Source: Podarcis liolepis
Taxonomy: Eukaryota
Length of the DNA stretch: 64,000 nucleotides
Strand: one strand, 5' to 3'
Assembly: GCA_965112155.1 (NCBI GenBank)
Contig: OZ218106.1
Both the position numbers and the translations under genes were made by a program. Every line of letters begins with the position of its first letter. The first letter of the stretch is position 1. Under the pieces are notes generated by a model. The model ran no database searches. It worked only from the letters and a program-made list of their open reading frames with translations, and had not been told where the DNA came from. Shown here piece by piece: positions 1 through 64,000 of this stretch.

Positions 1-29
1 TCAGAAGCAAACTGGCACCTACTGCAGAT

Positions 30-350
30 GTTGCAGAACAGGTGTAACATGGGCTCATGGGTGCACGCCCACTAACTAACATCCCTTTTGCTTCACTTTG
101 AACCAACTTCAGCTATGAAAGACTCTTGCCAATGTGGAGTCACTCACAGTAATCAAATCTAGTTGTAACTAAAGCATGTGGTATCCTGGTCAGTCTAACA
201 TCCTCAAGAAAAGGTGCAGCTGGTTTAAGCTAAGTCAAAGCACTCATGGCCAGTGTTTCCACTGGGTCAGCCAGATGTAAAGCTGAGACCAGTAGCCGTT
301 CGAAACCCTGCACCAGATTCTTCAAGGTGAGTACAACTGGTTGTGAGGCA
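30..350 (-). mobile_element. Degraded L2-clade LINE ORF2 fragment
   Basis: The minus strand reads HALVTTRFDYC..LKLVQ with stops, matching the L2 'HALVISRLDYCN...LQLIQN' motif seen intact at 24098-24940. Boundaries are approximate. Confidence 0.55.
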
Positions 351-2939
351 CACAAATAGGTCTGAGACAAGGGTGGGAATTGGTTTGATGGTTGGTGATG
401 TCACAAAAGCACAGGGGGAAGAGGATAACTACACCACCATCCTCTGCAGTTCTGAAAGGAAAATGGCATTTTTGGAACTCTCATACAGACAAAAGACTGC
501 ATAAGATAATGTAGACAACTAGGGAGAAACTAATAGAAATGTGGGGAACTATTATCATTAATAATGTTTTCTATAACGAGATAAGCAGAATTTGTCTAAG
601 GGCCAGAGAATCTGCATACATGTTTTTCAGTCCCTGACTGCAACATCAAGTGATTATTTGCATGTGTAAAACAGCTGCTACAAATCAAGTACCACTGAGT
701 GAAGTTTCACAACCGCCTCATAGGACATCAATCACAATGCTTCCCAGAAGAGGCAGTTCACACATTTCATTTGTGGCTAATCATGTGATAAGTCACTGAG
801 TGATGTACTATATTACTGAGAAATGCATATACATGTGTGAATCAGCCCCAGGTAGTTTCAGGCCTCATCTTTTTCCAGTGTAAATAGAGAGACTTTTTTT
901 CCCAAGCAACAAGGACAGAAAGCACACTTCAAACAGCTTCATAGGGCAGCCTACAACCCACAACCCAATATAATTGGCAAAATAAATTACTAGACCTCTC
1001 CTCTTCATCATTTTCCACAGCAATTTATAATGAGTTTCCTCATTATGTACAGAATAGGCAGCAATGAATATAACAAGAACACTAACCAAACAAGCCTGCT
1101 ATATTGCCTGTTAAAATACTTGTTTAGCGATGTCAGGGGCGGGGGGAAGAAACTTTACATCTGAAATTGTATGCAGACTTACCTGGGAGTAATCAAGACC
1201 AGTGAACTCAATGGGCCTTGCTTCTGAATAAGGTCATGCTATAATGAGGCAACTATTGCATTAACTCCCTAACAATCTCCAAGCCACTTGAACTCATCAG
1301 AGTGATTAGATATATGTGCATTGCTATAGTACTATATAGGACCTTAGGGAGAAGAGTTGGTAATAAGTGCATTGACAGTAATGATAATAAGAGATGTCCT
1401 TTAAATAGGACCGAGCTGGAAAAGATGGTGATTTTTCCTGAACATTTTCACCACAACATTTGGCAATCTGAGCAGCGGGACAGCGAATGCTACAAAAGGC
1501 CGACACGTTGCAAGAATTTTCTGGGGGATATTTTAAGAGGGGAAATGGTGACCACCAGAGAGAGGTGCTTTGTAATGGTGACAACCTTCCTCATAAAGTG
1601 TGGCTTTATGAGAAATCTAAAACAACAGTTGATAGAGCTTTGAAGAGGGTCAGTAAGTTTTCTCTGCCCTCCAAACCCCTTTCCCTCTTATTTTTGTGTT
1701 GAATGTAGCCATGAAATGGGAAGCATTTTATCCAGCCTCAAGTGATGTTACACTTGTGACAGCCCATTCACACATGCAAGTTTTCACCTGATATTGCAGC
1801 TATCCAGTGATGAACATTGTGTGAGCCAGCCCATTGCTTTGCATGTTGGCAACAGGGCCAAAGGAATGATAAATCAAAGGGAAGTTGTACAGTAATGCAA
1901 TTTTTTAAAAAAAAATACGCCAGATCGTTTTTATTTTATTTTTAAGGAGGATTTTTTTTACATAAGCCTAAAGGGAAGATCAAAAATTATTCCAGATGAT
2001 GTGTGTTTATTTACAGTGACTGAAGAGGAATGAACAGATATTTTTTCAAGTAACTTTGGGAGCTGACCATTCAGACTGAAACACTGCTGCAAGCTGACAG
2101 GTCATATATCCTGACAGCTCCTGGGAGCAATTCCACCCCCCATTCTGTGTTCAGGTGGCTTTTCTACCCAAGCTCATCTCCAGGGGCTGCTGTAGTTTAT
2201 CATGATTCCACAGCAATACCTAAATGCAATTTCAGCACATCTCACTTCCACAGTGTTTGAGTAGTTAAAGTGACTTCTTTGGACCAGCAAGCATAAAAGG
2301 TTGCTATTTTGTCTTTGAATACACTCAGAAATTCCGCACAGGCACACTCCAGCAAATCTGTTCCTTTTTATGGAACGAGAAGCAGTAGCAGAATAAATGA
2401 CATAGGACTTTAAGTTCACAACAATTTTTGGTAAATCAAGTTTGTGCTTTTTCACTTTCAGAAATCATATACTATACTTCAAATTGTTATAAAACAATCT
2501 CTTCTCTGTCCTTGTCTGGCTTCCAAAGACAAAAGTATGATTATCTTTGTCTGAAATATATCGGTGCATGAATTTAATTCAGCATTTACTAGAAATACGG
2601 TGACCTTGTGCGTTATACACTTTTATATATTGCTTAGACGTTTGTATCGCTGTACATAACATTTTCCCCATCTGATATCGCTCATGTGGGATTTGGATTT
2701 TAGTGTTCGGTTCCCAACGATACTGCCTGGTATTGTTTTTGCTAAAATAAAAATTAACCCTCTAAGGTTATGATAGAAAGAGCCCCAGCTGTTGAAAATG
2801 CCTGAGAAGTGACATCACTTTAAGGCAGATTCCTATGTTCCACTCGTATATATATTTATATTACCCACTGGGATACAGTGAACTGGAAAGTTCTCCCATG
2901 CAAGCCTTGCTAAAATGAATAAATAGCCAAACTTCCAGG

Positions 2940-3366
2940 CAGGGGTGGAGGAAGGGGTGTGTGGTGGGGGTGGGCCACCCCGGGTGTCACCACAGGGGGG
3001 GTGACAAAATGCCAGGTGGCACTCACCGCGGGGCCTGCAGCATGCCCAAGCCACGCATCTCTCCTGCGAGTGACATGGTGGCTTGGGTGCCCGCAGGCTC
3101 CGCGCTGCCCCAAACGGTCTGCCCGCCAACTCCCCCTCAGCTGTAGGTTGGCTGAGTGGGAGGAGGAAGGCAGACTCCTCGGAGGCCCCACAGAGCATCC
3201 TGCCCCGGCTGGCCCCACCCCGTAGATGGTTGGCCCCGCCCCTGGGCGCAGGGCACGCACGCTCCCCCAGGCACCCAATTGGCTTGCTCCACTGCTGCTT
3301 CCAGGTATCCCTGTCCAACAACATCTGTGGGACAACCCCTGGCTACCCTTGGCTTACCCAGCACTA
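2940..3366. mobile_element. GC-rich non-autonomous repeat, possibly hAT-like (unclassified)
   Basis: An abrupt GC/CpG-rich block begins CAGGGG in an AT-rich background and abuts the BovB piece. No right TIR or TSD found. Confidence 0.35.
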
Positions 3367-3780
3367 AGTGAGAGCTGTACCATAAAGAAGGCTGATCGCC
3401 AAAGAATTGATGCTTTTGAATTCTGGTGTTGGAGGAGACTCTTGAGAATCCCATGGACTGCAAGAAGATCAAGCCTATCCATTCTTAAGGAAATCAGCCC
3501 TGACTGCTCACTGGAAGGACAGATCCTGAAGCTGAGGCTCCAATACTTTGGCCACCTCATGAGAAGAGAAGACTCCCTGGAAAAGACCCTGATGTTGGGA
3601 AAGATGGAGGGCACAAGGAGAAGGGGATGACAGAGGATGAGATGGTTGGACAGTGTTCTCGAAGCTATGAACATGAGTTTGACCAAACTGCAGGAGGCAG
3701 TGGAAGACAGGAGTGCCTGGCGTGCTCTGGTCCATGGGGTCACGAAGAGTCGGACACGACTAAATGACTAAACAACAACA
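3367..3780 (+). mobile_element. BovB (RTE-clade LINE) 5'-truncated 3' end
   Basis: Encodes ESCTIKKADRQRIDAFEFWCWRRLLRIPWTARRS...LEKTLMLGKMEG, then the BovB-type 3' end GGGGTCACGAAGAGTCGGACACGACTAA and a (CAA)n tail. Confidence 0.93.
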
Positions 3781-4061
3781 TGAAGTTTCTTCAGCAAACC
3801 CTGCCAACTCCTTCGTTCCTCTAGCCATGTCTTTGGGCATCTTTCCGCTTCACCAACCCTTCCCTCAGGTTTGTGTTCCTTAGCCCATTGTCCACTCTTC
3901 TGACAACATTCTCCTGTCAACGTTTTTTTTAAAAAAACAACAACATTGTCCATACATATACCTGTCTAAAAGGGTGGCAGTTTCTACAACATCCACATAG
4001 GAACAACAGCTGATATAGATTGTACAGCCTAGATTTAGTGTTAGCTTTCCTTTTCTTTTTT

Positions 4062-4392
4062 CTGCTGCTGCTGCATCACACTGTTGACTCATGTTAAGCT
4101 TGTGGTCTTCTCAGACCCCTAGATCCTTTTCACATATACAGTGGTACCTCGGGTTACAGACGCTTCAGGTTACAGACTCCGCTAACCCAGAAATAGTACG
4201 TCCGGTTAAGAACTTTGCTTCAGGATGAGAACAAAAATCGCACGGTGGCGGCAGTGGGAGGCCCCATTAGCTAAAGTGGTACCTCAGGTTCAGAACAGTT
4301 TCAGGTTAAGAACAGACCTCTGGAACTAGTTAAGTTCTTAACCAGAGGTACCACTGTACTGCTGGAAAGCCAGATGTCCCCTATCTTATACT
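4062..4392 (-). mobile_element. CR1 LINE ORF2 fragment, interrupted by a MITE
   Basis: The minus strand reads YKIGDIWLSS / CEKDLGV..DHKLNMSQQCDAAA on the two sides of the MITE at 4139-4356. Confidence 0.75.
4139..4356 (+). mobile_element. Tc1/mariner (Tigger/pogo-like) MITE, family A
   Basis: TIR CAGTGGTACCTC...GAGGTACCACTG, flanked by TA on both sides. Multiple near-identical copies occur in the window. Confidence 0.9.
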
Positions 4393-5244
4393 CCCATCAC
4401 CTTTGTCCCTTAGCCATGCTGCCTGAGATTGGTGGGAACAACATCTCGAGGGCCACAGGCCCTTGCCGTAGTGGCAGATCATTCCACACAGATGGCTGCC
4501 TTTCAAGTGGTAGTTGCAGCTTCAACAGAAGCCATCTGCAGCATGATCCCCAATGTGATACTTCCTCCTTCTCTTGGCAAAGCTCTTGTTGACTGAAGAG
4601 GACGGAGTCTGGCACAGAGGAAGGATATTGTTCGTCAGGGAGGCTCACCCCTTGGCAGCAGCTTTGCAATCCGTCCACAATGCACCAACTCAAATGCCAA
4701 GAATGAAATCCCATGATGATAGGGCATAGCACTGCTTTAAAAAGTGCTTGACTGAGATGCCCACTCGGGCCTCTGCCTTGTCCTTTCGGTGCTTTTTCGT
4801 AGCGAGAATATCCTAAGTATGTACGAGGTAGCAGAAGGCAAGAGATTTCCTCATGGTGAACTCTATAATATAATTAGTATTGGAACAAGGAACGGAGCCA
4901 CAGAGTATTTGTTAAACAGAGCAATCATCTGGTGTATGGATCAGAAAAATGCTTTGGGAGTTGTTACAGAAAATCATTTAAGCCAGCAGAACTCTGCACT
5001 GCAGCAGCCACGCAGGCAAACAAATTGCCATGCTAAGTACACACAAGCAGGAACATTAATATTTAGATATAAAAAATAATATTGTTTTTGTTTGTATCTG
5101 AAATATGGATTTCTGAGCAGTTCAGAATGTTGCAGGGAGAAGGGAAATTGGTGGGCTATTAAAAAGGAGATATGGGGAAATCAAAACTTTTATTACAGTG
5201 GTCATAGGCTGTGTACACTCATCAGTTTGAAGTGGATTCAAGGC

Positions 5245-5246
<2 letters not shown>

Positions 5247-5295
<49 letters not shown>
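5247..5295. repeat. (TG)n microsatellite
   Basis: Direct reading. Confidence 0.98.
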
Positions 5296-5296
<1 letters not shown>

Positions 5297-5324
5297 GCAT
5301 TGTCCACATGATGATGTCCTCATC

Positions 5325-5665
5325 CAAGTGGCTGTTTATGAACTTAATCCATTCCAGAAGTCTGTTCTTAAACCGAAACCATTCTTAAACCAAGGTGCGC
5401 TTTCCCTAATGAGGCCTCCCACCACTGGTGTCCTTCCATCATTCGGATTCTGTTCTTAGACTGAGGTAAAGTTCTCAAACCAAGACACTATTTCCAGGTT
5501 TGCGGAGTTTGTAAACCAAATCGTTCTTCAACATCTAAAGACATCTGAATGCAGCCCTGTTTAGGGAAGCTTTTAATGTTTGATGCATTACTGTATTTTA
5601 ATATTTTGTTGGAAGCTGCCCATAGTGGCTGGGGCAGCCTAGCCAGATGGGCGGGGTATAAACAA

Positions 5666-5713
<48 letters not shown>

Positions 5714-5748
5714 TTAAACCAGACTGTTCTTAAACCGAGGTACCACTC
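5325..5748 (-). mobile_element. Older Tigger-like MITE related to family A, interrupted by an L2 tail
   Basis: Right end CCGAGGTACCACTC|TA and internal TTCTTAAACC repeats. The left TIR is degenerate. Confidence 0.65.
5528..5713 (+). mobile_element. L2 LINE 3' terminus with (ATT)n tail
   Basis: The 3' UTR GTGGCTGGGG...AGCCAGATGGGCGGGGTATAAA matches the reverse complement of ~24020-24070. (ATT)n lies at 5666-5713. Confidence 0.85.
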
Positions 5749-6253
5749 TATTTATTCCGATTTTCCTCATCTACAGATTATTTCTTATTTAACAAAATGC
5801 ATATACTGCTAGATTGTAATAAATGCCTCCAACGGGTTTACAAAAAGCACACACCTTAAAGTGATCAATAAAAGCATTTAAAAATAGGTACTGAAAAACA
5901 TTCAAAAGACGGCTAAGGCGATTAAAACACATGTCAATATTCTACATGTCTAAACAAAAATGTTTTACACAGGCACCGTGTTCAGCCACATACAGGACTG
6001 CTTTACTAAAAATGGCATGATGTACTCAGCTGCCTCCTGCTCACCTGGCTGCTGTTCTTCTTATTGTTTTTCCACTTTAAAATATCTCTACAGAATCGTT
6101 TTTGGGTGTGTGTGTTTTTGTAAGTAAAATGAGTTTCTTTAAAAATAAAATTTGTGACCACACTGATCTCAGGTGCTCAGAAGTCAGCCTCCTTGGCTTC
6201 CATGGCTTTGGTTAAAGCTCAAAGGAAGATGCAACGAGATAACAAAAACTTCC

Positions 6254-6690
6254 TGTCAGGGAACTGACATTGGAGCGAGAGGCGAAGGGGAGGCTCCCAG
6301 ATGATGCGGGAGAAGGACCCAGCAGCAGGGGGAGAAACAGCTCAGTAAAGGGGGAAGCCAATCAGCGCAACACCAGGGATAAAGGGGGGCAGACGGGGGA
6401 ATTGAAGAGAGGGCTCCAGGACTCTTCACTGGACATCAGTGAGGAGAGCCCAGGTCCTCCGCTGTCCACGCCCTCCCTGTGCAGAAGACTCCCGCGCAGT
6501 GAGAGGAGGAGGAGACTGGGTGTCAATCAACTTTTATGTTGGAAGAGGTTCAAGAAACGCCCACCTCACGGATTCTGCCAGCGACTGAGGCAGCCAGGAT
6601 GAGAAGGGGCTGTGCAGTCAGAAGGGTTTAACAAGGCAATTAGCCGAGAAAGGCACCAGTTTTACGCATGAGTAACTCATACCCACTACA
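6254..6690 (+). mobile_element. Solo-LTR-like element (Gypsy/ERV-type), 437 bp
   Basis: TGT...ACA termini and a 5-bp TSD CTTCC at 6249-6253 and 6691-6695. Purine-rich and GC-rich relative to its flanks. No clear AATAAA. Confidence 0.75.
6255..6602 (+). CDS. Putative LTR-encoded frame (115 aa, no ATG start, open from LTR base +2); low complexity with an Arg-rich C-terminal motif
   Basis: VRELTLEREAKG...DISEESPGPP...ERRRRLGVNQLLCWKRFKK. Same phase and motif as 13305-13934. Confidence 0.35.
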   Translation, partial: VRELTLEREAKGRLPDDAGEGPSSRGRNSSVKGEANQRNTRDKGGQTGELKRGLQDSSLDISEESPGPPLSTPSLCRRLPRSERRRRLGVNQLLCWKRFKKRPPHGFCQRLRQPG

Positions 6691-8450
6691 CTTCCTGTGG
6701 AGTTTTTTCAGATCAGGAAATTCAGGCAGCTAGGGAGGCTGCAGAGTGCTGGAGACATGTTCAGTTTGAAGGCGGAGGGAACACTCACCATCTGCAACCA
6801 GCTTGCAACAGTAAGGTAAGCTCAACCTCTCACTCACTGGAATGATAATGAAATTCTAAACTGCTCATAGGAAGAGGCAGACAAAATGGAAGGCTTCTTC
6901 ATGGGAGAAGAAAAGAAATGAAAACCTGAAGGATGCCACCCGATGGAGACTCTGAAAAGTAGGGCAAGAAGTGGCTGCTCTGCTCTGCTTCCCATGAACA
7001 GCCCTGATCTTTAGCCATAACTAAGCATAAGTCTTAATTGTGGCACCTCAGCTGATCTATAGGGTTACGGCATGTATATAGAGTCCAGAATTCAGGAAAT
7101 GTGAGGTTTTTTATTTTAAAAAACCAACAACCATACTTCATGCAAACCTGAGAAATGTGCCGACCACGAATGAGAGAATGAACTAGATTTTTAAAAAAGC
7201 CAGACAAAATGTACTGGTTTAGTCTTTTTCTTTCTTCTTCAAATTTACTAAGTTCTCATGCATAAGTTAAAAGAACTGTCGCAAAGAAGATTAATGTTAC
7301 GCACATCAATGCCAGCATCAAAATAGCAACTTTGGTCCAGTGTTAATAAAGACAGTGAATAATATTAGTCAGAGACTATGTTTAAATGAAATTCACTAAA
7401 TCATATTCATTAACTCCAAAAAAAGATAAAGCGAGCAAATGAAAATTCATACAAGTTCAAGTCTAAAGGCAAAAAATAATTCTTTACAAAGACGATTTGT
7501 CTGCTCTGCTATCATAATTTTCCCTCACGAAGAGGAGACATCTTATTCTAATTGCTTTTTCAGCCTGCTTGAAACAAAGAATTCTGTTGCATTTGAAAAC
7601 TAAATTTTGCTTATGCCAGCTGGTTTCAAAAGCATATTAAATTTTCAACATCAAAGGCTTTACTTAACAGTTTTTAAAATCCTTAAAATAATGTTTGTTA
7701 ACCATTTGCTTTGCAACAAGCAAAATAATTAATCTATCCAGCAAATTGCTTGTGTTCAGAGAGGCTGGCTTAATAAAAACAGCTTATTTCTTAGAAATAT
7801 CAAAGGTGCCTCTTATTTTCACCTGTTTTGTGTTTTTTGGAGGGAGGGATCCTATTACTACCAACAACAAAAAATTCAAGCAAATTTGGAGATTCCCAAG
7901 CAAAACACCCTATTCTCTGATTTTTGCTCATACTTGCTCACTGTTCATGACAAATAGTTCACCTGAAACATTTTTCTTGGTTACCCGTGAAAATCTTCTC
8001 AAAGTGGGTTGAAAAGAAACATGCAAAACTTCAGTTTCTGTTCTAATATCCCCCAGTACTGATCTGTATTTCTGGATATTGCAGGCAGGGAATAGAGACT
8101 GTTACCACGATAACAGAAATCTATATGGTTGCAAGAACCTGTGTCTAGTAGTGACAGTGGCAAATTTTAGAACTGAGGGAGTTCAGAACGATTCAATATA
8201 TTGGGCTAGGAAACACAGGATGCTGCAGATCCATGTAGCACAATCATAAAATATGGTGCTGAGCATGCTTAGAAGCATCAAGACCTTAAGGATTAGGCCT
8301 CAAAGGCCTATTATTGCCTTTGCCATCTCCCCTCTCTACAGGTAAATTTGCATGATAAAAGGCAGGGAGGTCTGGGGGTGCTGAGTTCATCTGGGTGTAT
8401 CTTTCATGCTTTTCTTAGAAAATAAAGTAAAAAGAGAGAGAAAGAGAGCT

Positions 8451-8799
8451 GGATGGCATCTAAACCACTGAGTCTCTTGGCTTGCCAATCAGAAGATCGG
8501 CAGTTCGAATCCCCGCAACGGAGTGAGCTCCCATTGCTCTGTCCCAGCTCCTGCTAACCTAGCAGTTCGAAAGCACGCCAGTGCAAGTAGATAAATAGGT
8601 ACCACTGTGGTGGGAAGGTAAACAGCATTTCCGTGCGCTCTGGCACTCATCACAGTCCTCCGTGTGCCAGTAGTGGTTTAGTCATGCTAGCCACATGACC
8701 CAGAAAACTGTCTATGGACAAACACCGGCTCCCTCGGCCTGAAAGCGAGATGAGCGCTACAACCCTTTTGACTGGACCTGACCAACCAGGGGTCCTTTA
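8451..8799 (+). mobile_element. Sauria SINE (long-form subfamily)
   Basis: B-box GTTCGAATCC and core AACCTAGCAGTTCGAAAGCAC...GCAAGTAGATAAATAGGTACC. 3' end GGGGTCCTTTA. Confidence 0.88.
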
Positions 8800-9007
8800 G
8801 CTGAAAAAAAAAAATTAAATACAAGAGAACCTCAGGATGTGGGTGGCAGCAAAAGAGAGCTCATCCATCACTCATTTCCAGTGGCATTCCTCATATGATT
8901 TACTGGTGCACCACACGGAGTATTGTATAGCTTTATCTGCTGCTACAGTAATCCCAAGAGTCCTTTCATCCATGATGTTTCTTCTACAGAGACTTTTTCC
9001 TGGGAAA

Positions 9008-9625
9008 GCAGGGCTGTAGCTCCATGGTAGAGCACCTTCTTTGCATACAGAAGGTCACAGATTCAATTCCTGGTAACTCTGGGAGGTCCCCACGTCTGCA
9101 ACCCTGGAGAGCCATTACCAGCCAGTGCAGACAATACTGTGCTAAATGGACCAATAGTTTGATGATGGATGTTCAAATATGTCAATTTCAGTTTCACTCA
9201 ATTTCTCGTTTTTCCAGTCTTCAGCTCGGTCCTCCACCTTTTCACATCAGTTTGTGATATATATATTTTTAAGCCCTCGTGAAAATTCATTGGCATTTTG
9301 GAGTTAATTTCTCCTTATATATACACATTTTTGCATGCAATGGTGCCTAATTTTGGCAAAGAGATTTCCTGTAATATAATAAAATTTGTACATTATTTTG
9401 AGTAATATGCACATTTATATGCACACTTTACTCTTCTATGTGCCTTTTCGTACACATTATTTGGCTGGAGATTGGCGTTGCAAAATTCAAATAACGATGG
9501 CTGTGTTTCAGTTCCCATATTGTTTGGGAAAGTGCAAATTATGTAAGTTCATCTTTAAATTTAAACCAAATCAAATCCCTCCATCTCTGTGTCCGACTCA
9601 GTAGAAGACCTCTCCCGTGTTCCTA
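9008..9625 (+). mobile_element. tRNA-derived SINE (Squam2-like), split by an insertion at ~9164-9590
   Basis: Head GTAGCTCCATGGTAGAGCA...GATTCAATTCC; the body is homologous to the reverse copies at 62660-62827 and 31183-31600; the tail resumes at ~9596. Confidence 0.65.
9164..9590. mobile_element. AT-rich non-autonomous DNA-transposon-like repeat
   Basis: Interrupts the SINE. A related sequence lies in the opposite orientation at ~54075-54260 (GCAAAATTC, GGCTGTGTTTC, AAGTGCAA blocks). Confidence 0.5.
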
Positions 9626-11577
9626 AACTTTACATTAATGCATAGCTTTTAGTCAACACTGCCAATATGTCTGATTTGCCGCATATCTGGAAGCTTCAGC
9701 AAGCACCAACTGTGGCTTCCAAATGTGTGAATTCATTGCAGAGTAAATGCTGGCACAAATGTTTGTTTGTTTTTCCCCCGTACGTCAATGCATGTCCCTT
9801 ATAGGGGAAATGAAATAACCCACAGGACTGGGCTGTTACTGTTTGGCATCCATGGAAAATATTTCTTCCTTGCACAAAATGTCACACAGAATAAATCAGG
9901 AACGAACAAAACCAGTTTCAGTTGTCCTTACCGAGATGTTAGTATTCACATTGTCCTCCCATAATTGGATTTTGCTTAACCAATCCTATTAACACACAGG
10001 TTAAAAACCTAACAAAGCAGAAGAGTTTAAAAGCAAGTCCTCAAAATCTCCTAATGACGGTTACTTAGGCATCATTTAATCCATACCATTTTGGGGAGGA
10101 GTTTGACTCATCAGCTCAACTAATCTTTGCTTCTCATGATGCTCTATCTCATAGCTCAATAAAATTAATGCATTGCATAAAAACTGCAGGAATAACTTCA
10201 TGTGTGAACTGACCTTGATCTCCAGTCATCTTTGAAGTTTTCCTTGAAAGGGATATTGGACTGGACAAAGCTGAGGTCCTGCCTATCATCAGCTTTCTAT
10301 CCTTCCGGGTTTTCCCTGACATTTTACAGATTAGGCAAAATTCACCCCATGCCAATTTTGCACCCTAATACCAGGACATCTCAGGAATTTTCCTGACATA
10401 TGGCAAGCCCCAGTGGCTCAGCTGAAAGGCCAACAACTTTCCTCTTCTTGAATTCTTTCCATTCCAAGTGTTTGCTACCAGAACTTCGTAACTAAATAAG
10501 TTTGTTTTATCCTTATTCCTTCCAATGCCTTTTCCTTTCGTGACATGTCTTTTAGGTTGTATACCTGAAACAGAGACTGTCTTATTGCTGATATTTTAAA
10601 GATACTTCGGGAGTCTTTGAGGGGATAAAGAGCAGTGTAAAAATGCTTTAAATAAATAAATGACTATTTTTCTCTACACTTGTCAGTGATGTGGAGACGG
10701 AAGATTTTGTAGGCTACCCACAATTTGTCTTCCGCACCAGTTTCCATAGTTGGTAATTTTATGACATCTGAAAGACTCTCACATTTCTGAGTACCTTCTT
10801 TGATAATCATTAATTAAATAGGGAACCATTTTTCTGCTTTTACGTGTTCTCCCTATTAGGAGTATTAAGCATAAGAACAACTATACCTGTCAAACTCTAA
10901 TTAAGTCTGAAGTAATTTTGTAAATAGCAGAATTCTCTGAAATCCATTTCCATGAGTGCAACTGCCCTTTTTATGTTCTCTGGGGGAAAGTCATTATGTA
11001 TTTGATGGAATAACATAGACTGCATGCCCATTTTTTCTTACTAATTTTATTTCCATCAAAAGAAATTTAGAAATTAAAGATGAATGTGTAGGCAGAGAGC
11101 TTTGAAACTTGCCAGAAGTTTTTTGAACTACTGATTACAATGATCGGAAGAATTGTGTGTGCATGCATAGTGTGGGCCAGACAATACTGGACAACTTTTT
11201 AATGTTTGGAGTCCTGTTCCTTTAGAAGGAATACTTCAGTGGTGCAAACTGTCACGTTGCACTCATTTACAGATTTTTTTGAGGGGGACGATGCCCTTTC
11301 CGAAATTGTCTCTTCCGCACATAGGTACAGAAACTCCAATATTTTAAAAAATGACTCAACCCCAGTTTGCAATGTTTTCTCTTTGGATATTTGTCCTGTA
11401 TTCCATCAAATCATGGAATTGTTGGGAGTTGGGAGGGATACCAAGGGATACCAATGCAAAAATCACAACAGGGCTAATGAACACATGATGCCGTATGCTG
11501 GAATAAAAGACGAGGTTATGATGTATTTTGACGAATTATCATGCACTGCTGTCAGGCTAAATGGCAGGTTATGAGTA

Positions 11578-11820
11578 CAGTGGTACCTCGGGTTACAGAC
11601 ACTTCAGGTTACAGACGCTTCAGGTTACAGACTCCGCTAACCCAGAAATAGTACCCCGGGTTAAGAACTTTGCTTCAGGATGAGAACAGAAATTGTGCTC
11701 CGGCGGCGCGGCGGCAGCAGGAGGCCCCCATTGGCTAAAGTGGTACCTCAGGTTAAGAACAGTTTCAGGTTAAGAACGGACCTCTGGAATGAATTAAGTT
11801 ATTAACCAGAGGTACCACTG
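11578..11820 (+). mobile_element. Tigger-like MITE family A
   Basis: TA|CAGTGGTACCTC...GAGGTACCACTG|TA. Confidence 0.92.
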
Positions 11821-11873
11821 TATAAGGAATGAAAAAACAACTCTCCTTAGAAGAACAGATGTCCCTGAAACTC

Positions 11874-12525
11874 GTTGTTGTTGTTGTTGTTGTTGTTTAT
11901 TCAATTTATATACTACCCTATAGGGGGTCTCAGGGCAGTTCACAAAATAAAATCAAGATATAAAACTACAAAATACATAATAAAAACAACAACACAATAG
12001 CCCCCCCCAAAAAAAAAAACCCCACACATTTTAAAAGGGCATAGGATGTAAATCAGATCAGCCAAAGGCCTGGTCAAAAGGGAACATTTTTGCCTGGTGC
12101 CTAAATGTGTATAATGAAGGTGCCAGGCGAACTTCTCTGGGGAGAGCATTCCACAGGCGGGGAGCCACTGCAGAGAAGGCCCATTCTCGGGTTGCCACCC
12201 TCTGGACCTCTCGAGGAGGAGACGCATGAAGGAGGGCCTCAGAAGATGATCTCAGGGTCCGGGTAGGTTCATATGGAAAGAGGCGGTCCTTGAGGTATTG
12301 CGGTCCTGAGTCATTTAAGGCTTTATAGATCAATACCAGCATTTTGAATTGGGCCTGGAAACTAATTGGTAGCCAGTGCAGTCGGACCAGGATCGGTGTA
12401 ATATGCTCAAACTGTCTTGCTCCGGTTAGCAACCTGGCTGCTGAATTCTGCACCAGCTGAAGTTTCCGAACCATCTTCAGAGGCAGCCCTACATATAATG
12501 CATTGCAGTAATCTAACCTTGAGGT
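11874..12525 (-). mobile_element. L2 LINE 3' fragment
   Basis: TSRLDYCNALYVGLPLK...EHITPILVRLHWLPI...AFSAVAPRLWNALP, then a 3' UTR and an (AAC)n tail. Confidence 0.9.
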
Positions 12526-12584
12526 TAGATTCATAGCATAAGAAGATAACAACACATCTAAATGTTGAATCTTTATAATCCCCA

Positions 12585-12760
12585 CAGGCATCTGGCTGCT
12601 GTGATAACAGGATGCTGGACTAGATGGGCCATTGGCCTGATCCAGGAGCATAGCTGTCAACTTTTCCCTTTTCTTGTGAGGAATCCTATTCGGAATAAGG
12701 GAATTTCCCTTAAAAGGGGAGAAACATTGACAGCTATGTCCAGGAGGCTCTTCGTATGTC
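12585..12760 (+). mobile_element. CR1 3' UTR fragment hosting a hAT MITE
   Basis: AACAGGATGCTGGACTAGATGGGCCATTGGCCTGATCCAG matches the reverse complement of the CR1 end at ~34130-34175. Confidence 0.7.
12649..12738. mobile_element. hAT-type MITE (90 bp), CATAGCTGTCAA TIR family
   Basis: Perfect 12-bp TIR CATAGCTGTCAA/TTGACAGCTATG and an 8-bp TSD TCCAGGAG at 12641-12648 and 12739-12746. Confidence 0.9.
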
Positions 12761-13303
12761 CCCTTTTCTTTAAATTTTGCTCAGGAAAGGCCGGTAGGAT
12801 CTGAGACATGCTGGAATAATAAATACCTCTTTTATCCACGTTATTACTTTCTGCTTCTACTCCCATTCCGTTAGAACTCCCCCCCCTACTTTCTTGAAAG
12901 CAGTAGTCAAAGCAAAGGAAATCATTTCCATAAAATGTTTATGTGATTGGGATGTGTTTTTCTTCATTATTTGCAGAGGGATCTACACAGATAACCGCAC
13001 TGAAAATAGCTCAGGAACCTGATGCAGAATTAACAGCTACGTATCCTGATTCTTGGGAGTCTGATTACTCCCGATATGCTCTGTCTGCATATTTTTAAAT
13101 AAATATATCGCAAGGACGCTGTAACTCTGTAGTTCGCTCTCATCCAAAGGAAACTAGACCATCAAGTTCTAACCCTGCTCTGGGAAGTGAGAAGTACTTG
13201 AGACTATCAATTTTCTAAAAAATAAAACCAACTGGCTTTTAAAATTCATAGATATCGATGGATTTTGCCATTTCCATTAAAATTGTCATTTCTCAAACAT
13301 ATC

Positions 13304-14060
13304 TGTCAGGGGTTCAGGAGCAGAGGCGAGGACAAGGGAGGAAACAGAGAGCGAGGGGGAGGAGTCCGAAGAAAAGATGAGTGATGACGACGACCCGAGA
13401 TCTCCGAGTCTTTCCAGTGAATCAGAGGATTCACAGAAAGGAGCGCCAGTGGCCAGAGCAAGGGGGGAGCCCAGGGGGACACCCCAGGAAGAAGGGGCCA
13501 GAGGGGGTTCAGAGGGCAGCAGTTGGAAAGCGGGGCCAGCGTCCCCAACAGAGCGCAGTGGAGAGGAAGGGCGTCAGGTATCGAGCTCTGGCAGCTCGCA
13601 GCAGGGGGGAGGGCATGAGTCAGGAGTGGCCACACCTCCATCGGGGAGCGAAGAAACGGTCAAGCGGAAAGTGGAAGGTTGGGCGCGCGCGCCAAGTTCA
13701 AATGCACAGGAAGGCGGCGCAGTAAGCAGCCCAGAAAGGGAGCCAGGTCCTAAAGCCCGACGCAAGGAGACAGGAGGGTCCGGGGGGTCAGTGTCAGAAG
13801 AGTCCAGGAAGGAAGAGACCACGGGGGGCAGAGGGACCCAGAGAAGAACGGTCAGGCGGAAAAGGTGGAGTAAGGCGAGGTTATTAAGTTGGTGTACAAG
13901 GGGCGGAGACTCAGACGGAGCTTCGCCGGTCTAGCTTATAAGACGTAGAGCTGCACGCGGCAGCTTGGAAATGGAAACTGTAACTCAAAAAAGACTTTTA
14001 TAAAGTGAACGCTGGCTAGCGTGATCCTCTGTGAGCTAGGATCTGGGAGCAGCTCTGACA
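13304..14060 (+). mobile_element. Solo LTR (Gypsy/ERV-type), 757 bp
   Basis: TGTCAG...CTGACA inverted termini and a 5-bp TSD ATATC at 13299-13303 and 14061-14065. A TATA-like TTATAAGA lies just after the ORF stop, followed by a possible decayed poly(A) signal CAAAAAAGAC. CpG-rich. Confidence 0.88.
13305..13934 (+). CDS. Putative LTR-encoded frame (209 aa open from LTR base +2; first ATG at 13377 gives 185 aa); acidic/Ser/Gly-rich with an Arg-rich C-terminal motif
   Basis: VRGSGAEARTREETESEGEESEEKMSDDDD...SVSEESRKEE...TVRRKRWSKARLLSWCTR. No stop codon across almost all of the presumed U3. Confidence 0.4.
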   Translation, partial: VRGSGAEARTREETESEGEESEEKMSDDDDPRSPSLSSESEDSQKGAPVARARGEPRGTPQEEGARGGSEGSSWKAGPASPTERSGEEGRQVSSSGSSQQGGGHESGVATPPSGSEETVKRKVEGWARAPSSNAQEGGAVSSPEREPGPKARRKETGGSGGSVSEESRKEETTGGRGTQRRTVRRKRWSKARLLSWCTRGGDSDGASPV

Positions 14061-14857
14061 ATATCATTTCTGGGGAAACATGGTCTTCAGTTTAACATGC
14101 ATTCCTTGGCCTATTTAACTGTTGTCAATATTGATGTTGCCCTTCAGAGCTGGAGAAATTTAAATCATAGAATCATGAAGATGAATCGGCCAAATTCGAG
14201 AATTGAGGCATGAAGGATTCAGTGTGCTGTAGACGTAGATGGTGGGGAACCTATGAGCCATTGAGCTAACTAGACCCACCAGGTTTCCCCGTTTGGTCTA
14301 CGATACCATTATGGTCAAGCCACACCCACCTGCTCTACACCTGACATCATATTTAACATCAGGGTGGGGCAGGTAGAAACCCAGCTAAGCCAAAAGGACA
14401 CCAGGGATTAGCTGATCTGCAAAACTCCTGCAAAGCACTTTGCAAAATAGTCCTTTGTAAAGGGCTCTGCAAGACCATGATATGATGTCAGGTGATGGAC
14501 AGGTGGTCAGCTCCACCCGCCTGTCAATCCTAGCCCACGAGGGCTGGGGGGATATAATGAGAGAGATGATTTGCAGAATGAAAGAAAGGACACCCGCACA
14601 ACCCTTCAGCTGCTTTTAAAGAGAGGTGAGTGGAATAACAACAAAGTCCCATATCCCACCCATGGAAGTTTTACCAAAGTCTCCTCTCCCCTTTGATAAT
14701 TTCCAAATGCATTTTCCTTTCTCATTTTAATTGGTGGCTAAAAGTTGAGGAAATCTTTGGCACAGCAGCAGTCATCATGAATTTTTTAGAGCTTGATGGA
14801 AAAATTTCCCCCTCCTAAATCTGTGCTGGTCAGGTTCTTAGTCAAAGAACAGGAGCA

Positions 14858-15334
14858 TCTTCTTCAGTCTTTGGCGATCACTCGTAGCCGAGTAAGATTG
14901 TCTTCCATAAACATGGTTTTAACAGTGAGTTCGTAAGTGACTGTGGAGGCCAATTCTGGATCCACACGTCCTTCCACAGTGGGGACATTGGTTTCCAGGT
15001 GGGAGTTGATCACGGTGTGGATTTGCCAAGTGTGCCTTCATCATAGCACATTTCTCCCTTGCATCGTGAGTTCGAGTGTCTTCAAAGCCCATGACACCTT
15101 TGGTAAAGGCTGTTCTCCAACTGGAGTGCTCACAGGCCAGTGTTTCCCAGTTGTCAGTGTTTATACTACATTTTTTTATATTTGCCTTGAGAGAGTCTTT
15201 AAACATCTTTTGTTGACCACCATTATTACGCTTTTCATTTTTAAGTTCGGAATAGTGTAGTTGCTTTGGAAGACAATCATCAGGCATCCGAACAACATGA
15301 CCAGTCCAGTGAAGTAGATGTTGAAGAATCATTG
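14858..15334 (-). mobile_element. RTE-clade LINE 3' fragment (non-BovB) with a C-terminal C2H2 finger
   Basis: LHWTGHVVRMPDDCLPKQLHYSEL...CPHCGRTCGSRIGLHSHLRTH, then a short 3' UTR and a GAA-type tail. Confidence 0.88.
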
Positions 15335-17717
15335 TTTCATTTCCACAGATTAATCTCACTCTTAGGGCAACTGCAGGGCTAGAAGACCTCTCTGGAGGAA
15401 GCAGAGGATACAATGCACCTCCGAAACATAATTTGATTTTTTTTCTACCAGTATTTTAGAAGCAAACTAGACATGAAATGAATGTTCACTTTTGGTTTGG
15501 GGCTTTGGAATCTCTGGGAGACTGGGATGCGTAGTGTCTTTCTCTCCTGTCACACTTTGGACAAACAGATTTCCTGAAGCTGCTATTTGCATTCCAAGAG
15601 AAGTTGCCATTGGTACCTTTGAAATGAACACGGCAGCTTCAGAGAGGAGATTTTTTGAGAACCGTGGCAGAGCCATAAATATGTAACCTTTTCTCCCTCA
15701 AAGCCATATTCCTAAAGCTGCTCAGGCTGAAATACAATTGCTGTTTACATAACAAAAACACATACTGATTTTATTAACATCTCATCTGCTTTAGACCTCA
15801 TAATACCATTGGGCCGGTGGAAAAAAGAACTCAACAAAGGCTCCGGTTTAAATATAAACTCAGATCTAACCTCATTGCATAGCTTTGGGGAAAGCATTTT
15901 TCTTTTAGCATTGGTGCTTCATGTGTCAATTGGGAATAAGAGCCTAACCTTGAGGGCGATTCTAATATAGATTTTTGTAAGAATTGCTACCAACTGTACA
16001 CAATACATCTACCACAACAATGGCAGCAATTTATTTTTTATTTATTTCTGCTACCCAAAAAAGTAATAATAAGTAAATTGTGGTTATCTCCTGCTACTTA
16101 GCAACAATCTGGAGCACTACCGAACAAACAAACAAACAAACAAACAACTCCAATCATTTTATTGGGTCATCAACACTCAGTAATTTTTAATTAGCGGAAA
16201 AAGGTACCATGTGTGCCTTTTAACAAAAATGTTTAATGTGATGCTAGCGGGGAGAATCTACTTATTGTAAATTTATTGTTATGTTTACAGAGGTCGGCGC
16301 AGAACAAATGTTAGTGACTGTTGGCTTATGGCAGACAGTGGAAAAGGGAGAAGGATTAGATGAGGAGGAGAAACTTTTTCATCATTAAATTTAGCAAAGA
16401 CTGCTCACCCTTAAGAGCATACTACAGGGTTTTTACTTTTAATTAAGTTTTAACTGCTGTTTATGGAAATTCTCCTCTAAATCAGTATCAAACATGTCCT
16501 AAAGCCATTCATACATAACCACTAATTCATTCTGTGCTTGACAATCCGTCTGCCGGAGCTCTGTCAGCAAAATAGCTGATTATACTAGATTTGGTTGAGA
16601 CTCATTTGCAATTTCTGATTAAACTGCTTTTATTGTACTGGATTGTAATGCTAATCAGAATTAAGCTAGGTGCTGAAACATGACCAACATTTATCAGAGA
16701 ATGAGTTTGTTTCTTTTTCTTTCTCTCTCTTTTTTTAAAGAAGATCAGACCAAAAGTCTAAATGGAACTAACCTGTGGTCTGTTTATTAAGATTAGCACT
16801 AGAGCAAAACAAATTTGCAGTTCAAGGAATTTCCTAATTCTGAGATTTCATTTTGCGAGACTCTGGGGTGGGGTGGGGGGGGGGGAATGCAACCAGAGGC
16901 TTCAAAGGCATGAGTTGATGATTAAATTAAAATGCTGCAAGGCTCTAAGGTAAACATTTGTACATCCTGTACTATTTATGCTTAAACAATAAGGACTTTG
17001 TTCTGCATATTCCAGACTAAATCAGGATCAGGATCTAATATAACCAAAACCCTCAGTTCCAAGACAAGCTTCAATGAGATTAATACCAGCCGTTAATTAC
17101 TCTAGGCTTCTAATTGCAATATGCCATAGAATGCCAGCCTGAATATTCTGTGCTGTCCTTCAGTTTACGATATGAAAGGTAATGGAAGATTGGTAAGCTT
17201 TGCTACTCTGAATGTAAAATAACCTTGAGATGCAGTTCAATCCAAAATCCAGTTATTCCATTGTTCGAAAAGCTACAACCCTATGCAACACTTCCTTTGG
17301 AGCAAGTGCCCCTGAACACAGCTAGACAAACTTTATTTTATTTTATTTTATTTTCTAAGAGATGCACTTCTGAAGGATAGAAGTGTATAGGATAGAAGTG
17401 TATAGGATAGAAGCGGTTCTGTACCTACTTAACTGAGCATAAGCTCCATTGAATTCAGTGGGATTCATTTCTGAACAGACTTTTAGAGAATGGCACAGAG
17501 TTATTAATCGATTTAGTACTAATCAAAATCCAACAATAAACTCAGAAGTACGTCTCGCTGAGTTCAGTGGCGTAAGAACGTAAGAAGAGCGTGCTGGATC
17601 AGGCCACTGGTTCCTGTTCTCTCAGTGGCCATATGGCACTTAAGTCCTTAGGGTTGCAGCCTTGCTTCCCGGTACATATTTTTAGGGACTGCTTAACTCA
17701 GTGCTTCTCAAGTAAGA

Positions 17718-17880
17718 GTGTGGTGCTGGGGTTATAGTGTTGCACTAAGACTGTGGCGATCTGGATTAAAACACCCACTCAGCCATGAAATGCATGGGTT
17801 GTCCTTGGGCAAGTCACCAACTCTAAGCCTAACCTTCCTCACAGGGTTGTTCTGAGGATAAAAATGTAGCAGAGGACCAG
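17718..17880 (+). mobile_element. Old MIR/Squam3-like tRNA SINE
   Basis: Degenerate head GTGTGGTG...GGTTATAGTGTTG and core CCTTGGGCAAGTCAC...CCTCACAGGGTTGTT. Confidence 0.55.
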
Positions 17881-18730
17881 GTATGCTGTCTTGTGCATAT
17901 ATTATGCACATAGGGCCATTAATGCAACCTGGGCCCCTCCCCCACCACACCACAAGAGCTGTTCAACTCCTTTCCTGTTTCATCCTGTTCATTCCAGAAA
18001 TGTCATCTACTCCTGTTCCACTCTCCTCCCTCCCTGTCTCACTCATTGCATTTTGGATGCTATGGATTGTTTTCAGAAGTTCAGGCTCGGTCACAGAGCA
18101 GAGCAGGTGAGCCTTAATTCCAAACTCATATATATTGATGGAGTATGTGGGGGATAATAACATTTTCAGCTTGGAACAGCAACGACCCTACTGGCAAAAT
18201 GCACCACCACAACCCTGCTGCCCCTTTAAAACTGTATATATTTTACGGATATTGCTTAATAGGTTATGTTGCACAGAGACAAGTATGAGGGGTTATTGGT
18301 GAACTAATCACAGTGGAAGACCAAACTGAGGTGATCACTTAAGCAGTGGAATCTTCCATGTGTTATCCCCAAAGGAATTTTACGCATAAATTACAAAACA
18401 TATGCACTATTTACTACTTTTTAGTGTACGATTCCTGGACTTTCTAGAAAACAAATGTAAAAAAGATGCTAAATGAGCAGCTCAAACAGAAGCAGGCAGT
18501 CGATGCAAGAAGTGATCTGATACAGCAAAGCTTGAGTGCGTTGGAATCCACAAATCCATATCAAGATTGGTTTCCAATGGATTCCTCATGTATCCTTAAA
18601 AATTATGCAGGGTGTAGAGAAAGTGGACCAGGGGGTTGGGGAGAGAGTTTTTCTTCCTCTCTCATAATGTCAGAACTCAGGATCATGCAATCAGATGGGT
18701 CGGAAGCATGTTGTGGAAATAATTGGCAGT

Positions 18731-18819
18731 GAAAAGAAAAGAAAAGAAAAGAAAAGAAAAGAAAAGAAAAGAAAAGAAAAGAAAAGAAAAGAAAAGAAAA
18801 GAAAAGAAAAGAAAAGAAA
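18731..18819. repeat. (GAAAA)n microsatellite
   Basis: Direct reading. Confidence 0.98.
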
Positions 18820-18849
18820 GAGCACTTCTTCACACTACATATAATTCAC

Positions 18850-19120
18850 ATCTGGCTTCCACTGCCACAAGATGTAGTGATGGACACTGGCTCAGATGGA
18901 TTTAAAGGGGCTTTAAACCAATTTGCGGAGGAAGAGTCTATACATGGTTTATACAGAAGAGTACATTCAGAGGGAGTATGAATGCAAGTTGCTGAAGAGC
19001 AGCAATGGGAATCAGACGGTTACTGCCTTCAAGTTCTGCTTGTGGTCTCTTAGAAGCATCCAACTGGGGCCTATGAAAATTTGGATGCTGGCTTAATCTA
19101 GCAGGGCTCCCCCTCCCCAT
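18850..19120 (+). mobile_element. Degraded CR1 3' end
   Basis: Reads LPQDVVMDTGSDGFKGAL..F.EE.S, resembling the CR1 ORF2 C-terminus, followed by a CR1-like UTR. Confidence 0.6.
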
Positions 19121-19258
19121 TCTTAGCAGTGTACACGGACCTTTACAGAGGAGTGTAAGCGACAGACAGATCTCAGCCCTCAATAGCTTACAGCCTAGAT
19201 CTGGACACTGAGAGTTGAAGCGCACAATAAAGCCAGGGGAGGCTACAGGAAATGAGTG

Positions 19259-19484
19259 CAGTGGTACCTCGGGTTAAGAACTTAATTCGTTCTGGAGGTC
19301 TGTTCTTAACCTGAAACTGTTCTTAACCTGAAGCACCACTTTAGCTAACGGGGCCTCCTGCTGCTGCTGCGCTGCCACTGCATGATTTCTATTCTCATCC
19401 TGAAGCAAAGTTCTTAACCCAAGGTAATATTTCTGGGTTAGCGGACTCTGTAACCTGAAGTGTATGTAACCCAAGGTACCACTT
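19259..19484 (-). mobile_element. Tigger-like MITE family A (reverse orientation)
   Basis: CAGTGGTACCTCGGGTTAAG...AAGGTACCACT. Confidence 0.9.
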
Positions 19485-19880
19485 TATTTGTAAATACACA
19501 CACACACACACACACCAGGTAGATCAGGCAATACCTCACTCAGTCTGAGGAGCAATAGTACCAGCTGCCCTCTCTAGCTACTTGGCAAATGGGCCACATC
19601 TCTGACATCCATGTTGAGCTGTAAAATTCAAATGCACATTTGAAAATCTAACACGCATTGGTTGATTTCTTGTGGTTTGGTGTCCTGGATGAAATCAGCT
19701 AATCACCTATGTATGCTGGGCCTACTTGGGTCATAACGAAGCATGACTGTCCCACATTCATGTCCTGTGATGTCAGAGATGGGACTGGTGCTCTGGCTAG
19801 GTGAGGGTAGCAGGCACACTCATGGTCCCCACCACCTATATGGGTCACATTGAAGAGGTTTCATCTGATCCAGAGATTAG

Positions 19881-19953
19881 TTGTCTCATCATTAAGTTAG
19901 TCTTCCACTCTAACTGAATTAAGTTAGAGTGGAACACTAACTTAGTGAGACAA
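19881..19953. repeat. 73-nt near-perfect inverted repeat (hairpin)
   Basis: TAAGTTAGTCTTCCACTCTAACT pairs with AGTTAGAGTGGAACACTAACTTA (one mismatch), with an outer TTGTCTCA/TGAGACAA stem. Confidence 0.85.
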
Positions 19954-20625
19954 CAGAGTTTGGAAAACAGAGCAGTGAGGGGTAGGGAATGGTTCTGCCA
20001 ATAAAACCCTGGTTTAAGTAGTATTCTGGGCTTGAGCTCCCATTAATTAAAAATAATGAAAACCCTCTGTGAGCAATCTATGAACCCAAGTAGTACATAA
20101 AGGCAATACTTCCTGAAGAAACTAGCTAAGGATCACATGTGTGAAAATGTATCCATTGTTGTAGTCCATGCTATGAAACTGGATTCTGCAGTTGGGGTGT
20201 TACTATTTCACTATTCTTTGTGAATAAAGCCAGAATAGAAGATTATAGGATGTGAGATTTTACATTAGATTGGCATCTTTTAGGGAAAACTCGAAATAAG
20301 CTGAGGCCTCTTTCTGATCAAATTTCTCACTGATATCTGGCGTTTCTGCTCGTCACTGTAATACATTTATCTTACGATGTGAGAGGGATGAAAAGAAATT
20401 TGTGATTCAGCAAAAAAAAAAAAAGTACACAGTAAAACGGTAAAATCTGTTCTCAATGCTCAGACTAATTAGTCTGTTTAATTAGACTGTCTAATTGGAG
20501 ACTGTCTTGCTGTGAACAAGAATGAAGGTGTCAGAGGCACTGGATTAAAATGCTTTGCTGATTAGACTTTTTTTTTCCTTTTAGAAAATTAGAAATGTTA
20601 TACATGTTCACATCGCTCTGAAATG

Positions 20626-20627
20626 GA

Positions 20628-20687
<60 letters not shown>
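20626..20687. repeat. (GAAA)n microsatellite
   Basis: Direct reading. Confidence 0.98.
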
Positions 20688-21283
20688 CTTGCTTGCTCAC
20701 CCCTAGTTACATTTATTACAGTTTTGTGGGACTCCGTATTATTTCTCTTTCTACTGATGTCCAAAATAACAGCCTCAAATCGCTATGGGCAATTTTCATA
20801 TTTTCATGTCTTTTTATAGACAGTGTAATCAGTGGGTGCTGGTCCATTATGGCAACTGGGGCACTGCCCCTTGCCTTAGTCTCCCCTAAGCCAGTCCCCA
20901 CCTCCATACCTTATGACCCTGCCTTTTGGAAATGAGGCACAGCAGAAACTGTGGTGTTTTTATGTACACATATATACAATCTGAGCTTGCAATGGAAGAG
21001 TTCCCAGAATTACCACCCCAAAAGGGTCTTCTTTCCCCTTAGCTGCAGCCTTGATTTAAACAGACATGAAACGTTGACTCTCTTCCCAGTTTGTTGCTTT
21101 TTCCTTTGGTCCTTGCAAATGCTAAGCTGTGGCTTCATCTTTCTAACTATCTCAGAGTTGAAGGATTTGGCCCACCAATTTGCCATCTGACACAGAGCTT
21201 TCCTTTCCTTTCCTTTTTCCTTTCCTTTCCTTTTCATTTCCTTAATGGACCATCACCCAGGCGATCACCTCACCAGCAAGCTA

Positions 21284-21614
21284 GGACCCCTGACCATTAG
21301 GTCCATTTGTGGCTGACTCTGGGGTTGCGGCGCTCATCTCGCTTTATTGGCTGAGGGAGCTGGCGTACAGCTTCCGGGTCATGTGGTCAGCATGACAAAG
21401 CCACTTCTGGCGAACCAGAGCAGCGCACGGAAATGCTGTTTACCTTCCCGCCGGAGCGGTACCTATTTATCTACTTGCACTTTGACGTCCTTTCGAACTG
21501 CTAGGTTGGCAGGAGCAGGGAACGAGCAACAGGAGCTCACCCCGTCGCGGGAATTCGAACCACTGACCTTCTTATCGGCAAGTCCTAGGCTCTGTGGTTT
21601 AACCCACAGCGCCA
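21284..21614 (-). mobile_element. Sauria SINE (short-form, POM-like)
   Basis: Reverse complement of the copy at 50614-50960. Confidence 0.92.
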
Positions 21615-22121
21615 TCATGAAGCTAGTCTGGCTTATATTTTAGCACTTTCTGGATCCAGGGGTTAGAAGGCTTTCCCCATGCAGCCAACTACCTCTCCCC
21701 CCGCCCCCATTGTGCATGGTGGAGAAGAGGAGATGGATGTACACAGTGCTCTTGTAGGCCCTCTCTGCCACCAGCAAAGCCACTGCCGTTGTCATGGTGG
21801 TGTGAGGTGAGGCACAGGCAGAGGAAGAAAAGGAGAAGGGAAGAGAGCAAGTAGCTGCCAGGTAGGGGCTGCGGCAGGGGAGGTGGCCAGCTGACTCACA
21901 TGGCAGTGAGGCACCAAAAGACCCACGTCCCAATTTTCAGCTGAAGAATGTTGGAGGGTATGCTTTAAAGAGGTGCTTTTTCCATACGGTACAAAACACT
22001 TGATTCATGGCTCTCCTCCTGTCTGTGCTGGTCCACACCAATAAGTGGGATTGTCTTCTTCAGTGAAATGGAGCAGAGGTAGCTTAAGTCTGCTCCCATC
22101 ACAGCTTTTTGCTACGTCTCT

Positions 22122-22365
22122 CCAGTGTGGTGTAGTGGTTAAGAGCGGTAGTCTCATAATCTGGGGAACCGGGTTCGCGTCTCCGCTCCTCCACACGCAG
22201 CTGCTGGGTGACCTTGGGCTAGTCACACTTCTCTGAAGTCTCTCAGCCCCACTCACCTCACAGAGTGTTTGTTGTAGGGGAGGAAGGGAAAGGAGAATGT
22301 TAGCCGCTTTGAGACTCCTTCAGGTAGTGATAAAGCGGGATATCAAATCCAAACTCTTCTTCTCT
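22122..22365 (+). mobile_element. tRNA-derived SINE with (CTT)n tail (Squam3-like)
   Basis: Head CCAGTGTGGTGTAGTGGTTAAGAGC...GGTTCGCGTC; the body is near-identical to 31217-31481. Confidence 0.88.
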
Positions 22366-23567
22366 TTGATCAGCTCTTCACTCTGATTCTATACAGACTG
22401 CCAGAAGCCCACCTGGAAGCAGCTTCACCTCCCCTAAATTGCCACATCCCTACTTGCTTCAGAGGGGATGAATTTAATACCTGGCTGTACCAATCCCACA
22501 CTCAAAATTAAAGCCTTCGCAAGCACAAAGTGCAAGGTATAATGCTGGTGCACACAAATGAAAGGGAATTTTTACACTGAGTTGAGTGGGGTGTGGACTG
22601 AATCCACAGTCTGGATATGAGTAACCTTCTTTAATTAATAAAGAGAACTTTTAAAGGGCAAAACACATATCCATAAATTGCTTATGAAGTACTTGTGAGT
22701 CCTATAAACTTTACTTTCCCCCGCTTTTCAATTATATCAGTCCCACCAGTCATTGTTAGCTAAATACAGTCTGTCTTTTGGCTTACCCTATCACTCTTGG
22801 TAACATTAAAGCGTGTAGGCTGATACTTAATTCTCACGCTGACTTTCTGTCAGAGAATATAAGGGATTTTTTTTTCTTTTTTTAAAAAAAAATGTTGCAT
22901 TTGCCTGAAAGGTACCATTTAAAGCAAGTAGAAAATTCATAGCTCTTATTTATAGTCCCATGATGGATTGTTAACCTAATTGCATTAGACAAACCAGAGA
23001 TCAGTAAAATTCTATGAGTTGAAGTGCCGTCTGGAGTAAATTGCCACTGGTTCATCGGCAGTGCATAAGAGCTATGCTGTTCTACACCAGTCAGTAACCA
23101 GCTTACTCAACATTTTCAGGTTTCAGAGGCTTGCCTTTTGCTTGTCAGTTGGTTATGTTTAACAACGTGCTTCCAGCAATCCCATGAAGATCACCCTCTC
23201 ACGATACGTCTGCAATGCAAGAGCTCATGTGCTGTGAAATGTCCGTGTGTTCCAGCTGCCCATGCGGATGGGGGGGGGCAGAAACGGTTGTGTAAAATCT
23301 TAAACTATATTAGTGGGGATTAGAGTTAAGATCGCTGAGTATTGTGTCACAGCTGTTTCCCAAACTCACCACAGATTGTATTGGAACTTGAGCATTAGGC
23401 CTGGTCTAACACAAACAGCTGATTACATAATAAAACCGTCCCTTGACTGAACCACTTCAGATTGCAGATGGGAGATTTTGTGATTAATTCTACTTCATTA
23501 AAAAAAAATCCATTCACATAGAAAACTCAAGGTTAGGGGACAAGGAGGCTAAATTAATCTTTCCCTG

Positions 23568-23853
23568 TGTTATGTACTGAGTTGAATAGGATCCAAAATG
23601 CAGCAGTCTGATTGGTCCTAGAACAATGCAGCAGTATGATTGGTCCGCAGGAACCACGCAATCCAGCTCCAGGTGGAAGTGAATCCACAACCTGATTGGC
23701 CTACAGGAGGATCCCGGAATTAGCCAATCACGTGCAACCCATTGTGTAAATAATGTATATAAAGCAGATATTGTGGGGGAACTTCCATTCCTCTTCACCA
23801 CTATGAGCTGAATAAAGAGCATGAAATCCACTCTTTACTCCGAGTATATTTCA
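23568..23853 (+). mobile_element. Solo LTR, 286 bp
   Basis: TG...CA termini and a 5-bp TSD CCCTG (23563-23567, 23854-23858). Repeated GATTGG/CCAAT boxes, TATATAAA at ~23757 and AATAAA at 23811, in canonical U3-R order. Confidence 0.9.
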
Positions 23854-23990
23854 CCCTGGTAGGCTGTTTTATTTATGACAAAGATGGGGAACCAATGGCT
23901 TCCTAGGCGATGTTGAACTACAACTCTTTTCATCCCTGGCCATTGGACAGATGGGCTGAGAATGATGGGAGCTGGAGTCCAATAGCATCT

Positions 23991-24940
23991 TAATAATAAT
24001 AATAATAATAAATTTATTATTTATACCCCGCCCATCTGGCTGGGCCTCCCCAGCCACTCTGGGCGGCTTCCATAGAAACCAAAAATACACTAAAATATCA
24101 CACGTTAAAAACTTCCCTGAACAGGGCTGCCTTAAGATGTCTTCTGAATGTCAGGTAGTTGTTTATTGCTTTGATATCTCGTGGGAGGGCGTTCCACAGG
24201 GCGGGCGCCACTACCGAGAAGGCCCTCTGCCTGGTTCCCTGTAGCTTTGCTTCTCGCAATGAGGGAACCGCCAGAAGGCCCTCGGCGCTGGACCTCAACG
24301 TCCGGGCAGAACGATGGGTGTGGAGACGCTCCTTCAGGTATACTGGACCGAGGCTGTTTAGGGATTTAAAGGTCAGCACCAACACTTTGAATTGTGCTCG
24401 GAAACGTACTGGGAGCCAATGTAGGTCTTTCAAGACCGGTGTTATATGGTCTCGGCGGCCGCCCCCAGTCACCAGTCTAGCTGCCGCATTCTGGATTAGT
24501 TGTAGTTTCCAAGTCACCTTCAAAGGTAGCCCCACGTAGAGCGCATTGCAGTAGTCCAAGCGGGAGATAACCAGAGCATGCACCACTCTGGCGAGACAGT
24601 CCGCAGGCAGATAGGGTCTCAGCCTACGTACCAGATGGAGCTGGTAAACAGCTGCCCTGGACACAGATTTGACCTGTGCATCCATGGACAGCTGTGAGTC
24701 CAAAATGGCTCCCAGGCTGCGCACCTGGTCCTTCAGGGGCACAGTTACCCTATTCAGGACCAGGGAATCCTCCACATCTGCCCGCCTCCTGTCCCCCCAA
24801 AACAGTACTTCTGTCTTGTCAGGATTCAACCTCAATCTGTTAGCTGCCATCCATCCTCCAACCGCCTCCAGACACTCACACAGGACCTTCACCGCCTTCA
24901 CTGGTTCTGATTTAAAAGAGAGGTAGAGCTGGGTATCATC
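23991..24940 (-). mobile_element. Young L2 LINE 3' fragment, inserted in a hAT-like MITE
   Basis: Uninterrupted frame from DDTQLYLSF (24940) to ...AALFREVFNV* (24098), then a 3' UTR and an (ATT)n tail. Confidence 0.95.
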
Positions 24941-25598
24941 TCAAGGGCCACTGGTTCTCCATCTCAGATCTATGGGTTATATTTGTATGGTGGGAAGCAT
25001 TTGAGCATGTAATCCCCTGCCTACAGTATGGAGTGATATAATTGTGGTACTCTTTGGTTTCTTTGAACCTTAGAATTTCCAGGCCATTTGACAGAAGACC
25101 CTGAAAATCAACACATATTTATGGATGTTCAGGGGATGGGGGTGAAAGAGCTGTTTAAATTTTTGTCTTGCGTTGGAATATCAAACTTGGGGCAATAATT
25201 ATCAAACAAGTGATCCACCTTGTGGGTTTAGAGATGGCAATAACCCTAGCTGATGATGGCACTATGTCAGAAAAAGTACATTTTAATCAGGTCTTCACCT
25301 TCCAGGTCTTCCCCATCCAGCATAGGTCCATTTCTGCACCAAAATCCATGCTTTTGGTCATACCGTTTTAGGGTCAGGGAAGTCAAGTCAGGGAATGCAG
25401 TAGAAAATCGCTAGAACTTGCATCCAGTTTGCATGGTGCGTTCTTTACTGCAGCATTCCCTGACTTGATTCCCTCAAGAGGCTTGGCACCCCAACTTGCC
25501 TTTTCCTTCGCACCACCAGCCTTGCTGGCTAGCACTCATGGGAGTTGTAATCCAAAACATCTGAATGGGATCAGGTTGGGCAAGGTTGCTTCACAGTA

Positions 25599-25840
25599 CA
25601 GTGGTACCTCAGGTTAAGTACTTAATTCGTTCCGGAGGTCCGTACTTAACCTGAAACTGTTCTTAACCTGAAGCACCACTTTAGCTAATGGGGCTTCCTG
25701 CTGCTGATGCGCCACGGGAGCACGATTTCTGTTCTCATCCTGAAGCAAAGTTCTTAACCCGAGGTAATATTTCTGGGTTAACAGAGTCTGTAACCTGAAG
25801 TGTATGTAACCTGAAGCGAATGTAACCCGAGGTACCACTG
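25599..25840 (-). mobile_element. Tigger-like MITE family A
   Basis: TA|CAGTGGTACCTC...GAGGTACCACTG|TA. Confidence 0.92.
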
Positions 25841-26711
25841 TATTGAGTACTCAGCAATAGTTAGATTAGAAGAGAGGTGAGCTAGACTTAAGATCTTCCT
25901 TAGTTGAATTGCTCTATTTATCTTATCCTGGGGAATATATTCCACATGGCGATAGATATTTTTGTGAGTCATGGTTTGGTGGCAAAAGTTTCCACCTGCA
26001 ACAATGAGTGAAGCACTTCCAGATAAATATGGTCAAATGGATCCCCAAAAAATCCAAGCTATCTTATGAATCACTCAGAAACCGAACTGTTGCCGGTATT
26101 TTTTCTTCCCCCAGTTGCACACAACAATGCTATGCAAGTGCCCGAAGCCTATTCATTTGTGGTTTCTAATATGCTTTCACATCAGGATGATTTTCCATTA
26201 CTTCATTTCTGTAATAACACACGTTTGCAGCTGCAGGTTAATATTAAAGCAAGAAATTGACCTAAGGAGGTTCCAGCTAAATATTCTGCCCGGTTTCCTT
26301 CCACGGCCAAGAATGAGGGATGGATTCTTTAAGAAAGTCATTTCTTTTTAATGGATCTTTCATACTGTGTGATTTCCTTATTACACAAAAGTTTATATAG
26401 CCAATATTTAGTTTATGTCCCAAAGCAGGAATATTGAAATGTTGGAATGTTTTCAGTGCAAATCTATTGCTGATATCATGGAGACCTTTTGATACTATAT
26501 AAGCATTTTAAGCGAAATAAATCAGCGGTTCTTTTGCATTAAGACCTGAATATCACCACACATACCTTTGGATTCTTATAGTTTAACCAGTGATAATAGA
26601 TGTCTATTTCATTTTAAGTCTTACATTATTATCCCTTGCTGTAAAAAAAAAAAATATTTACTTTTGAATTTATTTATGTACTGATGTTTTTGTCTTAAAA
26701 GTCCATTTTCG

Positions 26712-27341
26712 GAAGACACAGGAGTTACCCACACTGGAAGAATGGCAGATGAAAGTGATGGACTACATGGAATTGGCAGAAATGACTGGCAGAATTCGTG
26801 ACCAGGGAGAAGAGTCAGTGGAGGAAGACTGGAAGAAATTCAAGGACTACTTGCAGAAGCACTGTAAAATCAAGGAATGTTAAAACGATGTCTGATGGAA
26901 AATAAGTGGTATTGGTAAAAAGATTTCTAAGAAAATGTAAATAGGGATTGATAATTGGAAAATTGATATTTATAATAGGTTAATATCTTGAGTGAGGATA
27001 AATGTTAGAGGGTAAGGATTTGCTGAATTTAATATCTGAACTTGAATACAAAATGGGAGGTGTGAGGAGGTCAAGAAACTAGTGAACAAAGTATAAGATT
27101 TGAAAATACTAATCTATTTTCTGTTTTGTTTTTGGGGTTTTCTTTTTGCTCTTATTCTTTCTCCCCCCCCCCTTCTTTTGTTAACTGTTTTCTATTGTGT
27201 AATTCTTATGTGTTTTGTTTTTGTATTTCTATATTTTTGTAGTTTTTCTTATGTTTAAATTTTGGAATTTTTTATTGTCTGTGAAACTTTAATAAATATT
27301 ATTTTTAAAAAATAAAAATAAAAAACAATAGTTCACTAAAA
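26712..27341 (+). mobile_element. L1-clade LINE 5'-truncated 3' end
   Basis: KTQELPTLEEWQMKVMDYMELAEMT...WKKFKDYL, a T-rich UTR, AATAAA and an A-tail. 15-bp TSD AAAAGTCCATTTTCG at a TT|AAAA site. Confidence 0.88.
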
Positions 27342-27992
27342 AAAAGTCCATTTTCGAAAAATGGAAAACTTGCCATGATTTTCTAAACCACATAATGAAC
27401 ATAAAAGCACATGCAAATGAAACACTTGATTAAAACAGTTAAAGATTGGGAATATAATAAGGAGCTTACAGTTGTTCCCAAGGTTCTCATTTACACTCTT
27501 ATATGCACGTTGTAATGCTACTTCTGAATATATGTTCATATCATCACTGTTCCTAATCGTCTATTTAGCTTTTTGATGGCCATAAAAACATTGAGTTGAT
27601 GTTCCCAAGAAACTCATTATTGCTTTAATAGTAAACGCTTTATTAAACCATGTCCAGATTGGAGCAAATTCTCCAGTGAGGTCTGGATATACCATTTAAC
27701 TATGTGATTTGTAGCGCCTCATGGTCATCCAGGTAACGTATGAGAGTTAACTGACAAGCAAGAGACAGAAAACCAAAGATTTGGTGTAAAGTTGTTGCAA
27801 GATCATCTCATGCTCCTTTATCATAACCTTACATCACTACAACCTCCTTTCCTCTATAGGACGGCTGATTCATGTATTACCATAGCAATGGGGGAAGTTT
27901 CTTCCCTGTATAATTGTGGTCTTCACAATAGCTGTGAACTTAGTGAAAATAAACACTCGAAGTGCCGTTTATTTCAGTGAGAGAGTTTAGGA

Positions 27993-28128
27993 CAGGCTTC
28001 ATCAACCTCAGCCCTCCAGATGTTTTTGGCCTACAACTCCCATGATCCCTAGCTAGCAGGACCAGTGGTCAGGGATGATGGGAATTGTATTCTCAAAACA
28101 TCTGGAGGGCCGAGGTTGAGGAAGCCTG
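27993..28128. mobile_element. Palindromic hAT MITE (136 bp)
   Basis: TIR CAGGCTTC...GAAGCCTG, internal fold-back, 8-bp TSD GTTTAGGA. Confidence 0.9.
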
Positions 28129-28344
28129 GTTTAGGATATGAACAGCTCACAGCGATTAAGATTCAAGGACTTCAAGGTGATTCACTTTGGCTGAATCTGT
28201 ACAACATCCTCTCTTCCTTTCCTGCAGGTTTCATGCCTACCCAATCTGCTCTGAAAGATCCCTCAGCCTCTAGAAAAGGCTTTGTGGTGGCATGATGAGT
28301 CTGTTCTGCTGGTGGAGAGATACCACTGGATGTCACCTTCTGTA

Positions 28345-28627
28345 CAGGGCTGTCTGTACAGGGCTGTCTTAAGCATATGTGGTGCCGGGCTGCAAAGATC
28401 TGCCTGTGCGCCCCTCCCCAGGTTGGCCAGTCCCAGCCATGCGGGAGGGCAGAGCCAGCTGGCCTCCTCAGTGTCTCACTGGCTTGGTTGCCCCCAAACT
28501 CGCAGCGCAGATAGACGGGCTCTTCCCCAGACTCAATTCTCGGGCCCCGGACTCTTGGCCTGGCGCCCCTGAGAGCCCGGCACCCAGGTGCCCCACACCC
28601 CTAGAGCCTATGGGTAAGATGGCCCTG
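28345..28627. mobile_element. GC-rich hAT MITE
   Basis: TIR CAGGGCTGTCTT/AAGATGGCCCTG and an 8-bp TSD CTTCTGTA (28337-28344, 28628-28635). A 14-bp tandem duplication lies at the left end. Confidence 0.85.
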
Positions 28628-29799
28628 CTTCTGTATTTAAATGATAATCAAGTTATTTAAAATAAAATAGAAAGTAGCCACCTGTAACAGTTTTAGTCGA
28701 TCCATTCTATACAGAAACTGAAACAACCTCAATTTCAAAGGAACTTTTGCTCTTTGGCAAGAGGGAAAATGCTGCAAAACACAATTCAGGACTTTCATTC
28801 CTGATTTATTAATGGTTGTTAATTGCCACTTTAGGGCAAAAAAAAGGAAAAACAATTCAGCACTGACTTTTTGAAGAGTGGCTGTTAATCACTATTTTGG
28901 ATTCGTGGCTGGTGCCTTTGGATACTGTTTTGTATCGCTTTGAATATTCATGTGTTGCTCGTGTCATCTAGTGTCACTAATTAGCATTTTAATCATTGAT
29001 TTCCCTACCTCTGGTATGTATGTCATTTCCCTTCCCTGCCTACACCTTTTGCTCTTGGATACCATATAAAAGCCTTTTATTGTGTGTTTTGTATTCATGT
29101 TTGGTTCTTTTCTCTCCACTTGAAACCTTACCCTGCTGGCCATGTGCATTAGATGGTTAAAAAAACACAATGTATGATTTGGCAAAGCGGTTTTACTCTT
29201 TTTGAATGTGGCATGGGCCCTATGTGATAAGGGAGAAGATTTGTAAATATCACTTTTAAGTTACTTCCCAGGCAGTGCACATGGACCAAAGAATCGTAGT
29301 GTAGCCTTACAAGTGTAGTGTACACAAGCAAGCATCTGGTATTGATTAATTTACTTGGGCTCAAACCTGTGGCCAGAAATGTTTTATTGTAGGGACCTAA
29401 GCAAACACCAAGAGAGGGTAATCCATGGGAAATATCCAGAACTTAAACACAGGAAGCTTATTAGAAATGTATCTTATTATATTAAGCATTAATACAATTT
29501 AATTACATACAATTTTAAAATAAGGTCCTAGTTCATGTCAGCTGCTTCAGTGATTTTATTCTGAGTTGACCAGAAACCTAGAATGTGGGAGCAGATTTAT
29601 TGTTTAGGGAGCAATTGAGTAGGGTACCACCTCCATCTTTTTCTTTTTAAAACCTCAGACTTTTGTGTGGTCCCACCCACTTTTGCCTCTGGTCCCATCA
29701 GCTACTAAACCTAGAAGGTTAACCACAATGGAATAGGGCCTTTAGACTGGGGAAAAAAAATCCCCACCCCTACTTCAGATGGGAAAATGTGATAAGCCA

Positions 29800-30503
29800 C
29801 TGGTGGTATTTGACTCCTCGTAAGTTAGCAAAAAATGTATAGAACAAGTACAAATACCTGCTGGAAATGTAAAGAAAAGGAAGGTACCTTTTATCATATG
29901 TGGTGGTTGTATAAGGTAATAAAAGCTTTCTGGGAGATGATATATGATGAAATGAAAAAAATGCTTTAAATAACTTTTGTTAAAAATCCAGAAGCTTTTC
30001 TATTAGGAATCATAGGTACCGACATTCCAAAGGAGCAGAAAAGACTTTTTATGTATGTGACAACAGCTGCTCGGATGCTACTAGCCCAGAGATGGAAAGA
30101 AGACAAAGTCCCTAACAGAGAGGAATGGCAAACTAAGATGATGGACTATGCCAAAATGGTAAAGTTGACTGGAAAAGCTCAGGAACCAAGAGGACAATTA
30201 TTTTAAAAAAGAATGAGAAAAATTTATAATTTATTTAAGAGACCACTGCAAGCAGATGAAAACATTAGCAGGATTTTAACCTCACTTGCAATGTAACAAA
30301 TACTGTGGAAAATATGGATGGATACAAAATATAGATTATGGAATAATATGCAGTTGTAAATGTTGACAATAGGACCCATGGAGGGGATGGGGGAAAGTCT
30401 TGAGATTCAGAGTAACCTCTATATATGGATAAACATTTGGATTTTTATAAATTTATGTTTGTAAAATCAAATAAAAATGATTTCAAAAAGAGAGAGAGAG
30501 AAA
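29800..30503 (+). mobile_element. L1-clade LINE 3' end including the ORF2 zinc-knuckle region
   Basis: WYLTPRKLAK / TCWKCKEKEGTFYHMWW...AARMLLAQRWK with frameshifts. 18-bp TSD GGAAAATGTGATAAGCCA (29782-29799, 30504-30521). Confidence 0.9.
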
Positions 30504-31182
30504 GGAAAATGTGATAAGCCAGTCTTGCTGCGCTTGCGGGCTCTCCTGGTCATTCTTCTGAATGGGGACCTTGACTTCTACCCCAATATCCTCCCTGACA
30601 GCACCAGACTGAGTACAGTGGGGCAGAGATGAGTTTTCAGCAATTTGTAAATAGTGGTGGGTAGGTGGTGATCAGCTGGGGAAAGGTGGGTTTAAGAAAT
30701 ACACAAAAATATCCCTGTGTCCTTCTTGAGGCAAGTGTTGGTGGTATTTTCATCTACGCCACGCCCCCCACTTGTGCAATTCCCTCCCTGAAGCAGACAT
30801 GTCCTTTGCCTTCTTTGTTATCACATAGGTGCTAGGTAAAGGGATCTTTATTTTTTAACCCAGGCATTTGAGAGATGTTGGTTGCTTTTAACTGAATCCC
30901 ACAGCCTGCTGTTTTATTGCAGTCTTAGTGAATGCATTTGTTTTCATGGTGTCTTTATGCGGTCGTAAGTCTCCCTGAAATCAAGTTGATATAGGGAAGC
31001 CTATAATTTTAAGACATAAAAAGCCAATTCTGAAATGCTGGCATGCTGATCGTCTTCTGAAATAATCACGGAACCTCGAGTTTCCCTAGAACACAGTGTG
31101 ATGTGCACGCCAATCTCTAAGCGACGAACGGTTTCATGAGTGCCAGCATAGACCCTAGGTGGGTTTGGAATGAAGGCCACTG

Positions 31183-31600
31183 GAAGCTGCTCACACTGAT
31201 TCGGACCATTGGCCCAGAGCCAGTGTGGTGTAGTGGTTAAGAGCGGTGGACTCGTAATCTGGGGAACCAGGTTCGCATCTCCGCTCCTCCACATGCAGCT
31301 GCTGGGTGACCTTGGGCTAGTCACACTTCTCTGAAGTCTCTCAGCCCCACTCACCTCACAGAGTGTTTGTTGTGGGGGAGGAAGGGAAAGGAGAATGTTA
31401 GCCGCTTTGAGACTCCTTCGGATAGTGATAAAGCGGGATATGAAACCCAAACTCTTCTTCTTCTTCTTCTTCTTCTTCTTCATCTAGTTCAGTGATGTCT
31501 ACACTGACTGGCAGCAGCTTCCCAGACTTGTAGAGAGGATTATTTCCCCACCTTACCTGCAGATGCTGGCAACTGAACTTGGGAAGATCTGCACGCAAAG
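31183..31600 (-). mobile_element. Squam2-like tRNA SINE interrupted by a Squam3-like SINE
   Basis: GACCATTGGCCC|insert|ATCTAGTTCAGTGATGTCTACACTGACTGGCAG is contiguous in the copy at 62660-62827. Confidence 0.65.
31217..31481 (+). mobile_element. Squam3-like tRNA SINE with (CTT)n tail
   Basis: Near-identical to 22122-22365, with a long (CTT)n tail. Confidence 0.9.
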
Positions 31601-32497
31601 CACCCAATTCCCTCCCATCCATCAAAACTGGGGAGGATTGTGCTCCTATTTCCTCTATTAATTTATAAACAAATGGCAGCCACTTTTTTTAAAAAAAAAA
31701 AAAAACTTCAAGTGGGAGAGAAATCTCAAGCTTGGTGTGAGGCTTCTCTCTCTCTAAGAGGTGGTTAGTTCACACAGGTTTTGCATGACCCTAATGAAAT
31801 CTGTATAAAAGTTGCTGTTTTTTAAGAAATGTGGAAAATAGAAAAATAAATGTATGTGGTTTGAAATGGGAATGCTTAATTTAAGAAAAGCATGATTGTA
31901 TGTAAAATTTGCATAATGATTGGGAGACATTAAAAAAAAAAGACACGCGATTACAAGGGAGTAGTGAGGGCAAAGACAACAACAGATGACACAACGGAGA
32001 TGTGCTATAGATAAAGAAAAGAAAAGAAATGTTCCCCGAATTAAATTGGCAATATGAGAAAGCGCAATTACTTACCACAATGGACTGTGACGATAGATGT
32101 TGTTTTTGAGCTTAAAAAATTAATAATTCAAGATATTAAAAGCCTCCGATCTCTCAAGAAGAGTGGGGAAAAACAAGGAACAAAGCTATAGAGAAAAGAT
32201 CAAACATATATTAAGTGGGGAACAATACAGAGGTGACGAACAAACCCTGGAGCACCAGTGTTCACTGATTAACAAACATCCGATAACACAAAAGGAAAAT
32301 GAACTTTTAAAAAGATTATTAGAATGTTCTTTTACATAAAAGTAATATCATTTGTTGTCCCATTGCAATGAATTTCATATAAACATGTGCAGTTGGTAAC
32401 AAATGCTTTCAGTCTTTTCTTTGCCCGAAAGCTAACGAGTAGGGAAATGGGCACTATAAAATGGCCAAAAAAAAAAATCTGTATCTAATTGAGGGAG

Positions 32498-32721
32498 TTA
32501 CAGATAGGTAGCCGTGTTGGTCTGCCATAGTCAAAATAAAAAAATTCCTTCCAGTAGCACCTTAAAGACCAACTAAGTTAGTTCTTGGTATGAGCTTTCG
32601 TGTGCATGCACACTTCTTCAGATACTTCAGATCTGAAGAAGTGTGCATGCACACGAAAGCTCATACCAAGAACTAACTTAGTTGGTCTTTAAGGTGCTAC
32701 TGGAAGGAATTTTTTTTATTT
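32498..32721. mobile_element. Penelope-like element terminal fragment inserted as a fold-back (inverted) duplication
   Basis: Arms 32533-32623 and 32631-32722 are identical except for one T in a homopolymer, with a 7-nt spacer. 12-bp flanking duplication TAATTGAGGGAG (32486-32497, 32722-32733). Confidence 0.8.
32588..32625 (-). ncRNA. Minimal type-I hammerhead ribozyme motif (Penelope-type)
   Basis: Minus strand reads GUAU-CUGAAGA-A-GUGUGC(AU)GCACAC-GAAA-GC-UC^AUAC: conserved core, stem II, a palindromic AGCU stem III and a 4-bp stem I. A mirror core lies on the + strand at 32633-32666. Confidence 0.65.
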
Positions 32722-33250
32722 TAATTGAGGGAGGTGTGTGGTACCAGCATGCAGTATACATGGGCAAATGCTGGGGGCCCCAGAGTGCCTATAGGGCAGT
32801 GATGGGAGCAAGCTTCTGGGGGCCACATGCCAGGGCTGGACAGAGCCAAAGCAGAACACACATTCCCATACCCCTCCTTCCTCCATTCAGGCAGTTACAA
32901 AAACAGTGAACAGATTCTTGGGCTGGAGTATTGTTTATGGGGGGTTGAGAGAGCTTGTTGCTGTTATTGATATTATTGTTGTATCTTTACTCTTAGATTT
33001 TATGATTTACGTGGAAATTATTTCCATTTGGTTGTGCACGTTTTGGTGTGTTTTATTTATTGTTTATGACTTGTGCTATGTTTGTAATTATGTAAATCTT
33101 GTCATGTTGTAAGCCGCCTTGAGCCTAGTTTCAACTATGGAAAGACGGCATACAAATAAGACGACGCCGACAATGATGAAACAGATGCACTCCAGCCATG
33201 CAAAAACACTCAAGGAGGGCACAAAACAGGTTCTGTGGCTGAGAATGCTG

Positions 33251-33509
33251 AGGAAGGAGGAGGAGGAGGAGGAGGGTTCGGACTTGATATCCCGCCTTTC
33301 GCTCCCCTTACGGAGTCTCAAAGCGGCTAACATTCTCCTTTCCCTTTGCCCCCCACAACAAACACTGTGAGGTGAGTGAGGCTGAGAGACGTCAGAGAAG
33401 TATGACTGGCCCAAGGTCACCCAGCAGCTGCATGTGGAGGAGTGGGGAAGCAAACCCGGTTCACCAGATTACGAATCCACCGCTCTTAATCACTACACCA
33501 TGCTGGCTC
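33251..33509 (-). mobile_element. Squam3-like tRNA SINE
   Basis: Reverse complement of the 22122/31217 family, more diverged. Confidence 0.85.
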
Positions 33510-34109
33510 TTGAAGGACCACATGTGGGCCCAAGTCTTCTCCACCCATGCTTTAGGGTGCACCACACCTGATGTAGTGACACTTAGCAGTGGCGGCTGAG
33601 GGAGGAGGAAGAGATAATTGCTGTGTCTGTGTGCCAGGATCCCATGTAGAGAGCCCAGTTGCTTTCTCAATACCTGGAGGTGGGTCTGGGTCTGGAAGAT
33701 GATACTTCAGATATTGGCAGAAAGCTAGGCATATTCCTTCTGCTTCCTAATCACCTGGGTTGCTGTTACACACCTGTATTTCATTACGTACCTGAAAAAA
33801 GGTTCTGAAGCATAAACTCATACATTTTATTGTAGCCTATTAGGGTAACAAGCCTCTACATCAACCCTAAAAATCCCTGACAGAGTAATCTGAGGGAGGG
33901 GAACAGTGACTCTTTCTACTATGTTTATCTGAGCCAGTTGTTCTGAAGTTGCAGGATGCTTTGTTTGGGCCAAGTAATTTGGCGCAATACTTTGTTGGTT
34001 CCTTTCTGACTCTCTTGTTCTAGAACTTCAGAATGGAACACAACACTGCTCTTTGGGTCCCCTGGCTTCATTTTCTACATCACAGAAACAAACAAAGACA
34101 TTGTACCCA

Positions 34110-34368
34110 TGAAGAACGTAAGACAAGCCTGCTGGATCAGGTCAGCGGCCCATCGAGTCCAGCATCCTGTTCTCACAGTGGCTGACCAGATGTCTATGGG
34201 AAGCATTCTGCCCACCTGCACTTCCAAGCAACTGGTTTGCCTCTGTCAGAGGAGGTAGAACACAGCCATCATGGCTGGTAGCCATTGATAGCCTTATCCC
34301 CCATGAATTTATCCAATCCTCTTTCAAAACCATCAAAGTTGGTGGCCATCACTGCCTCCTGTGGGAGC
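34110..34368 (-). mobile_element. CR1 LINE 3' end
   Basis: LPQEAVMATNFDGFERGLDKFMGDKAINGY followed by a CR1-type 3' UTR. Confidence 0.85.
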
Positions 34369-34873
34369 ATTAAAGCACCTATAACTCCTGGGACTCCGCT
34401 ACACAGCTGCCAATAAAACGTTTTAAGTGTGTTGTAAAGTGCAATGTACAAATGTGACGCTAGGTGGCGACAGTGAGCTATGCCAAATTCAATGTGTTTT
34501 TCAAAACATTTTTAAAGCATTTTCACAACTTTTTTTATATGTGTGTAGATTCCACCCCAATCAAGAAAAAACAAATTAGCATGTAGTATGATAGTTTATT
34601 TCCTTCATCGAATAGTCTCTAGCATTCAATGGTTGTAGGGGAAAAATAGGATAGAACTGCAGGCCAATCCTTCACATCAGGGATAGGCAACATAGCTGGA
34701 CTATTACATCCATGATCATTGGCTGTGCTGGCTGGGAATAATCGAGCTAATAGAAATTGTAGCGCAATATCATATGGAGGACCACAAGTTACCCATCTCT
34801 ACTATACATTTATGCTCAAACATCACTCCCGTTGAGCTCCATAGGGCTTGCTCCCCAATAAGGGGGCCTAAGG

Positions 34874-35025
34874 ATCACAGAATCATAGAACTGAAGAATT
34901 GGAAGGGACCCTGAAGATCATCTAGTCCAACCTGCAAGGCAGGAATATGCAGCTGTCCCACAAGGGAATCGAACCTGCAACCTTTGCATTATCAGCACCA
35001 CGCTCTAACCAACTGAGCTATCTGG
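34874..35025 (-). mobile_element. tRNA-Ile-derived SINE with a CR1-type 3' tail
   Basis: Minus strand: GATAGCTCAGTTGGTTAGAGCGTGGTGCTGATAATGC...GGTTCGATTCC, then TGGACTAGATGATC...GGTCCCTTCCAA and a TTCTATGA-type tail. Confidence 0.8.
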
Positions 35026-36972
35026 AATAAAATCCTACATGCAATTTCCTGAGAATAAACCCTATTGAACTCAATGGGGCTTATTTTTAGTAGACACCTA
35101 TAGGGTTGTGCTGTTTTTCAGTTATATTTTTAGCTAGCATGTTCATTTTAAAAATTTAGTATACTATACCACCTTTCATAAAACTTTATAAAGCTCTGGA
35201 CATTAAAAAATATTTAAAAAAATACATATGGCCAATTGAAACAATGAAAATAGTCAGTACAGAAAACAAACAGGAGCAAAATTAACTTATTTCAAATGCT
35301 CCTTGGAAAATAAAAGTCTTGACCTATCTTCAAAAAGACAGCTGGTTAAAAACTTTAACAACTAACAGTTTGGGTATCTTGAGCCCAACAGTAAAATGTC
35401 CCCAATAGCATTGCAAAGCACAGAGCTTCAGTCAAGTGGCTCTTCAGACGTTAAGGAGGAAATCAAGAGACCCTCCATGCATATCTTGATTTGTGTCTGA
35501 GCACAAATATTTGCTTCTGGCTTCAGAAAAACAAGGGGAATTGGTTTTCCTGTACTGTTAAATGAGCACCCATTTCTAGCAAGTGACTGATTGGAGGATA
35601 ACAAAATCCCGGTATAGAAATGATCGAGAAATGCTTTCTATATCTCTTTAAATATGCTTTTATGTTGATCTGCACAATTCATTATTCCAAGTCCTAGGAG
35701 AAAACACAGTGGAGTCAAATATTATTGATGACCGTGATGTTGGGTAGAAACAGGGAATCTCAGTGACACAGAATTCCTCCTCAAAACTTACTCAAATTGT
35801 GTGAATTTTCTTTTCTTTTCTTTTCATTTTCATTTTCCTTCTTTTAAAAAAATCCTCCTCATTATTTCCACTAGACGATTTTGCTTCTGAGCCATGGGTT
35901 TTGTCTCCTCCTCCCCCATGGATTAGTCCAGTCTTTCCCAACCTGGTGCCCTCCAAGTCCCATCAGACCATCCTACATGACCAATGGTCAAGTTGTCATC
36001 CAAAGCATCACATTTCTCTGCCACACAAAAACATACATTCAGGTACATCAATTCTCTCTCTCCTGCACATACACATAAAGCCTCTGTTATTCCTATCCCC
36101 ACTGGCATCCTCATTATCTTCTCCAAATTACTAATTATCACTTGGGTAATTAAGGTTATCTTATTTCATTAATGCCATCTATGACCTGAAGCTCCTGCCA
36201 TAAATTTTATGATGAAATTATTAGGAAGTGATTGTTGGAGAGTTCTCATCTATAGAAATGCAATGTTTTATTTTCATTGTCACGCTAGTTTTGACTGCTG
36301 TTAAAAAGGAAGAATCAAGGAAGGGATGGTGACTGGTATAAGCAACGAGATTTTGATTGGCCACTTCAACTCGTGCTTACAGATTTTCCTGCATCAGTAG
36401 TAGGAAAGGCAGTCTTTATTCTATTGCATTGTATCCCAAAATATTTGTATTGCAGTCTCAAGGCAAACAATATCTTTAGTAAAAGTGAGCACTGAACAAC
36501 AGAGCTCCTGTCTTTGGTTCTACGAATGGGGGGGGGGGTCTCTTGAGTGGATTTGGACTGGCTTCGGAACAGCTGTATTCAAAAAGCCTTCCCATGACCA
36601 AGACACAGCCCCTGCCCAAATGGAAAGGAATATCATGGAAGAAATTAGCATTTGTAAAAAGAAGGACTAAAATGGAGACATGCCGCCTCCATTGGAGGCG
36701 AGTTCATTAGCAGAAATGGAAATGGTGGGGCTCTGCCTGTCACTGGTTCTGGCTCCAGCTGTTGTTGGTCTCCCTGCCATCTACCCTACCAGTCTCACTG
36801 TTTGTTAGGTTTTTTTTAATTAAGCATCCAGCTCCAGAGAAATACAGGCACCAGTCGCACTGGCCATCTTCCCACACCTCCCGCTTTTTTGGCATGAGCC
36901 TGGCAGGGTTTTGGATGTGGCAGCTTCGATTCCCCCTCTCCCAGCCCATTTGAATTGCTCTGAAAGTTAATA

Positions 36973-37208
36973 CAGTCATGCTTCAGGTTGAGCGTTTTCA
37001 AGTTACGCTCCGCGGCAACCCGGAAGTAACGGAGCACGTTACGTCCGGGTTTCACTGCTCGCGCATGCGCAGACGCTCAAAATGACGTCACCCACATGCG
37101 CAGAAGCGGTAAAACGTGATCCGCGCATGCGCAGATGCGTCTTACATTCTATTCAGGATGCAAATGGGGCTCCGGAATGGATCACGTTCACATCCCGAGG
37201 TACCACTG
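36973..37208. mobile_element. Tigger-like MITE family B (CpG-rich)
   Basis: TA|CAGTCATG...CGAGGTACCACTG|TA, with internal GCGCATGCGC repeats. Confidence 0.8.
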
Positions 37209-37231
37209 TATTTAAACAAAGTGGCCAAGTA

Positions 37232-37462
37232 CAGTGGTACCTTGGTTCTCAAACTTAATCCATTCCGGAAGTCCGGTTGACTCCTGAAACCGTTCAAAAA
37301 TGAAGGCATGGCTTCTGATTGGCTGTAGGAGCTTCCTGCACTCAAGCGGTAGATGTTCAGCTTCCGAAAAATGTTCAAAAACCAGAACTTACTTCTGGTT
37401 TTTTGGCGTTCAGGAGCCAATTTGTTCAACAACTAAGCCATTTGAGAACCAATTTACCACTG
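37232..37462. mobile_element. Tigger-like MITE family C
   Basis: TA|CAGTGGTACCTTGGTTCTCAAA...TTTGAGAACCAATTTACCACTG|TA. Confidence 0.82.
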
Positions 37463-37929
37463 TATAAGGATGTGATCTAGGAATGTCAGAGGATTCTAAC
37501 AAAAGCAGAACATGTGGTGGAATGGAAACAGTGCCAAGTGCAACACCTGCAGATTGGAAAATGATGCCTTCTTATATCCCTAGAGTATTCCAGCCAAAAC
37601 AATTCCAGTTCAATAGGAGTCATTATCTGTGCATAACTTTCCTAAAACCAATAGGACTTTAAAGTGCTCAGGTAGCTAGAGTGTGTTCTTCATCATCCCT
37701 AAAATCCCAAGAAAATCCCACCGCATTCATTCTGTTACCATTCTGTTTGACTTCACCCCCGGAGGCATACTCCATTGTCTCTTGACGCAGAGAGATGCCA
37801 ACCAAACAAAACGCGTCTGCAAAGGAAAGAGCACACAAATATGAAGAAACAAAAAAGATGAAGCCAATGAGAAGTAGTCTAAAACCTCATTAAGGAAGTT
37901 TAAACTGACAAGGAACAGAGGATTGTTCT

Positions 37930-38085
37930 GGAAGTGAACAGAAGCAATAAAAGATTATTTAAATACACAAATGGAAGAGATCAATGAGTGAAGCAAGTAG
38001 ACCATGAAGAGATGGTGATGGGAATTGAAATGACGGAACAAGACACAGGAGAAAAATTAAATTAGTTCTTGTCTTCAGTATTAAA
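37930..38085 (+). mobile_element. Ancient CR1 ORF2 fragment
   Basis: Degraded similarity to the CR1 'FKYIN...VGPL...EKAE.LN.FF.SV' region. Confidence 0.4.
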
Positions 38086-39278
38086 CACGTAAAATTAAAA
38101 CTGAAATACAAGGAATGGAACTCCATTTTCTAAGAGGGGTGAAAGAGTAGCAATAATTTCATAGCAATAAAAACTTCTTGCTTCCCACAATCATAGAAGA
38201 TAGACGATCCTCCTGAGCAAAGGAGCTGCGGCCTAAATTGTTGTCCTGTCAGGAAGGATAATAGCTCCAAAAATAAAGATTCAACAAATATTCCTGTGAA
38301 GAGGACAGGAATTAGAAAGATATAGGCCATAATAACAAGCTCTGGGAAAAGATTTGGTGCTGAGAAAGAAAAAAATCTTGTCAGGGAAGAATTGCAGCAA
38401 AGACGTGCCAAGAAGATACCAATGCCAAGATTACACCTAACTGAATCACAAGTCTGGTATTTCCTGGGAGATAGATCCCAGAAAAATGGAACTGGGGGAT
38501 GAGTGTTCAGTTCCATGGCCATTGGGTTATAGCAGGAGTGAGAAACCAGTGACATTCCAGACATTACTAGACTAAAACCCTAATCATTCCTTAAAAATTG
38601 ACCATGCTGGTAGCAGCTGATCTTGGTTCCAGCACCCAGATGCTTGTGGTTCTATCTGGAGGGCCATGAAACTTCCAGCTCTGGCTTTCAGAGTGCAACA
38701 GGGTCTGATTTTGTCCTCCATGATGTTTAAACATATACATGAAACTGTGTCAACTCATCTGGAGCTTTGAGGTACAACACCAAGGTGTTAGGGATGGTAC
38801 AACATTAAGAGAAGTTGCAACAGCAAGCTTTTGGGGATGGTAACAGAATCTGCTCCAACTGGATTCCACCTGAGATTTTGCTGTTCCATGCTTCTGGAAT
38901 GTTTTCCAGAAGGGAACTTGGCAGAGTAGGATCAAGATAAATTTGAGAGGACTGGGTTTTTTTTAAAAAAAAAATCCCAGGAGAAAACTGAACTAGTCAC
39001 ATTTTGAATGAACAGGTCCCTCCACTCTAATTCAGCAGTTCAATCCCCCCCCCCATTATTTTTCCTATCTACCTAATTTGTAGAATTGTGCAATGAAGGA
39101 ATTCCATCACTGCAATATTGCAGTTTTCCAATTAATATATTGTTTTAAAAAGCAAGGATAAAAGGAACCATTCCTCTAGGATTCTTTCTGTTGAAGGTTT
39201 TATTAATTGTCTGAGTTTAGATAAATGGCAGCTGTGCATCTTTACTCTAGAACCAGAATTTCTGGCCACTGAAACTGG

Positions 39279-39594
39279 GGCCACATCTGCACTATATATG
39301 TCAAGCACTATTGTACCACTTTAACAGCCATGCCTTTTCTGAAAGAAACCTGGAAACAGCAGTTGTTTAATGGGTGCTGAGAGTTATTAGGAAGCTCCCA
39401 TTCCCCTCTCAAAACGACAATTCCAAGAGTGGTTAAACAGTCTCTCTTCCCATGGAAACTGGGGAATGTAGCTCTGTGAGGGAAATAGGTGTCTTCTAAA
39501 AAATATCAGCAACTTTAACAAACCACAGTTCCAGGATGTTTTGAGGTAAGTCATGTCTGTTAAACTGCCTTCAGTGTGTAGTGTAGATGTCATC
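39279..39594. mobile_element. Old MITE with GGCCACATCTRCACTA-type TIR (Harbinger-like by inference)
   Basis: GGCCACATCTGCACTA ... TAGTGTAGATGTCATC, with internal GGGAA..GTAG / CAGTTCC blocks. Confidence 0.55.
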
Positions 39595-40117
39595 TGGGTG
39601 TCAGAATCCTGACACTATTAAGAAGCGCAGCAACTTCATTACATTCATCCATAATATTGACGACACTGAGGTCTATTTCTTGTTTTCATCTGATCCTAGA
39701 GAGGCAGTAGAAACTCTGAAAAGTCTGATAGTTGTGTGTGACTCATAGCAGTAGTAGAACATACAACTAAGCCCAGAAAGGGGGGTGTTACTTTTGGCTG
39801 GGGGTGGGGGGGGCGTTGAGTAGCTCAGATTCAGACACGTAGCCTGTCTTGATTTGGATTAAAGTGCCTTCGAAGATATCGGTTCCTAGTTTGAGAATGT
39901 TCCTTGATCTGGCACAGACACTTTAGTGGAGTGACTTTTAAAGGCATGGGGGAAGGAAGAAGGAAGTTGTCGGGCAGAAAAGAAGATGGAAAAGTTCCCT
40001 TCTGCAAGTTTCTTTCCATTTCTGAACTTCTCAGGGTCCAAGCCAGTATTTCCCATTCAAAGTCTTGCAGGGAACATCAGACAATGTTCTGACTTTCAGG
40101 CATCTTTTGAAGAGTAG

Positions 40118-40152
<35 letters not shown>
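40118..40152. repeat. (GAT)n microsatellite
   Basis: Direct reading. Confidence 0.97.
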
Positions 40153-40222
40153 CCAACAGGCCTATGCATTCATTTAAAATGTCCCTTGAATAGCCAGTCA
40201 TTTTAATGATGACTTCATATTA

Positions 40223-40464
40223 CAGTGGTACCTCGGGTTACATACAATTCAGGTTACAGACGCTTCAGGTTCCAGACTCCGCTAACTCAGAAATAGTACC
40301 TCAGGTTAAGAACTTTGCTTCAGGATGAAAACAGAAATCGTGCTCCGGAGGCACGGCAGCAGCAGGAGACCCCATTAGCGAAAGTGGTGCTTCAGGTTAA
40401 GAACAGTTTCAGGTTAAGAACGGACCTCCGGAATGAATTAAGTACTTAGCCCACGGTGCCACTG
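40223..40464 (+). mobile_element. Tigger-like MITE family A
   Basis: TA|CAGTGGTACCTC...CGGTGCCACTG|TA. Confidence 0.9.
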
Positions 40465-41630
40465 TAGTTTTAAATGTTTTTATACACCACCTTGATGTTT
40501 AGTAAGAGGGCAGCACATAAACATTTCTATTTTTAATAAAATAAAATAATGTTTCCATTCTTTTAGTTGTCTACAGAACACATGCACCATTGTCCTATAC
40601 ACACTCCCCAAAATTTCTGCTTTCACTCTCAACCATGGAACAATTGTGGCCACCCAGCCAGTGATTTTTTTAAAGTGATTTTAAAGCTATGCCTCGGTGG
40701 AGACAATAAATGAAACATAACCACAGAACCGCTCATCAGCTTTGATGTGATTACATCTCCTACCACAATATGCCTAAAGAGAAGTAATAACCCAGTTGTA
40801 ACTCCTACAGGCGCACAAGAAAGAAAGAATAAAGGGCAAAATATATGAACTCTGGAAGTATGTATATGAGATTTCCCAGCAGTGTGGAAAACAGAGACTA
40901 AAGTATTTGAAAAAGCTGTCTGACAGCGTAAAATTCAATTCATAGAAGCTTGCTCCATGGCAGGGATGAATTAACCTGCTCCTTTGGGGAGTGGTAGAAA
41001 GTGTTCGCCACGTACCATACCTCCTGAATATTTAACTGAGTTTTAAAAGCTATAGGGGGCACCATGTGTTTAGTTTATTTTCCAAATAAAAACTAAATGG
41101 GTGCCATCTGCATTTAGCAGTAGTTCATAAACTGCAAAATTAGTTCAGCTTTAATCGATACTCATTGTTCTCTTGATCACAAAAAAATAATAATAAACAC
41201 ATCAGTAGTATACTATATCATCAAAGTTACGGTGCCATGATGATACATTACAGCAGTATGTCACTAGGGAGGCAGCCCTTTGATAATGCGCTACATTAAA
41301 TATATCATCAAAGCGCCATCATTTTGATGATAAAGTGCTGTACCAGCTGGTGGGAAACATCATACAGTTACAGTTATTTTTAGGAATACTTTGAAAATGG
41401 ATTCTCTATAGGAAGGCTGTGCAAGGTAGTATGTTAACCAAAAGGTAGTTTATGAATGAGAGGAGGGGTAGGGAGAGAATGGAGTAGCTGAGGTCACATC
41501 CACAGCATATATTTAAAGCACAATGAATGCACGTTTACAATGCATGAATCCCCCAAGGAATCCTGGGAAATGTAGTTTTTCAGGGTGCTTTGAATTGAAG
41601 CTCTGTAAGGGGTAAGCTATTGGGCTGTTT

Positions 41631-41879
41631 GGAAGGTTGGCGGTTCAAATCCCCAAAACGGGGTGAGCTCCCGTTGCTCTTTCCCAGCTTCTGCCAGCCT
41701 AGCAGTTTGAAAGCACACCAGTGCAAGTAGATAAATAGGTGGCAGGAAGGTAAACGGCGGTTCCGTGCGCTCTGGTTTCCGTCACGGTGTTCCGTTGCGT
41801 CAGAAGCGGTTTAGTCATGCTGGTCTCATGACCCGAAACGCTGTCTGTGGACAAATGCAGGCTCCCTCAGCCTGAAAGC
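41631..41879 (+). mobile_element. Sauria SINE 5'/middle fragment
   Basis: GGTTCAAATCCCC...GCAAGTAGATAAATAGGT...GGCTCCCTCAGCCTGAAAGC, then an abrupt junction. Confidence 0.85.
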
Positions 41880-41964
41880 TAAAGTGGTGCTTCAGGTTAA
41901 GAACAGTTTCAGGTTAAGAACGGACCTCCAGAACTAATTAAGCACTTATCCAGAGGTACCACTG
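41877..41964 (+). mobile_element. Right part of a family A MITE
   Basis: AGCTAAAGTGGTGCTTCAGGTTAAG...GAGGTACCACTG|TA. Confidence 0.88.
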
Positions 41965-41966
41965 TA

Positions 41967-42420
41967 CACTTATACTTAAGTATACAACACCACCACACTT
42001 AAACTTATAAGTATTGTTTAGGCACCTAGTTAGAAGAAACATCAGTCGTGTCAAAGGTGCCGCTGAACTCGCTGCCGCACAGCAGCTCAATACAATATGT
42101 AACATAATATTTTTATGTAAGGATTCATTTCGCGTGCACGGCGCCATTGTGAATGACAAGCACCACCGCTGGCACGGCAGGTCTTTGGTAAATGGGTGCA
42201 CAAAGTCAAAAGTCATTTAGTCAAACAGTAGGTATACATTTCGGTAATACCTAGGGATATATGTATTTTGTTCTTCTAGCTTGATCAAAATTATTCATTA
42301 TTTCATAACAGGTACATAGTTAAGAGGTTAGGTGGCTTCAGCGGCGGGCGCCTGGCGCCCCCCAGAATTTGGTGCCCGGGTGCCCCACACCCCTTGCACC
42401 CCCAGGTAAAGATGGCCCTG
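41967..42420. mobile_element. Right arm of a hAT-like element
   Basis: Ends GGTGCCCCACACCCC...AAGATGGCCCTG, the same terminus as the hAT MITE at 28345-28627. Confidence 0.65.
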
Positions 42421-42545
42421 CCCAGAAAGCTGTCTGCAGACAAAGGCCGGCTCCCTCAGCCTGAAAGCAAGATGAGCACTGCAACCCCATAGTTGCCTTT
42501 GACTGGACTTAACCTTACAGGGGTCCTTTACCTTTTACCTTTTTT
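42421..42545 (+). mobile_element. Sauria SINE 3' fragment
   Basis: GGCTCCCTCAGCCTGAAAGCAAGATGAGC...GGGGTCCTTTACCTTTTACCTT. Confidence 0.85.
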
Positions 42546-45254
42546 TATAGTTCCCAACGCTCTTAATAAGCTACACTTTTCAGGATTTGGGGGCTGGGGG
42601 AAGCCATGGTACTGATTTAAATTGTATAATGCAGATAGGGCCAGTGTCTGCTGAGTCTGTACCTACCTGCCTTTGCCGAGCATGTGTCTGCACATGTGTG
42701 CAGGTTGCTTACGTCCCCCACATCATAAACGTATGGGGTGCATGTGTGGCACGTGTCTGCTAGTATGAGGGTCTCATTATGCAAGCCAACCTTCAGTGTG
42801 ATCCTTGGTTTTTAAAAAGCTTAGTTACCCCTGCTGTAAAAGGCTTCATCATCCTCCTTTTCCCCCCTCAGGGAATCCCAGAAACTACAGTTTTGCAGGA
42901 AGGAAGGGCTAATGTTCTTTGAGGGAGAATTCTCAGCATCCTTATCAAACGGTATTTAAGTTAAGTCATTACAATTAACAGGCATTAAACCAAGCCAAGT
43001 CTGTAGCATAGCCTACCCTCAAAGAATTGTGGGTATTTCATCTTTTAGGCCAGATGCAGCTTCTTTAAATAGCTCCTGTTGCCATGTCAAAAACTATTTG
43101 CATGCAGCAGCTCAGCAAAGTAAAACGTTTGCTAGAGCATTGGGGAAATATTCCAAACTTCTACTCCAAATGAGTCTTGCTGCTCCTTATAGCTGCAACC
43201 TGGGATTCAAACTGACCCCAGTCATGGCTCTGACTCCCTTCAGAATGAAGCCTCTTCACATCACCACTACCATTGCAATCCTAAACTCTACTTTCTCTCT
43301 CAGAGCGGGACTCCATGCATTTGCCTCTGGCCATTGTCAGGCTATTCTGGGAACTGACTACCTGCTGGATCCAGGGATTTGGGGGGTCTTGATTAAATTC
43401 TAACCCCTTTCTGGTTCCAGGATTTTAGGGGAGTCTTCCTCCCACCCACAAACTATAATGGTATCGAAAATACATTCTGATGGATGATAACTGACTGGGG
43501 CAATACAACAACCATGGGAAAGAGAAACTAAAAATCATTTGACTTTATTGACTCCCCACCATTGCTCACCTCCCGCCCCCCCTCCAGTTTTCACCTATGA
43601 TGGAATGAAGCAGAGGGGAAATGACAGAGTAAGATAAAAAACACAGATAAGCTGTCAGTGAGGGGAAATCAGTATCAAATAGTCACTTTGCCTCACTGAG
43701 TAAATCATCACTTGGTAAATATATCAATAAATAACTTCAAAGCTTCTGAAAGATTGCCTCGGTGACATTGTAAAAGGATTGGTTATAATATTGTGTCATT
43801 TCATACACCGCAAGTGGCCAGCAGATTCAGAATTATCCACTCATCTCCGTGGTGTGTGGTGTTGTTGTTTTTCCTCCCCTCACCTGGACGCTATGACTGT
43901 TTAGCACCTGGTTTAAATAGATCTGTGAATGAAAAGAACTTGTTTATTGCTCCTCTTGAAAATCCCATTTGAATAACGGTGGCTTTGCCCGCCTTCCTCC
44001 TCCTCCAAAGTTCAACAGCGTCATCCGTCAGCTTCAATTAACTTTGCAAACAATATGGCAGGACTTGAAAGATATTAAAATGGAAATTTCCAGGCACATG
44101 GTAACATGGTGGTTTCGGAGAGAGGCACCGTAATGATAGTAATCTGCTGCAATTTGGACGCTCGCGGGCCGAAACAGAAACCCCCACCAAAATCAATGGG
44201 TGGCGGGAAGAGATCAAGGTAAATTGCATTTTCATAACGCATGTGTTGTTGATGTGGTCTGGGGAAGATAATGGTCTTTGGTTTGTGCATATCTTATCAG
44301 CTCTACTGCTTTCCTATAGCACCACTACACTGAGTGACAGGAAAAATGAGATAAGACATCATGGGCAAATTGAGACTGAGCAAGTCTTTGTTCTGGGTTT
44401 AATGTGACTGGCCCACTTTAGCTGTGGTGCACCACAGCCAAAGCACAGCTAAGTTCAATGTGAGTAACCAATGCGTATTGACTGACCCATTTTCAATAAA
44501 GTTGGGGGATATGGGTTCAAGCCAGAAACAAAGAATTATAAACTCAGCAGACCTGAGGACTAAAAGTCTAATCCCTGAGAGTTTTGGGGGGTTTTCTTCA
44601 CAGTGAGATAAATCCCAGTTTGTAGATTCTGTCTCTTCAACATACACAAATGTAACCAAGAAAGCAATGCTCAGATTATGCAGGGAAGACTAGGAAAACG
44701 GAACTTAATTTAATCTGCAATCCTTACTCATTGATGCACCTCAATCTTAGTCAAGTCATGACCACCCATAGAATTCTAAAAACCCACAGAATTCTAAAAA
44801 CCATGCTGAAGGGAAGAGGGAGTTAAAAAACATATATGAGCAACCCATTGACCCACAGGCTCCGTGGGTCCACAGGCGCCCTCCTTACTTTCCAGTTAAT
44901 TCCTTTCTTCTTTGCCCAACTTTACTACAAACAGCCAAGGAGTGCACCATTCAGCATCTCAGGTGAATTTGTCTATGTTTGTAGATTGTGCGAGAAATGG
45001 GGAAACAGGAATCCCAGATTTGGCCAGACTCACCACAGCATGTGTACTGCCTATTGCATGTGCCTCTCAGGGACAAAAGAATAGAGAGTTACTGTTGAAC
45101 TGAAGACTATCTCTCATAGAATACTGTACACATCTTGAAACGACATAAATGGACCCAAACTGGCTAATCATAATCTTGAAACCAGCCCAATGATTTTGGG
45201 ACTTGTACACAGCCGCCAAACACTGAAAGATCTTGTAAACTAATCCTCATCTTA

Positions 45255-45626
45255 AAAGGTAAAAGGTACAGAACCCCTGGACAGTTAAATCCAGTCAAAG
45301 TTAAATCCAGTCAAATCCTCACTTTCAGGCTGAGAGAGCCAGTGTTTGTCCACAGAGAGTTTTACGGGTCATGTGGCCAGCATGACTAAACCACTTCTGG
45401 CACACAGAGGACCGTGACAAGTGCCAGAGCACACAGAAATGCCGTTTACTTTCCCGCCACAGTGGTACCTATTTATCTACTTGCACTGGCGTGCTTTTGA
45501 ACTGCTAGGTTGGCAGGAGCTGGGATAGAGCAATGGGAGCTCACCCTGTCACGGAGATTCGAACCGCCAACCTTCCAATCAGCAAGCCCAAGAGGCTCAG
45601 TGGTTTACACCACAGCGCCACCTACG
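45255..45626 (-). mobile_element. Sauria SINE (long form)
   Basis: Reverse complement of the 8451 family. Flanking repeat TCATCTTA; internal AGTTAAATCCAGTCAA duplication. Confidence 0.9.
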
Positions 45627-46205
45627 TCATCTTACTACTCATAAACCCGAGGGACTTCAATGGGCCTTTCCTCCTGGTTGTCAAGCTTAGTATTTCAGCA
45701 GCGCTGAGAAAAGCTCCATCTATTCTCCTGAGTTCCAGCACTACATACAGATTTCTTTCTTGTTCTATATTATTGAGAATAAGGGTGGATAATTGTTTCG
45801 ACTGGGTTGTAACCTAAATGGACCTTTTCTTTATCTCTAGTGAACCCTGGGTCAATTATTTCCCACATAATTTGTTCTGACCTATAAGCAAAATAATAGT
45901 GACTTCAGAAAAAGACAAGAGCCATAGTCAAGTGACTTTGTCCTGATGCATCTACCAGTACTTCATTTTTACTTACCAGTACTTCATTTTTACTTATGTG
46001 CTGGCACAGCAAATCTTATGATCAGCCTGTGAAGTGTTCCTAAGTGAAAATAATGTATTACCTTAAGAAACTACTTGGAGAATGAAAAACTACCTTACAT
46101 GTCTGGCTATGATTGTTTTTCAATATTATTATTTATGAACACTCTGCAGAGTTGAATGCACATTGAAGAAGGGTTGACACCAATCAACCGTGTGTAAGTG
46201 TGTGA

Positions 46206-46225
46206 ATGTGTATATATGCATGCAT

Positions 46226-46258
<33 letters not shown>

Positions 46259-46271
46259 TGTGCACACACAC
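46206..46271. repeat. Compound alternating purine-pyrimidine tract (TA/GC/CG/CA)
   Basis: Uninterrupted RY alternation including (CG)n and (CA)n; potential Z-DNA. Confidence 0.9.
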
Positions 46272-48294
46272 TCCAGCCTGGTTTGCATCAGGCCCTCTGG
46301 AATTTGCATTCTAGTCTCTGTGTAGTGTGCAGGCATGCTCATAGATGTTTACTATGGAAAGAGAGCTATTGGTCACCCGTTGCTTGTATTACAATCCCAA
46401 CTTCACCCAGCATTGGCTTCCCTGCTGTGACATCACAAACTGTTTCCAGACAATAAGGAGGGCTGAGGAGGGAATGTCAGTAATGCAATATTGTGGCTTC
46501 GCAGGGAATACAGAATTTGGCTTGGCTTGGGCTGAGAGGAAACAGCACACAGGCCAACAGATAGGAAGAGTTGGTTGCTTCTAGAAGGTTTGGAGGCAGG
46601 GCTGCTGAGGTTAGAGGGGGCAGCAAAAGAGGAAAGGAGTGAACCTGCACATTGAGTCAAAATACCTTGTCAATGCACAGTTATCTGTTTAATAATGTGG
46701 TCCCCTGCCCTGTCATTAGTTAACCTGCAACAATATGATAAAGATAAGAAAGGCTGATCTGCAGCTTATAACTGAAATCTCATCACAGTCAAATATTACG
46801 TGTACCTAGAAACCAGCGAATAATGTTGTGGCATCCTTCCTACTCGTACAACTGATTTTTAAACAAAGATGACCCAATGGCTTCATATGTATGCAACCGT
46901 CTTCTTGTTGAAGTCAGCCTCAAATCTCCCATTTGGTTTTTAGCAGTGCAGGGTTGTTGCCATAAGACTGATGTGTATTGGACACATACTTCACGACTGC
47001 AATATCAAGTGCATGAATGAATGAACCATCATGGATCTATGTTTTCAAAAGAGCCAGTTCACACATCCAACTGCTGAGAAGCAACAACAAAAAATAATAA
47101 TCAAGTGAGATTTATTGATTGGTTTGGCCATAACTTAATTGAACAGATTGCCAGCCTCCTGGAAGTTGATTCACTGTGTTTCATATGCTGTATTTTATTT
47201 CTTATTTTTATCCACACTACCAACAACAGCAATCTAATTGTCCTTCTGTCTCAGATTAGCTACAAACAGAGACATGCAATCAGCATGATTTGTTGTCGAT
47301 TCAGCTGAATGCTGAGGTAAGGATTTTGCATCCTGTCTTCAGGTGCTGATGCAGCTTAGCAGATCGAGTATCTTTTTCAAACACTCTTCCTGTTTAATAA
47401 CAATGCCAGTTCCTGGTGGAATAATCTGCATGCTGGCGGAATGGTGGGTCATATCCAATGGTAACGTGCACCTTACTGCAAAGGGCTTCCATTAGCACAA
47501 ATCAAGGCACCCAATTTTGGCGGATACTGCATTATATCAAATTGTGTTCCAGAGGAACCCTCAGGAATAACTTGGGGGGGGTGGTAGGGGAATTGATGAA
47601 AAGCAAGCATCCTAACTTGCATAAGTAGAAGCACTATCTGCAAAGGCAAAGCCACCTGATGCAGTAATGGATCTGCTCCAAGGAGCAGGAAGTGTAGCCA
47701 CTATTCCCCCCCCCCCGTAACCACAACAGTGGATTTAATGTTTTGCACTAGTGCAGTGTCCAACCACACACACAAACACACACATGGAAGGGGGGATGCC
47801 CAGCTGAGCCTTTGCAAACTTGATACATACGTGAGAGCCAGAAATCACAGTTGTGGAATGACTATGTCCATTTCCCAGTTCCCAGATTGGAAATACTTGC
47901 CAGAGAATGTGTGAAATCTCACAGTCAGAAACCAGGTGGTAGTTGACCATCTGACTCTCAGTTTTGTGATGAATCTGCTGTCCTCTTTATGCAGGTGCGG
48001 GGATAGAGAGCAGCACCTGCATAGCATGGGGACTGGGATTTTGCAGATCAGCCCCTATTATATTTGATATACATATACTGTACATATAGTAGAGCTGAGC
48101 CAACATTGCCAGATCTTGTGGTTGTTGTTTTTTCCCAGGAAAACAAAAGGCGAGGTGGCAGGGGGAAAGTAAGGTAGCAAAAACACATGGGGGGGCACAT
48201 TTCTGGGGAACAAAATGGAAAACTCTTTAAAAGTTCAGGTTAGGGGCTTACTGTGATGGCAACAGAAGTGGCTTTTTTAATTAAGAATGTGTCA

Positions 48295-48432
48295 GGCAGG
48301 ATAGCCAAATTAGTGCCCTCCAGATGTTGTTGGATTACAACACCCCTCATCCCTGACTGTTGGTCAAACTGGTTGGGGCTGATGAGAGTTGGACGTCTAG
48401 AACATCTGGAGGCATGACATTGGCTGCCCCTG
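48295..48432. mobile_element. Older palindromic hAT-like MITE
   Basis: CCTCCAGATGTT...AACATCTGGAGG fold-back, as at 27993-28128. The TSD has decayed. Confidence 0.65.
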
Positions 48433-48449
48433 ATGTAAACTTTAAATTA

Positions 48450-48618
48450 CCGTATTTTTCGCTCTATAACACGCACCCGACCATAACACGCACGTAGTTT
48501 TTAGAGGAGGAAAATCCGTAGGCATGCCACCCGTAGGCATTCCCTCCATAACACGCACAGACATTTTCCCTTACTTTTTAGGAGGAAAAAAGTGAGTGTT
48601 ATGGTGCAAAAAATATGG
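48450..48618. mobile_element. Tc1/mariner (Tc2/pogo-like) MITE, 169 bp
   Basis: TA|CCGTATTTTTCGC...GCAAAAAATATGG|TA, with an internal ATAACACGCAC repeated three times. Confidence 0.82.
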
Positions 48619-50157
48619 TAGTTTGAACAGGAAAACAAGTCTAATGAATGCATTTTGTCCATATTTCTGACCGCTGAGCAGCCTACATCTTAGAGATGCT
48701 AGGCAGAGAATGACACAAAGTTTCTTGTGTCTCTTGGGTGATTTTGAACCTCAATAGACCTTTGTTGCATTTGATGAATTAAAAAGCAGATTGTTGCATT
48801 GTATTTTGTCCGAGGTCTATTCCCTTGTGTTGTGAGTACTGTAGCTCTTACTGTGATATACTGAATTATTAATAGAATTGTGCAGAGGTAAAAAAATAAA
48901 AAATGCACATAAAAAACAACTATTTTGCCTTTGTTCTTTGCTCTTAACACCAGTGACTTGATATTATTTGCCCAAGCCTTCAGAGTTCTGCAGAAAGAAT
49001 GCTGAATGGTCAGATTCATTAGTCCCAGATGGAAAGTAATTAGGTACAAGTTGAAAGTTATATTCAGCGTATAAATCAACCTGCGGCTACTGCAATACTG
49101 TTCGGGCCACTATTTAAAGCAGGGTATGTGGAGTTCATTCACCACTATGAACTAACAATAGAGAGTCATTCAACATTGAGTTGGCCATAATTTCTCAGAA
49201 AAGAGTTTTGTAATTTAAAAAAAAAATGTTGGAGAATTTCACCTCTCTTGCCTGCTTTTAACTCTAAGGCATACATGGACGATATGATCATATAACTCCC
49301 ACTGTTACATCCAGTTTAGCCCTGATCTAAAAAAAAGGTCTTCATAATCTCATCCTGCCTCAAATGTTCTCCCTCCCAGGGACAAATGTATTCTGTCCTG
49401 CTATCTAACTCCTGCCCGCCTCCAAAATACAATAGAAACAACATTGCAAGCAGTATGAAATATTGGCTGATGGCAACAAATATCAATGTATTACTTAACT
49501 TTCTCATTACAAACACGTCTTTTACATAAAACTGCTTACAGTTACAGATCTTTATTTCCTCTCACATTTTTTTTTGCATTTTAAACCCAGCCCTATTTCA
49601 TGAAAAAGTCATTAATAAATCTAATCTTACAAAAAAGGGGGAGGATGAATTACTTTGTCCACCCGACCTGTTCTCTTTGTTTCCCTTATCTTAGCTTTAC
49701 CTGTTTCCCCCTCCCCTAGCCATTCATCATGCCTTTGTTTGAAATCTAAATTTAACTTTTTGCATTCAATACCTCATCAACACAGCTTGCAACAAATGGT
49801 CTTTTCACACTGAACAATGCAGCTGAATTAAACTTTCCATTTGATCCTAACATGGTTTGCCTTGAATTATAACTGATGATGGTCTTTTTCTTCTGGGAAA
49901 TGAAGCCTCTGTGAGTGACTGTGTGGCATATCCAGACACACTGAATCAAACCAGGGTGTGATTCACGCTGAAGCCCCTTCTCTTGAGGCATCCCTGTACT
50001 GGTATTTTCTGAAAATGTTATGGCTGCTCACAATGTACAAAATACAATTCTGCATCTTCCTTATATATAAAACTGATCTGTGCTACCTGCCAATAGCAGA
50101 GTGCAATAAAAAGTGGGTTGATCTTAAATCACATGGCCTATCACTCAGGTAGCTGTT

Positions 50158-50295
50158 GTGTAGGAAGCTCTCTTATACCAAGTAAGACCGTTGGTCCATC
50201 TAGCTCACTACAGTATTGTCTACACTATCTGGAAGTGGCTTTCCAGAGTTTGAGACATGTATCTTTTCCAGACACTCACCTGTCCATCACCTGGC
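50158..50295 (-). mobile_element. Squam2-like SINE fragment
   Basis: TAGGAAGCT...GACCGTTGGTCCATCTAGCTCA...GTATTGTCTACACT. Confidence 0.6.
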
Positions 50296-50613
50296 ATCAT
50301 GACGATGTCAGAGGACAACAGCGCCTTTGAAAAGTGTTTTGGCGGGGTAAGTGGGTGTGGCTTGGGGGAAATGGCCTCATGGGCCAAATTAAGACTCTTG
50401 CTGGGCCTATTTGGGCCCATGGGCTAGAGGTTCTCCACCTCTGGCCTGGGGGCAGCAAACACAGAGCTGATAAAAGTTGGGGAGGCGGCTATGGATAGCT
50501 ATAATGGGTGCTACAGTCCCCTAACTTCTAAATAGCTTACAGGTCTTTCCTTGAGCCTTTGCCCTAGTCATTATTATGACATATTGGATTTGATCATTGT
50601 TAGCTGCCATGAA

Positions 50614-50960
50614 GGGACACGGGTGGCGCTGTGGTTAAACCACGGAGCCTAGGGCTTGCCGATCAGAAGGTTGGAGGTTCGAATCCCTGCGACGGGGTGA
50701 GCTCCCATTGCTCGGTCCCTGCTCCTGCCCACCTAGCAGTTCAAAAGCACATCAAAGTGCAAGTAGATAAATAGGTACCGCTCTGGCAGGAAGGTAAATG
50801 GCGTTTCCGCGCGTTGCTCTGGTTCACTAGAAGCGGCTTAGTCAGGCTGGCCACATGACCCGGAAGCTGTACGCCGGCTCCCTCGGCCAATAAAGTGAGA
50901 TGAGCACCACAACCCCAGAGTCGGCCACGACTGGACCTAATGGTCAGGGGTCCCTTTACC
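50614..50960 (+). mobile_element. Full-length Sauria SINE (short form, POM-like)
   Basis: GGGACACGGGTGGCGCTGTGG head, B-box GGTTCGAATCC and 3' CCCTTTACC. 13-bp TSD TAGCTGCCATGAA. Confidence 0.95.
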
Positions 50961-52800
50961 TAGCTGCCATGAAAGTGACAGTGGGAAAAGGAAGTATCTG
51001 TGGGATTGAGTGTGGGTATGTATGAACATTTTTAAGGACTGTATGAAATGTATGTTTGTAATCTTAAAAAAAAGAAAGAAAGTGACAGCCAGTCATGCCT
51101 CTTCCCAGCACTGCTACCCATCCACACACCTGCTTCTTCACACAGCAGAGGCATCACAGAGATTCGCCATAACTTTCCTATTCCTGCTGTCAGTTCAAAC
51201 TGAGGAAACAGCAATGCTGGCATTTCTGAGGAGGGTGGAAGGAGACTCTCCATGACTGGCAGGTCCATTTCATATATATTTATAAAATGTTGATGCTTAA
51301 TTTTTAAAAATCATTTTAATTCCAGTATAACCTTTTGTTGACTTGGGATCCTTGCACCTAGTTCTGTCTCGGCTGCTTGACAGGCACAGAAACTTGCATG
51401 ACAGGATGGATCATTAAAAAACACACACATTTCACATACAATGCATTTTATACCCTGCAATTTAAACCAAACTGAACAATTATATCAGTTTTGCAAGTCT
51501 CAGCTCTGTGCCACCATGGCCACCTGCTATTCTGAGCCTACGGTAGTTTTCCACCCTCATTTATTTGATGAATGCCGTCTTTAAGAATTTAAGGCCTTGT
51601 TAACCTTTCACAAGTTTGTCTTTCCACAATAAAAGACGTCTTAAAAACCAAACTGGCTTCGTCTGCAACTAGAACACGGGGAAGCTGTGCCCTGGCTGGG
51701 ACAGAAGCAGGCCATTCACATATTTCCTGTCTGATTTATTCCAGTTTTTAAATACCTCTTAAATAACCCTCCTGATTTTCTTCTATGCTCACCTTGGGAC
51801 AGTTTGCTTAGTCTGAAATTGAATAAAGGAAAACAAAAGCAAGCTGAACTCCATTAAGAAAGGAACTCCAGTAAACCTCATCAGGGAATGAGTATTTCAC
51901 TTGCGAGCCACCAGTCTTTTGACAGCCTCTCCACACCAGGGACTGTTTAGCACTCCAAAGGCTGAGTGCATCTTCTATTTCCCAATAGCAATCCAAACAA
52001 AAGTGTATTAGTTAGAGATGGAAAAGGCTTATTAGACTGGTTGAGTTCATCCTTTTGCAGTAGCCCACAGAGGAATGTATCTAATATTAGACTGATATTT
52101 CAGATGATGATAGCAAAGAGGACAGGTAGCCCAAAACTACGTGTGAAGACAGGGAAATTAAGGCTTTGGAAGTGGATGTAGATGAAGCCCATATTGAAGT
52201 GGGATAGGAAGGGAAAGCTTTTATTTCTCAGGTGCAGGAAAGAATTTGTTCACTCAAGTTATACTGCCTACCAAGCAAAAAAGACACACATATATAATCT
52301 ATAACTAAGACTTCTGTTCACTCCAGTAGTGCAATTCAGTTGTGACATCTCCAGGGTCTACACTTCCCAAGGAAAAACTCCTTACATTTATACCCCCTGT
52401 ACCCTTCCAACAAAAGTAAGACTGAGTTTGTGGGAGTTAAACTGTTTAGCAACCGAATATCATATAATCTGGAACTATCGAGTTATCATAACTTTCCGAA
52501 ACCGCAGTCAGAGATTTGGCTACAAATGTGAAAAAGGGGGAAATGTGACCAACTCGGGCTACACAATACACAGAGCTATGTGCTGGGAGAATTCATATTC
52601 AGCACATGTCATATTGTAACAGCTTGCTTTAAATTCAGGGTGAGGAACCTGCTTCCAGGGGCCACAAGCGGCCTTTAGGCTAATTTTACGTGCCCCTCTG
52701 CAAATGATCAATTCAGATCTGTGTTAATGGAAGAGGGAAATGGGGGAGGGAGTTGAAACAGATGGAGATATGGAGGGGAGGAAGAACAAAGAAAGAAGTA

Positions 52801-52841
52801 CAGTGGTACCTCGGGTTAAGTACTTAATTCATTCCGGAGGT
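52801..52841 (-). mobile_element. Isolated terminal ~41 bp of a family A MITE
   Basis: TA|CAGTGGTACCTCGGGTTAAGTACTTAATTCATTCCGGAGGT, then unrelated sequence. Confidence 0.85.
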
Positions 52842-52957
52842 TCCTGCAGGTTCACAGCAATCCAGAGATTCAGTGAGATGAAGGAGTTTATTATTAAATA
52901 ATTAAATAATAATTATTATTTAATAAAATTATTAAATAATGTTTGTATGTCAATCTA

Positions 52958-53193
52958 CAGTGGTACCTCGGGTTAAGAACTTAATTCGTTCTGGAGGTCC
53001 GCTCTTAACCTGAAACTCTTTCTTAACCTGAGGTACCACTTCAGCTAATGGGGCCTCCTGCTGCTGCCGCGCCGCCGGAGCACGATTTCTGTTCTCATCC
53101 TGAAGCAAAGTTCTTAACCCGAGGTAATATTTCTGGGTTAGCGGAGTCTGTAACCTGAAGCATCTGAAGCGTATGTAACCTGAGGTACCACTG
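52958..53193 (-). mobile_element. Tigger-like MITE family A
   Basis: TA|CAGTGGTACCTC...GAGGTACCACTG|TA. Confidence 0.92.
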
Positions 53194-54554
53194 TATGGGG
53201 TTATGTAATCCTGCTATGCTGCATACTCCACCCATTTCTTTCTCTTGCACCACCAACTTTTGGTTCTGACTCTGCCCGCGTTTGACTCCTCAGACTTAAT
53301 TTGTTCTGTGGCAATCTACTATATAATGTTGAATGTTGTCTGTTTGCTATGCTTCTGGACACTTCTTAAGATATTGTAACTTTGCAGGTTGGTTCCTGTG
53401 ATCAAGAAGCAGTTGTTTGTTTAAGATTGAACGCAATTGGATGCCATTTTGAATCAAGATGGCGAACATAACCTTTGAAAACAGCTCTGGTTTTTCAGTT
53501 TTTTAAGAATTCCGGAGCAATGCTGGGTATGAGGCTGCTGGTTTATTAGAAATGGCAATTAATACAAACAGAGTTGCTAAGCATGCTAAATTATACCCTC
53601 TCTTTCTTGCCTAGCCTTCTTTCTCCCTGATCAGAGGTGCCAGTAAGGAAGATGAGGGAAATGAAACATAGGACCATCTTACACAGAGTCAGACCATTGG
53701 CCCAACTAGCTCAGTATTGTTTTCTCTGGCTGACAGTGGCTCCTTAGAATTCTACACAGGAGCAAATAAGGTAAATTCATTGTCCATGGGTCTACTAATG
53801 TATTGTTTTTATGCATTTTATTTCATAAAATTTATATACAGCTTGATTGCAGAAAGCCTTGAAACTTATCAGCACTGGGCCATAGGAAGCTGAATCTCAG
53901 AAGGACTGAGAGAGGAGCTAGATAAAGTAGTTGCAGGCATAACATCAAACCCCAATTTGCAGCATGACCCATGTTTCTTATTAGCTTAGTGGTGTGCTAC
54001 GCATTCTTGGTACAATTTTCTATATTCCCTGTAGCATGCAGAGCAGAGAGTGCAACTCAGAAGGTGGGAAATGACCAGGGATTTCTTTCCATTCACATTT
54101 TTATGCGAACACTCCTGAATTGCACTTCAGGAACCAATCCGAAACACAGCCTCCTTTCAAAATTCGTACTTGTCTGAATTTTGCAATGCAGGTCACCCAA
54201 CCCCAAAATGCATCAATGTGCACAGAAATGTGTATATTGTTGAAAGTGAGGTGCAAAAATGTCATTAAGTTATTGCAAATTTTAACAATCGAGACAGAAT
54301 GCTTAATGTAAGGTAAAAGAGGTTAGATTGCTATCAAACCAGTGACCACAAATTATTAGGACTTGTACCTGCCTGCAAAGGTCTTTGCAAAATCAGAGGA
54401 TGTAATTACCCCTTTTTCTTAATATAAACAATGAAGGGGTACCAGGTAATGGAGAAAGATTTCCACATTTTGACTCCTCTGGCCTGTCTATTGCACACCG
54501 TCGGTGTCTCCACCACAACTAATCCCCAGATTCTGCTCCCCCAACCCTTAAGAG

Positions 54555-54680
54555 CAAACTCCGGCCCTCCAGATGTTTGGGACTACAATTCCCATCATCC
54601 CTGACCACTGGTCCTGTTAGCTAGGGATGATGGGAATTGAAGTCCCAAACATCTGGAGGGACGGATTTTGCCTATGCCTG
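54555..54680. mobile_element. Palindromic hAT MITE with a partly deleted left TIR
   Basis: 8-bp TSD CTTAAGAG (54547-54554, 54681-54688). The right TIR is TTGCCTATGCCTG; the left starts CAAACT and lacks CAGGCATAGG. Confidence 0.85.
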
Positions 54681-56181
54681 CTTAAGAGCACAATGCATGT
54701 GGCATCTCCAGTGCTGAGCAACTCCCGTATGTGCAGCTGCAAGTAAGAAAATGATTATCTCTTTATATAACTCATTCTGCACTGGGTCAGGAAATATTGA
54801 CAATAGCGTTAGTCCAGGGTCCACAAGAATCAGTTGTTGCACTATAGCGGAGACATCTCTGCTTCACCTCCTTGACATCCATGCGAATGGAAGGAGTTTT
54901 CGTAATAACTAACTGTGTGTAAACAAAATCCAAACTGCATCCCTAAACTATATCTAGTTCAATATTTGGGAGAGGAAAATGAGAGTGAAATTATCTTTCC
55001 TGCACTGCTCACATTAGACCAAATAGGAAAGCAAATTGCAAGCTATAGATGGAGACACTCTGAAAGAGAGGCGGAGAGAGATCAGGATAGACTGGCTGTT
55101 GACCAGAAACTGAGCATCTGCTGCTACTATTATCTGTGTTCATTTGCAGTCTACATTTTTAATGCTTATCAATTTTTTAACTTTATTCCCGTCCCTTTTT
55201 TCCTGCCTGCTGTTGTAAGCTTCATAAAAGATGGAAGAGCTGGAGAGGATTAATATTCTTTGAATTACATTCGGCAGCGGAGTCACGGCTGTGTCAGTTT
55301 CTCAAATCTAGCAAGATATTTACCTTCCTCACACTATTTTTCCTCTCCCCACTGCTCGAAGTCTTGCATGTAGACACTGTGTTGAATATTTAACGTGAAG
55401 AATTTTCTGATAACTCAAACATCATTATGCTTCTCTGAGCCACACACTACATGACATTTGAGTTCTTGCTTTAATTTACATCCTTTTCCCCAGGATTTCT
55501 GGAGTTTTATTGAAGGGAAACCTTTCATGCCCTGCAACACAATACCTGGGTGATTGCATCAACTACTCTAGTCCATATCAGACTGACGAAAACTCCGGTT
55601 TCTATCCTGTTTTGTGTGTACATGGGTGTGTTTTGATAGAGCAGCAGGGAGATGGGGTTTTTTATACATGAAGGTTGGTAGTCACTGACTTTTGTAGACT
55701 GAGCACAGTGATTGCAGCACCAGCATATTTTAAAAGATGGAAATTATTTAGAGCCTAACGACTACACATAACTTTTAATGTGTTGCTTGAAGCAATGGTT
55801 GGGGTTTTTAAAAAAATGCACAGAGCGCATCCCTGAGTCAGATCGGAACAACAATGCATGGAGGCAGGATATTTATAAACCTTCCCTTAATTTGGGAGTG
55901 CCAGGAACATGAACGAAAATATAGGAAGCTGTCTTAAATTAAGTCAGATCATTGTAGTGAATGTTCACCTTGTAGTGAGTCTGGCCTGTCTCTTAAGAGA
56001 CACGCCGGATCTGTAACAAATACTCCCCTCTTCTTCCTGGCTGTGGCCCCCTCCATAGTACAGTGGGAACAGGCTAGAACCTATGTAGCAAGTCCTGTTT
56101 GCTTTGCTGAGCTGCTGAGCTGCTGCTCACAAATAAATACAGCTGTCGATGTTTTCCTGACTCCTGCTGCTTCCTGGTATT

Positions 56182-56434
56182 AGAAGAGAAGAAGAAGAGT
56201 TTGGATTTGATATCCCGCTTTATCACTACCCGAAGGAGTCTCAAAGCGGCTAACATTCTCCTTTCCCTTCCTCCTCCACAACAAACACTCTGTGAGGTGA
56301 GTGAGGCTAAGAGACTTCAGAGAAGTGTGACTAGCCCAAGGTCACCCAGCAGCTGCAAGTGGAGGAGCGGGGAAGCGAACCCGGTTCCCCAGATTACGAG
56401 TCTACTGCTCTTAACCACTACACCACACTGGCTC
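56182..56434 (-). mobile_element. Squam3-like tRNA SINE
   Basis: Reverse complement of 22122-22365. Confidence 0.9.
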
Positions 56435-56499
56435 TCTATTAAGGTGGTCTACCTCTCTCAAGGTAGACACACTGCAAGGTTTGTTCACACAGTGCGTAC

Positions 56500-56672
56500 C
56501 TTCCCTAAGCCCAAGGAATACTACACACCAAGCTCAGTATCATGTATGCACACTGGCAGTGGCTTTCCATGGTTTTGGGCAGGGGACATTTACAGCACTA
56601 CCTGGAGATGATGAAGAGTGAACCTGGGACTTTTTGCCTGAAAAGTAGTTGCTCTGCCACTGAGCTACAGCC
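56500..56672 (-). mobile_element. Squam2-like tRNA SINE (degraded)
   Basis: GAACCTGGGAC...GCTCTGCCACTGAGCTACAGCCC is a reverse tRNA-like head. Confidence 0.6.
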
Positions 56673-56760
56673 CTTCTGCATCGTAATGCTTAATAGATTG
56701 CAGCCTGATCCCTTTAACATCCCATTGGAACATAGGAAGCTGCCCTTGATTCATCTAGCT

Positions 56761-56888
56761 CAGGGTTTCCCAAACTTGGGGCTCCAGCTGTTTTTGGATG
56801 ACAATTCCCATCATTCCTAGCTAGCTAGCCAGGGATGATGGGAAATGTAGTCCATAAACAGCTGGACACCCAGGTATGGGAAATCCTG
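56761..56888. mobile_element. Palindromic hAT-like MITE
   Basis: CAGGGTTTCCCA...TGGGAAATCCTG, internal CCCATCAT/ATGATGGG fold-back. Confidence 0.75.
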
Positions 56889-56964
56889 ACTGAGCTCATG
56901 ATTTGTGAAGCTGGGAAGTGTTATTTGGGTGTGGTAAAGGTGTGGTAGGACATTTTTGTACAGT

Positions 56965-57513
56965 TGTATCCTACCATCCAGGAGAAGGAAAACTCTGACC
57001 CTAAACATCTGCTGCTTTGCAAGATGTCTTCAGGAGAAAAAAAGGTTAAGGAGTGAACCCTACACAAACCCAGAGCCGAGTCCCTAAGTCGGTGAGATTG
57101 CACCTTGTATGCCTCTTTCTGGCAACTCCTGGAGCCAAGTTGGTGCCAAACGTATTGCCATAGCTGTTAACCTTCCCTTTTTTTGCGGGAAATTCCCTTA
57201 TTCCAACGCCGTTTCCCGCTGCTTCCCACTCCTATCCCGGATTGTTAGATATCCCGTAGACTGTCCCTGGGACAGGTGAGGCTGCTGGTCCCTTATTTTC
57301 GAGGCTGCTGATCCCTTTTTTTCAAATCTGAAAGTTGACAGCTATGCGTATTGCTCTGCTTTTCTTTGGACCATATCAGCCAGGCTGATATGCACACCTC
57401 CCAGGCTTGCGCCCTGGGGAGATCACATCAGTGCTACTAATGCAGCAGTTTGACTTCACCCCTGGGTGCACTCCATAGTCTCTCAAGACTGATGGATGCC
57501 AACAACAACAACA
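56965..57513 (+). mobile_element. Probable non-autonomous RTE-related retroelement with (CAA)n tail
   Basis: GGAGAAGGAAAACTCTGA motif near the 5' end. The 3' end TTTGACTTCACCCC...CTCCAT.GTCTCT...GATGCCAAC is shared with ~37747-37805. Confidence 0.45.
57159..57346. mobile_element. hAT MITE (188 bp), CATAGCTGTCAA TIR family
   Basis: CATAGCTGTTAA...TTGACAGCTATG with an 8-bp TSD CGTATTGC. Confidence 0.9.
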
Positions 57514-57539
57514 TCCTACTTTAGATACTTGGAGTACAT

Positions 57540-57697
57540 GGTTCTCTCCCAACTTTAATCTCACAGCAACCCTGTGAGGCAAGCTAGACAAAGATAACTG
57601 ACCTAAGGTGACCTAGTGAGCTTCATGGCAGAGTGCAGCTGCAAACCCTGGTCTCACAGATACTAGTCCAACACTCTAACCATTACACCACACTGAT
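57540..57697 (-). mobile_element. Old MIR/Squam3-like SINE
   Basis: CTCACAGCAACCCTGTGAGG...ACTCTAACCATTACACCACACTG. Confidence 0.6.
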
Positions 57698-59338
57698 TCT
57701 TCAAGAGCAGGACACTGGTCTCAGAATATTAGTGCCTTTCCCAAAAGAATTAAGAATTAGTATCCTTCTGATGTCCTTAAAGATTCCAATTATTTTAGCT
57801 CTGTAATTAAAGTGTAGACAATGTTTGCTTACCTTCTATGTATTATGTCTCATGTAACTAGGAACATTTTCCTATGAGTATTGTAAAAAAAATAAAAAAA
57901 TGCAACCATTGTAAGATTAAATCAAGAATGCAGATATAAAATGGCTACTTATCTATTTTTGTAAGTAATTAAAATATAACTATATCTGATACTGTTAAAA
58001 AAAATCCCATTTACTTTTAACAGCATTAGCGAAAGTACATTCTTCATAGTTCGTTCCCCCCCCCCCCAAGCATCCTAATTGATTGGGTAATTTAAAAGTA
58101 GGCAGAATAGTAGTAATCAAGAAGTAATCATGCATTTCCATGTTAATATAGATGCTCTGTTTTCCAGCTTTCATTTGCTCTGTGCCTATTCATTTTCTCT
58201 CTTTTGCCACTCAGAGTTACAATGATCTAGCTAGAATGGTGCTACAGAAGATGCAAAAACCTTTCCAATACATTCCCCGTGAGGGAGGGTGTGAGCCAGC
58301 AGTCAGCTCTCCTGGGACATCAGTGCTGGATGGCTGTGCAATTTTAGCTTTGGATGCCGATCTATTTTTAATTGCTTTGGTGCCTTTAAAACTGTTTTGC
58401 ATCTGCTATTTTAATATCTTTATTGCAGCACGCTAAGGGGTTTGGCGGTAGCAAGCAGGAAGCCTCTGGCAGCGATTGGCTTGCGCTGCTTAACAATCAC
58501 AGAGGAGATGGGATCAGCCTGCCATTTGTTGCTTCCGTAATTCTAGAGATGTAACTCTAGAGTAATCTAGAGATGGGCTGCGCAGGTGAAGATCCTAAGA
58601 AGTAGTGGCCTAAGGTGACCATGTGTCCTCCTTAATCGAGAACAGCCTGTGTTCAAAGGACTGTTAGTGGTCTAGTTGAAGCAATCCACTATTAAAGAGC
58701 TCTCTGGACCACACAAGGATGGTGCCTAAACATTACTGCAGAAGGGGATAAGAACTTGCCATGCAGATGCCATTTTAAGATGCCATAGCAAATTGGATTT
58801 CATAAACAGATACACTTTTCAAGTTGCTACTATTTTGGTATGGGGATTCTTGCAAAGAATCGCCAATCTTGATTCTGTAGCATCAGCATGAAAGAAAACT
58901 ACAGAGAAAAGATTTCTGGCTTTCATTCTCTCTTTGAAGTGATATGCGCACCGAGTTTAATTGGAGTCAGTAACTTTCGGTGACTGATAGCAATGGAAGT
59001 TGCTGAGAGAACACATATTATAAAGCCAGATCCACAACCCTGGCTATTGTTTAGGAATATATATGTGTTTCACTGTTGCAAACAAATCTATCCATGATAT
59101 CGGATCTGCTGCCATGATATATATCTTAGCCTAAAAGCTGATTCTGAACAGTCCAGTGATGAAGGAGGACTTTGCAAACCAGCATGGGCTAAGTTCAGAT
59201 GTTAATACCGTGGCTGGTGTCACGGGTCATTCTTTTCCATGAGGTGGATCAAAGTGGATTTGGGGGCAAACCCATCAAAATGCAGCATTTTATAAGAAAT
59301 AACAGGATAGATACAAGATAGCTAATGTCATATCTATA

Positions 59339-59694
59339 AAGGTAAAGGTAAAGGGACCCCTGACCGTTAGGTCCAGTCGTGGCCGACTCTGGGGTTGTGG
59401 CGCTCATCTCGCTTTATTGGCCAAGGGAGCCGGCGTACAGCTTCCGGGTCATGTGGCCAGCATGACTAAGCTGCTTCTGGCAAACCAGAGCAGCACACAG
59501 AAACGCTGTTTACCTTCCTGCTGGAGCGGTATCTATTTATCTACTTGCACTTTGACGTGCTTTCGAACTGCTAGGTTGGCAGGAGCAGGGACCGAGCAAC
59601 GGGAGCTCACCCCGTCGCGGGGATTCGAACTGCCGACCTTCTGATCGACAAGTCCTAGGCTCTGTGGTTTATACGACAGTGCCACCTGCATCCC
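59339..59694 (-). mobile_element. Full-length Sauria SINE (short form)
   Basis: (AAAGGT)n tail and a 15-bp TSD AATGTCATATCTATA (59324-59338, 59695-59709). Confidence 0.95.
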
Positions 59695-60919
59695 AATGTC
59701 ATATCTATACTGCTTCCCAAACCAGTGGTGAGAGTGCAGTGAATACAGAGTAAATGTCCAGACATAGTCCATGTTTATGTTATTGGAAATGAACTTGTTC
59801 CTCTCTCCTCCTCTTGCATGGCCATGAGGAGACTGGAAACATTAGCTTCCTGGTTTAAATTGGCTATCATTCTGAACTAGCAACTGCAGTTAGTTTAAGC
59901 TGTGGTTTATTGACACAAACCAGGATCTTGGTGGTTTCTTTCAATAAACCATAGCTTAAACTTACTGCAGTACGGTCAGGTTCAGATGGAATGAACAGTG
60001 GCTCGTTAGCAAATGCTTCTTGCTGTCAACATGGAAGGTTGTTGGAACTTACTTCCACCTTTGGTGGAAGTGTGATAAGGTTAAGCAGTTCTTGTCCATT
60101 GTATTTCGGGAAATAAATACGATTACAGGTCAGTCTTCATACAGCACTGGCCCAACAGCTTGCACTACGAGGTTATTTGAAGGAACAGAAGAAAAACTTA
60201 ATAATAAAGAATCGACCGTCCATTTACTTACAGTAGTTAAACTATGATAGCCCGGTTTTGCAGATACCCTGCTAATGCTTATTTTTACATACTAGTGTTC
60301 TATATTTTGGGAAATGGCACTTCTAGAAAAAGCCAACGTATAAGCTAAGGGTCTCAATGGGTCAAATTAAAAGAGAGATCTTTTTCCATTTGGTACAATT
60401 TGATTATGTTTGTCAACAATGAGGAGCATGGTCAATTGCCCCTGAGGCCTTTCCAAAGGTTTTGGTTGATATAACAACTCCTATTTTCTATGTCTCTCTC
60501 CCTTGAATATGTGAGGGTTAGTCATATATTTTATTGTTTACATGGTGAGATTCATATAAATAAATTTGATTATTATATGCCCCCACCTTTTTCCTATAAG
60601 TACGTTCATATTGTTTCTACATCTCTGGACTGATCTTTTTTTGCATTCGGATGTTTATTTATTGCTTTCTAGCCCCTCTGTTGTAAGAGGTTTTGTCTGA
60701 TATACTGTATTGCACTGTGTAATACCAATACAATCTTTTTCATTTCTTTTTCATTTCTCTTGTTTAAACAGAACTCTTTTTAAAAAGAAAGGAAGTTCCA
60801 TATTCAAATCTCACCTCAACCAGGAAATCGGTACTCCAAAGCAACTCGTGTCTCCTCCCCCCCCCATACCTCTAAAATATCAGGATGCTGCTCCACAGAA
60901 AGTTGAAAAAGGGTGTTCA

Positions 60920-61210
60920 ACATGGCTGCCTCTTGTTTTATGGAACAGCATCCCTGTTGAGATATGACAGGTGCTCATTATTTGCACTTTCTGGAAACAA
61001 TTGAATACATTCCTGTTTTGACAGGCTCTTCCAGCATGATGAAAAGGTCTCTACTATAGAAGTTTATTTTTGCACTGTTGTTCTTTTTTGTACTGTTTTA
61101 AAAACTAATTTTAGTTACTTTGAGGTATGTTTGTAAATTGCCCAGAGATTCATTTAAAAGATGATTCGGAAAATATTATCAATCAATCAATTAATTAATT
61201 AATTAATTAA
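60920..61210 (+). mobile_element. Old L2 3' end
   Basis: Reads LWNSIPVEI...FWKQLNTFLF*QA, then a UTR and a short (AATC/AATT)n tail. Confidence 0.55.
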
Positions 61211-61323
61211 ACTTAATAGTTCCTTTTTTCACAAAAGCAACTCAAAGCAACTAAACAGCAATAAATAAGCAACATACATTAAAACCAACCAAGAAAAATC
61301 TAAAACTAAAACATTATTATTAC

Positions 61324-61866
61324 CATGGCACACCACTCCAATCTCAGAGTGATGTGAAACTCCAGGGAAGTTTCAGAAGTTTACTTCAGATTCATGTTTC
61401 CTTTTGGGAATAAGACACAATGGAGACTGAGGTATCATTATGATATATGGTTTGTTTACACATATATACAACCTGAACCCATGATGGAGGGGTTCACAGG
61501 AACAACACCCTAAAAGGGTCTTGTTCCTCCCATAGCCACAGCCTTTGATTCAAACAGAAATCAAATGTTGCTCTCAGGTGTTCCCCTGACTCTCTCTCCA
61601 GCTTGCTGCTTTGCTTCTAAGTCACATCACTGCTTCTTCTCCAAGTCTAAACTCTGATTTTTGTCTGTCTCGCTATATGTGAGTTGAGGGAGGAGCCCCA
61701 GCCATTTGCAGTCTCCGACAGAGCCCTTCCTTTGTGCTCCTTACATCTCATCAGGAGGCTAGCCTGACTGTTCCAAAAATTAGAAGCCTTGATTAGATTT
61801 TAACACTTACTGGATCCAGGGATTAGAGGGGTCTGGCACCCAGGTTAACACCCCAAACTCACAACA
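61324..61866 (-). mobile_element. Possible solo LTR on the minus strand
   Basis: The minus strand starts TGTTGTGAG and has an LTR-like layout; TTAC flanks both sides, but the other terminus is not a clean CA. Confidence 0.35.
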
Positions 61867-62659
61867 TTACTGCTGCTGCTACTATATAACGGTGATCTAT
61901 GCAGAGGACAAGGTAGCACTCCCCTGGGATAGGTAGGACATATTATATAAATGCTACTAATTATATTTGGCCATTTAAACATAAAATGTGTGTGCCCTCT
62001 GGCATGCTGGGAGCCGTGTCAGGCCTCTCACCAAGTGATTTCTGTTGCATGGCAACATGTTCTTAGGTCCCCTGGGCACACAGTAAAATAACAGTGCCCC
62101 TTAACTCCCAACAGAAGGAAAAGAGGATATTCTTCTGACTCTATGCTCTTCTACATAGCACCATTCTTAAGCTTGCCTGTCTTCTTTACATGTTTTCATG
62201 AATAAATACATGGCACTGACTGAAACACAGAGAAGGGAGCTACTATTTCTGTTAAAGTTCCGCTACCCTAGAAAAATATGAACTGCTTTTGTATGTGTTA
62301 CCGAGAGCTCAGTCTACACATTATGTGGACGTGTGAAATCTCTGCAATTTGCACAACAGTTCAAAATGAGTCTCATCATTACCGGGGCACAGCATAGTGC
62401 CTTGAGGTTCGCATGGATGCATCTCCAGGCATGTGCATTGGAGACAAGATGCCTGCACTCCTCGGACACTCCTCAACCAGTAATTTGGATTAGAGATGCA
62501 CTGGGGAGGAGTGTGAATTCTAATAGCTCATATAAACAAAGCAAGTTCATGTCAATGATTTACCAGAGCCAGGTACCCACTTCACCGTCACCCCACATCA
62601 AGGCTGTCCTTCAAAAATAAGTTCACTTGGAGTCTCACTATGGGCTTCCTTCTACAACT

Positions 62660-62827
62660 AGAGTCAGACCATTGGTCCATCTACCCCAGTATGGTCTACA
62701 CTGACTGGCAGTGGCTCTCTAGGCTTCAGACGGGGCTCTCTTCCAGCCCAACCTAGAGATTCAGGGGACTGAATATGGTATCTTCTGCATGCAAAGCAGA
62801 TGCTCAACCGATGAGATAGGCCCTTCC
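62660..62827 (-). mobile_element. Squam2-like tRNA SINE
   Basis: GAGTCAGACCATTGGTCCATCTA...CTTCTGCATGCAAAGCAGATGCTC. Confidence 0.75.
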
Positions 62828-63039
62828 TGTGTATAACACGAAAAATGAGAAAGTGAGACTCTTCCGTCACAGAAGCACAATGGAATTTAATCACAATGTT
62901 TTCTTTCCTTGGGAGCTATAGGTGTTACATTCTTAGATGCAAAAACACCAAGAGGTGTTAATGTAATTCTAACAAGAGGCATCATGAGGAGCAAGGGACT
63001 CTGTTTGAGAGTTGCTGGCCAGTGGGGCAGCCATGTTTT

Positions 63040-63350
63040 CTTTGGAAAAAGCACAAGAATACCCTTTGGAACAATCATGTTGTGCCATTTCTAGAAAAAT
63101 TAACCAACGAACTTAAACTAGCATGGGGACAAGCAACGAAGGACATCTTCACCCCAGTGTGTTTCCCCTTATCACATACACAGCACAACAGGACAATGAC
63201 CTATCCCCACAACAACATATGAATCATTATGGCTAACCTGACACAACAACCCCCCACAAAACATACTGCAACCAACCAAGCACAACCAACCAAACCTGGA
63301 CCCTCCAATCTCTCACAATGCCAATAAAAACAAGTAACTATATAAATAAA
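63040..63350 (+). mobile_element. Degraded L1/Tx1-like 3' end
   Basis: LEKLTNELKLAWGQATKDIFTPV resembles squamate L1-clade ORF2 C-termini; followed by a C/A-rich UTR and AATAAA signals. Confidence 0.45.
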
Positions 63351-64000
63351 GTTTTGACTGTTATTTCCATCAAGCTGTTAATATGATTAGTCAAGGAGGC
63401 ATGAGATCAAGACCCTGCATAGATGCGGATGGTGTTATTCTCTGGTTGCAATTATTTCACTATTAGAGTGTTAACAGGCTCACCAGGGCTATCTCCATCC
63501 TTGTATTTTATTTACTGTAGCTCAATTTCGTGCAAAAATGAAATCATCTTCTTGTTTGTATAATTGAGATTCCATAAGCATTTTGGAAACTCAATTGGCT
63601 CACTAAACAACACCTCACTTCATGTCATAAGCAGTCATTGTTTGCCAGTTTTAACTGTCAGCTAACAAATAATCTTTTAGAACACGTAGAAAAATAATTA
63701 AGTGGCAAGAAATCAGCCATCCATATCAGAACAACTGAACGCTATATCAATAACAGGACATTTACTTGAAACTTCAGCTCAATAGGAGTTGAATCCACAG
63801 TCCTTCAGTGCCAGACACCTCATTGATTCAAGTACCAAAAAAATCTTTAATTACCAAGTAACAAGAACTTTCAGGTGTTCAATTACTTACCAGATGGAGC
63901 CCATATAGTATCTGAGAAGCATATGGAAATTACCAGAGAAAAATGAGTACTGTTTTTATTAAAATGATAGAAGAGTGGCTCAGTGTAGATCATACCAAAT

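Follow-up and report, generated by a model that had tools for sequence, protein, structure and literature searches.

Two solo LTRs from related chromovirus families

The window analyzed here, a 64,000-nt stretch of Podarcis liolepis contig OZ218106.1, contains two solo LTRs on the + strand. LTR 1 (6254..6690; 437 bp, TGTCAG...ACTACA) lies between 5-bp target-site duplications of CTTCC (6249-6253 and 6691-6695), and LTR 2 (13304..14060; 757 bp, TGTCAG...CTGACA) between 5-bp duplications of ATATC (13299-13303 and 14061-14065), in agreement with the ends, duplications and coordinates given in an initial annotation of this DNA. A Pfam search with 85 of the 128 window frames of at least 78 codons gave nothing above the curated cut-off, and no host gene could therefore be assigned to their surroundings.

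The two LTRs come from separate but related Gypsy chromovirus families of the Tf1/sushi type, both of them large. The assignment rests on domain order, chromodomain and predicted self-priming site, and we refer to the families as E1 type (LTR 1) and E2 type (LTR 2). A first look genome-wide gave 3893 candidates for the E1-type LTR and 3067 for the E2-type LTR, the best 40 of the latter being 97-100% identical, and the E2-type family is young and abundant. Full-length E2-type copies were found at three loci (L062-L064). At five element-1 loci that lack a clean duplication (L065-L069), the flanking 10 kb contained no E1 internal region; such regions were recovered with DNA patterns for the polypurine tract (PPT), and at one locus (L169) an LTR 91% identical to LTR 1 is joined to a chromodomain and an FxGF linker.

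An open reading frame from LTR base +2

Translation of the window copies bore out the open frame described from LTR base +2, which runs for 115 codons plus stop in LTR 1 (6255..6602, +) and 209 codons plus stop in LTR 2 (13305..13934, +). The 115 codons of LTR 1 reflect a private frameshift directly after the conserved motif. Frames of 110 codons (E1) and 209 codons (E2) are present in 27 and 26, respectively, of the 30 closest loci per element. In-frame length variants span 99-127 (E1) and 197-221 (E2) codons. The strand contains 13-15% T, which favors frames that are open by chance. For element 1, 5% of 5000 shuffles had an equally long open frame in any + frame and 0.6% had one from base +2; for element 2, the corresponding shares were 0.2% and 0.02%. 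Element 1 alone is borderline, since 5% of its shuffles match its open frame; however, the phase is that of pol, the excess of synonymous changes is frame-specific and the length variants stay in frame, leaving chance a negligible probability.

The spacings reported for the two peptides were reproduced, with SEES and the basic patch 18 and 16 residues apart and LL 5 residues beyond the patch, as were the different codons used for shared residues. SEES itself was rejected as part of the motif, being present in 2/11 (E1) and 5/6 (E2) subfamily representatives, and the first position of LLxW varies among L, I and V in the E2 lineage. Similarity between the two LTRs at the DNA level is not significant (best E 0.14). 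The pol proteins of the two families are 57-58% identical, which makes common descent, and not convergence, the source of the shared motif. Pfam returned no match for either LTR peptide, and phmmer none in the PDB for the E1-type tail.

pol continues across the polypurine tract into the 3' LTR

At PPT-LTR junctions chosen by DNA pattern alone, the chromodomain and the LTR motif lie in a single stop-free frame in 21 of 28 E2-type and 25 of 30 E1-type cases, placing pol in frame with LTR base +2, as the initial annotation had envisaged. Pfam domains of the L062 pol follow the Ty3/Gypsy order PR-RT-RH-IN, the best PDB match of one UniRef pol model (P0002) is Ty3 Gag-Pol, and three UniRef pol models from Podarcis muralis extend into this LTR-encoded tail. 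Full-length elements encode, in order, protease, RT, RNase H, integrase, SH3, a degenerate chromodomain, one or two FxGF motifs and an acidic spacer up to the PPT; the frame then runs for about 100-220 codons into the LTR, closing with basic-x5-[LIV]L[CSN]W. In all, 190-370 residues lie downstream of the chromodomain, 100-220 of them in U3. The tail appears disordered in a structure model, with pLDDT mostly below 50 past residue 68. It is nearly certain that pol reads into the U3 of the 3' LTR in a frame under selection, and we read the +2 frame as the end of pol, with no gene of its own.

Retroviral U3 regions can encode accessory proteins, such as HIV Nef and MMTV Sag. A separate protein of this kind, made from its own ATG or from a spliced RNA, could draw in the E2 type on an in-frame ATG two codons upstream of the LTR, on another at codon 25 and on a GTAAG after the 5' LTR that resembles a splice donor. 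However, the frame is stop-free and continuous with pol, E1-type junctions read V-D-V-R without an ATG, and the GTAAG bases belong to the self-priming site, making such a protein very improbable. Of the two products first suggested, a disordered integrase extension or an accessory protein, the extension was upheld, in frame with pol, and the continuity of that frame argues against the other.

Selection and predicted promoter overlap in U3

The most conserved stretch of the tail extends from the basic patch to LLCW in LTR 1 (6504..6542, +; codons 84-96), corresponding to the basic patch to LLSW in LTR 2 (13854..13892, +; codons 184-196). In the 22-codon segment that has W as its last residue, dN/dS in the +2 frame was 0.13 (E1) and 0.23 (E2), compared to 2.51/1.22 (E1) and 0.72/1.28 (E2) in the other frames and 0.76-0.99 beyond the stop codon, all values being pairwise and hence not independent of one another. 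Changes by codon position were 26/13/49 (P 1e-5) and 23/15/29 (P 0.035), a third-position excess that is flat past the stop, and the postulated protein-level selection thus holds for both families. Gaps in multiples of three, another proposed sign of coding, were clear in the E2 type (26/28 coding versus 0/10 past the stop) and weaker in the upstream part of the E1-type U3 frame (46/90 versus 5/64 past the stop), a part that is only weakly constrained (dN/dS 0.66). In all 11 of the 11 E1-type representatives, L, L, C, W and K are invariant with synonymous codons. By these comparative measures, the LTR-encoded tail is kept by purifying selection in both families.

The LTR 2 frame also overlies predicted promoter and priming elements. 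In LTR 2, the 11 nt at 13913..13923 (+), the predicted self-primer and start of R, are complementary to the bases after the 5' LTR (offset 2). The complement is exact in L062 and L064 and has a mismatch in L061; it spans 10-11 nt in two further loci (L071 and L096) and, by computation, 10 nt in a sister family. A predicted TATA box, TATTAA (13882..13887, +), lies ~30 bases upstream of the predicted transcription start, a distance deduced from the self-primer, and since it coincides with the LL codons, conservation of LL in the E2 type may be partly that of promoter DNA. In the E1 type, the LL region is 32-33 bases from the predicted start, as in the E2 type, and the LL codons vary synonymously among subfamilies, including the TATA-free CTC CTT, ruling out for this type that LLxW is purely TATA DNA. 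Judged from the self-primer, transcription would start ~20 bases before the stop codon, so that only the 3' LTR copy of U3 would be translated, and a solo LTR would not express the tail from the promoter it carries. Presumed resemblances of LLxW to PIP-box, SAM or LxxLL patterns were considered and dropped.

FxGF motifs behind a degenerate chromodomain

The E1-type chromodomain scored 34.6 bits against Pfam Chromo (cut-off 25.1) and has a confident fold in the model; the E2-type chromodomain has no Pfam match, and the stretch aligns by eye with its cage residues replaced. The methyl-lysine cage is partly lost in E1 and wholly lost in E2. It is kept in the sister family, which has an intact chromodomain, no FxGF motif and a tail ending in an HMGN-like RRSARLKA.

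Directly after the chromodomain and upstream of the LTR, the E2 type has a single FxGF motif and the E1 type has two, in frame at 24/28 (E2) and 27/30 (E1) junctions and laid out as F-x4-F/W, a linker and then FxGF. In the first motif of both lineages, F11, F16, T19, G27 and F28 are invariant in 16/16 sequences with synonymous codons, and the first F of FxGF is L or M in 5/16. At FxGF, pN/pS is 0.09-0.35, compared to 0.58-0.70 directly downstream. The linker, acidic in E1 and S/T-rich in E2, has 8 residues in motif 1 and 9 in motif 2 and follows an invariant F-x4-F or W-x3-F anchor; a low-confidence monomer structure model from 10 sequences shows no helix at this predicted anchor. A third lineage (P0126; 48% identical) keeps both FLGF and LLCW, with the FxGF far from the chromodomain. 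FxGF alone is weak evidence because tails shuffled at constant composition contain one in 2-5% of cases; the evidential weight of these sequence motifs is in their conservation and context.

Host proteins that bind the IBD of LEDGF or HRP2 use the motif S/E-x-F-x-G-F, as in the DPF3a peptide containing STFHGFD (PMC7337902), with a helix anchor and an acidic or S/T linker of 8-16 residues, FxGF being special to LEDGF and HRP2 (PMC9987994). The lizard sequences resemble these TND-interacting motifs in having a predicted hydrophobic anchor, an 8-9 residue acidic or S/T-rich linker and FxGF within a region predicted to be disordered. The E2-type S-T-F-[HRQ]-G-F fits the consensus, the STFHGFD of E2-type copies being identical to that of DPF3a; in the E1 type, the residue at -2 of FxGF is often D or G. 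Among the proteins that the sections of PMC9987994, PMC7337902 and 10.1101/624023 on such motifs name (DPF3a, IWS1, JPO2, MLL1, PogZ, ASK and JIL-1), none is an LTR-retrotransposon integrase, PogZ being a domesticated transposase. LEDGF-domain genes are present in the P. liolepis genome. A phmmer search of two FxGF linkers against the PDB found no IBD-bound peptide (one chance match, E 0.29), and an Atlas search returned only chromodomain clusters, all under 0.8. We give even odds that the FxGF motifs bind LEDGF/HRP2 specifically.

A possible integrase tether to host chromatin

Overall, we favor the reading that the predicted-disordered integrase tail, whose end is encoded in U3, links the integration complex to host chromatin (probability roughly 0.65); its role is probably in entry into the nucleus or in chromatin tethering. 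The FxGF motifs would imitate the TND-interacting motifs of host proteins, and their binding to the IBD of LEDGF/HRP2 would stand in for the lost methyl-lysine cage. The LTR-encoded basic-LLxW end would serve nuclear import and contact nucleosomes or DNA, a slot that RRSARLKA would occupy in the sister family. Lentiviral integrase contacts LEDGF through a cleft of the catalytic core dimer and is not known to use an FxGF motif for this. The proposed lizard case differs as linear-motif mimicry in a retrotransposon. It would share with lentiviral integrase the LEDGF tether and insertion into transcribed gene bodies (PMC9987994, section 'Viral mimicry'). We tentatively suggest, at somewhat less than even odds, that this lizard lineage swapped a methyl-lysine-reading chromodomain for FxGF mimicry, tethering to LEDGF/HRP2 independently of lentiviruses and by another binding mode, and that U3 is a cassette in which a second motif for chromatin binding can be exchanged, basic-LLxW in this lineage and the HMGN-like RRSARLKA in the sister family.

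Alternatively, the translated tail could be a nuclear localization signal on a tolerated spacer, with LLxW partly fixed by promoter DNA and FxGF an appendage of the chromodomain. The TATTAA over the E2 LL codons, with its spacing shared by E1, is consistent with this, as are the position of the first FxGF motif beside the chromodomain and the existence, in the sister family and in proteins of Vipera and Rhineura, of long tails that turn from acidic to basic but have neither LLxW nor FxGF. However, E1 LL codons lose TATA-like bases synonymously while L, L, C and W remain, and FxGF is duplicated at a distance in E1, removed from the chromodomain in P0126 and absent beside an intact one, and we consider this alternative unlikely. 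Less likely still, the basic-LLxW tail could serve RNA binding, self-priming or strand transfer within the particle instead of integration. Its end is arginine-rich, with 25-35% K+R in the last 40 residues, and self-priming elements require RNA structure at their 5' end (PMC4600332, in its treatment of priming), but an in-particle role accounts neither for the FxGF motifs nor for the HMGN-like motif that the sister family has at this position.

Relation to known elements and significance

The lizard families resemble the Tf1/sushi group of Ty3/Gypsy chromoviruses, with its vertebrate Amn-san lineage (PMC6317226, PMC4600332, PMC4131045), in a gag with zinc knuckle, a PR-RT-RH-IN-SH3-chromodomain pol, 5-bp duplications, TG...CA ends and a primer site, here computed, that is complementary to R of the same element. 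They differ from the group as described there in the partial (E1) or complete (E2) loss of the cage and in the 190-370 residues after the chromodomain, and the parts of these papers used for comparison make no mention of FxGF or basic-LLxW. Extension of pol into the 3' LTR is shared with plant CRM group A centromeric retrotransposons (PMC3059260). In the account given there, that group is a plant clade with tRNA-Met priming and a CR motif, whereas the lizard families are animal, are predicted to self-prime, keep a decayed chromodomain and carry other motifs. No tRNA-Met primer site was found in them, the site after the 5' LTR being complementary to the LTR itself, and we infer separate origins for the two LTR-encoded pol ends.

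Insertion-site choice by vertebrate Gypsy elements is largely untested. Here, sister families with many young copies each carry either an intact chromodomain with RRSARLKA or a decayed chromodomain with FxGF and LLxW; because they differ in exactly these parts, short peptides and the insertions present in the genome would suffice to test targeting. If FxGF binds LEDGF/HRP2, a retrotransposon would share the host tether of HIV, through a linear motif. In addition, U3 in the E1 and E2 families is coding as well as promoter, so that thousands of solo LTRs hold selected, exon-ready frames; with their candidate nuclear and chromatin motifs, these are relevant to models of LTR evolution and to gene annotation.

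What is new here is the FxGF motifs behind a degenerate chromodomain; pol running into the 3' LTR was already known in plant CRM, and the tails were present in UniRef models. Our literature search listed no account of FxGF motifs, or of a tail encoded in the LTR, for vertebrate chromoviruses, and Repbase or Dfam may describe the families. The P. muralis UniRef models 'Gypsy retrotransposon integrase-like protein 1' (P0001-P0003 and P0133) belong to the same families and already hold the chromodomain, FxGF linker and LTR-encoded tail; the records returned carry automatic names, with the tail unmarked as LTR-encoded and the motifs unnamed. Over their last 330 residues, these models are 85-99% identical to the loci analyzed here.

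Two LTR families carry the end of pol

The initial annotation proposed that two dissimilar solo LTRs on the + strand, element 1 (6254..6690, E1-type family) and element 2 (13304..14060, E2-type family), encode a protein module in U3. Their LTR ends, 5-bp duplications, stop-free frames of 115 and 209 codons from LTR base +2, and reported peptides were all confirmed in the sequence. In 5000 shuffles, any + frame equalled the open-frame length of element 1 in 5% of cases and that of element 2 in 0.2%. First-look searches of the 1.57 Gb genome gave 3893 candidates for element 1 and 3067 for element 2; as scoring was limited to 40 of each and retrieval to 30, these sets are biased to close copies, and in them the +2 frame spanned 110 codons in 27 of 30 element-1 loci and 209 codons in 26 of 30 element-2 loci. 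A frameshift 3' of the motif is private to the window copy of element 1.

Full-length copies of element 2 (loci L062-L064, ~6.5 kb) encode gag with a zinc knuckle and a pol comprising protease, RT, RNase H, integrase and a Tf2-type SH3 domain, followed by a chromodomain-like stretch, an acidic spacer, the polypurine tract (PPT) and the 3' LTR, which the pol frame enters at base +2, as the proposed integrase extension implied. DNA patterns for the PPT-LTR joint matched 2086 times for the E2 type (control 18) and 943 times for the E1 type (control 1). Among the first 30 loci per pattern, 28 and 30 were real joints, respectively, and a single stop-free frame joined the chromodomain to the LTR motif in 21 of 28 E2-type and 25 of 30 E1-type joints, with LTR frame lengths varying by whole codons (197-221 and 99-127). 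L169, 91% identical to element 1, carries the linker in the same phase. Because the pol proteins of the two types are 57-58% identical (47-48% to those of a third, sister family), their tails are homologous. Elements of this genome are 85-99% identical to Podarcis muralis models, and UniRef models P0001-P0003 already contain the E1-type tail.

In a truncated E1-type copy (L102:8734-9702), the chromodomain follows the LTR start without intervening sequence and shares a single open frame with the FxGF linker and the tail. Element-2 5' LTRs at L014-L017 and L025-L027 (contig C20, 36.1-37.2 Mb) have near-identical flanks on both sides, reflecting a single insertion that was amplified segmentally or in tandem. 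Among the matches listed, element-2 PPT-LTR joints crowd both ends of contig C1, within 5 Mb of its start and 1 Mb of its end.

Selection on the LTR-encoded tail

Selection was measured by pairwise counts on DNA alignments made blind to frame, using natural representatives of subfamilies, 11 of the E1 type (55 pairs) and 6 of the E2 type (15 pairs), leaving out L091 and L103 (missing) and L084 and the L074 cluster (frameshifted). The proposed protein-level selection was borne out: over the 22 codons ending at the W of the basic-x5-[LIV]L[CSN]W ('LLxW') end, dN/dS in frame +2 was 0.13 (E1 type) and 0.23 (E2 type), pairs not being independent, compared with 2.51/1.22 and 0.72/1.28 in the other two frames. 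Values were 0.66 and 0.32 for the upstream U3 frame and 0.76-0.99 over the 90 bases 3' of the stop. Changes at codon positions 1/2/3 numbered 26/13/49 (P 1e-5) and 23/15/29 (P 0.035) in the two types, and these counts, made by column rather than by pair, were flat 3' of the stop. The expectation of indels in threes held for the E2 type (26/28 coding gaps, 0/10 after the stop) but just partly for the E1 type (46/90, 5/64). SEES did not survive as a shared motif, being present in only 2/11 E1-type and 5/6 E2-type representatives. LLxW invariance among the representatives is partly built in, since they came from a motif-filtered set; in the unfiltered joint sets LLxW was present in 27/28 (E2 type) and 29/30 (E1 type).

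Overlap of coding sequence and promoter

In L062 and L064 the bases 3' of the 5' LTR form the complement of LTR 610-620 (L061 has a mismatch); the complementary segment is LTR 280-290 in L071 and L096 and, for the third family, LTR 377-386. This complementarity suggests self-priming, the same arrangement as that described, in the portions available, for Tf1/sushi elements (PMC4600332, PMC6317226). In both lineages, the transcription start predicted from the self-primer falls 32-33 bases past the first L codon, with the stop ~20 bases further on; the tail would therefore be translated from the 3' LTR copy only, and elements 1 and 2 would make no tail from their own promoters. The E2-type LL codons read TATTAA, at about -30 to the predicted start, whereas those of the E1 type vary (CTT TTA, CTC CTT, CTC TTA, CTT CTA, CTT CTT, CTA CTC), and U3 therefore serves as both promoter and coding sequence. 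This codon variation argues that LLxW conservation in the E1 type acts at the protein level; a DNA-level (promoter) share may exist in the E2 type.

At an E1-type locus (L162:1513-2210), the 3' LTR ends directly after the predicted self-primer and is followed by GC and a complete inverted LTR. The joint falls precisely on the primer/primer-site duplex and resembles a side product of self-primed reverse transcription.

FxGF motifs as candidate LEDGF/HRP2 ligands

Directly 3' of the chromodomain, both lineages carry F-x4-F-x8-[FLM]xGF, five positions of which are invariant, with synonymous codons, in 16/16 chosen copies; W-x3-F-x9-FxGF occurs as a second motif in the E1 type. Over these motifs pN/pS was 0.09-0.35 vs 0.58-0.70 immediately downstream, and a lone FxGF arose by chance in 2-5% of tail shuffles. 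E2-type linkers (L115, L117, L124) also contain, 3' of FxGF, a second aromatic cluster, SYWWDD.PEE.WR..W, absent in the E1 type.

In the available text of PMC7337902 the consensus is S/E-x-F-x-G-F, and a DPF3a peptide quoted there includes STFHGFD, letters identical in several E2-type copies. That of PMC9987994 defines the motif by three parts: a helical anchor, an acidic or S/T linker of 8-16 residues, and FxGF, which matters especially for LEDGF and HRP2; it names lentiviral integrases as viral users and lacks the string 'transpos'. Available parts of 10.1101/624023 and PMC11740969 concur on FxGF. This genome has two LEDGF-domain loci. Podarcis and Lacerta are among the records that match its LEDGF exon at 100% identity, which, with the similarity of its elements to Podarcis muralis models, points to a lacertid lizard host. 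We put the probability that these FxGF motifs bind LEDGF/HRP2 at about one half. Such binding would bias insertion to transcribed chromatin; the tail would stay on integrase, and its basic-LLxW end would act as an import signal and a nucleosome or DNA contact.

Chromodomain state and range among relatives

The third family keeps the aromatic cage residues, at positions that we take from canonical chromodomains, and scores 59.3 bits for Pfam Chromo. The E1 type, at 34.6 bits, has lost part of the cage; the E2 type has lost all of it and gives no Pfam Chromo hit. In an AlphaFold2 model of an E1-type tail, the chromodomain was confidently predicted; the remainder had low confidence, and the FxGF anchors were not helical.

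By pattern, 82 of the best 150 representatives have a recognisable chromodomain and six of those a 3' FxGF-like word, four in homologous context (P0125, P0126 and the Podarcis muralis records P0133 and P0143); the remaining two are chance words in chimeric tails. P0126, 48% identical, retains FLGF and LLCWKRR and marks a third lineage. Vipera and Rhineura relatives have a canonical chromodomain and an acidic-then-basic tail of 87-104 residues with neither FxGF nor LLxW. These tails are truncated or fused in many gene models, so the range of the motifs is a lower bound.

On the features tested, the elements fit Tf1/sushi chromoviruses, a placement made without an RT tree of named references. 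Short pol-LTR overlaps occur in fish elements, so read-through by itself is probably not new. The LTR-encoded tail is real, with read-through, phase, selection, motif content and cage loss all shown, and the interest of the finding is carried by the FxGF hypothesis, which is testable. The available parts of PMC3601003 and PMC4131045, covering sushi LTRs and Amn-san elements, mention no such tails, and our search, made in the open literature rather than in subscription papers, Repbase or Dfam, listed no account of vertebrate chromoviruses with FxGF motifs or with tails encoded by the LTR.

The window is rich in repeats, and Pfam gave no match above curated cut-off in the 85 of 128 frames of >=78 codons run. 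Frames resembling LINE reverse transcriptase 3' ends (12058-12780, 24098-24940, 14919-15455 and 3226-3630; putative family assignment) lie among many SINE- and MITE-like repeats. Elsewhere in the genome, a third chromovirus family group (L100:2761-6447, L207-L211) is very young: numerous copies are identical, frames run to 1270, 1558 and 1564 codons, the chromodomain is intact, and the tail encoded by the LTR finishes with RRSARLK, an HMGN-like motif.
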